The position numbers were made by a program, and so were the translations under genes. Below the pieces are notes generated by a model that was not told the origin of the DNA, ran no database searches, and saw only the letters and a program-made list of their open reading frames with translations. This document shows, one piece after another, positions 1 through 64,000 of a DNA stretch of 64,000 nt (position 1 is its first letter; each line of letters begins with the position of its first letter). This stretch comes from Auanema rhodensis (taxonomy: Eukaryota; Animalia; Nematoda). The DNA lies in assembly GCA_964057225.1 (NCBI GenBank), contig OZ059895.1, forward strand, positions 17,236,001-17,300,000, read 5' to 3'.

Positions 1-778
1 CTTGATTCTTTATACTCACAACTCAAGAATAATAAGATCAATGATATTTGACTGTCTATCAATGTTAAACTCTTAAGCCTACTTGCTTCCATTTGCAACA
101 CAGTCTCACGTGAGTCAGCGAAATTTCATTCATTTTTGTCTGCAGAGAAGCGAAAGATGGTTGTTCTTCTTTCAGACTTCATATTTCTCATTCAATTCTC
201 TTATCCATGCTTTCAAATTAATTTAAATGATTTATAAAATTTTATTTGGTTGACTATAAAATATGTCAAAGTTGAAGATTTGAAAAGAGCATTCATATTC
301 ACATCGTCCTTTCTTGTGATTTTAATTTTGCTAACCGAAAAGATTAAAATTTCTTGTACCGTTTACAATTCCAGCTTACAAGCTTCACATCCGCTTTTTC
401 TGTTTTATTTTCTTTTAAGGTAAGCTGAAAAATGTTTCATGTCATTACAAGTAGTATAACTTCTATTGCCAATCAGATTTTGATAAAGTTTTATCAATAT
501 GAGTTATGAAAACTTCATAAGTTCTTCTGAAAATTCTTTCTCTTATGTATTTTCTCAAACTTTGCTTCTGCATTATGAATTTCAACAAGCCTCATCTTCT
601 TGTATTTACTACGTTCGTAATTCAGCAAGCTTCTAATGTTACTAATTTTAGAAAATTGAAAGATATCCAATCAAGTTTTTTTTCATTCTTGGGAATTATG
701 TAAGTTCATTTTACTATAACTTATTGAGAATTCGTAACATTATTCAATATCATTAAGTAACTTTTGATCGTTGCAGAT

Positions 779-3700
779 ATGAATAGCAATTATTTCTGTC
801 ACAAAGCTTTTGATATGACTAACGATACTCATAATAATCAAAACAACAGGAATATCAGTATATCTAAGGCTGGCTCATTAAGTGTTGAAACAAATAATAT
901 GTCCAATCGACTTAACTCTGTTGCATCTTTTATAAAAACAATGTCACATGTAGATAATCCTGAAATCATTAATTCAGAGAATGATAATATAATGAGGCAA
1001 TCAGGTAACCTTCGTCATTCTTATAGTTGCATATCTTATCCAATTGCCTCAAATATCAATAACAACAGACAAATCCCAGATACCTCTTTAATCAACAAAC
1101 CATCTTTGCCATCCAGCAATGCCGTTCCTGTCATCCGAAACCTCAAATCAGCAGTATCCGCTGCCAGTTCAACAATCTACACTGCCAGACCCGCAGTCCA
1201 CAATTCCCTTCCCGTCGTTGAAAACTTCAAATCAGCAGTACCCGATGTCAACGACTCAGTCCACATTACTGGACCAGCAGCAGTACACAATGCCTTCCCC
1301 GTCGTCGAAAACTTCCAATCAGCAGTACCCGATGCCAGCTCAACTGCCCACATTACCAGACCAGCAACAGTCCACAATGCCCTTCCCGTCGTTGAAAACT
1401 TCAAATCAGCAGTACCCGATGTCAACGACTCAGTCCACAATGCCCTTCCTGTCGTCAAAAACCTCAAATCAAAAGTACCCGATGTCAACGACTCAGTCCA
1501 CATTACCGGACCAGCAGCAGTACACAATGCCTTCCCCGTCGTCGAAAACTTCCAATCAGCAGTACCCGATGCCAGCTCAAGAGTCTACATTTCTAGACCA
1601 GGAGTTCCCAATGCCGTTGCAGTCGCCGAAAACCTCACATCAGCAATACCTGATGCCAGCTCAACAACCCACAACTTCTCTCCCTTGCAATACGTCAAAT
1701 ATGCAGCACCCAATGCAAACCCTGCATTCTACAGAGCCAACTTTGCAGTTTCCAGTTCCAACCCTACAACCCAAAGACCCAATCCTTCACTCTCTAGATC
1801 CATCGTTACAGTCCCCAGTGTCAACCCCACAGCTCAAAACATCCAATCAGCAATGCCAAGTGAAAAGTCCACAGTCCACAGAACTGACCGAGAAGTTCAG
1901 AACTTCACACTTGCAATACCTGCAACCACTAGCATCAAAACAACAGCCGATAACGCCAAGCCTGCAGTCTACAGCACCAGTTCTACAATCAAAAATACCA
2001 ACTGTGGAGTCTATAATGCCAGCCCTTCAGTCAATAATGTCAATTCTGTGTTCTTCGACATCAATTCTGCAGTCCACAACCGTAAACCTTCAGACCACAA
2101 CGATAATTCTGCGTTCCACAGCAACAAATCTGCAGTCCGTAATGCCAGTGTTACGGACCGCAATGCCAGCACTTCAAGCCATAACGACAGTTCTACAGTC
2201 TACAAGAGTAATTATACAGTCCTCAATACCAGCACTCCAGTCGACAACGTCAATTCTGCAATCCACAATGCCAGCTCTGCACTCCATAACGTTAGTACTG
2301 CGGTCTACAACGACAATTCTACAGTCTTCAAGAATACCAACGCTGCAACCCGCAATACCAGTTCTACAGTCTCTGATACCAACTCTGCAGTCCACTATGT
2401 CAAAACTGCAGTCCATAATGCCGCTTCTACAGGCCACAACGTCAGATCTGCAATCCAGAACACCTTTCCTGCAGCCAACAGCGACAGTGCTAAAGGCTCC
2501 GACGTCAATTTTGCAGTCCACTATGTTAAAACTACAGTCCATAATGCCAACTCTGCAGTCCACAACGTTAAAACTGCAATCCACAACGTCAAATTTGGAG
2601 TCCACAAAGCTGATTCTGCAATCCACAGTCCCAGCTTTGAAGCCCAAAGTCCCGACTCTGAAACCAACCGTACCGTTGATAAAATCGCCACAACATTAAA
2701 TGAACAACTAATGCCTCAAGGCAAAGAGGGTTCTTCTGCAATGTGCTCTGATTCTAATGCACAGCTTCCGTTACATCAAATGCAGTTACAGCAACAACAT
2801 CTGCAACATTATCTTTATCAACCAAATGCTTTGCTGAAAAGCAATATGTTAGTTCAAAAAACTGATCGGACAAACGAAAAAGCTGTCAATATTCTAAACA
2901 CTTACTCTCATACACAAACCAAAACACAAACTCAACCAACTCAACCAACTCAACATCTACTCTTTAACATTGTCGAGGTTACATCATTATCATATAACTT
3001 ATATAAAGAAAAATATTTCAGCCCATCGCTCATCCTGTTGAAAAAAGCATTAGCCAAGTCCAGAGACCTATTCAACTTCCGAAAGAATACCCTACTCAAT
3101 TTAATTCATATACTCTTCAAAAAGAAAAGCAAAATCCCTTAGCTCATAAAATCTCAAAATATTCTCAAAATTTTACTAACCTACAAACCAGAAACGGTTC
3201 TTTCCCTTTTGTATTTCCTACGATTTCACCACAACAGCGAGGATACACCCAAAAAAAAAATTGTCGTGTCCCTGGACCAATCGACGCTCCTGCAAAAAAA
3301 ACGAGAAAACCAAGAAAAACGTAATGCTTTTTTCATTTCTTTTTTCTTACAAAAAGAGACTATATCGGAGAAAGAAATGCTGAAATGCCAGAAATTTCCT
3401 TTTCAATGTTTTACTTCGATTATTCAGATTTGCTGATGTAGGAGTTCAAACCGTTGCAGTATTAACTCCAGCATGCAAGAATTCACCAGTATATAAACCT
3501 TTACCAGTACAATCAGCCTTGGATTTGAGTGAGATAACATCTAGTAAAATATAAAATGTGTTTTTTCAGTTGTAAAAGAAGTTCAACACATAGGCATTAT
3601 ATTGATTCAGACAGAATTTGAAATAGAAAATCTGGAGAGCGCATATGCCGATGTACGAACAATTACTGTCGCAAACTACAAAATGTATTTCTTAAATTAT

Positions 3701-4840
3701 GATATTTATAGTAAATCTAAGTAACTTACAGACGAGTTAATGTTAATACAGTACCGGAAATCGTAAATGGTGAGAAGGACATACTCTTCAAGTTTAAATT
3801 TTCGGCGCTGGCAATAAAGCATTCTATGTTTCTTGAAGCATGGAATCCTGACGTTTTTATTAAAATTATATCTCCTGAATTTGCTTCTCGCGAAGTGTTT
3901 AGAACAAATGTATAGCACACTTCATTATTTGAATAACAACTGCTTACATTAAGGTTTCCAAGATATTCTCTGATGAGACATTATTGGTTGAAGGAATGGA
4001 AATGCAATTCAACCTACTTTCCATTCGTAAAAAACTCAACAATGCTATGACCAAGTGTAATTTATCTGTCAATTTTAAGCATAGACCCATCCTTAGGCAG
4101 TAAAATTATATATTCTATGTATAATTGAACAATAATGATTTTCAGTGAGTTTCCGGACAATTTTTACATAAAGCAGGAAGGTTTGCCACAAGATGTTATA
4201 ATTGAAACTAATGATGGCCAAGAAATTAATACCAACCGTATGGTAGAAAACATTTTACTTATACTTATAGTAAACTATTGATTTTAGATTATAGAACTAT
4301 TTACCAACAATATTATATCTGCAATGATAAACAAAAGATTCAAAGTTCCCGTAAAAAAAGCTGATATGATTATCATTCTGAAAGTGATACATCTACAGGA
4401 TGTCGCATTCCCAGGTGTAACTTCAAATACACAACTCCTTAACAAATAAATTCAGATAACTATGGGGAGTTGCACAGAATCTTGAGTATAGCTCACTATT
4501 ACAACTTAACTATTGTTCATAATAGATGTCAAGATTTTTTGATGTTTTACTCTACTCAGCTGAATTTGTTCTCGAAGTACAAACTAGCCGATCGGTTTCG
4601 CCTCTATAAATTGCAGGTAGTAAATTTCATACTGTTTCATCGTGATAATATTATCTTCAGAGATATTGTATGTACCTCATTATGCTAGTGGATGCAGAGA
4701 AACATCCATTTATTTTTGAAGGCAGCATACCTCATTTTACCCGCATTGAGAAGAAAACATTAAGAGAACGATTTGTTGAACTCAGAGATAAAATCCTGAA
4801 AACATCCTATCCTGAAAACACTAGAACACAAAGATCATGA
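779..4840 (+). CDS. MATH/BTB(-BACK)-like protein with a long tandem-repeat, low-complexity N-terminus (~1,200 aa, 10 coding exons)
   Basis: Phase-consistent exon chain: 779-2977, 3022-3320, 3428-3528, 3570-~3685, then short exons to TGA 4838-4840. The C-terminal part reads DVIIETNDGQEINTNR...LHRILSIAHYYNLTIVHNRCQDFL...LFSKYKLADRFRLYKLQRYCM, resembling nematode BTB domains. The preceding beta-rich segment (TEFEIENLES...) is MATH-like. Family call is by motif recognition only; upstream 5' exons are possible. Confidence 0.65.
1117..2640 (+). repeat. Coding tandem repeat: ~87-90 bp units (AVHNAFPVVENFKSAVPDVNDSVHITGPA) grading into degenerate 21-bp units (SAVHNAN-like heptads)
   Basis: Near-identical copies of cacaatgcc(t/c)ttcc(c/t)gtcgt(c/t)gaaaacttc(a/c)aatcagcagtacccgatg at ~1197, 1287, 1374, 1437 and 1523; recurring tctgcagtccac(a/t)a(c/t)g at ~21-bp spacing from ~1960 to 2640. 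Confidence 0.9.
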
Positions 4841-5262
4841 TATGCAGCACAAATCACTAGCACAGAAATGAATCATATTTTATAATAATCAACGAATTTC
4901 TAAACAAAAATATGTACGAGGTTTTCTCTTGCGCACTCATTTTTTCCCAACGAAATTACAAAGCAACACCATTTTAAATGCAATTTATTCAAATTTTTTA
5001 ATGTTTGTTTCATTCGAACTTTTCGCTTTGTTGGCATTAATTAACATTATTCGTAATCGATTCTTCTAATTCGCATGAATATCTTCAAGCAGTTTCAGTT
5101 TTTTACTCTTCCATTTTTGAAGTTTTTTTTTCTAAAAATAAATCAGGTTCAATACAGAGTGTATGCTTTCAACAAAGAGAGTTTTTCTCACAGGCTTAAA
5201 ATGTAGAACACAAACATGTTGGGTAGGCTATTAAAATCTAAATTATCATTGGGTAAATTCAG

Positions 5263-7972
5263 TTCAGCGTTGGATTTCTGCAAAAGAAAAATAAAAAACA
5301 AAAAAAAGGCAATGCCGTTCCTCCACAGTTCTTATCTCAGTTGAAGCAATGGCCGAATTTATTACAAGAGGAAATAAATGCAGCTGGAGAACAGGTTTAA
5401 AAGTTTTAGATGGATGCTTGTGTAATTCAGCTCATTGTAGGTAGCTTTAATGCTTGATAAATCCGCTGGTTCGGAGGAGCTAAGAGAAAGGGGAATGATT
5501 ATTAGCGGTTTGAAATATTCCGGACGTACATTTTGTCCAGTCAAAGGCCATCTAACTAAATTCGATTTTCGGTTTTCCAAAAGCGATGTAGATATGAATA
5601 AATTTCGGAAAGGTAGCCTAATTCTCAGTTTTTCTGTATTGGTTATGCTTTAGGCAGTCCAATCATGGTCTGCACTGACAAAAATTCTGAACGGTTAGGT
5701 GAGGGGATCATTATGGAAAAAACAAATACGTTTGTTATGGTCGGTTGAATCTTTATCTCCTCTAAATATAAGTTTATTTAGGTTAAACTAGGTAGAAAAT
5801 TAGGTTCAGCATTTGAAGCTGATAAGTCTTATTGTATTGTTCCTTCGAACCATGCAGGCAGTACTCATTCTTTGAGAGATTTTCTCAAGTTAATATATTG
5901 CTACGAGTTGGTTCTAATCTTTGTCTTGCAGAGAAGATTTTCTACAGAATTGTACTAATATAAACCTACTGCTTTATGCTTACCGTGGTCTCTCAATGCC
6001 ATCAGTTCATAATGGTATGAAATATTTTTCTTTTTCTTTTATATTGTTCATTATATTTTACAGATAGGGTTTCTTCTGAAATTAGCACAAATCTTAATGA
6101 TAGTCAGAGGAGAGCTGTAGCCGCAGCCTTAAATAAGAAGAGACCTTTCGTTTGCATCAGAGTTAGTTAGAGGAATTCATCATTTATAATAATTATAAAG
6201 GTTTCACTACTTTATAGGGACCTCCTGGTACGGGGAAAACTCAGGTACTAGCCGAAATAGTTCGTTTGCTTGTACAAAAGAAGCAAAAAGTACTTGTGTG
6301 CGCTCCAACTCATGTTGCTGTCCAGAATGCTATATCGAAAACTGTTAACTCCTTGAATCCTGAATCGGATCTTGGAAATGCTGGTTAAAAATACTTTTTT
6401 TTTCATACTATCGAATTGTTTAAGCAGATTATATCGATGATATAGCTAATGCAGTACCGACACATAAAGACTTTCCCCAACTAGAAAAATTGATAAAAGA
6501 AATTGTATGGTTTGATCTCGTTTTATTTCCAATTGTTCACATTTTCAGGAAGATTTGAGGGAAACAGATTCCACAAATAAGAGTATTGAATCAATGACCA
6601 AACGTGTTGGAGCTTTAAAGCGGCGAATCATTTCTGTGAGATTGTATATCTTAAATGTTGATATAATCTATTGTTCAGAAATTGCACAAAGAAAGACAAG
6701 TCATTTTCTCCACATTAACTTCTTCCTCTGTCCAAATGTTATCCTCGTATAAATGGGTTCCAGATGTGATAATTATAGGCAATTGCTGTTATTTTTCTGA
6801 AAAAAAATCCATTTGCCTTACAGATGAAGCAGGGCAATGTATGGAACCTACCACATGGGCTTGTATTGTTAAGAGTCAACGATGCATTTTAGTGGGAGAT
6901 GAAATGCAACTTCCTCCTGTAGTTCTATCTCAAAAGTCTGGAAAAGCGTCAAATAATTAATTTACACGTACAAGTATTCATTCAGATCCCAAAAGGCAAA
7001 TCTTAATGTATCGCTATTGGAACGGCTAGCCAAAGAATTTTCTAGTAACAATATTGTTCACCAATTGAATATTCAGTATAGGTAAACTGAATATAACTTA
7101 TGATTTAATTTCTTTGTTATGATTAGAATGAATGAAAAAATCATGCGATGGTCTTCTGATAACTTCTATAATTCCCTCCTCACAGCTGCCCCAAACATTG
7201 CTAATATCAATATCAGGTCAGATTTAGGAATGCTAAATTTAAAATATATTTTTGCAGCTGTATCTCTGATATTCCTCCAGAACATCCGGCATGCCGGCCA
7301 CTGATTATGATGAATACCGACACGTTCAAATCGTCTGAATTCAATGAAGTTAAAAAATTCGATTCTTACTACAATATAGGTTTGCCAGAAAGAGAGAGAT
7401 TTATAGTTTTACTAAGGGTTCAGGTGAAGCGAAACTAATAAAGTCATATGTACAATTTCTTTTGAATATGCAAGTAGCTTCTGATAACATAGGAGTCATA
7501 ACTCCTTATTTCAGCCAGGTGCTTCAAATTCTATTTGTGAGATATGATATATAAATGTTCTTTCCTCTTAGACATTACAAATAAAAAAGTTGCTCAAGAA
7601 TTGTGGGAATGTGACCGTTTCATCAGTTGATGCTTTTCAAGGAAATGAGAAAGATATTATTCTATTCAGTTTAGTTCGTCGAAATGGAGAAGGTAAAGTT
7701 GATATATCGATCCTTCATCCTGTTTTTTTTTCTCAGGCGAGTTAGGATTCCTTCGAGATTACCGCAGACTAAATGTAGCAGTTACTAGAGCTCGTAGACA
7801 GTTTGTTCTTTTTGGGAGTTCAGAAATGTTGCAAGCAGATAGGACTTTAAGGACTTTATTTCAGTTAATTAAGCTACCTCTTTGGTTATTTAATTTCTTT
7901 ATTTACAGAACTTTCAAGAAACATGGTCATTTGGAAGGAGCTGATTTTATGCAAAAATATATTTTAAGCTAG
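5263..7972 (+). CDS. Upf1-like superfamily 1 helicase (IGHMBP2/ERI-6/7-type), many short introns; 5' end uncertain
   Basis: Spliced motifs in order: Q motif LNDSQRRAV, Walker A R|GPPGTGKT, Ia CAPTHVAVQN, Walker B IIIDEAGQ, III LVGDEMQLPP, QYRMNEKI, IGVITPY, V SVDAFQGNEKD, VI RRLNVAVTRAR; stop TAG 7970-7972. No in-frame ATG in the 5263 exon, so the start lies upstream (possibly ATG 5075 via tiny exons). Confidence 0.88.
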
Positions 7973-8119
7973 ATATTTTATAGTCTATTCATTATTCTTG
8001 TCATATTTATCTTAACCTACGGGTGAATTATGAAATTTTCTATGTTTACGATGCAATCAATGGTCATTCTCAATACTATATCTTCTCCAGTTTATGGACT
8101 ATATCGAATTTTACATTTT

Positions 8120-8162
8120 AGCGCCGGGAACATTGATCGACCGCTCGCGCCGCGACGCACTC
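8120..8162. promoter_or_regulatory. GC-rich candidate promoter element upstream of the RBM12-like gene (E2F-like TCGCGCC)
   Basis: Isolated CpG-rich patch gcgccgggaacattgatcgaccgctcgcgccgcgacgcac in AT-rich DNA, ~90 bp upstream of a ttttcag acceptor (8252) that precedes the ATG at 8275. Confidence 0.4.
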
Positions 8163-8274
8163 CTGCATGTCACATTGTGCTGGTTAGTTTCGAGTTAATC
8201 CGGCTTCTTCCATCTATTTGCTGTTTTATTTTTTAATTGTAATGATTTTCAGGTTTTTTAATAAAATTTGAATA

Positions 8275-11200
8275 ATGCCTGACCTTCCCCCAACTGCGGT
8301 TATTATACGTCTTCAATATTTGCCTTTGTCAGCAACCTCAGCTGATGTACGAGCCTTCTTTCACGGGTTAAGAATTCCTGAAGGAGGTGTACATATCATT
8401 GGTGGAGAAAACGGGGATGTTTTTGTTGGCTTTGCATCAGATGAAGATGCAAGACAGGCTATGCGACGTGATCGGGGATCAATTCATGGGCAAGAGGTTT
8501 GTTATATTTATTAGTCCTTATACATGGTGGGAATTTGATATGACGCAGTCTGATGGTGTCTTCTGAATACTTAAACATTAGGTTTTAATTGAAAATATTT
8601 CTTCGAATTGCGCCAAAGTTACTATTATTCTATATTATTATTCTGCTATGCTATTCCTGTTGCCGAGGATTATGTCTGGATGCTACACTACCTCGTGGCT
8701 GTCTCAACTCTGAGAATCATAAAACGCTTTAAAAATGTTTTTAAATTTAAAATCTTATGAATAGAATTTTTTTCTGAAATTTTTTAATGCTTCTAATCTA
8801 ATAGTTCTTGATATCACTGTTTCTGGGCTTAATTAAATGAGAGGCTAATTTTATTCGGACGAAGTGAAAAGGCAATGAAATGCTGCTGTTATGGTTAGAA
8901 AGGAAAATGTGCAACATAACATTGTATAGATAACGAATTGAGACTTGTTACTGCTTCTGAATTCCTATGAATATTTTCCATTTCTATCACCACTGCGGCC
9001 TGTTTGAGGAAATTTAAAACTAGTCGAAGCGTTTTTGAAATTCATATTGAACATTCTGCTGAAAAAAAAAGACTAAAAATTAAATATTCTTTTTCCTTGT
9101 ACAGTTTTAGAAATCAAATGTGAAAATTGAGTATCATACGTTCGAAGTTGGTCATCGCATACAAAAAACAAACTGCCGACTTACGAATGTATGACCAACT
9201 TGAGCATAAAGTAAAATGTGCTTACCATTTTTGGATGAATGATGTAAATGTGGGAAAGAAAGACTTCAACCGATTTTTCTGATTAATGATGATAATTCCA
9301 GTAATGACTATGAAATATTATTCAGAAAAGGTGTAATATCCCTTATAAAATGAACGGTTGAGGAATGAAACCTAATTAGATTCTGATAATAATATTACTA
9401 TTTTCTATAATTAGTCATAATCGTTATCTCGTTGAAATGGTTATTACATAATATGCAATGTTAATCAACGGAATATTTGCCAAAAAAAAATTAGAGACAA
9501 AAAAATTCGGCACAGCTTCTTTATGCGATAATAATAGTCATGTATTTTGTTTTTCTTTAACTCTCTGAATACGTTTATGTAACATCTGATATTGCTATGA
9601 TTTATCAAAGATAGTTTAACGATTCGTATAAGAATATGGAAGATTTCTGAACATCGGCATCCTATTCTGCGTTTTAATTTCTGAATTCATCTATTTACAA
9701 TCTTACTCGTATCATATATGCAAAAACATGGCACACATTATTGAACTATAATAATCAATCATTGTGATGGAATTCTGATGAAAAAATTTACAATCATCTT
9801 CTTTTAGATACGACTCTTATTGTCCTCTCGTTCTGAAATGACTGAAGTAGTAGCAAAAGTCAAAACATTTTATCACAACATAGACCGTGAACAACCTCAG
9901 ATTTCAAAAAAGCTTGCTGCTGGTAGTGAAGGTCTGATAGAGCAATCATGAATATAATGTTGAAAAAAAAATTATAGAGACAAAAAATTCATGGAAGCCA
10001 TCCAATTCTCAATCATCAAATATTCTCCCACCTCAAATACCTTCTACATATGCACCTGATTCTGATTACAATAAGCCGGCTTACGCCAGGATACCACCAA
10101 ATAGTGGACATGAGCCTTATGCTAGCTCCCGTGAACCTCCAGTTAATGGTTATAATAGTCATATAGGTCAAAGAGGTGCTGAAAATGGACACCAGAAATT
10201 TCAATATGATAAAGAACCTAATAATGGTCCTTCCTTTAATCGACGACCGCCGCTGACTAACGAAGCTGATCATCCGCCTAGGTTCTATGGCGGGCCGCCT
10301 ATGAAAGATCCGAGGCAACATCCATTCCCATCTCGTGCTCCTCCCATCATGCCTCCAGAAATGAAGAAAGTAAGTTCTAATCAACACTGCAGTAGCACTT
10401 CTCTTTGGAGAACCTATGGTGTCATCTGACTGTAATTTTTAAAAAACTAAAATGTAGGACTTTGGAGACAATAATCATCGGGGTGATTCGAACTTGCCAC
10501 CACGCATACATCGGCCATTGCATACAGGTGCTCCTCCTCTAATGAGAAACAACTTCAATGGCACGTTTCCTCCAAAAATGCCAGATCGTTCGATGGATAT
10601 AGGGAAAGATAATAGAGAGTAATGCATATTTTTCGTAATATTGAAGTCTAAATTTTTTTTTCAAGTTCACTGAATTTTGGCAATAACATGCCTCCCCAAA
10701 AACCTAATGGCCCTCCAGTGAGAAATGAAAGCTGGAGAAATGGTGGCCGTGGCGGTGCTCGTGAACGTGTTTGGGATTCTAGGTATTATTTTACTGAAAT
10801 TAACTCCATGGAAAAAATTCTATAGACATGAAGGGCCGGGTTCGTTCCCAGATAGGAAAAATTTTGGAAATAATGCTATGAAATCTGACGTGAGTTATAT
10901 AGGGTATTATGATTATGCATTTTTTTCTCCATATAGGGGTTTGATGACATGGTCAATCGAAATAAACCACATGGCTTCCCTCAACATTCTCGAGGAGGAA
11001 TGCCACCAAAACCCGTTAGGCCACCAAACGGATATATGGAAAACGTTCAATATCATAACAGGAGGTATTCATCTTCTTTTTCTACTGAACTTTTTGAATA
11101 TTACTTCTTAGCGAACATTTCTTGGAACTAAGTCGCCTTCCAAACGAAATGCTGCGCCATAATGTTATCGAGCAATTTATAAAACCATCCGTTCCATTGC

Positions 11201-13040
11201 CATTCGATTCATTGAAAATAGTTTATAGCCCTGAAGGTTCGCACAGCTTTTCGATTAAATATTGATGAAATAATGAATTTAGGGATTTTAATGCATGCTC
11301 TTGTGAGGTTGGAATGTGATGAAGATGCCAAACGGCTGCTTGCCCGAGACGGAGAGCAAGGAATAAAGTATATTTTTTTATTATGTTAGTTTATAATTGT
11401 GGGATATTTAGAATTCGTGCTTCTTCAAAACAGATGTTTGATGACGCATTTGATTCAGCGATGAGCAACCCTTCCCCGATGGTGCCTGATTTGGTTAGTA
11501 TTTATTGATTGTTCCACCTCTTTAGCAAGAAAGAATAATTTTCAGCCATCACCTAATGGTTCGGAAGATAGAATGGATTTCAAAAAAAGAAGATCGCGTT
11601 CTCCTGAAGATAGACGACGAAGACGTGATAGAAGGTATGTGATTTGCCTTAAAAAATACATAAATTGTTTTTTCAAGATCCCGTTCCCGCGAGCGTGATG
11701 TACGAAGGAGTCGTTCTCCTCCACTTAAAAGAGGAAAGCAAGATCCAAACAGATGGTGTTTACTTCTCACGAATGTTCCTTTCCGTATATCAGAAGCAGA
11801 ATTGAGAACGTTAGATTACTCGAGCAATCCTTGTATTATACTGCTTATTTGTAGATGGCTGAGTGAACGTGCGAATCCTGACCATTTAGTTAGAACTTAC
11901 TATTCAAATGGAAATGCATCAGATAGGTGGATAGCTGAATATGATAACGAATGTATGTTAGAAAGAGTTAAATCGATTCGCACCCAACTGCAAGGAAGAA
12001 CTATAAAGTTTGAAAGTTATTATGATGTCATAGAAAAACATTTTGATTTGATAGGACTTCCTATATTGACAATGATTACGCGGATGAACTGAAGAAAGTT
12101 GAAGACAAATATGGAGATGCGAAAAAAACAGAGAATGAACTAGTAAAAAAACATCATTACAAATTTTATTTGCTGTTCCTTGATTTAGAAAATGATGGCA
12201 GAAATTCAGCTACAACAACTTAATGGACCTTCGAGAGATCCTCCACCCGTTCAACATTTTCCTACTCCGGCTTTTCGCGGTGGACGCGGTGCTTGCTGTC
12301 AGTTTTTTTCTCTTTCTTCTTTAAATGCTACTGTTTAAGCACGTGGGAGACCTCCTATTACGGGGGGACATAGAGGACGAGGAATGTCTCTTGTACCAAC
12401 TCCCATGTTATTAAACACTTCCTACATGAGTGGTTCATACATGAGGGGACGTGGAAGAGGTGGAGGCGGTATGCTTGAATGTTATCAGTTCTGTCTTATG
12501 TATTTTATTTTTAGTTGCTCGCTCTGGACATTTTTTCAATTCCAATCCTATCCCTGCCAGGGATAGAGAGGAACAGGCTATAGAAGATGACTATTATACA
12601 GATGTAAGCAATATAAAAAATTTAAAAAGGGTTAATTATAATACATATGCACTTTGCAGTTGCCAGCAGTTGACAGAGATATGGCTTCTAGTTTGGGAGA
12701 GAAGGGCTGTGTTGTTAGCTGTTATGGTTTTCCGTCAGATTTAACCTTGCAGGTGCTGCAGAGAAATACCAAGAAGTAGTGAATAAGTTAATTCTGATTT
12801 CAGGATGTTGTTGGGTTTTTCGAAGGCTATCCTGTTGATGAAAACTCCATTCGTATGCGGATGGGCGAAGGAGGAGTAGGAACAGGGGAGTGTTTATTAG
12901 CATTTGAAGATTCTGAGGTAAATTTTGAACTTTTTGTTATTAACCTATTCTTCTATTCACAGAGTGCTGGAAAAGCTGTACTTTACTTAAACGGAAAATC
13001 TTTGAGAGGACATTCCGTAAGACTTTTGATTGCTGCATAA
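8275..13040 (+). CDS. rbm-12: RBM12-like multi-RRM RNA-binding protein with Pro-rich, RS and RGG regions
   Basis: N-terminal AVIIRLQYLPLSATSADVRAFFHGLRIPEGGVHIIGGENGDVFVGFASDEDARQAM...GQE|IRLLLSSRSEM is the RBM12 RRM1 signature. The C-terminal RRM reads GFPSDLTLQ|DVVGFFEGYPVDENSIR...GTGECLLAFEDSE|SAGKAVLYLNGKSLRGHSVRL*. Intron 1 is 8497-9807; AATAAA at 13228. Confidence 0.88.
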
Positions 13041-15886
13041 TTAAGTGTAAATGGATATATATTTAATCGCCGATCTTCAGTTCTAAGATACTCAATTTTT
13101 TTCAATTGTCGCTAATTTTAATGCTTACTCAGAACGCTCTACGTGTTATTGTTCTTGTTACCTTTCTAACCCAAAAGTTTTTTGTCATATTTGCGGGTTC
13201 CATGTATTTTACATTGCAGAGGTCTATAATAAATGTTATATTCGTTCTATGCTACTTCCTAATACAGTAATGCAGGTCATGAGACCCCAAGTTTTAATCT
13301 TTGATAACCATGTCTCTTTTGTATAAGAGTTAATTTGCAAATATGAGTCAGTACCGTAATCAAGGAAGGAGTAACAGAAAGAATAAGGCGGGAATGGATC
13401 ATAGATAATTATCAAGAGAAAATGAAGTCGTTCTACTATTACCTTTTACTAGTTTGATAAGAGCTAGCAAACTCATATATAGATGGGCATCTATAATATT
13501 TACCTTTCAGTGTATCGTCTTTTTTTCAAATATGACCAGACTAACCCAGAAGGCACAAAAATAGAAGAAATTCTATCTCTTCCCCCATAGTCTACATATT
13601 TTCCGCATTAAGTCATCTACGGTTCCAAAAATGTGCCTTCTCAGTTATCACATTTCACCTTTTCCCCTCAAGATATAGAAAACAATAATCTCTGGCAGTT
13701 GAGAATACCCCTTTATTCCCAGCTCTGCTATACTTCTCCTGTTTCTCTGACTCTTTTCAGTATGTCTTCCTTCTTTTCTTTTCATCTGATTTCTACTTCT
13801 ATTATACCTTCGATGTCTAACTTATGCCCTCTTGTGCTCTCACTACTCTACACTTACTTCGTTTTTCGATCTTCGTTCTTTCCATACTCGCTCTCATTGT
13901 ACCTATCGTTCGTCAAACTTTTGTTTCATGCCTCTATCCATGTTTGCCCTTGTTGATTATAGTTAACACTTTTTTTCAACTATTTTTTGATGATACCATG
14001 TTCTTAATGAAAAGATTGCTGCTCTGCCATTTAGCTCCGCCCAGAAAATCCGGTACTAACGAATTGTCAAACAAGAAGTACCTGTTGTTAATATAAAAAA
14101 AGGATAAAACTTTCAAGCAGTTGATAGCAATTACTCTCAAATTGTGCGGCTAAGTATACTCGTTTTTCAGTAAAGGACATAGTTATCACATGTTTGATAG
14201 CTGCGGAAGTGGTTGCTCTACCACAGGAATTCTCTTAACTTATGTTTTAGATTTTCGTTGAATCTGTCTAGATAAAAAGTCAATTACTTTGGTAATGCGG
14301 TAACGAAGAGCATTGTGTTTTTCTTATTTTCTCCTAATGATAATGTCTCTTGTCTATTGTGTCGCGATATATTTGCCTAGACGTCGTTACTTATCTTGAT
14401 TATTTGGATAGATGTTACTTAACATACTACATTATCGATGCTTGTCAAATCAATTAAAAAACATACGAATAATAAGATTACTTAACTAATGTATTGAGTC
14501 ATATAGATTTCACATCAGAGATATTTTTGAATCTTACACTTGAACTGTCTGTATTGAAAATTTATTAATTCACAAGGTCATGCCATATTACTATTTAAGC
14601 CAATGATCAGCTAATAATTCTTCGTAATTCCTTTTTTGTCTTCAATTTTAATTTTTCACAAAAGTTTTACTCACGTAAAAGAAGTGCAAGTTTAATAGCA
14701 AATTCTAACTGAGTTATGTAATTCGAAATAAGTAAATTTCTGAAGTCATATTCGGATGTTTCTTCCTATTCTATTCTCATTGATATTTAATTCAAATTTC
14801 TTTTCACCATTTTGGTCTTTATCGTTTTGTGAAAGGAAATTGACCAAACAAATGTATCCAACAGTTTTCAAGGGAAAGCAGACAGAGACAGACAAAGAGA
14901 TGCCAAAGAATTAATGTTCATTTTCGCATTGTTTAGCACATGAAATGTCAAGTTTCGTTATTCTGACAGTCAGCTGATGTCACAATTTTTCTAGAATTTG
15001 AAAACGAGATAAGTCACATTTATCAGCGAATGGTCTGTAATCACATTTCAAAAAAAGACGGGTAGCTAAGAAAGTGTCCCTAAGAGAACATAGTGGACAT
15101 ATATAGAAATAGAGATGGAGAAAACATAAAATATCAAATAAGAAAAGGAGAGAGCGAGAGAGGTACAGAAAGAGAAGGAGAGGGGCGGGTAACGAGAGGA
15201 TTCAGAGAGAGAGGGAAATCAAGAAAAGAGAGAGGGAGGAGGAAATACGAGTATTGAATGAAAAAAAAATAGAAAATTGTTAGCCAATGAAATGGTTGAC
15301 AAGAAGAACCTTAACATATTGTTGCACATCTGGCTCAGCAAGAAAAATTTAATGTGTAGTGATCTATGCTTTACTGCTAGTGACCATTCGTGTTCTTCAT
15401 TCTATAATATCTGAGCTTTGATTATGCTTGATCTTTAATGAAATTATATTACTTTTAGAATAATCAGTGACAATGACATTTATTCAAAATATTATTAAAT
15501 TTAATTGTATTCATTCATTCATTTTATCATTTGAAATATCAAAAAACATAATGAAACTTATTTCACTATCAGTGCTTTTGAACTCGTGTTAGATAACAGT
15601 TGCGCATCTTGCAGATTTGTTTTATCTACACATAATCCTCATCACCAATTTGCAGATGAAAACAATTTTTTCTTTTTGAATCAGTCTATTTTGTCTTTCA
15701 ATCGTGTCCAGTTGCTGATTTTTCATTCTTATCTCAAATTCGTTTTACTTCCGCTGTACTCCAGCATTTCATCATTGCTTTTCTTAATTCTGTGATACCT
15801 TTTTTATTAAAATTGGATGTTCTTAATGGCTTAACATCCCCCCTTCAAGCTTTTGTGCAACATCACTGTTTATTAGATAGATCGTA

Positions 15887-15890
15887 TGTG

Positions 15891-15930
<40 letters not shown>
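15887..15930. repeat. (TG)n microsatellite
   Basis: Direct read; one interruption. Confidence 0.95.
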
Positions 15931-15932
<2 letters not shown>

Positions 15933-17957
15933 TGTGTATGTGTATGGGATGACGGTGACAATTGATGGCGTTGTATGTTTTAGGCAGAAGAAGAAGAAGA
16001 AGGTAGAAGTGTTGGGTAGAATAGAGATGAAAAAATACATACAGAAAAGCAGTCTTTTCACAAGCAAAACGAGAGCGACAAAAATATATCTTAAAATTGA
16101 GAGACAGTGAGAGAAAATGGATGAGAGGCATGATGACGATGGATGAGAGGAATACGCATCTGAAGGTAGGCAGGCACCGTTATTTTGAGCCGTCACCGCG
16201 GCTGATGGTGCAGGAATCCGTGCCCATATGTACACACAATACTGGAGGCGATAAACAAGAGAACAAACAGTGCACGTGGTTTCTCCTTTTCCACTGCTTT
16301 CTCTCTACAGCAGTTGTTTTGGTTGTTCTGAAATTCGAATGCCGTCAACCAATCTCTGTAAACAAATTGCAACCCTTCTTATCCTGGATCGGTGGAGAGA
16401 GGTAGACTCATCATGATGTAGAAAAACGGAAAAAAATAAGGCTGTATATGAGCACGAAATGTTCGCTGGAGCTAGATGACGAAGCAGTCAGATCAAGCAT
16501 AACAGCCAGAGGAGACTCTGTTGTGTTTTCTAGAGAGAGAAAGAGAGGAAGGAGGGAGCGAAAAAAAAGAAGATGGAAAAGAAAAGAGATACGATCGGTG
16601 AGAAATACTGGTAATTTCAGAGAAATGGTACTAGCCACACTGCGTTCCAATTCCTGCCCATGAGTTGTTGATTAGATCTGTTGTCAGTCAGTTTCAACCA
16701 AAAATGTTTCAAATCAAAACTTTGACCTCTCATCCAGACGTAATATTCTCACGACATCAGTTGTACTTTTCTCATATACTATCGTTTAAAACATTGATTA
16801 AATATTTTGAAGATTTAATTATTTATATTTGTCCGTCATCTGTCTTATCGTTTTATCTCTTCCTTTTTTTTCTCTCATTCCATCTCTTTGTCTCATCTTT
16901 TTTTCTAATTTACCACTTTCCCATGTTCTTATACTCTGACTTACCTACATATACTAGTCCATTTTCCCCGTTCATTTCACCCCTCGTATCATCAAATACT
17001 TTGCCCAATAAAATACATATAATAACAAAAAGTCATTCCAGACAGAAGTCTCTTCATATTTTGGGAATGTTGCTCGCTATCATATTTCAATCAAACGCCT
17101 CATTATAATCATTTTTTATTTGTACACTTGCCGTTAACAGATGTCATTTAACCAGTTTAAATTAGCCTTATCAAGTCTTTGCCACAAATGGGCTCAAAGA
17201 ATAATTCCTGCTCAACTACATCACAGCTATACGTCACGATAAAATGCAGTAATGAAAACACTGATTAGTTTTTATCACAAAAGCTAAGACTGTAACCTAC
17301 GTTTCTGCTAGACACTAAGGCTCCGCCGTCATCATCAGGCAGTTAGTTATATTCTCAACAACAAAACTTCGAAATCTTTTAATGGAGTACTGTAGCTCAT
17401 AAAAGTCCGTAATAATATTAACCAAAAAATTTTTCATCAATAAACGATTAATCACTTATGATAATTTAATTAAACAGCTTCTTATCCAAATTTTTTTTGC
17501 GCTATGAAGATCTTACTTGGAGCACCCAAGGGTATAATCCCACACTGTCTCGTAGTGAAATTTCTGATAATAGTATTGATTTGTTTAAATTGTGGTGTTT
17601 TCGTATATTCAAATTCTTCTCGACCTCATTATTCATATGTTTTACCGCCTCTAAGCATATTATTTTCTTCTAAAGTGAGAAAACAATTTATATTCTAAAC
17701 TCAATGAACTTAATTTTCATATTTCGGTCTTCACGTCTCACGTGAATATGCACGTATGCACTTTTTTTTATTTTTCATGATAATGAAGTTGTGCACCAGT
17801 CGGTTTACCTTTTAGTTGGTTTTTTTTGTTTTCGTTATGGTTTTTTTTTTGCTGGAAACTTTATATTATCTAAACAATCAGATTTTTTTCGACTCTCTGG
17901 ATCCTTTTTATGCCTTTTAAATTTGTTTTGATATTGAAGTATTGATTATTTCTAGAA

Positions 17958-20900
17958 ATGTACCATTATTCCTCGCGCATGGAGTGCGGGTGGGATGGGT
18001 CGGTACTTTTCCCTTGCACAAATGAAGAAGCCAAACCAAGCGTGGATATAAAAAGACAAGTTAGTATATTTGAAGTTGTGGTGATAAGTAATATAAGATG
18101 TTATTAGGTTTCTTTGTCGGATGATTCCGTCTCAACGTCGGGAAGATCGGTACCATCAATTAATTCCAATAATGTAACAATTAAGAGTGAAGTAGATCTT
18201 GCTGCAGGGGGAGACTTCTCAGATGGTTATAGTTAATTTTTCTTTTTTAAGCTCTAATTATTGGGTTGGTTTCAGAGGATTATTATTATGGCGATGCACC
18301 CAAAACGAGAAGCCTGTCTTTTTGCGGTGCCACACAACTCTCTCGATATGAAAACCGTACCATTGGGAACTATTCATGGAACAGAGGGTTTCCACAATCT
18401 GGGTATGTTTTCTTTTTTTTTGCTCGATCGGGTATGCTTTGTTTCTTTTTTTTTCCTTTGTTGTTTTGTTAATTCTTTACAATTTTCAATCACTTGTGCT
18501 AATTTTTTCTAACCACATGGTGAACCCACTTTTCTTACAATTCTATCAATTTATTTATCTTATTTCCCTTTCATAATACTTGAATCACTTTTTTACATAT
18601 CAATTTTTTTTGAGTTTGGTAAGCTCTTCTTGAAATCTTTGTATTAATATAAGCTACTCTCGATACTCCTTCAGATACGCTTCTATAGCAACGGAGACTA
18701 ATCCGTTAATATAAAATGGGATAATCTTCAGCAGAAGGATTGATTGTCTTTTTGTTAGAATAAGGCCTCGCTCATCTCTTTTTCTGTTTTATCTGAGGAT
18801 GAGTTGAAACACAGAGTTAACAAGAATTTTGCGCTGCCTAGCTACAAAATACCAGATACTCGACAGCCATTGGACCGAAATGTGACAGCATTTTCATTTG
18901 CTCTCGTGATCCAGCATATAAACGAGCCTTTAGCCTACTAAATATCTGTTTCATCGTTCCTTAAGAGTGTTGTTTTCTTGTTTTCTGACTGGGCTTAGTA
19001 TCTGGACGTGTCATGTTTGCACAGCACTTTTTCTTTTAGCGATTTCAAATGTGCCTGCAGATGGGGATGTTGTTTCCTTACGAACCATCTATTCCCTTTC
19101 CTCTTACCATGCGGTGCTGGTCCATTAACGTTGAAAAGCAAAACAATACCAGATGCATTCTAACATTCTGGCAAACAGAAAACGACGTTCTGTTGTATGC
19201 CTGAACATTGGGAGTGGCCCTCTCTATTATGTTGGTTTCTTCATTTTTTGTCGTATGCTTTTTCTTTCTGTTCCATATCGATTTCTATGTGTTTATATTT
19301 TTTTTCTTACATTTCCATGATCCAGCTTAGGCGGATGAAAACTATATTTTGACTTCTTTTCTTGAACTTCAGTATTGCACATGATTTCTTTATCAGTTTG
19401 ATTTTAATGTGTGTTGTCTGCATGTTATATACATGATATGAAATACGCTAAAAACGGATTCATTGGAAATGTGTAATGAAATTAGGAAGTGTTCATATAA
19501 CACAGATTTTGTTTTCATTTCGAAATAATATTGTTTATCTTATCATCTTGATTGTAGCAAAACTGAATAGATTTGTGAATGTCATTAATTTTATGTTGTA
19601 ATCGTTTTCTATGAAGCTTGAATGCTTCATCTTATCGTTTCCTGATTAGCTTTAACTTGTGAGTTAATTTAATATTAGTTGATCATACACATTGGCTAAA
19701 GGGTTCATTTTTCGTTTCATATGGTGTTAATTTGTTTTTCTTACCTTGTCCTCTCATGAAGCCGTATTGAAAGCTAAGCTATTTATTAAAACCTGTTGAT
19801 GTGGAAAAATGATCCTGCCATAGCAACTCCTTGTTACCTCATTTGATGATGACCGTTTCCGCGGTAAATTTGGCAACGGATTGTTTTCCCTGATTGGCAC
19901 TCATGCAGGTTCTCAAGTCATTGTCTTACTTTTTTAATGCTTCTCATCTCGCTTTCCATTCTCTTATCGTATCCTTTCAGTTGCGCCTTTTCTCACGTTT
20001 TTCTATCGTGTTTCCCTCCAGTCTTTGTTCTGCTTCTTCTGTTTTCTATTGCGGATTCGATCCGAACTTGTACAGTAATCTTTGCTGGAAAATCTGTCTA
20101 GCACACGCAGATTTCCTTGAGGCTATTTGTATGCTGCCAAACGATTCTATAAAAGATAATTTTCTGATATAAGTTGTTTTAACTGCATGAAGTGCTAAGA
20201 AAGGATAGTGGTTATTTTCCATTACCTGTCTTCTGTTTTCTTGAGATGCACTGGATATGTAGTTCGTTATCCATGCCCTTTCACCATTGTTTTACCATCT
20301 TTATTGTCTTTCCATATATTTCTCTTTTTTTCAGTTTTCTCTTTGAGAGTTTACTGGATTTAAAAGTTCTAAATTAAAAAAAGTGTTGAGAGGAGAATTA
20401 CCACATTTCTCTGTCAAATATTTTCTGGAAAGCACGGCTTAGATCATTGCTTCGATTAGTTCTTTCACTTGAAACATGCGCTGAATGTTGCCCGTACACG
20501 AAAACATCGTTTTTTTTAGTCCTAGGATTACTGGTATTGACCCCATAGCATCACGTGCAAGACGTCTGATCGAAATAAGGAGAAAAGACTCATTGATGAC
20601 TTCGATGTACTTTCTGCTAAAGAAAGAGGAATTTCGCTTTCCCCCTCTCCTCTCGTTTTTGCCAAATCGGATGAAAGATCTTTTAGTGGATTGAAGAAGC
20701 CTATCTAGAACGTTTAGATTGCCAGATGTTTTCAGTTATTTTGCTAAATTTTGACATTGGAAATTGCTTGGCTGTTCTATGCTACGTTTTGAAGGCTGTC
20801 AATTTTTACAGACTTATTCTCTTTACTACTCGATAGGTTCTCTTTCAGCCTATTATCATACATAGCAGTAAAGTTCCTTTTTTGTTTGCATTATGATATT

Positions 20901-23900
20901 TGAGAAGACAAACAATTATTGTTCACAACTGGGTGGTGTTCGCTACCTTCTTGTCGTCTACAGTTCTATTGGTTCTGTGTAAAGCCATTTTTCATCAGTT
21001 TTTCTCTCTCCAGCTTTTCAAACTACTACTCTATAGTACTTATTTTTCATGCTGAAAAAGGTTGAATATTAACGCAAGCAATTTCCTGCTTTCTTTGTTA
21101 CTTGATTTCAATTTAGTGACACGTATGTAACATACACGAAGCAGTTGTTTTCTTATATTTCTTATGTGCATCTTTCTTTTCCGTGAAAGCAGAGCATGCA
21201 TCTCGCCGAACATCAACTTGTCATGGGAGCTGCTTTTAAAGTCTAATTTAGAGTTATGTTCTTTATGTTTTGAAGAAAGAGAATAGGGTAGACAGAGGGA
21301 AGAATATATGCTATTTTTTGTTTTAAAAATTATCTAGTTACAACTTCTACTAGTTCATTCAACCAATTTTGCAAACCTTCAATTATGAATAATCTCACGT
21401 TTCATTTGCTCGGCTTTGATTAATCGTTATTCGTTATTAGTACAATTAGTTATATATTTGCATGCCAATTCTTTTTTCTTTACCGTTTTCTTTAAAAAAT
21501 TTTTGTAAAAAGCTAGTATAGCTACTTTTTTGGACTTCCGGCAATTCAAGTATAAGTGCTGTTTACACATTTCCTTCTCACGAGAAACATGTTACCCCTC
21601 CGAAGTTGCCATTTTAATATCTCTTTGTAGCAAAATCGTGAGATTTCAGTCCTACTCATTGACCATGATATGAAGCAATTCCCATCGCAAGTTGCGAACC
21701 TAGCTGTTTTTTATACTAACATTTGTAAAATTAGTCGGAAATAGTGAGCACAGCTTCATGATGAATAGCATTCTGCATTAGCTGCTATTTTTGTGCGCAA
21801 CATTTCTGCCAGCTTTTTCCGAAAACATCATCTGATGTATTAACATCGTTTTTCAAATTATGTCATTTCTGTTCTTTAGAAGAAGTTGAGATTGACTCCT
21901 TTTCTCGTATCAATGTGAGGATTTCCTTTTTCCATTTTCATCTCGTTTCGTAGTCCCATCAGCTTTCCCATTCCCCCTCTACGACTCATTACAATAATCA
22001 GAAGACGAAGAAGAGAAAAAGCTATTGATGCTTTTGCGTTTTGACACGCAGCCTCTAATACCTTCCCATATTAGTTCGCTAACTTTAAATTGTATTAGCT
22101 TGAATTAAAAATGAATTCAGTAAGTAGAGGTTTTAAAGAAAAAAAAATGTTTCTAATTCATGTATTATATAAGGCGAAATGTTAATCTTTTTCTGTGAAT
22201 TTCTCATACTCATCCTACTTATTTCCTTTATCGGCTGTTTTCCTGTTCACCTGCTCAAATCCTGATCACGTTTACAATAACTCACTTTTTGTGTTATTCC
22301 AAGGTTTATTCATATCTTCTAGTATTCTAATGCCTCAATCTCAATAGGCTTGACAAAGGCTGGATCTTAATACTTTAAATATAACTAATTTCCGACTCAT
22401 GATTCAGCCGAGCGCCAGCTTGAGTCGTGAATTACTGCTTCAGAAAAGACATGATAAGTTGAAGTAGAATTTTTCACTGATCCAGGGCCTATAGATGTTC
22501 GTTCATAGCTAATATTACGTTCGCCTACTTCATTCACAGGATATGAAGTAGAGTAGAAAACGGATACGCGTCCAAGCAATACTAGAGGACTGGCTTTGCT
22601 GTGCTCGTACACGAGAGAAGTAAGAGCAGCAGTAGAAAAGCGGAGCAATCGTCCGTCCCATCAGTGCCATCCGTAATGAGGAGCTGTTTTCCCCTGACGA
22701 TGCTCCCAATGCCGTCGTTGTGTCTCCTCTCGTGGCATCAACAGAGCACGAAAACCAAGCGAAAATCTTAACTAACGTTAGCTTATTTTTGTTTCCTATT
22801 TCTACATGTAATATCATTGTATACGACATAAACAGAAGTAATCAAGTATTAAGAATGGAAAAATAACGGAGGAGGTGGTGTGAACACGATGCGAAGTTTT
22901 AGAAACAGAACAAAACTATGTATATTGCATAGCATGTCTGCTGCTTCAGCTGTGCACAATAATGCATATCAATTAAGGGTGTTCAATCATCTTGAGCCTA
23001 GTATTTTTTGAAGCTAGGCTGGCTTATCTATGTTTGCTTCTGCTTCTCCTATTTCTGGAGTAGTTCACTCATCCTTCAACTACTTCATCGGTATCCGGCT
23101 AGCTAACCTATAGCAATATAGAGATATATTTCAATCCTGATACTATTATAACAATTAACTGGTTGTCACCTAACTTTTAATATTTCTCTATAGTATCCCT
23201 TGTAGTGTATAATCGACCAGAATCGTCATTTTATTACTGCATTCTGAAGCTTGATTCTTGTTAGTTTCTTCATTCGTTATATGGATGTTACCTATTTGTT
23301 TTTATGTTTTCAACATATTTATCTCAGATAGTATGTCGTTTAGATGTTCTCTTGCTTTTCTATGATTTTTTATGTAAATGATACCTTTCCTATTTGCACA
23401 TTGCTTTTCAGATATCACCTAAGGTATTTCTGGAGCTTTGTGCATTGTTTACAATCTATATCAGATATATATCTTGTTTCTTTTCTTGGTTGCAACTGCA
23501 CTTTTTAACACCTCGTCTGCCCATCGATAACACTATCTACTAGCATTCTGGCCCAAGAGTGCTATCTTCTCGACGCACTGTTGCCTTGTTTTTCTACTTT
23601 GTTCGGCATCTACTCAGGACTGTGATTGTTCGATTTGCCAGGAGGCAATTTCGATTACTGGAACAATGGGACCGTCGTCGTCCGGTTCCTCTCTCGATCG
23701 GTTCCAGGTGGCGTAGTGGTCGTCATCGGCCGGTTAGTGGGTTAGATGCTTCAACTGTAGCAGCAGACTAGATGGTTGACTGTCTGCCGATAACTTGACT
23801 GTGGGTGGTCTATATTGAGTTGTATTTCGTATGGCTGAAGATTTCTTTCAATTCAGAAATTGACGATCCGTTTTTGCATTATTGATTGAAATCCTATGCA

Positions 23901-24380
23901 TAAGCGATAACACCCATTGCATCAAGAAGATCTTTAAAAATGATTTTGCAATCACTGCAGCTGGTGATCACCAAACTATCAACCACATGATAAGAAATAT
24001 AGATATGGAAATTTCTATATTTGATCTTATCATACAACTCTTCCCCTTCGAATGTTAAATCATCTGTAAATATATATATATATATATATATATATTAGCG
24101 GACAGTTACAGCTACATAGCTGGCTCTATATCTGACCAATGTGTACGATTTCTCCCACTTTCCGTTTATTGCAGCTGATGCTGCTAGAGGATATAGACTG
24201 GTTTAAGACCGCACCGATCACGGCACAATATGCCCATTTCGCTGTGATACGAGTCAAATTTTCTTCTAATGGTTGAATCTCTCTCACTATGTTTTGGGAC
24301 TATATAAAAATATAATGCTTTTTTTTTATCAATTTCACATATCTGTTGTTTAGTTCTGGTGAGTGCTTTTTTTATATTAT

Positions 24381-24427
<47 letters not shown>

Positions 24428-27400
24428 TATGTATATACTATGAATTTTGGTTCAAAATGTTCCTCTTATTTTTTGATGTGATGTATATATAGATATATTA
24501 CTTTACGTATTCAATATTGGTATATTTTAAGAACGGTTTTTAACAAGCCCTTGCCAATATTTTCTTGCTGTTGAAGTAATCAGGCTCTCTGTCAAGTAAC
24601 ATTCCTATGCCCTTGACATTTTCGAAACTGTCTCATCTTTCATGTTCACCTATCTATCTAACTATCTGTGCTCGATGCTGTTCGAGTTTCATACTGTAAA
24701 TTTAACTTAGTTCGAATTCTTCTTTGGAAAAAGCCTGCTTTCAAACAAAGAAGCTGCTTTTCAGATTGTACGATACGAATGCATCTCACCTACCCGGGCA
24801 TCTTAATCTAATTCTCACAAAAGGTTTATTTCTGATTGTCTCGTGGCAGCTCAGACGTACACCTTTAAATGTGCATGTTATTTTGTACTTGAGAACATTC
24901 TTTCTTATTCATAGGTTTTCCAAGTTAGCCTAATCTCTTTTGGAATTGATCTAAGAAACATCTTTCGTTAATATCTGGCTTAGCTGATGCCACCGGATCC
25001 TGCTTCAAGCATCTAGGCATCTGCAACAACAGTAGTAAAAGAAGATGCTGAAGCAGGTCAGTGCGAGCGCTACTCTTTCTGTCTGATGTGTCTCTTTGAC
25101 TGAGCAGTAGGCTAGCTAGCTTTTCTTGTCTTGGTTTAGCTGTCCTGGCCAGGGATGGGCTGGGCTAGGCTGGGCTGGTTCCTACTTGATAGTTACTGAA
25201 AGAAACAAAAAGAATTTAATGCTGTTGTACTTTCGTCTTATCTCTATTCATATGTTGCATGTTTTTTCGACTACTTTTGAAGGCTGTTCCATATAATACT
25301 TTTCAAGCCTGGAAAAAGTTTCTCTTCTCTCGATTCAGTTTTGTAAAAATTCTGTAACCTTCGTTCACATACTAGCAGTCTGTTTAATGGGCCAGCTGGT
25401 CGTAAGAACCATGAGCCGCTTCGCGGCGGGATGGCCTATGAGAGGATTCAAGTAAAGTGTTCGAAATTCTCGTTTTCAGTTGCCGTCATTCATTCCTTCA
25501 ATGTTTCCCTCAAATGTCTTTTCCACACCTCACATAAGTCCCTGTCCTCTTTTTGTTGCTTCTGGTGCTAGATTTCCTCATTTCTTGTATTCAACTGTGT
25601 TCCTTACTCCTGTTCCTCCTTCCTTCCTTCCTTCCTTCCTTCCTTCCTTTCCTCATCTATTACTTGTTTCCTTCGTTCCCTATCGCTCGCGTCTTTTTTC
25701 TCTGTCTATGGCATCACAGTCGTTTTCATCGAAGTCGTTACATTGCCGCTTCCAGTGGAGAGAAACAGTGCTGTCAGCGGTGGGGGTAGGGTAGTTGTAG
25801 TTGTAGATGACAAGGGAAAAGAGCGATGTAGAGTCAATCAACTAGTCTTGTCTTCCGACCTATCCACTCCTTACCAGGAACAGAACAGAGAAAGAAGAAA
25901 TAGTATCTAACTACTCTCGACTGAAACTGATGACGATTATCTATTAAAGTGCCATATACCCTGTTTAATTGAAAACAATTACAGATATTAGCCTTATATA
26001 TCGAAGTTTTTTCGGAGCCAAAGAGTCTGTCGTTTGTAACAAACCGTCTGCCTGTCTGATAGTAGTCTCTTCCCACATTTTTTTCAGTCGCGGGCTGCAT
26101 ATATGATCATATATATATATATGATAATGCTCTCAGACCATATACGACGTAGTCTAAAAACCCTACAATGACAACGACGACGTCCGCCACCAACACCACG
26201 ATCACACAGCCCCTCTCCAACAAGCCAGCCAGCCCAGCCCCTGTTTCGATTCTGCGCTTCTACATTCCATGCACTATTTTCAAGCTCTTCTCTCTCTACG
26301 ACAAGCCTGCTATCTCTTCTTTTTTTCCCCGTCTGCCACGAACGCTAGTACCGCCCCGCGTCCGCTTCGCGTCTCTTCTCTTTTCCAGTTGTTGGGGCAT
26401 GCTACCATCCATCCATCCATCCATCCAGCCATCCAGCCAGCCAGTCAGTCAGGCATCCTTCCCAGCCTACTCTACACCCTGATCACGTCTATTTATCTTT
26501 TCATTCCATCTGTCTATCATCGATCCTTTGACCTGATGCGGCAAGCCCGGATCGTGCAGGTTCAATGCCCATTCCTTATGCCGAAAGACTTGACACCAGC
26601 AAGTGCCGTCAATTTTTCTGGATCATCTATGTTATGACTAACTGATATTTCTCTATTTTTTCTGCATTGAATTATTTTTTATCTCGCTGACAATTATGCC
26701 TGCCATACTATGTATAATAGTTTTTTTTAATCTGTTATTTTTCTTCTAGTTGATATTTGTCGACATGTTGCGCCCCCCGACTTTTCTACATCTCATAATC
26801 TTGCTTTTTCTTTTTCGTGCGCCCTCCCTCTTCACGTGTACTACGGTTTCCATTCCTTCTGACAATGGCATACCACCTTCTCGTCCCTTTCACATGCCTC
26901 CGTCGTACTCTTCTCTTGTTCTCTGTTTCTGTCTCCGTCCTTTTCTCTTACTGCTTTCCTGTCGGCCTGTTCGGTCTCGGCTCGGTCTTCAGTCTGTATG
27001 TTTGCCAGTCTATCAGTCTATCCCTTCGCTGCCATCCTGATCCGTTATACCTCCCAGCGTTCGCACCTTTCTGTTTTCCGGACATCACAGTTCGGAATCT
27101 GATTGTTCTTATCCTTTCTTGTCTTCACAAGTCAATTTCATGGCGTCAACGGCCGCTGCTGCGCGCCATCAGTTTTCACCTCGAGTCTCTCTTTCTATCG
27201 ATCTATGATCAGAGAGGACTAAAGAAATGAGAGATACCCGCTAGCCTTGAAATTCGTCTGCCACCACTTTTTCGCTAGTTGCCGGTCGTGGTCTTCAGCA
27301 TTGTGTACCATTCCCAGTTACTGGACTTCCATGTTGCCAAAATTTTAGTAGCTAACTTATTGATAACTGATGGTGCTCTCCAGGATTCTCTGTTGTTTTA

Positions 27401-30400
27401 CCGATCAAATTTAGTCACACACAGATCAAATGTTTGATTTAGCCTGTATTTTTTTATTTTCGTGTTTATTTTTCTCTCTTTACCATAGTCATATTGATCG
27501 TAGTTCCATGTCACCTTACACATGCTTCCTCTAGCCCAGACAATAGAATTGATCTTGTAAGCCCAGTTTGTCTTTGCTCCTGCTTATGGATGCTCTTGCT
27601 CATGAATTGCCTTTCTACAATATTTCCCACAAAAGCTAGCTGTCTTTGTTTCGGACTCAAGTTCCCCTTCTACTTTCTACCGTAGCAATTATGGGATTTT
27701 CTGTCTGCGTCCTACTTCACTTTCACACGTCGTTCTCACATTATTTTTCCCAGGAACAACTTCATATTGCGATTTTTGAAGTGGTATTTTGTGTTCCGAC
27801 TTTATGTTTCTTCGTGAACTAATTATAAGTCCCTGAACCCGAGTTTCCTGCCCTTTTCGACCTCACCTACACAGCGAACTGTAGATAAATGGGTCCCGGG
27901 TGATTACCAGCCTTGTACTACCTTAAGATAGAGTTATAACAAAATGCACAATTCGCATCGTGTCTATATGTACCAGCTTAGAGGCCAATTTATCTTTTTT
28001 TTTTACCGAGTATTTCGATTCTTTCTAGTCGGAGTACTGATCAAATTTTCTTGATAACGTCTTATCTTCGTGTCTGCCCTCCTCCATCACATTGTCCTTC
28101 ACTCATTCTTTTCGTATCAGCTGCTAGCTGGTCTCTATTTCTTAGCCTGCCTCTTGATGTGCTGTATGTCTGTTGTTACGTCTGTTCTTTTGTGCTTGTT
28201 CTATTGCTGTTGTCTCTCATTATAATCATCCTCTACATACGACTTTTTTCAAATTTACTTTCTATTCGTTTTCTTTGTTTTTCGAGAATGAGCTATCATG
28301 GCCAGTCTCTTATATTGATATGAAAAAAGCTTGCTAGATCAGCTTTGCGGATAGTGCTGATAGATAGATGTGCAGCGTTATTTCACATTAGTATTTTACT
28401 CAGTTTCATCTATTCTATTCGAGAAGCACCGAGGCGGAAAGCGGCTTCTACTGATGGTGCCGTTCTTCCTCTGTTTTTTTTTGTAGCTGTTCTAGTCCTT
28501 TCCTGTCTCTCTTTCATCTTTCCTCACCACCCTATACTTGTTCGGCTTCACATCTCGTTCTACTGATTATCGTCTTCCTCATTCTCTTTTTCGCTCTTCT
28601 CACTCTCGGTTTTTCGCTCTAGCCGCTGGTTCGAGCTGCGGCTGTTGTGGCTGTGTGACGGCCCCCAGCCGAAGCACTTTACCTTCCAAAGTGCAAGCCT
28701 AGATGTACTTTCTTTCTAGTATTGATAAATTCGCCATCCACTTTACCATCGACTACAAAGCGTCGAGAGGGCCAGAACATCGATTTCGCTTCTATATTCT
28801 GTCTTATGTCGCCATTTACACCAACTTTTCAGATCATTATATTTTCCACGTTATATTCATTCGATCTCATCTCTCATTTACTCGTAATTAAGAATAGCGG
28901 GAGCGCCTGCTTGACTTCTTCGGGCTCAGTTTTTCTGCTTCTCTACTGCTTCATATTGTTACATACTCCCTGTTCACTCTGTTCTGCTCTTCAATCCACA
29001 CATTTCCTGAATCCATCTCCGTATTAATCTGTCACACTCTTCTTCTCTAACTATTTCTCACTGACATTGACATCATTTTTCTCAGCTGAAGTGTAGGCTT
29101 GACGTTGCTTTCTACTCATCTCCATGCATTTTGCCTGGCTGACTAGTCATAACCTTTATGACGTTCGTGATCTTTTATTCTATTCTTTCTTTATTCCGTT
29201 CTTCATTTCATGTTTATCCACTGCTGATATTCATATCCAAAATGCTTTATTCTACTATACTTTCTGGATAAATGCCTATATTTATTTGCTGCTTCTGAAG
29301 ACAATCTTTACATCCTAAGTTTTTGCAGGCTCTTCGCTTGTTACCCAGAAGATAGAAGCCTCCGTATCCCAATCCCGTGCGCAGAGGAGAGAGCTGGACC
29401 AACAATGAGCGCTGGAGGAGGAGGACTTACTGCTGCTTCCGTAAATGTTGGCAGCATTGAGCCTACTCCGGGAACACCAACACATCTTGGAGCAGAATCG
29501 TCGGCATGTCGGCCGTTTATTCCGTCTCCAGACGACAATTTGGAAGACCTAACACCTGTTTCACGAGACCGTTGCAACACATGGCCATTACCTCGTCCGG
29601 CTCTTGACATAAATTCTCAAACAAGCCCTTTAATTCATGAACAGATACCTGAAGAAGATTCAGAGTGAGTTTTTTTTATAAAGTTTCAACTTTAACTTCA
29701 TGAAAAAACTTTTGTAAAGTTATCTATATCCCTCATGCTGGCATTGGATCAACTGCCGCATGTTGTGAGCCTTTGATTAGTCATCGGTCCACAAAAGTGC
29801 TGTCTTCCCGCTGAACTATTCTTTGCCTGCCCTTTTTATAGCTGCCAGTTTTCTTTTATAATCAAGCTTTTTGTTTAATTATAAACGACAGTCTAACGGC
29901 CTGTAACTTATTGATTCGATTATCACCGACAGCTAGCTAGATACTGACAAGCAATGAGATTTATAAAATAAAATCTCATCACTTTTATAATTGTAGTCAT
30001 AATAGTCCAAAGGAAGTATTGCCTTTCGTAATTCGCGTAAATGATGTTACATTACTAGATAGTTGTGACTACAGTTACACACCATTTCACATAACATCAA
30101 TGCGAAGTGAAAAAAAGATTAGATACACAGTAGTTAGTAGATAGTTAAATAGATAGATGAATTATTTTCGTCTACTTTAGACTATATGATAGCTCTGAAA
30201 ATGTGGGAAGACTTGGTGCCATGTCGACCGCTTCTACGGGAATGGTACATTCTCCGGAGAATACCATGAATTTTTCTCCTGGGTACGCTCATTTTATTTA
30301 CTTTAAATAGTTAAGATAGCAGTTTTTTGAAATAATGGTTTACGAAAAGATTCAATATATCTATTTTTAACATCACTATACTGCATAAATCGTGTATGTT

Positions 30401-33400
30401 TTTACATAATGTTATAGCATGTCTTCTCCCATAATGAATGGAGTACCTGCATCAGGAGCTTCTGATACCTCAGATCCGGGATGTACACCTGGTTCTAAAA
30501 AGTCCACAACTAGGAGAAACGCATGGGGAAATTTAAGTTATGCTGATTTGATAACTCAGGCAATCATGCAAAGTCCTGATCAAAGGCTAACACTTTCTCA
30601 AGGTAAGCAACATTCAACTTTTTTTTCTGCTGTTTCATATTTTTAAACCATTTTTCGAATTTATCTTTACAATTTTTCATTTTAAAGTTCATTTATCTTT
30701 TATCGTAATTTGTATGAGCGATGAATCTTACATTAGTAATGATGAAGATCTATAATCTTTTTTTCGTATTAGCTGATAATGGCATTTAGCTCACTGTTTT
30801 TGCTTAAGTTAGATAACTTTTGTATAGCACAATCTTCATTCCTCAGTAAGAAAAATGAAATATTTTGGCCTTTTATACCTCTATGCTTTCTTTCTGCTTG
30901 ACTTCTTAACTCATTAGCTTTTAGTAACCGACGAAGTATATCACGCCATCCTGTGATATATATCTCAGTTTGTCGAAAATAAAGCTTGTTCTCTGATAGA
31001 AATACTGAATCAATTTTAGAGCTATTTTCGGGTTGCTTACACGTATGCGAACAGTATTAATGACATGATTTGATTTATCTCCAACAATGAAATTTACTCA
31101 AGCGTATCCAACTTTCTTAAGTTCATATTTTCAGTTTACGAATGGATGGTACAGAATGTGCCGTATTTCCGTGACAAAGGTGATTCAAACAGTTCTGCTG
31201 GTTGGAAGGTGCGTGAGCTTACTTTTACATAAATGTATATGCATAACAATGGCTATAAGTCATATGAGGTGAGAACTGCATCCAATAAACGAGTATATAC
31301 ATATGATAATGGTGTAATATGCCTAGTTTTATTCTATATAGTGGTTTCTTGAATATCATAATTTCCAAATTGAACTGTTTTGCTCTTATATGGGCGTGTG
31401 TAAGTATATATTTATAATATATCTTTATATATATCGATGAAAAAAAGTTGCACCCACATACTAGAATTCGTACTGTTCAAGTTGTGACTATTCCAAAATG
31501 CAACAGTTCATAGAACAATGAAATGGCATTTTTCACTGGAAATATCTTAATTGAACAGAACTTTACCCAGAATTCTTTTTGGAGAGTAGAATAGAAGGCC
31601 ATCTTCGTAACAGGAATGCGGTATATAGCCTGGTTCAATTTGTTCTCTTATCACCTACGAGAGTGCATGTGACCTTCTGTTCTTTACCTGATGTTATAGG
31701 CGTAGACATCATCTGTAAGAATAATTTCAAATGCCCTTTCATAATTAGATGGACATACAATATAATACAAGATTTGCAATTTCATTTTTTGTTAGTTCAT
31801 TTGCTGAACAATGAGTGATTAAGTTGACTATAATTTAAAAAGGTGCTGTACTTATTAGTAGTTTAGTTACACATTTTGTATGTATTTTGCCTTTTTATGG
31901 TCGTAACTGCTATCACTTCTCTTTTTTCATCTTCACTATCGTTGTTTAGTATTTTAAAACGAAGAAAAACTTTTTCGACACTAGATTTTGAAATGTGTTT
32001 CTTTGTTTTTCTGATCTGCCATTGTACGCCATTGAGGCTGACGAAACAGAGTCTGTTTAAGCTGGCAGTATGAAGTCAAAGTGATTGTCTCCATTCACTC
32101 ACTCATACCCTCACTTTCTTTTTTTCTATCTCTCTCATCATATCACATGTGATTTTGAAAAATGTTTTAAACTATCATCACTATAACTGTTGTGAATATC
32201 AGGGCAGGTGGTCTATCTATTTTTTGCTGAACAAAAAATCTGACGGCTAGTATGCATGGGATACTATATAGCAACGCTAAATGAAAAATTGCTAGTTACC
32301 ATATCAGAGCCATTTTCAGAGCAATTACGATATGCTGACGAAGGTTTGCTGGAAATTTTTGATGTGTCCATTCTTTTTTAATTTTCTAAGTCTTGTGCAA
32401 ACTGTTGTTCATAAAAAGGTGAAAAATGTAGGCAGTCAAAACAGCTAGAAGGATTCTCTTCGAAGAATAGATTAATTTGAACGCGTGATGAATAGAAATT
32501 TTAGTGAATTGTCATTAAGTTGTACACCAAAATGAAAACGAATATTCTTGCACATCCTTTGCTTGAAAAGTATCCTGATTACTTTCAGCCTTTTTATAAT
32601 AGTGAATGAGAACTTCTATGCATATGAGAGAATCATGACAATGAAATAGGCAGGAACTTCTGGTTGTCCACGGTGTAAAGTTACTTTATTGAGAAAGAAA
32701 TATTTTTAAAAAATAGTGTATTACATACTACGAATGGCTGAAATCTATCTCCTATTCATTTTTTCTCTCTCTTTCTTTCTTATTATTGTTTGATTATGTA
32801 GCTAATTTTAAAGAGAGAAAGGGGCGTTTCGAATCTCTTCTTTAGACTGCCTCTTTCCATTCTTTTCCTAGCTATTCTGACTTAATAAGATGTTCAATAG
32901 ACTCAACATCCGTTATTTGCAGAAAAAATACGACTTGTATCAATTAGATTTCTACTGAATGTATTTGATCATATTTCTCAGTATAATTTTTGATTTATAT
33001 GCTGCTATTAAAATATGAGCTTTACTCTTTACGTTATAAACGAAATGGAGATTAATTGATTTCTTTTCTGATATCTTTCATAATAAAGAACGCAGTGTTG
33101 CGACTCCCACTCTGAATTGGTTATTCTTCGTAATGTATAAATTGCACATAATTCTTTAGCCCCCGTTTCACCCTCAATTTAACGTATCATAAAATTGAAG
33201 TGTTCGTTCACGGCTTCTTGGATAGTTGTTTGCTGTTTTACTTTAACTTTACCAACCATATATGACTTCCTTTGCTCTACTGAACACATTTTCTAATGTC
33301 TCGCCTATACTAATGCCGATGTGTTCTTAAATGGTTTTTCGATTGTATATTAGCTGAAAGTAATGATTCCTCGAAAAACGAGAACGCTATATCCTTGTAA

Positions 33401-36400
33401 AAAGAGGTGTCATAATCATCAACTATTGTCTCCTACTTGTCGTTTTCCCCTATATTGATCAGCAGCTGGTTATCTATCTTTTTATGTTCATCTTTCATCA
33501 ACTCGATGGTTCTTCTATCACAGCATATTCTCTTTCTCCAAACCTCGCTCTGCCTCTCTTAATCTCCGTACTTCTTTTCATCTTTACTCCATCCTCTCAC
33601 CATGCTGTCTATACAAGAGAATTGGTAGCTTTATTGTTCATTCAAAAAACGAATTGTAGTTTACTACCGTCTAAGCAACACTAGTTTCTTTTGAAATTGT
33701 TCAATGCCTTATATTGCAACTATACGTTTTGCTACGGAACGCTAGCAAGTATGAACGCATCATATTGGTCTTTGCTGTTCATCTTCTAAGCTCAAATCGC
33801 CGATGGTATCAGTATCTATAGATGTGCAAATATAGGCACAGCCTTTCACGAACACCTGTACCAGCATGGTTCATCCTCGGCGCAGTTATTCATTGTGAGC
33901 TGATATTGAGAAGGAACTAAAAGCAATGATATGCTCTCTTGCTTTTTCTATCTTTTTATGCCTGCCTCTCTGTTTTCCGCATTCTGTCTAACTATTGCTT
34001 CGTTCGTCTCTTTTTTTCGAACACTGAATCTGAAATTGTATTCTGTACAACGTACGTTGTACATAACTCTTGCCTGTGTATGGATGTTTCAGGCAACGTT
34101 TGCTATTTTTTACCTAACATATTTGTGTGATGAAATATGAGCGATGTGTGTCGTAAAAGTTTATACGCAGTTTTATTTTGCTCATTGTCTTTAACCAGCT
34201 TGATAACTGGGGTTTTTTGTGAACATGGATTGGCAGGCGCTAATGCTATCTTGATATAATTATTGTTTCGAAGAAGTTTTATTAAGATTGATGACTTTGA
34301 GAAAATAAAAAATTCATGTGCATTAATACACCCAAATTCCCTCAGAGTTAAGTTTTATTGTTTCTATTCTTTACTGAAGTTATATTATTATGAACTATTT
34401 TATCACTATCGTCCTACCCTCTATCGTGCATACCGCTTCAATTTTGAATTTGAGAGAAAATCCCTCCTGTTCTCAATTTTTTCAATAAAAAAATGGAAGC
34501 CGCGAACTATGACGACCTTTCTCATGGCTCCGTTGTCGTGATGCCACGTACCCGAAGATGGTCTTCGACTCCGGGCAGCACGCCTCGGATCTCTCCCGTG
34601 TTCGCGCTGCCATTTTGCAGGAGCATTGAAAGCCAATGAACAACGAGAGAATGAGAAAGAAAAAGGAACACGCGCAATCCTCTTCTCATTCGCCGGTTCT
34701 CTATCCGCCCGTGTTCGCCGTCGTGTCGGGCTCTGGGCGGGCTCGAAGAGGCTCCTGTTGCTGCCGGCTGGTGCCGGCCGGCCGGTTGGTCGGTCAGAAT
34801 GCGAGCGGCGTTCCATCTCCCCGCCTCAGACCGCTCGCGCACCATTTACAAAGAGAGGGTTGAAGCGAGAGAGCAGCTCAAAAGAGTGAAGAGATAGACT
34901 ATTGTAAAAAAAGAGAGAGAAAGAAGAAGGCGATGAAAAGAAAAAGAGGAATGGAGCACAAGGCATTCGTCGTCGTCTTCATCTTAGGTTTCGATCCTCC
35001 TTCTTAGCTTTTTCTTACAATTTATTGTGAGTATCATTCTTCATTTCTTCCTTGTTCGCAACTAGTTAACTCTTTGTTCCACAATGTCACTATTGCTTTG
35101 TTGATTTATTCAATTCTTTTTTCATAAGTCTTATCTCAATTCAAATGAAATTTTCGTATTCAGACATACCTGAGCTAATCAGGAATTCATTGTGTTGGCT
35201 TTAAAATTTCGTAATTATTTCGTTATGTTACTCAATCCCCTTCTAGTTTCCCTTTGAAGCTGTTTTAGGAAATAGCTTATATCCATAAAAATTTCCATTG
35301 CACGATTGATGGCGTTGAAAGAAGCCGAATTTTCGAATTTCAATTGCGACTGATTTCAAGACCCTGTAGATGAACGAAGTTGAATACTCTAACTCAATTT
35401 GAATATTACATCTTAAATTCCAACTTGTTCAGTTATATTTCTGCATATACTGCTAAGCTGTTCATAGTGACGATGGTGGAGAGGAGTGTACACATTGTAT
35501 TGATATGATCTCCCTCTTCGCTCTTGTTCCTCTTCGCTCATGTTGATAGCATCCTCTTTGATAACACTAAATGACCTCTTGATGTGGCTAACATCATGTC
35601 AAATATTCTCTATTATGTTTCTCAAATTTCGCATCTGGTTCATTGCTTTATGGCCTTTTATTTTCTTTTCGAGTTCCACTAGGAACCTATGCTTAAAATA
35701 TCCCGATTAAGCTGCTCATGATTATAAGCTTTAGATGCATGAGGAAGGGGGGTCATCTTTCTTCTGCTGTTGCCGACTACCATCACTTACCATATATGTC
35801 TACTCCTGCCACCAACTTGCTGTTGTTCTGTTTTTCGATTTACTAATTGGAAAAGATGAGATGCCTTTCATTTATCATCAGGCTCTCTTCCTTTTTTTCT
35901 CTTCTCCTCTTCACGACTTCATTACTTTATGAAGCTGTTTCATCAGGCTATTCTTGCATCTCTTGATATGCATGACCGTAGATAGCGTGACGCTATTTCC
36001 GAATTTAGCCTCGTGTTTTCCCACTCAATCCGGCACCTATATTAGAGCATTCATATGAGCAAGGAGAAGCAACTAAATTGGATATCAAAAGCTATCCAAG
36101 CGCCTTTTTCTTCTTCACATTCTATATCTCATTTCCCCGTATATATCCATCGACCAACCTATTCTTCTCCTCCTCTTTCCGTTTGGTGGTGGATGTATGT
36201 CTCTGTAGAGTGAGGATGAACCATAGCTAAAAGAGATCGCTTTGCTTGCAGTAAGGTGGAAAGACTGACAGAGTGACAGTGAAAGAATGGATCCAATTGG
36301 GAGAGCACAAAGAAGGTAGAGAGAAAGAGGATCGAGGGAGAGAGTGACCGCTGAACGACCCCTGACCTCGGCACTGGTCGCCGCCCCATCATCGATCGAC

Positions 36401-38164
36401 AAAAAACGAACGTAGGGTGAAGGGGGAGAAGGAGCGAGAGAGAGGCCTCCCCCCGTGTCTCGTCGCTCCACTACCACGCGACGCACACAATCGACCCACA
36501 CCGCCTGCCGTTTTTTTTTGCCCGCCTGCTCATAACTCGCCTCTGCTGCTGCTGTTGCTGCTACAGCTACTACAACTTTTTTTTCTTCTACTCCTCCCCT
36601 TTTCTCTCTGTTCCTTCTTTTTTCCTCTCTCTCGATCTATCTGTACAGACAGAGATAGAAACTCCATCTACCCTCCAACAACGAGCAGAGATAGAGAGAA
36701 AAAAGTTATTTCTCCCCCCCCCTCCCCCAGGCAGACAAGCCTGTTTGTCGCGTTCGATTAGTTTTGATTCGCTCTTCGTTCGTTCCTACGTTCGTGCGTT
36801 CGTACGTTCGAACGTTCGTGCGTTCATGCGTTCCGGCGTTCGTGTGATGATTTGTTCGCTTATAATCTTCTCGGATCGTTTGTTTCCTCTTTCCTATGTT
36901 TTTTAGCTTCCCAACCGTTGAATTTCATTCATACACTTCTTTTCTGCTGATTTTTTAATTGCTGAATGATCAGTTTAAAATTTGTAATATGAATCTTTAT
37001 GCCTTGAGCCTCATTTATCTGCTTTCCTGTCTACTGTAAACTATAATTTTTCTCTAAAACTGCCACTAATAATATTAATCGTTCATCTTATTTTTATTTC
37101 TTCATATCTCGTGTCCATATCAGGCTCATGGAAGCTTGCTTTTCTAAATTTTAACTAGAGTGTTTTTTTTTGCTTGTATGTTTATTGATTTCGTTTTCAT
37201 CATATTGATCAGCTTCTAAGATTCTTTTTCTTTATCAGCGCCCAAATGGAGGCCTCAATATCCGGATCCATTGATGACGATTTTGCTCCGGAACCGCGTG
37301 GCAGATGCTATACATGGCCTATGCAACAGTTTGTCTATGAGCCTCCGGGAACAAATCTAAATGACTCAAACTCTTCTGTCTGCCGGGAGCAGACTGTAGG
37401 TCAGCTTCTTCAAGCTACACCTTCTTCCTCCAATATGGGATCACATCTGATGCCATTGGGAGGAATTCCGATGGGCGCTGGCGCCCAAGGCCTACAAGCG
37501 CCAGCTAAGAAGAAACGCTGTCGCAAGAAGCCAGCTGATCAGTTGGCTCAGAAAAAACCAAATCCATGGGGCGAAGAGTCATACTCCGATATTATTGCCA
37601 AAGCACTAGAGTCAGCTCCTGAAGGTCGTCTGAAACTGAACGAGATCTATCAGTGGTTCTCAGACAATATTCCTTATTTCCGGGAGAGATCTAGCCAAGA
37701 AGAAGCTGCTGGTTGGAAGGTTTGTTGTTTAATTCATTTTCTTTTTTTTTCACTTTTTATCTGCTTTGAAAATGCTATTTATATTTCTTTTATTCATCCA
37801 CTTATTTCATGAATACTTTTCTCGCTTATATATATTATTTATTTATTTATTATAATATATATATATATATATATAAGCTACTCCGTCTTCCTTTTTGCAC
37901 TCAAATTGTGTTCAATCAGCTGAGCAACAGTTGCCATCTGTGCTTTTTGTGTGGCTGATTCTTTTCGACAAAAGATCTCACTTTCGGTGAAATTGCTACA
38001 AATCTAAGAAATCAAAACAAAAATTGGAGACCAAACGAAATTTTTTTTCGCAGGAAATACGTTTTCCCAACGTATATTTCTTTAATTATTCTAGCTATTA
38101 GAACTATTATGTGGCCAACTGCCTAATAGTCTCGTTTTTTCTTTTCATTATGTTGCTCCATATC

Positions 38165-38201
<37 letters not shown>

Positions 38202-41200
38202 TGTGTGTATCTGTGTGTGCATTTTTTCTCCCGTCATTCGTATTGGGGACATCTCATGTGTATGGACTGGCGTTCGGCTATGGCCTAGTCTTTATGATGA
38301 GGTTTGAGGGAGGACAGCCTTATGGTGCGAGGCTGGCTGTCCCGTCGTCCTCTGCTCATCTGGCCCTTTCATAATCCCCTAATGAGTCGCGCATTATAAG
38401 AGAATAGATTTTTTTTTGCCAATCCCTTCTGCCGTCTTAATCTTAGTTCATAATAAGCATAACCCCTGTCAAGTGGCTAATGATGCGATCCATGTACATG
38501 AAAAATTCCATAAAATTTCACAGTTTACTACGATAGAACAATTCAAACAGTGTGACAGAAATTAGATGTGGGATATTCATTAACAAACTAAACATTTTGA
38601 TCAGCTCCTAGAATTTTTCATTTTCTTTTTTATCACATAGTTAGAAATGTAAGACTGCTGCGTCTGTATGTTCCTCGTTCTCTTCAATCTATTCTTTCTC
38701 TCCCTTCCCAGTTGTTGTTTTTCACTAGCAAATCAATATACTTCTTGTTATTTTGTTTGGCAGCTTACCAACTATTCCATCCACCGCTCCTCTTCATCAT
38801 ACACGCATACATACAAAGAAATACACATACATCCAAACTCTTCAGCGCTGAAGTCTAGTTGCAACCCTTTTCTGAACAAATAGTAAATATGAAGGAGGAG
38901 ATTGATAAGTTCAAAAAGATGCTTTGAAAAAAAAATGGAAACAACTCTATATTATTTTGAATAGCAAAGTGAAAAGATAACTTGAGTTGTGGATACATTC
39001 ACATCTAGAATTTGAGCAGGAAGTCTCATGTTTTTGGATTTTCGTTTTGCACTTTGTGTCTATGCGTCAAATTGATCATGTGCTAGTTAAGACTAAAAGT
39101 TTGCGATATTTCTAGCTTTCAAATATTCATATTAAGCGAATATCTAAATAAGTAAAAAGTTGTAAGAAAAGTTCTGCAACAATTGTTCATGTCGGTACAA
39201 TTGGGCCGTAATCTTTATCTGGCGAGATTCATGGCCTACCTGCAAGATTACAAAGCCAACCAGGCAACCAATCACATCGACACAGCTGATGATTTCGATT
39301 TGATGTTCCAATCCCATTCACGAAATGTTAGTTAAGTCATAACAGAGAAATATAGTACAGTGAACGGCCGTCTGCATGTGTGAGAACTGGTTATGATTTA
39401 TTTAATGGCAGATTATCAACCCGCCAGAACCTACTTTGCATTGATTAACGTCACTATTTTTTGTGTATGTATTTATGTGCGTGTGTATATGAAAAAGAGA
39501 GAGAAAGACAGAAAGGGAAAAAATTCGATTTTTCCCCTTCATGCTCTTTCTCGTTTACTTTCATAGTAAATCATACACGCTCTCAAACACTTTTACAGAA
39601 CATACCTACTGTTTTCTTCTTTTTCTATTTCTATATCAAATATATAAATATAAGATTGAACTACCGCATAGTAGGCATGAATTGAAAATAGATAAGTGAA
39701 CATGTTTCTATTAAAAGAAGAAACAGAGTTGGGTGTGTATGACTGAATGACTGCCTCATTTGCAAGAAAAAGAGCTTAGTAGTCTTTTTTCAAGCAGAAG
39801 GATATGAGATATGATTGTCTGCACAAGGTCGAAGGCTTAATTGAATTCCTTATGCTTATTCGTTTTGTCTTCTAGCTTTGGGGTCAAACTGAAGGCTCTT
39901 GGAGAGAAAGAACCGTATCTCTCAAAAATCCTGGATAAGATCCGAGGTCGAGCTGATGAGGAGACGAACGAGTGGTTGTCTGTCATTTGGCATACTATGG
40001 CCTGTTTCAGAAAAGGACGGTAGTCCTAGTGTGAGATATGCCACTATGATCAATCACCCATCATTTTGCCGTCAGGTAATAAGAGTAGACAAGTGAGTTA
40101 GTAGAGCAGTACGTCTACGACTATATAGAAAGAAATTGTGTTCTCACTATATATTTCCCTCCTTCTTCCGTGATTCTATCTATTCATCTATCTTTCATTC
40201 TACAAAAAATTATATATATAAACGATATGGAGAGCGAGATCACATTTGAGAACCTAAAGAAAGGGACCCTGCGGTGCACGATACGACCTCGGTTATATCA
40301 AGATAGCGTCATGTAGCTCTCCGAAAGGGTAGAACGATTACGTTAGTCGAGTAGAAGGTTCGCTGATCCGTTTCTGGATCAGCAATGATGCTAATGTGAT
40401 TAGATTTTTATGGCTTGTGTACTACCGTTATGAATTACTTATGCTTACTGCATTGGGTGTCGAAAACGATGTGTGTACATGGTATTGCTTAGTTCCATCA
40501 TAATGCTTTCGTTACCATGCTGCTGTCACTAGCAGAAGCAGCAGTAACATCATTTTCATAGCTTGGATGAATCGCTTGAATGCGATCATCTGTAGCCACT
40601 TGTCGACTTGCGTCCGCATTCGTCCTCCTCTCCACATATGAGGAAGCTAGCAAGTAGTGCTGTTCGCATTTTTTCGGAGACTAATAGTGAAAAGCATTTT
40701 GGAATAAAAAAGCCTGAAAAGGATGGTTCGACAATGGTTCCTTGGGTCGGGAATCATCACCATAGTAGAAATTCATTTTCATTCTGCATCGCTTCTCCTT
40801 GTTTACGAACAAAGTTTAATTTTGACACTGGGAATTTCTCATATAAGGCTACTATTCGTGTTTGTTTACGGGATGACTGGATGCCGGCCTCTTTACACAC
40901 ACACACATATATAAATATATATAGTTGAAATATTTTACATAGTATATACTTGAAATTTATCCCCCTCTCTTATTCATCGGCTGATAACAGCCTTCATCAT
41001 ATAATCGGTTTTCGTAATCTTTGATAAGTTTACCTACTGCGAGAAAAGATTTGCGATAATCCTCATCATGTTTTTTTATTCAAAATCTAATTATGGTCTC
41101 GTTCTGTGACATATTATCCAATCCACAGCCTTGTTGTAAAACTTCAACTCGCTGGTTGGTCGCAACGTGACAAGCCTCAGACTACGCAATTTCATTCATT

Positions 41201-44200
41201 GTCCCATTTACCGATTGGCCAGTTGTACTTTCTCCAGTAAACACAAGTACACTGCGGGACCACATGTATTTTCGGCTAATATAGTAGCGATTCAAATGAA
41301 AAAAAGTTACCTGGTTCAATATGCATGTATTCGAAAGGGTGTAGCATGAAATTCATCAGACTACGGCAATGGAGACAAAAAGACTAAAATAGTAGAAGAT
41401 GAATAATGGCTTTCTTGTCTTTTAATGCTTCGGAATTTCGAAATCAACTCGTTACAATATGAGAAGACGACCATATTGAAGTGAAGAAATCTCCGGACAA
41501 TGCTTCGTTTTCTACAGAATATTAACCATGAAAAATTGAATAGACTCTAAGCACTTGTATCTTCTTTTTCGTATATATTCTTTGTCTGCTCAAAGTGTAG
41601 TGAATGGTAAAAATTCAGAACTTGGCTCTTTGCTTTTCCTACTCATCTCTTGATTTCATCATTGAATTTGAGAGCCTTCACGGAATAAATAGGGGCAGAG
41701 CTGATTATGATGAAAGCTCACATATACGATGAGCGGGGACCAAAGCCAACACAGAAGCGTTAGCTTTCTACTTGACGAAGTGACTATCTTTCCTCGATCC
41801 TCTACGTCCTTTTGCTTCTTGGTTCATCCGTTACTGCCGTCGTCGTCCATCGGGAGACGGGTGCTACCAGGCAGTGGACGGCGCACAGCCTGCCGCGAGT
41901 TGAACGGCGTTCCGCTCGGTCAAAGACTAGTCGAGGACCCGGTGGCTGGCGCTGTCTGCGGCGCTGGTGGTCATCTCTCAGCTTTTCTGTTCTAGCGTTC
42001 CTCTCTGCATCTCACTTAGTTCTCTGACTTCTCTTCCATCTCGACCAGACAAGCTGTTCTTTATCCATTTTTTCTCATCAGCTTCAACGGGCGGTCAGTA
42101 GTCAAGTGTTGGAGAGGAAAAGAGAAAAATAGGAAAAAAGCCTCAATGGTCAGTTAATAGTTGAATTGCGACGGGAGAGAAACGGAGAATGTCAGACGCA
42201 TAGAATAGACTAGCGGAATTGTCCACAAGATGGCTTGTAATGTTCCTCCGATCAGAAGCTTAGACACGTGCAATTGGGACAGCCAGCACCGCCGGACATG
42301 ACACCCATCAGAACTCAAACTATAGAATTCTCTATGTTGGCAAAACATTTTCCAGGCCTAAATGATCGGTCTGCCAAGACAACGAAGGAAATAAGGGTTG
42401 AAGAGAGGGAAAGCATGTGCTATCATGTGACTAACTGTTGTACAATTGAATTTTTAACAATGATTACTAGATACGCAAAATGTCACTAGTGGAATATAAG
42501 CAGATTGTATACATAGCTACAACCCGAAATAATTATTTTAGAATTTTCAAGCGGAAAAGAAATAGCTATATTTGTTCCGGCTTTCGAATTGGGTATTAGT
42601 TTAAATGGAAGATTGCTCAAATATGATTTTCGAATACATAATTGTTTCCACCACTGCAAATTATAAAAAAATGAAAATTGTGAATGAATAAAGTTGGACA
42701 AAGAACGATATGTGTATGTATATGGATAATAATGCAGTTCAAAACCTATATAGATATGATTTAAAAGTATTTGTTTGCATAGAAGCATAACCAAAAGCAA
42801 TTTGTATAAGAGAAACACTAATTTTTTTAATTTTCAGAATTCGATTCGACATAATCTCTCACTGCATTCTCGTTTTATGCGGATTCAGAATGAGGGAGCT
42901 GGAAAATCTTCGTGGTGGGTTATCAATCCCGATGCCAAGCCAGGTAGAAATCCTAGACGGCAGAGAGCTTCAACCATTGACTCAACTGTTAAGGTTGGTT
43001 TTCTGTTTTCTTATTTCAAGTAGGAAGTCGAATGAGTGAATTTAGCATGGTGGTCGATTTAATTCGATTAGTTATTCTACTGTTGTATCTTGTTTCTTTC
43101 GCTTTGAAAATATGTTGCCGTACAACATCTAAATATGCTCAATTCAATACTTGTTGCATCATGTTTTTCTTTTGTACGGAAATTAAAGTTAGAAATAGCT
43201 TTAAAAGTAAATTACGAAGGAAAGGGTGTTGTGATCTATTTTGTTTCTCTCTCTCTTTCTTCTTCTCTTTCGACGCAGTTAAAAATTTCGAGAGATGTTC
43301 GTCTGTCTAGCTGTTGCAGTTAGCGAAAGACCTCACAGGGAGACGATCAACAAAAATTGAAAAGCACTCTCCTGCTTTTGTTAGTTTACACAGCTCTCAC
43401 TCCGTGAGCTTGACAATTTTTTTGGTCGATGCACTGCTTCTGTTGCGGAAGAGATAGGTCCTATTATCTGTTTGTATTGCTTTTTTTGCGCTAAAGACCT
43501 CCCGACTGCAACGATTTGACAATCGAAAGAGAGAAAATATATATAAAATAGTGGTCAGATATGAAGGGAGATGTTGTCATGAATGATCTGAATTTTGTTG
43601 TGTAAAAAGTCGGCTGTCATTGAATCAGTTGAATTTGACTGGACATGTATGTATACTTCCATTACTGAGCACTATGACAAGGGGAAATCATATGGAGCCT
43701 ATAGCAATAAATTTTTAAATTTCAGCCTGCAATGGAAAGAAATCGCAAAGGTGCTCGCAAGAGGGTGAAGGAGATGGGTCGCCTTGGTGGAATGCCAGTG
43801 AGTGGAGTTTCTAGTGTTGCTGGCTCTCAAGCTTCCGTGTTGTCTCAGGACATTTATGGAGACGAGGAGTCATTACAAGCTTCCTTTGATCCTTTCCGGT
43901 TAGTGTTTTACTTTTCATATTCGTTGAATTTTTGTTTTATTGTAGCCCCCGAGCTCAATCGAATCTTTCCGTTCCTGGTTCATCGGCTCGGGTATCTCCT
44001 TCTATGGATCATCAAACTTTCGATGATTTCGAGTTCCCCTCATGGGTTGAGAACACTGTACCTATCCCCAGCGACATATTAGACCGAACAGATCAAATGC
44101 GAATTGACAACCGGACGATGATTAATGGAAACGTGAAGCAAGAAGTTAAACCCCAACAGCCTATTCCACCTAAGCCGGTTTGTTTATATTTATTTTTAAT

Positions 44201-44607
44201 TTTTATGTATTGTGCGGCCTTAGGTTGAGAACCAGCCTCCTTCGTACCAAGAGCTGAACAGCGTGCGTGGCCCATCACAGTTGCAGAATCCCCTGTTACG
44301 AAGCCATCACATGTCTTCCAAATTCCCCCAACAGAAGTACGTTACGCCGAAAAGCCTGGCGTCTTCTAACCTGGCATCTTACAGCATCCCCCTCTATCAG
44401 CCATACAACTGGATTCCCCCCACACAGCCGATTCCGAATCAGCAGTCGTGTGCAGCTCAACAGAGTGTTTCCGTGGGTAACTCCTTGCCAATTGATCTGG
44501 AAAACTTGACACTGCCTGATCAACCATTAATGGAAATGGATGTAGAATCGCTTCTAAGACACGAGTTGGCTCAAACGAGGGATCATCAGATTCACTTCGA
44601 TATCTAA
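17958..44607 (+). CDS. daf-16: DAF-16/FOXO, distal-promoter (d/f/h-type) isoform
   Basis: Exons 17958-18059, 18108-18225 (or -18231) and 18276-18402 encode ...[28 protein letters not shown]..., matching the recalled C. elegans d/f N-terminus (DFDDDFF...ERSASFGGVTQY). The phase-2 donor at 18403 fits the acceptor at 30180. The isoform then continues through 30181-30282, 30418-30602, 31135-31208 and the common exons. Confidence 0.75.
24383..24424. repeat. (AT)n microsatellite
   Basis: Direct read; similar shorter tracts at ~24070, 37855, 38168, 46700 and 47200. Confidence 0.95.
29405..44607 (+). CDS. daf-16: DAF-16/FOXO a-type isoform
   Basis: Exons 29405-29664 (RDRCNTWP Akt site, IHEQIPEED), 30181-30282, 30418-30602 ([18 protein letters not shown]), 31135-31208 ([24 protein letters not shown]), 42838-42993 ([27 protein letters not shown]; RQRAST), 43726-43898, 43946-44177 (RPRAQS) and 44224-44607 ([15 protein letters not shown]...IHFDI*). 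All phases agree. Confidence 0.95.
36777..36843. repeat. Degenerate (CGTT/CGTG)n tetranucleotide repeat upstream of the daf-16b exon
   Basis: cgttcgttcctacgttcgtgcgttcgtacgttcgaacgttcgtgcgttcatgcgttccggcgttcgt. Confidence 0.75.
37246..44607 (+). CDS. daf-16: DAF-16/FOXO b-type isoform (alternative forkhead N-half)
   Basis: First coding exon 37246-37719 ([16 protein letters not shown]...[58 protein letters not shown]); its phase-0 donor at 37720 joins the common exon at 42838. Acceptor tttatcag lies 7 nt before the ATG. Confidence 0.95.
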
Positions 44608-45693
44608 GACACAGAGTTGGTTAGCTTTTATCTGAGCTTTCTTGAGTGGATTCCATACACATTACCATCATAACCTATCCAACCCATGTTCTTATGAACG
44701 CTGTTCTCTTGGTCTTATATGTTGTTTTTACGTCAACTAGTCTTTATGCAGCTCCTCCCAATATATTTTGTTCCTTTTTGAAAGTTTATTATCTTGGCCA
44801 CTCGTGAGCTACACCAGAAGTTGTTGTTAGTGAGCTTCTCGTGATCACACTTCTCATTGAATTGCAAACACTACTCTTCTTTGGAATTGGATGTCGTCTA
44901 TCACAGGTTGTCAATGGAATTCAATCTGTACATAGCTTGTGAGTAACTGCAACTCGGTCTCTGTTCCTTGACAACACAGTTCTTTCTTGATGTTTTGTGT
45001 CTCTAGCAGTAGCTAACTGAAGATATTTCTTTTTTCTAAGCGTTTTGCCATTTTTTCGTCACAACCATTTCCCTCGTTACAATTCCTTAATAAGCTCTGT
45101 TTTAATATGTTAGCTGTGCTGGGCGACATCCAGTTCTGAAACTATCTGGTCAATGATAGGCAGTTACGTCTGCCTTGTAGCAACCTTTATCCCACGAGTT
45201 TTCCTTTTAGGATTTTTTTATGAAGATTTCTATCGATTATACACAAAGACACACCCATTGCGTCCTCCTAGCCCATTTGCACCTCATACAGAAGTTTCAC
45301 TGTTGTTTTTATTCGTTTCTTCGTTTGTTTGTTTTTATTTTTACTCTCGATTCAAAACACCTCATCTTCCTGGTCCTCAAAATGAAACCTCGCATTAGCT
45401 ACCTCACACATCTCTTGTGATTATCTCCTTAGTTGGAAGGGTATAGTCGACGGCCATTTTATGTCTTACCAGTTTACTCCGGTACTTTGTGAATATGATT
45501 GGCGAAATTTTTTTTTGTGAGCCCGCATGTACACAATACGCACGCAAGTCATCGATTTTCCTCTCCAAAACGAGATTTGAGTTTCAATGATAGAAGAAGC
45601 ACATTGTTAACTGGATGGACATACGATGAGCCTAATCAACTCTCTAGATTATAAATATATATAAATGTATTATATTATTGCTTCTCTTTTATG

Positions 45694-46090
45694 TATTAGG
45701 TTGATCCGAAAGTTTTGACCGAAATTTTTCAATGACGATAAAACAGTTTAAAATAAATTTTATTTTTCGAAATCAGAAGCAACCACATCAATACATTTTT
45801 GGTCACTAAGTCCTTCTATCATAAAGCCTACCCAAGAAGTGAAGAAGTGTCGAAAGCACTCTCATCATGGTTCGAACAAACGGAAAATTTTTGTTGCAAG
45901 TAACTTTAGAACATTATTAGAGTATGTATGTCCGAGAAGGATCATCGTTGTGTTCACAATACGTTTCGAAAATTTCTTGCGACTGAAAATTGTTCGTTGA
46001 CAGGCTGAATTATGCTAGAAGTGCTCATCCTCATGTATAGGATCTATGAGTTTGCTTACTTACTCCTAGCTCTCAGCACTCGACACTGAT
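45694..46090 (-). mobile_element. Decayed mariner (Tc1/mariner) right end: TA + TIR and transposase C-terminal remnant
   Basis: TA-TTAGGTTGATCCGAAAGTTTTGACCG resembles mariner TIRs (TTAGGTTG...AAGT). The minus-strand translation adjacent to it gives FFTS...GLSDQKCIDVVASDFEK*, like the mariner C-terminus (RWQKCI..GDYFE). Further in, F*HNSA...LLGHTYS resembles HDNA...HPPYS. No partner TIR seen; inner boundary approximate. Confidence 0.6.
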
Positions 46091-47935
46091 GTAGCTCATT
46101 CTCTTTTCGTCTAATGATCTGAATTTTGAAATGCTTTATTGTCTTGAGAATATTTTGATTGAAATTCATTAAGATTCTCATATGCATATACTGTAAATTA
46201 ACCTCTGTCGATTCTGACACCCTCCCCCCGTGTATCAACTGGGAAAGCTATTCCTAATCTGAACTGGTCTACAATATATGAATGGGCTAACATAAAACGG
46301 GCTTTGCAAGAAGTATTTTTATCGTTTGAAGTTCTGTCATTCGTCTAATATTTGAGGAGAGAATCGCTTCAAGAACTTGAGCTCATTCTCATAGAAGCTT
46401 GCTCTTTTGACCTCGTTTTCTTGTCACTTCTCCATCTTTTGTTTGATAAAGTTGAATGATATTGAAAAATAATAAGCCTTATGCGATTAAATATGATTGT
46501 TGCTTCATGTCGATACAAAATACTCCGAAAATGGCTTGGAAGCTTTCCTGTTGCTATCTCTCACGCATTACATTCAGTTATACATTTCGAGTTGTAGCCG
46601 ACTCTCCTTATTTCGTACCTCCAGAATTTACGGTAGCATACAGCACATTTCTCTTTACGGTCGTGTCGAGTATATATGTATATGTGTGTATGTATATGTA
46701 TATATATATATATATAATCTAGTCTGAGCGAACGCCTGAAACCGTTTGAAACGAAAAGCAGTTTTCTCTCTCTCTTTCTGCCCCTCATTTACTCATCATT
46801 ATTTCTCAATTTCCAAACTTCTTTTCGTCTCACTCACTCTCTCTCTCTCTCACTCCCTGTCTCTTCCTGTCTCTCTCTCTCTTTTCATGTTATTATTTCT
46901 ATTTTTGCCTTTTAACATATTTTAATATCTAAAATCTAAATTTTGAAAAAGTCTTTCCGCCCTAAGCAGCATTCTTCTACCTCGTTCGCTCAGTCTATTT
47001 GTTGATGATTATATTTTCTCATACTCTGCTTGTTCTCAATTGAGAATATGTTGTTGTCGTATAATATGGAAATATATGTTCAATTATGTCGCGTCCTCCT
47101 CCCTACGTGAACCTCACCCTTCTTCTGTTTTTTTTTTCAATTTTTTCCATTATCTCTTTCTTGTCGACCATATATGTATATATATGGATATATATGGATA
47201 TATATATATATATATATACATATATATCTAATATCTTTTGATGGAGCGATTATGTCCATATATAGTGATTCACATTTTCATGTCTGGTTTTATGACTAAA
47301 TGAAAAGATTAAAATTATCTTAATGAATTTATCTGATAGAATTATTATAAGAATAAAAGCAAAATGATTCAAGATTACAATGAAACTTCATACAAGGAAG
47401 ATGGCTTATGCATCCATCTTAATCATAGAATATCTTATAAGGCACTGATGATGACGGCGAAAGAAACAGATCGGGAGAGCGGGAGATGAATTGTCATTTC
47501 ATGCTTCCTCAAGTTCATTATTCAACAGCTTTGAGCTTTTTGTAAAATGCAATTAATCAAGAGCCTTATCCTCATTCGAACAAGGGAAAAGCGAGTAAAA
47601 GGAAGATGATGACGAAGAGGGACGACTACAGACTAGCAGTTGCAACATGACGAAGAAGATGAAGGAAGCGGCGATCAGGGTGTGAATAAGAGTGAAGTAT
47701 GCCTGAGGCGAAGTTGTAATGTGTTGATATATTTTCTTACTTTGTATCCAGTAGGTAATTGCAATATCTGAGAGTAGAAAGAGTTATTTTATGTCTGATC
47801 TAGAACACAGAAGACGCCGTAGTAGTAGGAAAGAGAGGGATAAAGAGATAGAGAGAGATAGATAGAGATAGATAGAGAGATAGAGACAAAGAGAAAGACA
47901 AAGATGGAGATAAAAAAAGAGACAAAAAAGAGAGC

Positions 47936-47939
<4 letters not shown>

Positions 47940-47971
<32 letters not shown>
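47940..47971. repeat. (GA)n microsatellite within a purine-rich tract (47830-48205)
   Basis: Direct read. Confidence 0.95.
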
Positions 47972-47974
<3 letters not shown>

Positions 47975-50900
47975 TTTAAATTCCGATTATAAGAGAGAAA
48001 AGGAATTTAAAGTATGCACAGCTGATGGGTCATGCATGAACATTTGGAGAATACCTGGAAAACAAAGTGCAAAAATAATTGAAAGGAAATAGATTGCTAG
48101 ATGAAAAATAGAAGAGGCTAGAGATAAGAGAGGGAAAGTGAGAGGGGGAGAGAGAAACAAAAAAAGAAAGAAAAGAAAGAGGGAGAAAGTAAGAGAAGGA
48201 GCTAGAAGGGATTTTGGACCGAAATCTGTTTTATGCTTCTTATGATTTCAAAATAATATGCGCATTCATAAACTGTACTGATGTGATTACCCTGTGGCTA
48301 TTGCATTTTTTTCTTTTTTCACCATATACCATAAACAAAAAAGGAGAGGATTAGAGAAAAAAAAAGATAAGTTTAAGGCGGTCGGAGAGGTGCTTAGAGA
48401 ACGAGAAGAAATAGCATGTAAAAATATGAGACTTGAAGAGAGAGCTGGCTGAAAGAGAAAGGGAAATGCTAGTTGCGCTTGCACCCACACAACCGAGGGA
48501 CCAGCTTTTTTTTAGTTGAAAAACTATCTGATAATGGATATTTAAACATCAATGTTGTCGTATTTTTAAACAAAAATAGACATGTATGTTGTAAAATGAG
48601 AAGATTTAATACATAAATGACCGGAAGAACATAAATTAGAGAGCATGTTGGTTTGTGTTTATTATTCACATGGAATTAATCTAATTTTAAAAACAAATTA
48701 CTAAAGCTTGCTACACTAAGCTACTCGAAGCACGTGTAAGTATCAAATTCATGAACTATGTTAAAGAAAACTATGCAGTTTGATGTATTGCTGATTAATT
48801 ATTTTGTTCTTTGCATTGGAGAAATCATTATAATTTGCTCTATTCTGTAGATCAAATAGTTCTTCAGTTAGTTCTCAATAATCTTGACAATTTTCTTTTT
48901 CTTTGTTTTTCTTTTCAGTTCTTGATGACTTCTAAGGAAAAGCCGATTATGAGAATAATATACATATAATCAAGAGCAAAAAAAGGTGAATGATAACGCT
49001 ATTCCTTCTATCTTTGTTTTTTTTTGTATTTTTTACTTAGTTGTATCTTTTGAAACTGTGTCAACTTTTCCAATTCAGCTGGTTTGTTTTTCTTTTTGTT
49101 GTCTTTGTCCCTCTTTCTCTGTCTCTCTCTCTCTTTCTCTCCCTTTCTCTCTCTCTTGGTTATTTATCTTTTTTTTGTGGAAGAGGGGGGGGGGTGCTGA
49201 TGTATCTCGTAAACAGTTTACTTCTTTTTCAATTTATATAGAAACAAGCGAACTTCGGGAATTTGGCTTTGATTCATGTGATTGTAAGTTCTTCCAAAAA
49301 GCGAAATAGTAGCAAAAAAAGAGAAAAACAATGAGGGGAAAGAGAAAAGGAAAAAGTGGGATATAGAGGGAAAACTATTTCAAAAGGCAAGATTTAAGAG
49401 AATTAATGTATTTGATAGTTATATGGAAAGAGGGATCACACAAGGAAATGGAAAAACGAGGAAGTTCAACCAGCCTACACGTACTAGGTTGTTTTTCGAA
49501 TTTGTCAATAACTATCTGATTGGGTATCATTAATAGCTTTTCGATTATCGTTGTACCAATAACATTAGTACTTTTTGAGTTTTCAGTTGTTGAAGTGATT
49601 ATCTCTGAGTCTTTCAATGCATTATATATAATTTTTTTTTGTTTCGCTATTTCCTTCAATTTTCAGTTATAAACCGACGAATGACTAGCTTGCTTTTCTG
49701 ACTGCGATCATCAAGATGATGACGACGTGGATGATGATGGTAGTTGGTGAGTTCGGAAAGCCGTCTTCTTGATCATGCAGTTCTCATAAGAAGCAAAAGA
49801 GAAAAAAAGAAATAGCAGTAACAAGAGAACCAACGATGACGATGAACGACGAGTATACTTTGTTATTGTGTTCGTTCGTTTGGAAGACAGACGTTTTCGT
49901 TCTATGCTCTCCCTCTATCCTGTCTCTTTATTTTTTTCTCTCACAATCTCTTCAGTGCTTTGAACTATTTTTCTCTCGATCGACGAGGACGACGATGGCG
50001 ATGGCGAAAACAACGTCGTCGTCGTCGTCGATGTCGTTGTGTGTGATAGTCGTCGCGTGGGAGCTCTGCTCCTCTGTGGAACAGAACTGAATCGATGAAG
50101 TAATAGAAAGAGGGAAAGTAGAAGGAGATTGAAAAAGAGAGAGAGAAGAGGGAAAGAACGAGTTGTTTTTCCCCTTTTCCACCATCATTCAACCAGCCTC
50201 CATCCCTCTGTATAGACTATATGAGAAACCATGATTCTCTCTCTCTCTCTACGTTTTCCCTACTTCCTATGTCTCTTTCTCTCTTTCCTTTTCTCTATCA
50301 GATTTTCTTGTCTCTCTGATTCTCTCGTTACATCTGACAACCTCCTGTTTCCTGTATTATTTCTCTGCTCCATCTAGTCTTTACGATGACAAAAACAACT
50401 CTGCGTGTCTACTCTGTCAGTAGTATACTATCTTCTGAAGTCTAGCGACGACATCACCAACAGCGTCAATAGGTCCAGCCGCACCACCACCATCATCATC
50501 ATCATCCATGATGAAACAGAAAGTGATAGATTGAAAATAGTCGAGATGACATGAATCAAAAGTTCTGTTGAATTATCCGTCACTATCTGGCTTTGAAGTT
50601 ACTTCTAAAATAGCTATTCTTATTACTTGATTGCAATACCATTTGTAAGCTTTGAAGGTAAAGACTGATCTCACTCGAAAAAATGGGGGAAAATGTAAAC
50701 AGACGGTAGCTTATACGTGCATAAAGTGGCAACAGTGATAAGAGAAAAAGCATAGAACACAATTCTTAGAGATTAGTCCTATAGTAGTTGTGGATTGAAA
50801 ACGGCGATAACATGAATCATGTAACAAAAATCAGAGAGTCTCAAAAAAATTAGAAACGAGAAAGAGGGAGAGAGAGAGAGATAGAGGGAGAGAGAGAGGC

Positions 50901-53900
50901 GAGGGAGTAGAGAAAAATTGCGAAAGAGGTAAGTAAAAGGGAAAGAAGGAGAGAAAGAGAGATAAGCAAGTAAAGCAGAAGAAGGAAAGAGAAAAAGAGT
51001 TCAGATGTCTAGCTCTCTTTCATTCTTCTTTACCCTCCTTGCTTCTCTTCTCCTTTTCCTCCCTCTCTGTCTTCATTTCACTCTCTCAACAATCCTCTGT
51101 TTCTTTGTGCCCTCTCGTCTTTCACTTTCTATCTCTTCAGCAATGAAAGCTTTATTCACTAGTGAGGGACCTTCCAAAAATGATAATTTTTTAAAAAAAT
51201 TTTATTTATCACAGATATCAAGAAAGATATTTAGAATATGATTAGAAACTTGGATGAGTTCATGTATTCCCAGTAAAAAGGTTTTATCTTGAAATTGTTC
51301 TGTTTTTCTTCCTCGTTCCACCTCTCTCTTCTCTCTCTCTCTCTTATACTTTCTCTCTTGTTTTCCCTCTCTCTATTTTGTTAGTTCTTTCTCTCTCCTT
51401 CCTTTGATATTCGTGGGCTACCACATTCGATTTTGTTTTCTTAGTCCTGTTTACGATGATATTTGGGGACTACTGCACCGATGAAAGCACCGAATAGCTT
51501 TCCTAACTTTCATGTCGATGTGTTTGGTGCTTGTGTGTATGTTTGTATGTGTGTTTGTATGTGTATATGAGTTTTATTTGTTTTTTTTTCCTTTTTTCCC
51601 TTTTCTTCCTATCGTTTTCTCTCTCGTTCTCTCTCTTTCTTTGGCTTTTACCTTCAACCTCTTTCAAATCTCTTGTATCCTCACTTTTCTATCAATTTCA
51701 ACATTAACTTTCTTCTTTCATAGTCTCACTCTTTCTTTTTCTCATCTCTCTCTCTCTCTACATTATATCTTTCAGCTTATATCTTTTTTCTTTTTCATTA
51801 TATAATATAAGAGGAGCAGTTAAGTGCTATAACTTGACAAGTCTTATACTTTTTTAGCCTCTCTACTCATAAGAAGCTTTGTTGTTGTCCCGTATACGAA
51901 AGAAAATATGAAGATGATCATGAAGATGATGAAGAGACTTGAGTTTCTCAGAAATGCTTTATAACTCATATGAGCGAAGTTACGGAAATAAGCTTTTTAG
52001 TTGTCATCGGAATGAATGACTGTAGTAAACAAGCTTCAAGTTTCAGCATCGTACAATGAATGAAGCCTCCTGACTAAGGCTTGTAAAGTTTTTTGATTAT
52101 AACTTCAATTGAAACTTACTTATGAAGAAAAAATTATTATCAGCCGGATATACAAGATAATAAACAGATAATGATGTGATGGCATGCAATTAGCAATTTC
52201 ATATCTGCTGAATATAATTGTAAAATTTGCTAATAATAGCAAATGACACGGTAAAATGATTGTGATTTTTGAACAATTTAACCAGCTCTTCAATGCTTGA
52301 AATCTAAACATAGAAAAGAATAATAAAGATAAATATAGAAAATATGTATATGAATAAATATATAATTATTGTATATTTTAATGAGAAGATTATTTATAAG
52401 AAAATATGTTGATGTTGTTACTTCCAGTATTTTGTCTTTCAATTAATGAGCAATAAGCGACAATATCTACATGTATATGCTTTATTAGAATAAAATATTT
52501 TATTTATTTATTATTTATCACATAGATTCATAGTATCATTAGTATCAGTATCATGCTTATCAAGCTGATGATGATGAACATCATCATCATCATTAGTCTC
52601 AGCTTCATCAACATCAGCATCAACAGCTTCATCAACAGCAGTATCTTACACAATATCTTATCATATTGTATTTGGTTAAGAGAAGTTTAAAAATGAAAAA
52701 AAAAAAAATAATTGCCTCAAATGCGGCTTTGATTTGACAATTCGATTTTCTTTTAATATTTTTTTATGGTAATAGCTTGAAAAATAAAAATAAAATAATT
52801 TTTCTTGAAAACTGGAGAAATCAGGGGTCGCAAAATTGAATTTTTAAACGTTAAATAATATAATTGTTGAAGTAAAAGTGTAAAAGGCTTGAAATATGAT
52901 TGTTTCAACTTTTAACAAAGTTTAAAACTTTAAGCCTTCAAGCTAATCAAAATCCATTTCAGTTTTTTTTGTTTATTTGATTATATTAACATAATTGATT
53001 TTAATATAATTTTATAATAAAATATATTGATTAGAGCGATTTTTTTTGCCAAATTTCATAGTCTGAAATGATTCTGAAGACAGGGATGCTAATATTATTT
53101 TTGCTCTTCTTTAGATTGTAACTCCATTTTCAAATCCACTAATTCATATATATTTTTTTCCTTAATTAGTACGACTACAACATTTGTTTTTCAATTGTCA
53201 GAATTTTACTTCCTTTTGCCCTGTTTGACCTCAAGAATTATATTATCTTCAAAGAATATACTATAAATGAACCATATGAAAGTTATTGAAAAATATATTT
53301 AGAAGTCTTAAGAATAGAGAAAAGTTCAAATAGCTCGTGTATATCTATGTGTCGTTACATATTTTGTTGGGAGGTGGTGGTAGTGGGTGGCTGCTCTATA
53401 TGAGAGAATGTACTCATTGGAAGTATTTGTTCAGTTTTTTTCAGAAAAGGCATAGTCAGATATAGAACTTTCGGCTAGACAAGAAAATAATATTCTTTAT
53501 TATTAACACTCGGACGTTGGCGACTAACTATGCGCTGGCGTGGATTTGAAGGAGAAGGAGATGGAGAAAGGAAGAACAAGACCATGAAAATGTCCGTAAA
53601 GTTTTGCACTTTCTGTTTTCGGTCAGTGTCTACGAGCGTGGGATGGATGAAGAAAGAGGGGGGGGGGAGGGAGGGAAGAGTACGGGGAAGTCCAAGCATG
53701 CGAGACGGGCATTCATATAAAGAGAATAGAAAAAAGACATAACAGTAGTAGATAGATAGGATAAAGAAGGATAAACAATAGTAGAAGGCGCTGGATAATC
53801 AGATGAAGAAGGATCATGAAGAACAATGAATGATGAAATTTCTTAAAATAGAAACAACTCCCTTTATGGCTTATGTATATAGTTACGAATGACGTATAAC

Positions 53901-54506
53901 TTATATGAACATAGCATATTCAGATATGTTCTGTGCTATCAATTTCAAGATAATCTTCAAACCATGACGTTGCCATCGTAGTCAGTGATGTCAATCTAAC
54001 GCTACCACTTTCCGACGACGATGACGAAGTGATTTGGATACAGGAGAGGTTTTAATGGACGGATACGCAATAGTACGATAATGATGCACATAAACAAGTT
54101 GAATATGCATACATTAGTTGTTCACATGGCATAGATTTTGTGTGTCTATATGAGAGAGAGAGAGAGGGGGGGGGAGGGGGTTCAGAGAGAGAAGAGGAGG
54201 AAGGCTGAATGATATGGTTTAGGATGATAAGAATGAGAGCATAATAAAGGTTGTAATAGGTTTAATTTTTTTGTACTTTCACTCTTTTATAATAAAATAT
54301 TTTGAAAATAACTTGTTATATAGTTATAATAAATGATTATATTATAATATAATAATAGAATATATAGATATTGTTATATTATATTATATTATAGATAGAT
54401 GAAAATGCTCTATTATATAAGATTAGTTGGTATAAAATTTTTGGGCAGTTAGGTGAAAATCAGTACAACTGGGTGAATCATATAGTAGCTTTTTCTTTCT
54501 CTCTTA

Positions 54507-54562
<56 letters not shown>

Positions 54563-57500
54563 TTCTCTATATTCTTCTCTACTTACCCTCTTAACTTATC
54601 TTCTCTCTATCTTGTAATGCTCTTCCTTCAACACCCCCACAACCTCCTCCCCCTTTAAAACTTTGGAAATAAAACACAATTAAAACGAATGAGGGGCTGA
54701 CTACCTGAAGATGTACAATAGAAATATTATATTAAACTGAAAGAGATATATCATTATTCGTTTTCAAGGATCTTCATAGATAGTAATTCATAAAAGTGGA
54801 AGCAGATGTGTTTGTAATCAATGGTTGAATTGATGATGAATATAAAATACTGGGAATCGTAGAACAGTAATACAGTATTCTTTTAAGAAAGTGGATTTTT
54901 ACTTTTTTTGTTGTCACTTGATCTATCTCTCTCTCTTTCTCTCTCTATATATTTCTCTCTCTCTCTCTTTCTCCTTCTCTGTCTTTCTCTTCATCCCTCT
55001 CTTTCTCTCTTTCTTTTCACTTTCTTTCTAAGTGTTTTTTCTTTGGAAATCGTTTGTCTCTGAAATTTTTTTTTCATTCAGTATAAGGGAATTTATTTAT
55101 TGGAATTGATGTTATCATCATGATCATCATATGAAGAAGAAGAAGAAATAGTTTATTTGAAATGTGTGCCGTTGTTCCGATGCTACAGTTTCATATGAAA
55201 GATTTTCAATGAAGTGTAAGAAATATTCTAAAAGGAATGATTGAACTTTGATAGTTTTCAAGTTTATTATTGAACTGATAGTTGTGACCCTTTCTTTTTG
55301 ATCTTTTCTTTCAAAGAAAAAGAAATAAGATGATAGAATGGTTTAAGATTTGATAATCAACTCTCTTTCATCTCCGGAACATTAGAGATGAAGGTTGAAT
55401 TTTTGATTTCTTGACTGAAATGGATACACTTCGTCTCCGTCGTCGTCTCTTCTTATTATTGTTCTAACACATAAACTAAAAAATTTGGCTTTTTGCAGCT
55501 TTAATAGTAATGACAAAAGAACTGGGATAAGAGTTGGATACGAGTTGTAGAGGGTCTTGGTCGTAGTTCATCGTGGTCTACGGCGCTGTCGATATAGTCT
55601 GAGGAGAGCGAATAGAAAGTCGAAAACAAAAAGTGCATCTGAGGCCTCAGCAGCACAGCTGTTGAGCTAGCTGACAAGTAAACGTTGACATGAAGGAGGA
55701 TTCCATGAATTCGACGACAATGTCGACGTGGACAAGGAAGAAGACGGAGGTGGTTGAGAGGACAAAGTGGAGGAGAAGAAGCGAGAAGTTCAAAGAGTAT
55801 TTTCTGACTAAGAGAGTAAACCAAAAAATAACAAAGCATTGAGAAAGGGAGGGAGAGAAAAAGGAAGAAGAAGAGAATCGAGAATTGAAGAGTAAAACGA
55901 ATATAAAGGAAATCAGTTAAAGTAAAGTAAAACTCTGTCCGGCTTATGTGTGCCAATGTCTGTGTATTCAGCTTATTATATTTATTTTTTCTTTTTCCTA
56001 AAAAATAAAAAAAATTCCAGTCTGAAAATCTATAACAAACAGAAAATCAATGAAGATGACGTGACAGAATAAAAATTCTGTTAATATTCTTGGAACGATT
56101 CCAAAAATTTCTAAGAGTACACATGACCGAGATGTATTCAGATGATGCAATGTGTGCGAAAAAATTTGAAAAAGGTTTCATTCTACACCAAGCCAACTTT
56201 CTAATCAGAATTTTAGTTCAGAGGGAAACACAAAAATTACAGTTAGAATCTGAAGCAAAAGCTGAACAAAGAACGAATTGCAGCAAGACAACAGTTCGAA
56301 GGTTGTAGCATGCATCACTATGCAAAGCTTATGACAATACTAGAAACAATGATTTTTCTTCAAGATATTGCATGATCTCGAAAAACTTTGTCCCCAACTT
56401 GAACGGAAAATTGTGAAACTTTCCAGTTTTTTTTATTTTTTTCATCTGATTGTACAGAACAAGCATTATACAGTTTAAATTTTTTGCATAATATTAATTC
56501 CGTTTTGGATCAAAGACAAAGCCAAACTAGTTTTACGGGAATATTTGAACAAAATAAAAAAAACATCAAATTCAAAGTTGAATATGCAAAATTGTCCTAA
56601 CAGAGAAAAAAAATGTAAAAATCTGAAACAAACACAATAGAGAATTTGATGCTGAAAATTGGTGAAAGGTAATTATAGCATTATAATCTAAAAAATATAT
56701 AAATTGAATACATCTAGTAACTTCTATAAAATAATTTTTATTCATATAAAGTTATATTTTTTATCATTTATATAGATTTTATAATTTAAATTTACATTTG
56801 TAGATTTTACAACAAATAAATGCTGTGAAAAAGGAAGTAAATGCCCCGATTACCAAGAAAAAAAGATGGAAAAGAGAGTTTTGAATATGTAGATAAAATA
56901 TGAGCAAAAAGCTTATATGTAAATACATATGAGTTTTACAATAATTAATAATTAATTCTTAGGAATGTTCTTCAGAATTTTCAACATTTCCTTTCTTTCA
57001 TACTGTTTTTGAAAGATTTTATTCGAAATATCAATTCGGTTTGTTGGAACTAATTACTGTAAATTGACTTATATTCTCCGGCGGCTTCCCCCCCCCTCTC
57101 TCAATCATACGATGATGATGATCTTTTCACCTTTTCTGTGTATTTGGGCAAGAATTGTAATAAAAACTGCTAATAGTCTTCTTTATCAATACAAGAAAAA
57201 GATAGTACACTGTGAAATGTATGCGGAAAACGTGGACAAATGGAGAAATAGGGATAAAGCAAGATGGAGAGAGGAGAATTGAGAGAGAGATTGAATTTTT
57301 TTTATAATTCTCACATTTTTGAATACATAAAATGTATTTTCTGCACCTATTTTGAGTATTTTCTCATTATGTATTCAAATGGTTTTTGTTCGATCAACTT
57401 TTCATGTCACTTTATCAGGATAATCTTCATATTAATCAAAATCATCGGATTATTGTCGAAATGTTTCTTTGATTTACTGTCGTGCTCTACCTCATACTCC

Positions 57501-58187
57501 CCCCTTCTCTTTCTCTCGACTGTTTTTTTCTCTTAATCTTCTTCTCCTTCTAATACCTAAATCTCTCTCTTTAATAATTTCTGTTCATTTAAAATTATCT
57601 AAAAAAAAAGTGAGAAAACTATTTTACGATGGTGATTTTGATAGAACAATGTGCATTTAAGCTGTTTTAACATAAAGTATGATGAGAAATCATTTGAATA
57701 ATTGGTAATCTCTCTCTTTTTTAAATTCTCATACTTAAGATCTATTTTTAGTTTTTCGTTATAATTGGGTGAGAATACCTGATTTGAGGATAAACTTTTA
57801 TTGAATTTATTATAATAATTCCTTATGAAAGTATTATGAAAATGAGTTTATTAAGATGCTAAGTAGTAAAAAAAAGATGATTTTTCTAAAATTAAACTAA
57901 AAAAAACAGCGTTTAAAGTAAACCAGTGTCTTATAATTTATTTTGAAGACCAAAAAACCGAACTCCATTAAAGGTCCACCCACCCTCTGGCAATCCTCGT
58001 AATCTTTCTCATCGTCTCTATCAGTCTAACTACTCTCTTATCATTTATGATATGCTTTGTTTTTCTCTCGTTCTCTTTTTCTCTCAACCTTTCTCTCTCT
58101 CGTTCCCTTTAAAAGATTTGGAAGAGAAATGCCATAACTCGGGTTGTTGAAACCTGTTGTTGTACTGATAATCATTCCGTGATCAGA

Positions 58188-60702
58188 ATGCCTACTGAAA
58201 GGTACGTTTGAATTTTTGTCCTCCAAAAAACAGAATATTTTCTGGATTGATTCCAGATTCTGATTTTTTGAAAGAGAATCAATTGTCCATTTACTTATTC
58301 TTATTCTTATATTCAACTTCTAATTGATTATATATTACAGTTGTTATGGCATTGGCCGAAATGAAGGTGATCCGTCTGCGGATCTGCATTTCAAAAATCG
58401 CACAAGATTTATCATGTTAACACTAGTAACATTATGCTTATCTATCTGTCAAAGTAATGTTTTAACACTCAATTTTACAATTATTTGTATGGCGGGAGCG
58501 CCATTACCTATTAATCTATATAACGAATCTGGAAATATATTCGAATATGAAAATGGAACTTATTACGAGGTCAGTTCTTACGATCGTGTCATTCATGCAG
58601 CATTACTTACTGAAATGCTATTTCAATTATCTGCTATGATTGAAAAATAAACATAAGAATACATGTTATAGCAAGGAATATCCAGACTAGCCGACTACGA
58701 ATATGATATGATGAATCGACCGTATGTATATACGCCATCTCAAAAGAACATGCTTTTTTCCTTTGTTGCCGTTGGAGCCATGGTTGCCGTCTACCCCTGT
58801 ATGATATTAATACAGGTATTGTTTTATTTATGAATTTTGTTTGTGGCTTTCTGTGTCATCATAATCATCCTGTTCGCATCAAGGCTTATACACATCATTC
58901 TCGTGGTTCCCAATATCATTATCAATGTACTCATAGCAGACCGAAAGCATTCTTTCATCGTTGAACTTTACTCGTTCAGTATACTGTAATGCATTATTGT
59001 ATGTCTTCAGAAATTTGGCACCCGAAGTATTGTAACAATCTTTGGCTTCTTTTCGGCTATTTGTACAGCCCTTGTTCCACTGTGCGCCGATTTAGGATAT
59101 GTTTATTTAGTAATTATCCGATTTCTTCAAGTAAGATAGTTAAAATAGAAAGTTGATAATGTGATTTTCAATATTCAGGGAACAGGATTATCTCCTGGTT
59201 TTACCTTGATTGGTATTTTCACTTTACAATGGTCTATGAAAAAGCAGAACGCTATTTTCATAGCAGTATTGACATGCTTCTTCCAGGTAAACCATGTGTT
59301 CGTCTCTTCAATGAATGTTTTAATGCTGGAAAAAGTTGTTTCAAGGAAAATTATTGAAAAATGTTTAGATTGGTCCTATCTTTACTATGCCAGTCTCAGG
59401 AGCTTTATGTACATCTTCACTTGGTTGGCAATCAGTATACTATTTACATGCTGTTGTTACCTGTATTTTATATATTATGTTTTTATATTTTTATAGGTAC
59501 AATTATGAAATATTGTCAATTCTATTATATAATTGGCATTTCAGAGAATTACCACGTGAACATCGTTTCGTGTCCGATAAAGAAATTGACCGTATCAAGA
59601 GAATGAAGGGAGATACCACAAAACGCGAGCCAATACCTTTAAAGGTAAAAATATTCTGCATTGAACATCTTCAGAAATAAACATATATATTACAGGCCAT
59701 GCTTACATCCCCTGCAATCTGGTGTTGTTGGGCATCCGCCATTGGAAATTTTATAGGAATTCAATTAACTATGCAGTTTTCCCCAATATTTCTTAATCGA
59801 GTCATGGGTTATCCTGTTGAGCAGACAGGTCTTTTTAGTGCAATTCCACAGGTATTTTTATATGATGTTTTTGCAATGTTAATTTTGAAAACTTATCAGA
59901 TTGTAACATTCTTTTTGAAATTAGTAGCTGGTGTATTATCTGATAAACTGACATGTTGTTCACCTGTGCTTTCCGTCAAAATATTCAATATGCTGGCGAT
60001 AGGAGGCATGGGGATATTCTTTTTTATTCTAGCTTTTATTCCAACGTAAGTTTAGAAACAAAGTTATTAAATTGCAGAATACATTATGCACATCGAACAG
60101 GTAATTATTTTATATTTCAGATCGTTACCCCTATTAGCGTTAATAATTCTGATCATATGTACTAGTATTGTTGGATTCAATTGCGGAGCTTTCTTCAAGA
60201 GTTCAGCTATTGTAGCAGCGTAAGTTCTTTATAGATAAATGATTTTATTTTTCAATTGAAGACAACATAATCACTTCGTGATGGGTGTCAACTCATTTAT
60301 CAATTGTGCTTGTGCACTACTTGCTCCGGTTATTGTTAATATATTTGTGGCAAATGATACTTGGGATGAATGGTGGTATGTATACACATATAAGTACTTG
60401 ATATCAATTGTCTTGAAGGTGGGTCTGGATGGTACATGGAGTTATCCTGACCATCGTCAACATTATCTTCCTTATATTTGGAAAAGGTGAAGCAGCTGAA
60501 TGGACAAAATCAGCAGCCAATCGAATTACATCCACTCCACAGCCAGCTTCTCCAAATGTAATTTTTCTTTCCGTAGGAAAAAAATAACTATTCGAATCAT
60601 TTTCAGTCAAACTCATCTTTTCCGAAGAATGCGAATCGCATAACTCAAAATCGTATACATCCAGAGTCTTTAGGCTTACCTAAGTATGATCAACACCATT
60701 GA
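58188..60702 (+). CDS. MFS transporter, nematode SLC17-like (anion:cation symporter) family
   Basis: ATG 58188, first exon to 58201, next from 58341. Translation includes NRTRFIMLTLVTLCLSICQSNVLTLNFTIICM, LFSFVAVGAMVAVYP, RFLQ|GTGLS, QIGPIFTMPVSGALCTSSLGWQSVYY, ELPREHRFVSDKEIDRI, QFSPIFLNRVMGYPVEQTG and GFNCGAFFKS. Many hydrophobic helices; last exon ends TGA 60700-60702. Confidence 0.88.
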
Positions 60703-61083
60703 ATGTATCTATCCAGATCCATTTAGGGACCGCTTAAATTGCCATGAAAGCCCTCAAAACATGAAGCGTATAGTAGAAAAAGTTCAACATTTCTAGACAA
60801 AACTTTATTTAAATATAGAACATATATCAAACATTTTAATTGAACCAGCTATTAAACTATGTATAAATTAATTATTATTCAATATCATTATCTATTACTC
60901 AAAGTACTTCAATGAAATAAAACTGTTACAAGTTAAGAGTTCAAAACAATTACCGATCTTTCTTCTCAGAGCTTTTACTTCAGGTTACATCTTCTCTCGA
61001 ATGAAATATTTCAATTCAATATGTACACGCAATGTTGAAAGTGACTAAGAGATTATAATCGACAAATGAAAATAAATTATCAA

Positions 61084-61155
61084 GCCTCATTGGCTCAGGG
61101 GCAGAGCGTCTGTCTAGTAAACAGAAGGTCGCTGGTTCGATTCCAGCATGAGGCA
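61084..61155 (+). tRNA. tRNA-Thr(AGT)
   Basis: 72 nt; acceptor GCCTCAT/ATGAGGC, D stem GCTC/GAGC, anticodon stem TCTGT/ACAGA with loop CT-AGT-AA, T arm GCTGG-TTCGATT-CCAGC; TTTT downstream. Confidence 0.95.
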
Positions 61156-61327
61156 TCGTTTTAGACTTTTTCAAACTATTTTGAGGATTAATTCGTGCTT
61201 CTTGAAGCTTTTACTTCAGGTTACATCTTCTCTTATTCATTCAAATGAAATATTTCTATTGAATATGTACACGCATTGTTGAAAGTGACTAAGAGATTAT
61301 TATGGACAAATGAAAATAACTTATCAA

Positions 61328-61382
61328 GCCTCATTGGCTCAGGGGCAGAGCGTCTGTCTAGTAAACATTCCAGCTTGAGGCA
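61328..61382 (+). pseudogene. tRNA-Thr(AGT)-derived 55-nt copy with 17-nt deletion
   Basis: Lacks agaaggtcgctggttcg (variable loop, 5' T arm, most of B box); catgagg>cttgagg. Confidence 0.85.
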
Positions 61383-61554
61383 TCTTTTTAGACTTTCTCA
61401 AACTATTTTGAGGTAAAATTCGTGCTTCTTGAAGCTTTTACTTCAGGTTACATCTTCTCTTATTCATTCAAATGAAATATTTCTATTGAATATGTACACG
61501 CATTGTTGAAATTGACTAAGAGATTATTATGGACAAATGAAAATAACTTATCAA

Positions 61555-61609
61555 GCCTCATTGGCTCAGGGGCAGAGCGTCTGTCTAGTAAACATTCCAG
61601 CTTGAGGCA
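61555..61609 (+). pseudogene. tRNA-Thr(AGT)-derived 55-nt deleted copy
   Basis: Same deletion and substitution. Confidence 0.85.
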
Positions 61610-61781
61610 TCTTTTTAGACTTTCTCAAACTATTTTGAGGTAAAATTCGTGCTTCTTGAAGCTTTTACTTCAGGTTACATCTTCTCTTATTCATTCAAAT
61701 GAAATCTTTATGTTCAATATGTACACGCATTGTTGAAAGTGACAAAGTGATTATAATCGAGAAATGAAAACAACTTATCAA

Positions 61782-61836
61782 GCCTCATTGGCTCAGGGGC
61801 AGAGCGTCTGTCTAGTAAACATTCCAGCTTGAGGCA
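61782..61836 (+). pseudogene. tRNA-Thr(AGT)-derived 55-nt deleted copy
   Basis: Same deletion and substitution. Confidence 0.85.
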
Positions 61837-62008
61837 TCTTTTTAGACTTTCTCAAACTATTTTGAGGTATAATTCGTGCTTCTTGAAGCTTTTACTTCAG
61901 GTTACATCTTCTCTTATTCATTCAAATGAAATCTTTATGTTCAATATGTACACGCATTGTTGAAAGTGACAAAGTGATTATAATCGAGAAATGAAAACAA
62001 CTTATCAA

Positions 62009-62063
62009 GCCTCATTGGCTCAGGGGCAGAGCGTCTGTCTAGTAAACATTCCAGCTTGAGGCA
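62009..62063 (+). pseudogene. tRNA-Thr(AGT)-derived 55-nt deleted copy
   Basis: Same deletion and substitution. Confidence 0.85.
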
Positions 62064-62235
62064 TCTTTTTAGACTTTCTCAAACTGTTTGGAGGATCCAT
62101 TTGTGCTTCTTGAAACTTTTGCTTCAGATTATATCTTCTCTTATTCATTCAAATGAAATATTTGAATTCAATATGTACACGCATTGTTGAAAGTGACAAA
62201 GATATTATAATCGACAAATGAAAACAACTTATCAA

Positions 62236-62290
62236 GCCTCATTGGCTCAGGGGCAGAGCGTCTGTCTAGTAAACATTCCAGCTTGAGGCA
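62236..62290 (+). pseudogene. tRNA-Thr(AGT)-derived 55-nt deleted copy
   Basis: Same deletion and substitution. Confidence 0.85.
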
Positions 62291-62462
62291 TCTTTTTAGA
62301 CTTTCTCAAACTATTTTGAGGATTAATTCGTTCTTCTTGAAACTTTTGCTTCAGATTATATCTTCTCTTATTCATTCAAATGAAATATTTGAATTCAATA
62401 TGTACACGCATTGTTGAAAGTGACAAAGTGATTATAATCGAGAAATGAAAACAACTTATCAA

Positions 62463-62517
62463 GCCTCATTGGCTCAGGGGCAGAGCGTCTGTCTAGTAAA
62501 CATTCCAGCTTGAGGCA
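62463..62517 (+). pseudogene. tRNA-Thr(AGT)-derived 55-nt deleted copy
   Basis: Same deletion and substitution. Confidence 0.85.
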
Positions 62518-62689
62518 TCTTTTTAGACTTTCTCAAACTGTTTGGAGGATCCATTTGTGCTTCTTGAAACTTTTGCTTCAGATTATATCTTCTCTTATTC
62601 ATTCAAATGAAATCTTTATGTTCAATATGTACACGCATTGTTGAAAGTGACAAAGTGATTATAATCGAGAAATGAAAACAACTTATCAA

Positions 62690-62744
62690 GCCTCATTGGC
62701 TCAGGGGCAGAGCGTCTGTCTAGTAAACATTCCAGCTTGAGGCA
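62690..62744 (+). pseudogene. tRNA-Thr(AGT)-derived 55-nt deleted copy
   Basis: Same deletion and substitution. Confidence 0.85.
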
Positions 62745-62916
62745 TCTTTTTAGACTTTCTCAAACTATTTTGAGGATTAATTCGTTCTTCTTGAAGCTTT
62801 TACTTCAGGTTACATCTTCTCTTATTCATTCGAATGAAATATTTGAATTCAATATGTACACGCATTGTTGAAAGTGACAAAGTGATTATAATCGAGAAAT
62901 GAAAATAACTTATCAA

Positions 62917-62971
62917 GCCTCATTGGCTCAGGGGCAGAGCGTCTGTCTAGTAAACATTCCAGCTTGAGGCA
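62917..62971 (+). pseudogene. tRNA-Thr(AGT)-derived 55-nt deleted copy
   Basis: Same deletion and substitution. Confidence 0.85.
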
Positions 62972-63143
62972 TCGTTTTAGACTTTTTCAAACTATTTTTA
63001 GGATTAATTCGTGCTTCTTGAAGCTTTTACTTCAGGTTACATCTTCTCTTATTCATTCAAATGAAATGTTTCTATTGAATATGTACACGCATTGTTGAAA
63101 GTGACAAAGTGATTATAATCGAGAAATGAAAATAACTTATCAA

Positions 63144-63198
63144 GCCTCATTGGCTCAGGGGCAGAGCGTCTGTCTAGTAAACATTCCAGCTTGAGGCA
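63144..63198 (+). pseudogene. tRNA-Thr(AGT)-derived 55-nt deleted copy
   Basis: Same deletion and substitution. Confidence 0.85.
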
Positions 63199-63370
63199 TC
63201 GTTTTAGACTTTTTCAAACTATTTTTAGGATTCATTCGTGCTTCTCGAAGCTTTTACTTCAGGTTACATCTTCTCTTATTCATTCGAATGAAATGTTTCA
63301 ATTGAATATGTACACGCATTGTTAAAAGTGACTAAGAGATTATAATCGAGAAATGAGAATAACTTATTAA

Positions 63371-63442
63371 GCCTCATTGGCTCAGGGGCAGAGCGTCTGT
63401 CTAGTAAACAGAAGGTCGCTGGTTCGATTCCAGCATGAGGCA
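63371..63442 (+). tRNA. tRNA-Thr(AGT)
   Basis: Identical to 61084-61155; full cloverleaf, B box GGTTCGATTCC, T-run terminator. Confidence 0.95.
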
Positions 63443-63614
63443 TCGTTTTAGACTTTTTCAAACTATTTTGAGGGTTAATTCGTGCTTCTTGAAGCTTTTA
63501 CTTCAGGTTACATCTTCTCTTATTCATTCAAATGAAATATTTGAATTCAATATGTACAGGTATCCTTGAAAGTGGCGCAGAGATTATAATCGAGAAATGA
63601 AAACAATTTATCAA

Positions 63615-63686
63615 GCCTCATTGGCTCAGGGGCAGAGCGTCTGTCTAGTAAACAGAAGGTCGCTGGTTCGATTCCAGCATGAGGCA
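63615..63686 (+). tRNA. tRNA-Thr(AGT)
   Basis: Identical full cloverleaf; TTTTT terminator. Confidence 0.95.
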
Positions 63687-63858
63687 TCTTTTTAGACTTT
63701 CTCAAACTATTTTTAGGATTCATTCGTGCTTCTTGAAGCTTTTACTTCAGGTTACATCTTCTCTTATTCATTCAAATGAAATGTTTCAATTGAATATGTA
63801 CACGTATCCTTGAAAGTGGTGCAGCGATTATAATCGAGAAATGAAAACAATTTATCAA

Positions 63859-63930
63859 GCCTCATTGGCTCAGGGGCAGAGCGTCTGTCTAGTAAACAGA
63901 AGGTCGCTGGTTCGATTCCAGCATGAGGCA
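63859..63930 (+). tRNA. tRNA-Thr(AGT)
   Basis: Identical full cloverleaf; TTTTT terminator. Confidence 0.95.
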
Positions 63931-64000
63931 TCTTTTTAGACTTTCTCAAACTATTTTGAGGTATAATTCGTGCTTCTTGAAGCTTTTACTTCAGGTTACA

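What the first reader, a model, noticed from the sequence alone, without database searches (positions are those of the whole stretch)
61328..63198. Amplified 55-nt T-armless tRNA-Thr copies embedded in a nuclear tRNA tandem array
Seen: nine consecutive units carry an identical 17-nt deletion plus one A>T change, flanked by intact genes on both sides. The 55-mers appear identical to each other while the spacers differ at many sites. They keep the acceptor stem (6/7 bp), D arm, AGT anticodon loop with 3 of 5 stem pairs, and a 5-nt CCAGC connector. Known: this size and topology match nematode mitochondrial tRNAs with a TV-replacement loop; loss of the B box normally abolishes Pol III initiation. 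Inference: either a tRNA gene caught turning into satellite DNA, or a selected tRNA-like RNA/DNA element (for example made by read-through from the intact first copy, which has only T4 directly downstream). Invariance of the deleted body relative to spacers is the hint of constraint.
Basis: partly seen in the sequence, partly recalled or inferred. Interest (0 to 1): 0.75.

Follow-up and report, generated by a model that had tools for sequence, protein, structure and literature searches.

The report
Broken tRNA copies inside tRNA satellite
The nine shortened threonine-tRNA copies are real, but they are one local run of a promoter-less pseudogene variant that has spread through a huge (~600-unit, ~200-kb) tandem array of one tRNA gene. 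Their sameness reflects recent copying, not selection for a new small RNA.

Summary
Observation confirmed. From window 61084 there is one intact 244-bp unit holding a 72-nt tRNA-Thr(AGT). Nine 227-bp units follow, each with an identical 55-nt body (17-nt deletion plus A>T), then three intact units.

The block is a small part of a ~200-kb cluster of arrays on the same chromosome. Exact junction counts genome-wide:
- 365 intact
- 99 with the 17-nt deletion (d17)
- 143 with a second, independent 19-nt deletion (d19) that also removes the B box and leaves no anticodon stem

The A>T change is not part of the deletion: 62 d17 copies have T, 36 A and 1 G. It breaks an acceptor pair.

The "invariant body versus variable spacer" contrast is not evidence of constraint:
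- 31 of 33 variable spacer columns in the block carry only alleles also seen in units outside it.
- Only about 2 new mutations exist in 1548 spacer bases, so about 0.6 are expected in the 495 body bases.
- Singleton rates are equal in bodies and spacers.
- Deleted bodies are about 5 times more diverged from the intact consensus than intact bodies.

The 55-mer is not predicted to fold as a T-armless tRNA and fails Rfam and ARAGORN, including its mitochondrial mode.

Verdict: pseudogene repeat variants spread by unequal crossover and gene conversion. Neighbouring windows of this scan noted the same array.

The parts
60962..61083 (+). Array edge: partial spacer (3' ~122 nt of a unit) where the tandem array begins
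   Evidence: matches unit positions 115-244 at 86%. The alignment shows homology starting inside the spacer.
61084..61155 (+). Intact tRNA-Thr(AGT) gene, 72 nt, with A box and perfect B box, followed by T4
   Evidence: ARAGORN; Rfam tRNA, 69.2 bits.
61328..63198 (+). Block of nine 227-bp units, each a 55-nt d17 body (B box deleted, A>T at the 7-66 pair) plus a 172-nt spacer. Bodies lie at 61328-61382, 61555-61609, 61782-61836, 62009-62063, 62236-62290, 62463-62517, 62690-62744, 62917-62971 and 63144-63198.
   Evidence: Rfam tRNA 20.6 bits, below the 29-bit gathering score. Not called by ARAGORN in standard or -mt mode.
63371..63442 (+). Intact tRNA-Thr(AGT) gene
63615..63686 (+). Intact tRNA-Thr(AGT) gene
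63859..63930 (+). Intact tRNA-Thr(AGT) gene
60962..64000 (+). Window part of the tandem array. It continues beyond the window to G000:C3:17302832, where a retroelement interrupts it, and further arrays run to about 17.492 Mb.

Best explanation
The nine 55-nt bodies are inactive pseudogene copies of a nuclear tRNA-Thr(AGT) gene. They sit in a satellite-like mega-array of that gene: about 600 units of 244, 227 or 225 bp, spread over about 200 kb of one chromosome with transposon interruptions.

A single 17-nt deletion removed most of the internal B-box promoter, the T arm and part of the anticodon stem. That allele (d17) then spread through the array by the ordinary turnover of tandem repeats: unequal crossover, multi-unit and segmental duplication, and short-tract gene conversion. 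A later A>T substitution arose on it and also spread. The block in the window is the longest local run of the d17-T sub-variant.

The bodies in the block are identical because they share a very recent common origin, and because the tRNA segment is nearly invariant in all unit classes. The spacers differ because they carry old polymorphisms that recombination has reshuffled among units.

Shown here: the anatomy, the copy numbers, the shared polymorphism, the recombination signal, the lack of a tRNA-like fold or score, and the higher divergence of deleted bodies. Inferred: transcriptional silence (from B-box loss) and neutrality.
For: Copy numbers, from exact junction patterns in the whole genome:
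- d17: 98 with the 19-mer. With a shorter junction pattern, 62 carry T, 36 carry A and 1 carries G.
- d19: 143.
- Intact: 365.
- All deleted copies lie in C3:17.297-17.492 Mb.

Sampled units: 99 units from five arrays gave 46 intact, 19 d17, 31 d19 and 3 of other lengths. The d17 body has 4 haplotypes. T at that site also occurs in one intact and four d19 units.

Nine-unit block:
- 33 variable spacer columns; 31 have all alleles present in units outside the block.
- Only 2 private alleles, so about 0.6 new mutations are expected in the 9 x 55 body bases, giving P(0) of about 0.5.

Singleton rates, body versus spacer, none significantly different:
- Intact: 0.0012 versus 0.0015
- d17: 0.0010 versus 0.0006
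- d19: 0.0012 versus 0.0002

Recombination:
- 86 of 231 informative site pairs in the block show all four gametes.
- d17 spacers can be 0-2 differences from intact-unit spacers, yet up to 30 of 172 from other d17 spacers.
- No spacer site is diagnostic of d17 or d19; maximum r2 is 0.54.

Body divergence from the intact consensus per site is 0.0030 for intact, 0.0144 for d17 and 0.0164 for d19.

Multi-unit duplications:
- The d17 pattern at 17300138, 17300609, 17301080 and 17301307 recurs exactly 6032 bp downstream.
- Alternating T/A dimers at 17340127 onward recur 3739 bp downstream.

A retroelement integrase ORF interrupts the array inside a spacer.

No sign of a tRNA-like product:
- Rfam tRNA score 20.6, below the 29-bit cut-off.
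- ARAGORN standard and -mt modes are silent on the 55-mers.
- The MFE fold is not a cloverleaf (z -1.48). The proposed T-armless fold is 6.6 kcal/mol worse, with Boltzmann probability 4e-6.
- Three or four runs of four or more T in every spacer.

Precedent: the Arabidopsis tRNA array evolves by unequal crossover and tolerates pseudogenes (PMC2886086).
Against: - No expression data could be consulted, so silence is inferred only from loss of the B box.
- A TATA-like hexamer lies at about -30 upstream of most units (read from the sequence). In principle it could recruit TFIIIB without TFIIIC.
- Nucleotide diversity in d17 bodies is about ten times lower than in their spacers, the same ratio as for intact genes. 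I attribute this to shared old spacer polymorphism, but a contribution from constraint or biased conversion cannot be excluded with 19 sampled copies.
- Both common deletion alleles remove the B box and no common spacer indel exists. This may mean the spread was not strictly neutral.
- Copies are not independent, so the Fisher tests are descriptive.
Confidence: 0.85

Rival explanations
1. The 55-mer is a selected, expressed T-armless tRNA-like RNA. It would be made from its own A box plus the upstream TATA-like element, or by read-through from an intact neighbour.
For: - The A box (10 of 11 consensus positions), D arm, anticodon loop and 6 of 7 acceptor pairs are retained, and a T5 or T4 run follows directly.
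- A TATA-like hexamer lies at about -30.
- Body diversity in d17 is low relative to spacers.
Against: - The B box is deleted.
- Rfam score 20.6, below 29. ARAGORN -mt, which is built to find TV-loop tRNAs, does not call it. It appears only among 88 noise calls at an 80% threshold.
- The proposed fold has Boltzmann probability 4e-6, and the anticodon stem has only 3 bp.
- The majority d17 sub-variant carries a derived change that breaks an acceptor pair.
- The d19 variant has no anticodon stem yet amplified to 143 copies by the same process.
- New-mutation rates are equal in body and spacer.
- Read-through must pass T4, T5, T4, T4, and eight of the nine units have a promoter-less unit upstream.
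Confidence: 0.03
2. The deleted units are non-coding, but their spread was favoured rather than neutral. B-box-less units would lower the TFIIIC and Pol III load, excess tRNA-Thr output, or replication-transcription conflict in a mega-array, so arrays rich in silent units are tolerated or expand more easily. Alternatively, the transcribed body is a deletion hotspot.
For: - The only two common indel alleles among about 600 units both remove the B box. Together they make up about 40% of units.
- No common spacer indel was seen in 99 sampled units, although spacers are 70% of the unit.
- For two random deletions of about 18 nt, the chance that both hit the 11-nt B box is roughly (28/244)^2, about 0.013. 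This is my own estimate.
Against: - There are only two events, and the test was chosen after seeing the data.
- Drift in tandem arrays routinely carries variants to high frequency.
- The distant array at C3:12.64 Mb is entirely intact.
- No expression or fitness data are available.
Confidence: 0.1
3. The nine-unit run is an assembly artefact: a mis-expanded or mis-collapsed repeat.
For: Tandem arrays of about 230 bp are hard to assemble, and no reads were available to check copy number.
Against: - The nine units are distinguishable by 33 spacer sites in a non-periodic mosaic.
- The same junction occurs at 99 places in many different spacer contexts.
- The assembly is highly contiguous: 181 Mb in 112 contigs, and this contig is 24 Mb.
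Confidence: 0.03

Closest known systems
Arabidopsis thaliana chromosome 1 tRNA Ser-Tyr-Tyr tandem array (PMC2886086)
   Same: A nuclear tRNA gene array that evolves in concert by unequal crossover. It contains non-functional copies tolerated because of redundancy, and copy number is not tied to codon demand.
   Different: That array has a 1.5-kb unit with three genes and 27 units. Here the unit is a single gene of 244 bp, there are about 600 units, and two internal-promoter deletion alleles make up about 40% of them.
Entamoeba tRNA gene arrays (PMC2652664) and clustered tRNA genes and pseudogenes in animals (PMC2888827)
   Same: tRNA genes organised as long, satellite-like tandem repeats. tRNA pseudogenes are common in clusters and turn over fast.
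   Different: In Entamoeba the arrays hold nearly all tRNA genes and are the functional set. Here a single isoacceptor is amplified, with many dead units and transposon insertions.
T-armless (TV-replacement-loop) mitochondrial tRNAs of nematodes and other animals (PMC11571959, title and abstract seen; the specifics are from my own knowledge)
   Same: Size of about 55 nt, no T arm, and a retained acceptor stem and D arm.
   Different: Those tRNAs are mitochondrially encoded, keep a 5-bp anticodon stem and work with dedicated elongation factors. The 55-mer here is nuclear, keeps 3 of 5 anticodon-stem pairs, has a mismatched acceptor pair, has lost its promoter and is not recognised by ARAGORN -mt.
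Satellite DNA with higher-order repeats, and rDNA arrays carrying defective units
   Same: Head-to-tail units, variant monomers spread in runs and in multi-unit blocks, mosaic sharing of variants and TE insertions.
   Different: The monomer here is a recognisable Pol III gene that is still intact in about 60% of units. Chromatin state and chromosomal role are unknown.

Membership tests
Functional nuclear tRNA gene (Pol III type 2 promoter) | A box at positions 8-19 | tested here: met
   The A box is retained in the 55-mer. It matches 10 of 11 positions of the consensus TRGCNNAGTGG (sequence; consensus from established knowledge).
Functional nuclear tRNA gene (Pol III type 2 promoter) | B box (GGTTCGANTCC) at positions 52-62 | tested here: not met
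   It is perfect in intact units. Only TTCC remains in d17 and CGATTCC in d19.
Functional nuclear tRNA gene (Pol III type 2 promoter) | Cloverleaf recognised by covariance or heuristic models | tested here: not met
   Rfam RF00005 gives 20.6 bits against a gathering score of 29, while intact copies score 69.2. ARAGORN makes no call.
Functional nuclear tRNA gene (Pol III type 2 promoter) | Oligo-T terminator just downstream | tested here: met
   T5 follows seven of the nine units and T4 follows two.
T-armless (TV-replacement-loop) tRNA | 7-bp acceptor stem, D arm, 5-bp anticodon stem and a 6-12 nt replacement loop | tested here: not met
   The acceptor stem has 6 of 7 pairs (the A>T change breaks pair 7-66). 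The D arm is present. The anticodon stem has only 3 of 5 pairs. The connector is 7 nt.
T-armless (TV-replacement-loop) tRNA | Detected by a search tool designed for such tRNAs | tested here: not met
   ARAGORN -mt at its default threshold finds only the four intact genes. At -ps80 it makes 88 calls in 3 kb, which is noise.
T-armless (TV-replacement-loop) tRNA | The proposed fold is thermodynamically favoured | tested here: not met
   The proposed fold is -12.5 kcal/mol against an MFE of -19.1, giving Boltzmann probability 4e-6. The MFE z-score is -1.48. Caveat: real mitochondrial tRNAs are also poorly predicted.
T-armless (TV-replacement-loop) tRNA | Expressed, CCA-tailed and aminoacylated | not testable with these tools
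   No RNA data are available.
Satellite-like tandem array evolving in concert | Many head-to-tail units in one orientation | tested here: met
   About 600 junction matches, almost all on the + strand of C3. TRF period 227/244.
Satellite-like tandem array evolving in concert | Variants spread across units, mosaic sharing and multi-unit duplications | tested here: met
   Offsets of 6032 bp and 3739 bp recur in the junction maps.
Satellite-like tandem array evolving in concert | Heterochromatic or silenced state | not testable with these tools
   There are no chromatin data. The retroelement insertion in the array is only suggestive.
tRNA pseudogene | Derived from a tRNA gene, carries a disabling lesion and shows relaxed sequence conservation | tested here: met
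   The body is identical to the intact gene outside the deletion. The B box and T arm are lost. Divergence from the intact consensus is 0.0144 (d17) and 0.0164 (d19) per site against 0.0030 for intact (copies are not independent).

The most novel reading that the evidence does not exclude
The d17 units are transcribed without TFIIIC, through the retained A box and the TATA-like element at about -30. The product would be a nuclear-encoded 55-nt T-armless tRNA-Thr-like RNA with some role, for example as a decoy, a tRNA-fragment-like regulator or a primer. The evidence here makes this unlikely but cannot exclude it without RNA data.
Probability: 0.03. Interest if true: 0.8.

Novelty: new member of a known kind. 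Interest (0 to 1): 0.28.

Why it matters
As a candidate new RNA class it does not hold up. The finding is an ordinary consequence of tandem-repeat turnover acting on a redundant Pol III gene.

It still has modest value as a clean natural example. One tRNA gene has been amplified to about 600 units, and two independent promoter-killing deletions have reached about 40% frequency. That makes it a tractable system for three questions:
- How a gene array decays into satellite DNA.
- How gene conversion moves a deletion among spacer backgrounds.
- Whether silent units are favoured in Pol III mega-arrays.

It is also a caution for tRNA gene counts in this genome. About 240 of the roughly 600 tRNA-Thr(AGT)-like units are dead.

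Tried and rejected
Unit-level statistics therefore rest on 99 units from six fetched stretches (L031-L036) plus exact-pattern counts.
The organism is known only as an animal, from a Forkhead-domain exon. Other readers' notes hint at a nematode; I did not test that.
- Literature searches for tRNA-derived satellites and for nematode tRNA-Thr arrays gave only general precedents. One call failed on a five-word term.
- A metagenome scan for the d17 junction was blank, which says little.
- ARAGORN at a relaxed threshold calls some 55-mers, but among 88 spurious calls in 3 kb. I rejected this as noise.
- The third sequence was mis-placed and is not a d19 body. The d19 body was refolded.
- Coding potential was rejected. 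No ORF exceeds 61 aa on either strand, and 227 bp is not a multiple of 3.
- The Rfam Plastid-ycf2 hits on the minus strand (27.5 bits against a cut-off of 65.7) are the reverse complement of the tRNA and are spurious.
- A spacer tree with class labels was considered and dropped, because pervasive recombination makes a single tree meaningless.

Full report
**What is in the window**

From 61084 to the window end there are 13 head-to-tail units on the + strand. The array begins inside a spacer at about 60962.

- Unit 1 (61084) is 244 bp: a 72-nt tRNA-Thr(AGT) plus a 172-nt spacer.
- Units 2-10 (61328-63370) are 227 bp, each with an identical 55-nt body.
- Units 11-13 are intact again.

ARAGORN and Rfam recognise only the four intact genes (69.2 bits). 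The 55-mers score 20.6 bits, below the 29-bit gathering score.

The deletion removes 17 nt: the last two bases of the anticodon stem's 3' strand, the variable loop, the 5' T-stem strand and five bases of the T loop. Of the B box (perfect GGTTCGATTCC in intact units) only TTCC remains. The A>T change turns the 7-66 acceptor pair into a U-U mismatch. The one anatomical correction is that the unpaired connector is 7 nt, not 5.

**The wider context changes the picture**

The window is G000:C3:17236001-17300000, in a 181-Mb, 112-contig animal genome (Forkhead exon). The array runs on past the window to 17302832. Related arrays fill much of C3 up to about 17.492 Mb, and an all-intact array sits at 12.64 Mb.

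Exact junction searches over the whole genome give these counts:

| Class | Copies |
|---|---|
| Intact | 365 |
| d17 (19-mer junction) | 98 |
| d17 (shorter junction): T / A / G at the 66 site | 62 / 36 / 1 |
| d19 | 143 |

The d19 allele is a second, independent deletion of 19 nt (225-bp unit, 53-nt body). It removes the 3' part of the anticodon loop, the whole 3' strand of the anticodon stem, the variable loop, the 5' T-stem strand and the first two T-loop bases.

Roughly 40% of about 600 units are therefore B-box-less. The nine-unit block is simply the longest homogeneous run; runs of 2-6 occur elsewhere.

The A>T is not part of the deletion. 36 d17 copies keep the ancestral A, and T also occurs in one intact and four d19 units among those sampled.

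**Is the body constrained relative to the spacers?**

I cut 99 units out of six fetched stretches: 46 intact, 19 d17, 31 d19 and 3 irregular.

| Class | Body pi | Spacer pi |
|---|---|---|
| Intact | 0.006 | 0.079 |
| d17 | 0.011 | 0.105 |
| d19 | 0.029 | 0.050 |

But the spacer diversity is old.

- In the nine-unit block, 33 spacer columns vary. In 31 of them every allele is also present in units outside the block, mostly intact ones. Only two alleles are private, each in two units.
- Two new events in 9 x 172 bases predict about 0.6 events in 9 x 55 bases. Zero observed has a probability of about 0.5.
- Across all sampled units, singleton variants are equally rare in bodies and spacers in every class, at about 0.001 per site with no significant difference.

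Recombination is pervasive.

- 86 of 231 informative site pairs within the block show all four gametes.
- d17 spacers can be identical to intact-unit spacers, yet differ at up to 30 of 172 sites from other d17 spacers.
- No spacer site is diagnostic of d17 or d19; maximum r2 is 0.54.

So the deletion allele has been moved among old spacer backgrounds, or the spacers have been exchanged around it. Spacer differences are not a clock for time since the deletion.

Measured against the intact consensus, deleted bodies carry about five times more substitutions per site than intact bodies: 0.0144 and 0.0164 against 0.0030. This is descriptive, because copies are not independent. The commonest change breaks a stem pair.

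**Could the 55-mer be a T-armless tRNA?**

- ViennaRNA's MFE (-19.1 kcal/mol, z -1.48) is not a cloverleaf. It pairs the D region with the anticodon-stem strand.
- ARAGORN in metazoan-mitochondrial mode, which is designed to find TV-loop tRNAs, calls only the intact genes. The 55-mers surface only at a threshold that yields 88 calls in 3 kb.
- The anticodon stem keeps 3 of 5 pairs.
- The d19 variant cannot form an anticodon stem at all, yet it amplified to more copies than d17. Amplification therefore does not depend on tRNA-like topology.

**Could it be transcribed?**

By established knowledge of type 2 Pol III promoters, loss of the B box abolishes TFIIIC binding.

Read-through from the intact first copy would have to pass T4 (+4), T5 (+12), T4 (+24) and T4 (+54). 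Every spacer has three or four such runs. Eight of the nine units also lie behind another promoter-less unit.

One door is left open. A TATA-like hexamer sits at about -30 in most units (sequence). In some systems such an element can recruit TFIIIB directly. I could not test this.

**Array dynamics**

- The d17 positions at 17300138, 17300609, 17301080 and 17301307 recur exactly 6032 bp downstream. That duplication spans a retroelement insertion.
- T/A-alternating 452-bp dimers recur 3739 bp apart.
- The stretch that includes the window ends inside a spacer. A 487-aa ORF with Integrase_H2C2 and DUF5641 domains follows.
- A 359-bp irregular unit is a join of unit positions 1-131 to 17-244.

All of this is the signature of unequal exchange and segmental duplication in a satellite-like array. 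The Arabidopsis tRNA Ser-Tyr-Tyr array is a published precedent. It evolves by unequal crossover and carries pseudogenes tolerated through redundancy (PMC2886086). Clustered tRNA genes and pseudogenes with fast turnover are widespread (PMC2888827).

**What remains unexplained**

The only two common indel alleles both remove the B box, and no common spacer indel was seen, although spacers are 70% of the unit. With two events this is only a hint, roughly 1% by a post hoc estimate. It could reflect a deletion hotspot in the transcribed body or an advantage of silent units in a Pol III mega-array. I list this as a rival or add-on at about 10%.

**Limits**

- No eukaryotic comparative collection or RNA data were available, so cross-species conservation and expression are untested.
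- A metagenome scan for the junction was blank, which is uninformative.
- Other first-stage notes on adjacent windows of the same genome describe the same array with two deletion alleles, and a retroelement at the array's end. I reached the two-allele result independently before seeing them.

**Verdict**

Its satellite-in-the-making reading is right and its selected-RNA reading is not supported. This is a new example of a known kind of thing: a tandem tRNA gene array carrying pseudogene variants that evolve in concert. Interest is about 0.28.

Noticed in passing
G000:C3:17302015 onward; sampled in L031, L033-L036: A second, independent 19-nt deletion allele of the same tRNA-Thr(AGT) unit (225-bp unit, 53-nt body, no anticodon stem, B box reduced to CGATTCC). 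It has 143 exact junction copies, more than the 17-nt allele. Both common indels of the array remove the B box.
   Followed up: partly
L031:6827-8290 (G000:C3:17302827-17304290), just beyond the window: The array stretch ends inside a spacer. A 487-aa ORF with Integrase_H2C2 and DUF5641 domains follows, so a retroelement is inserted in the array. The d17 pattern before it recurs 6032 bp downstream, so the insertion was later duplicated along with array units.
   Followed up: partly
G000:C3:12640740-12643151 (L032): A separate array of at least nine all-intact 244-bp tRNA-Thr(AGT) units lies 4.6 Mb away on the same chromosome, with spacers 93-97% identical to the window's unit. Single intact-junction matches also lie at C1:15522009 (-) and C3:15281697 (+).
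   Followed up: no
window 37246-37812 (+): An ORF fragment with a Forkhead domain (Pfam E 3e-10). Atlas neighbours are FOXO- and FOXK-like. It marks the genome as an animal's.
   Followed up: no
window 764-3142 (+): A 792-aa open frame with only weak low-complexity Pfam matches (ApoLp-III and KRTDAP, both below cut-off). Its nature is unknown.
   Followed up: no
spacer positions about -30 to -25 upstream of each tRNA body (e.g. window 61754-61759): A TATA-like hexamer (TATAAT, or TATTAT in two units) lies at the position where TATA elements act in some Pol III genes. It could matter for whether B-box-less units are completely silent.
   Followed up: no
other windows of this genome (notes s1-373310, s1-397604, s1-419021): Other readers report a mega-array of more than 100 tRNA-Thr(TGT) genes about 618 kb downstream, and giant Thr/Ser-rich mucin-like genes elsewhere. 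A link between Thr-tRNA gene amplification and Thr codon demand is an untested idea.
   Followed up: no
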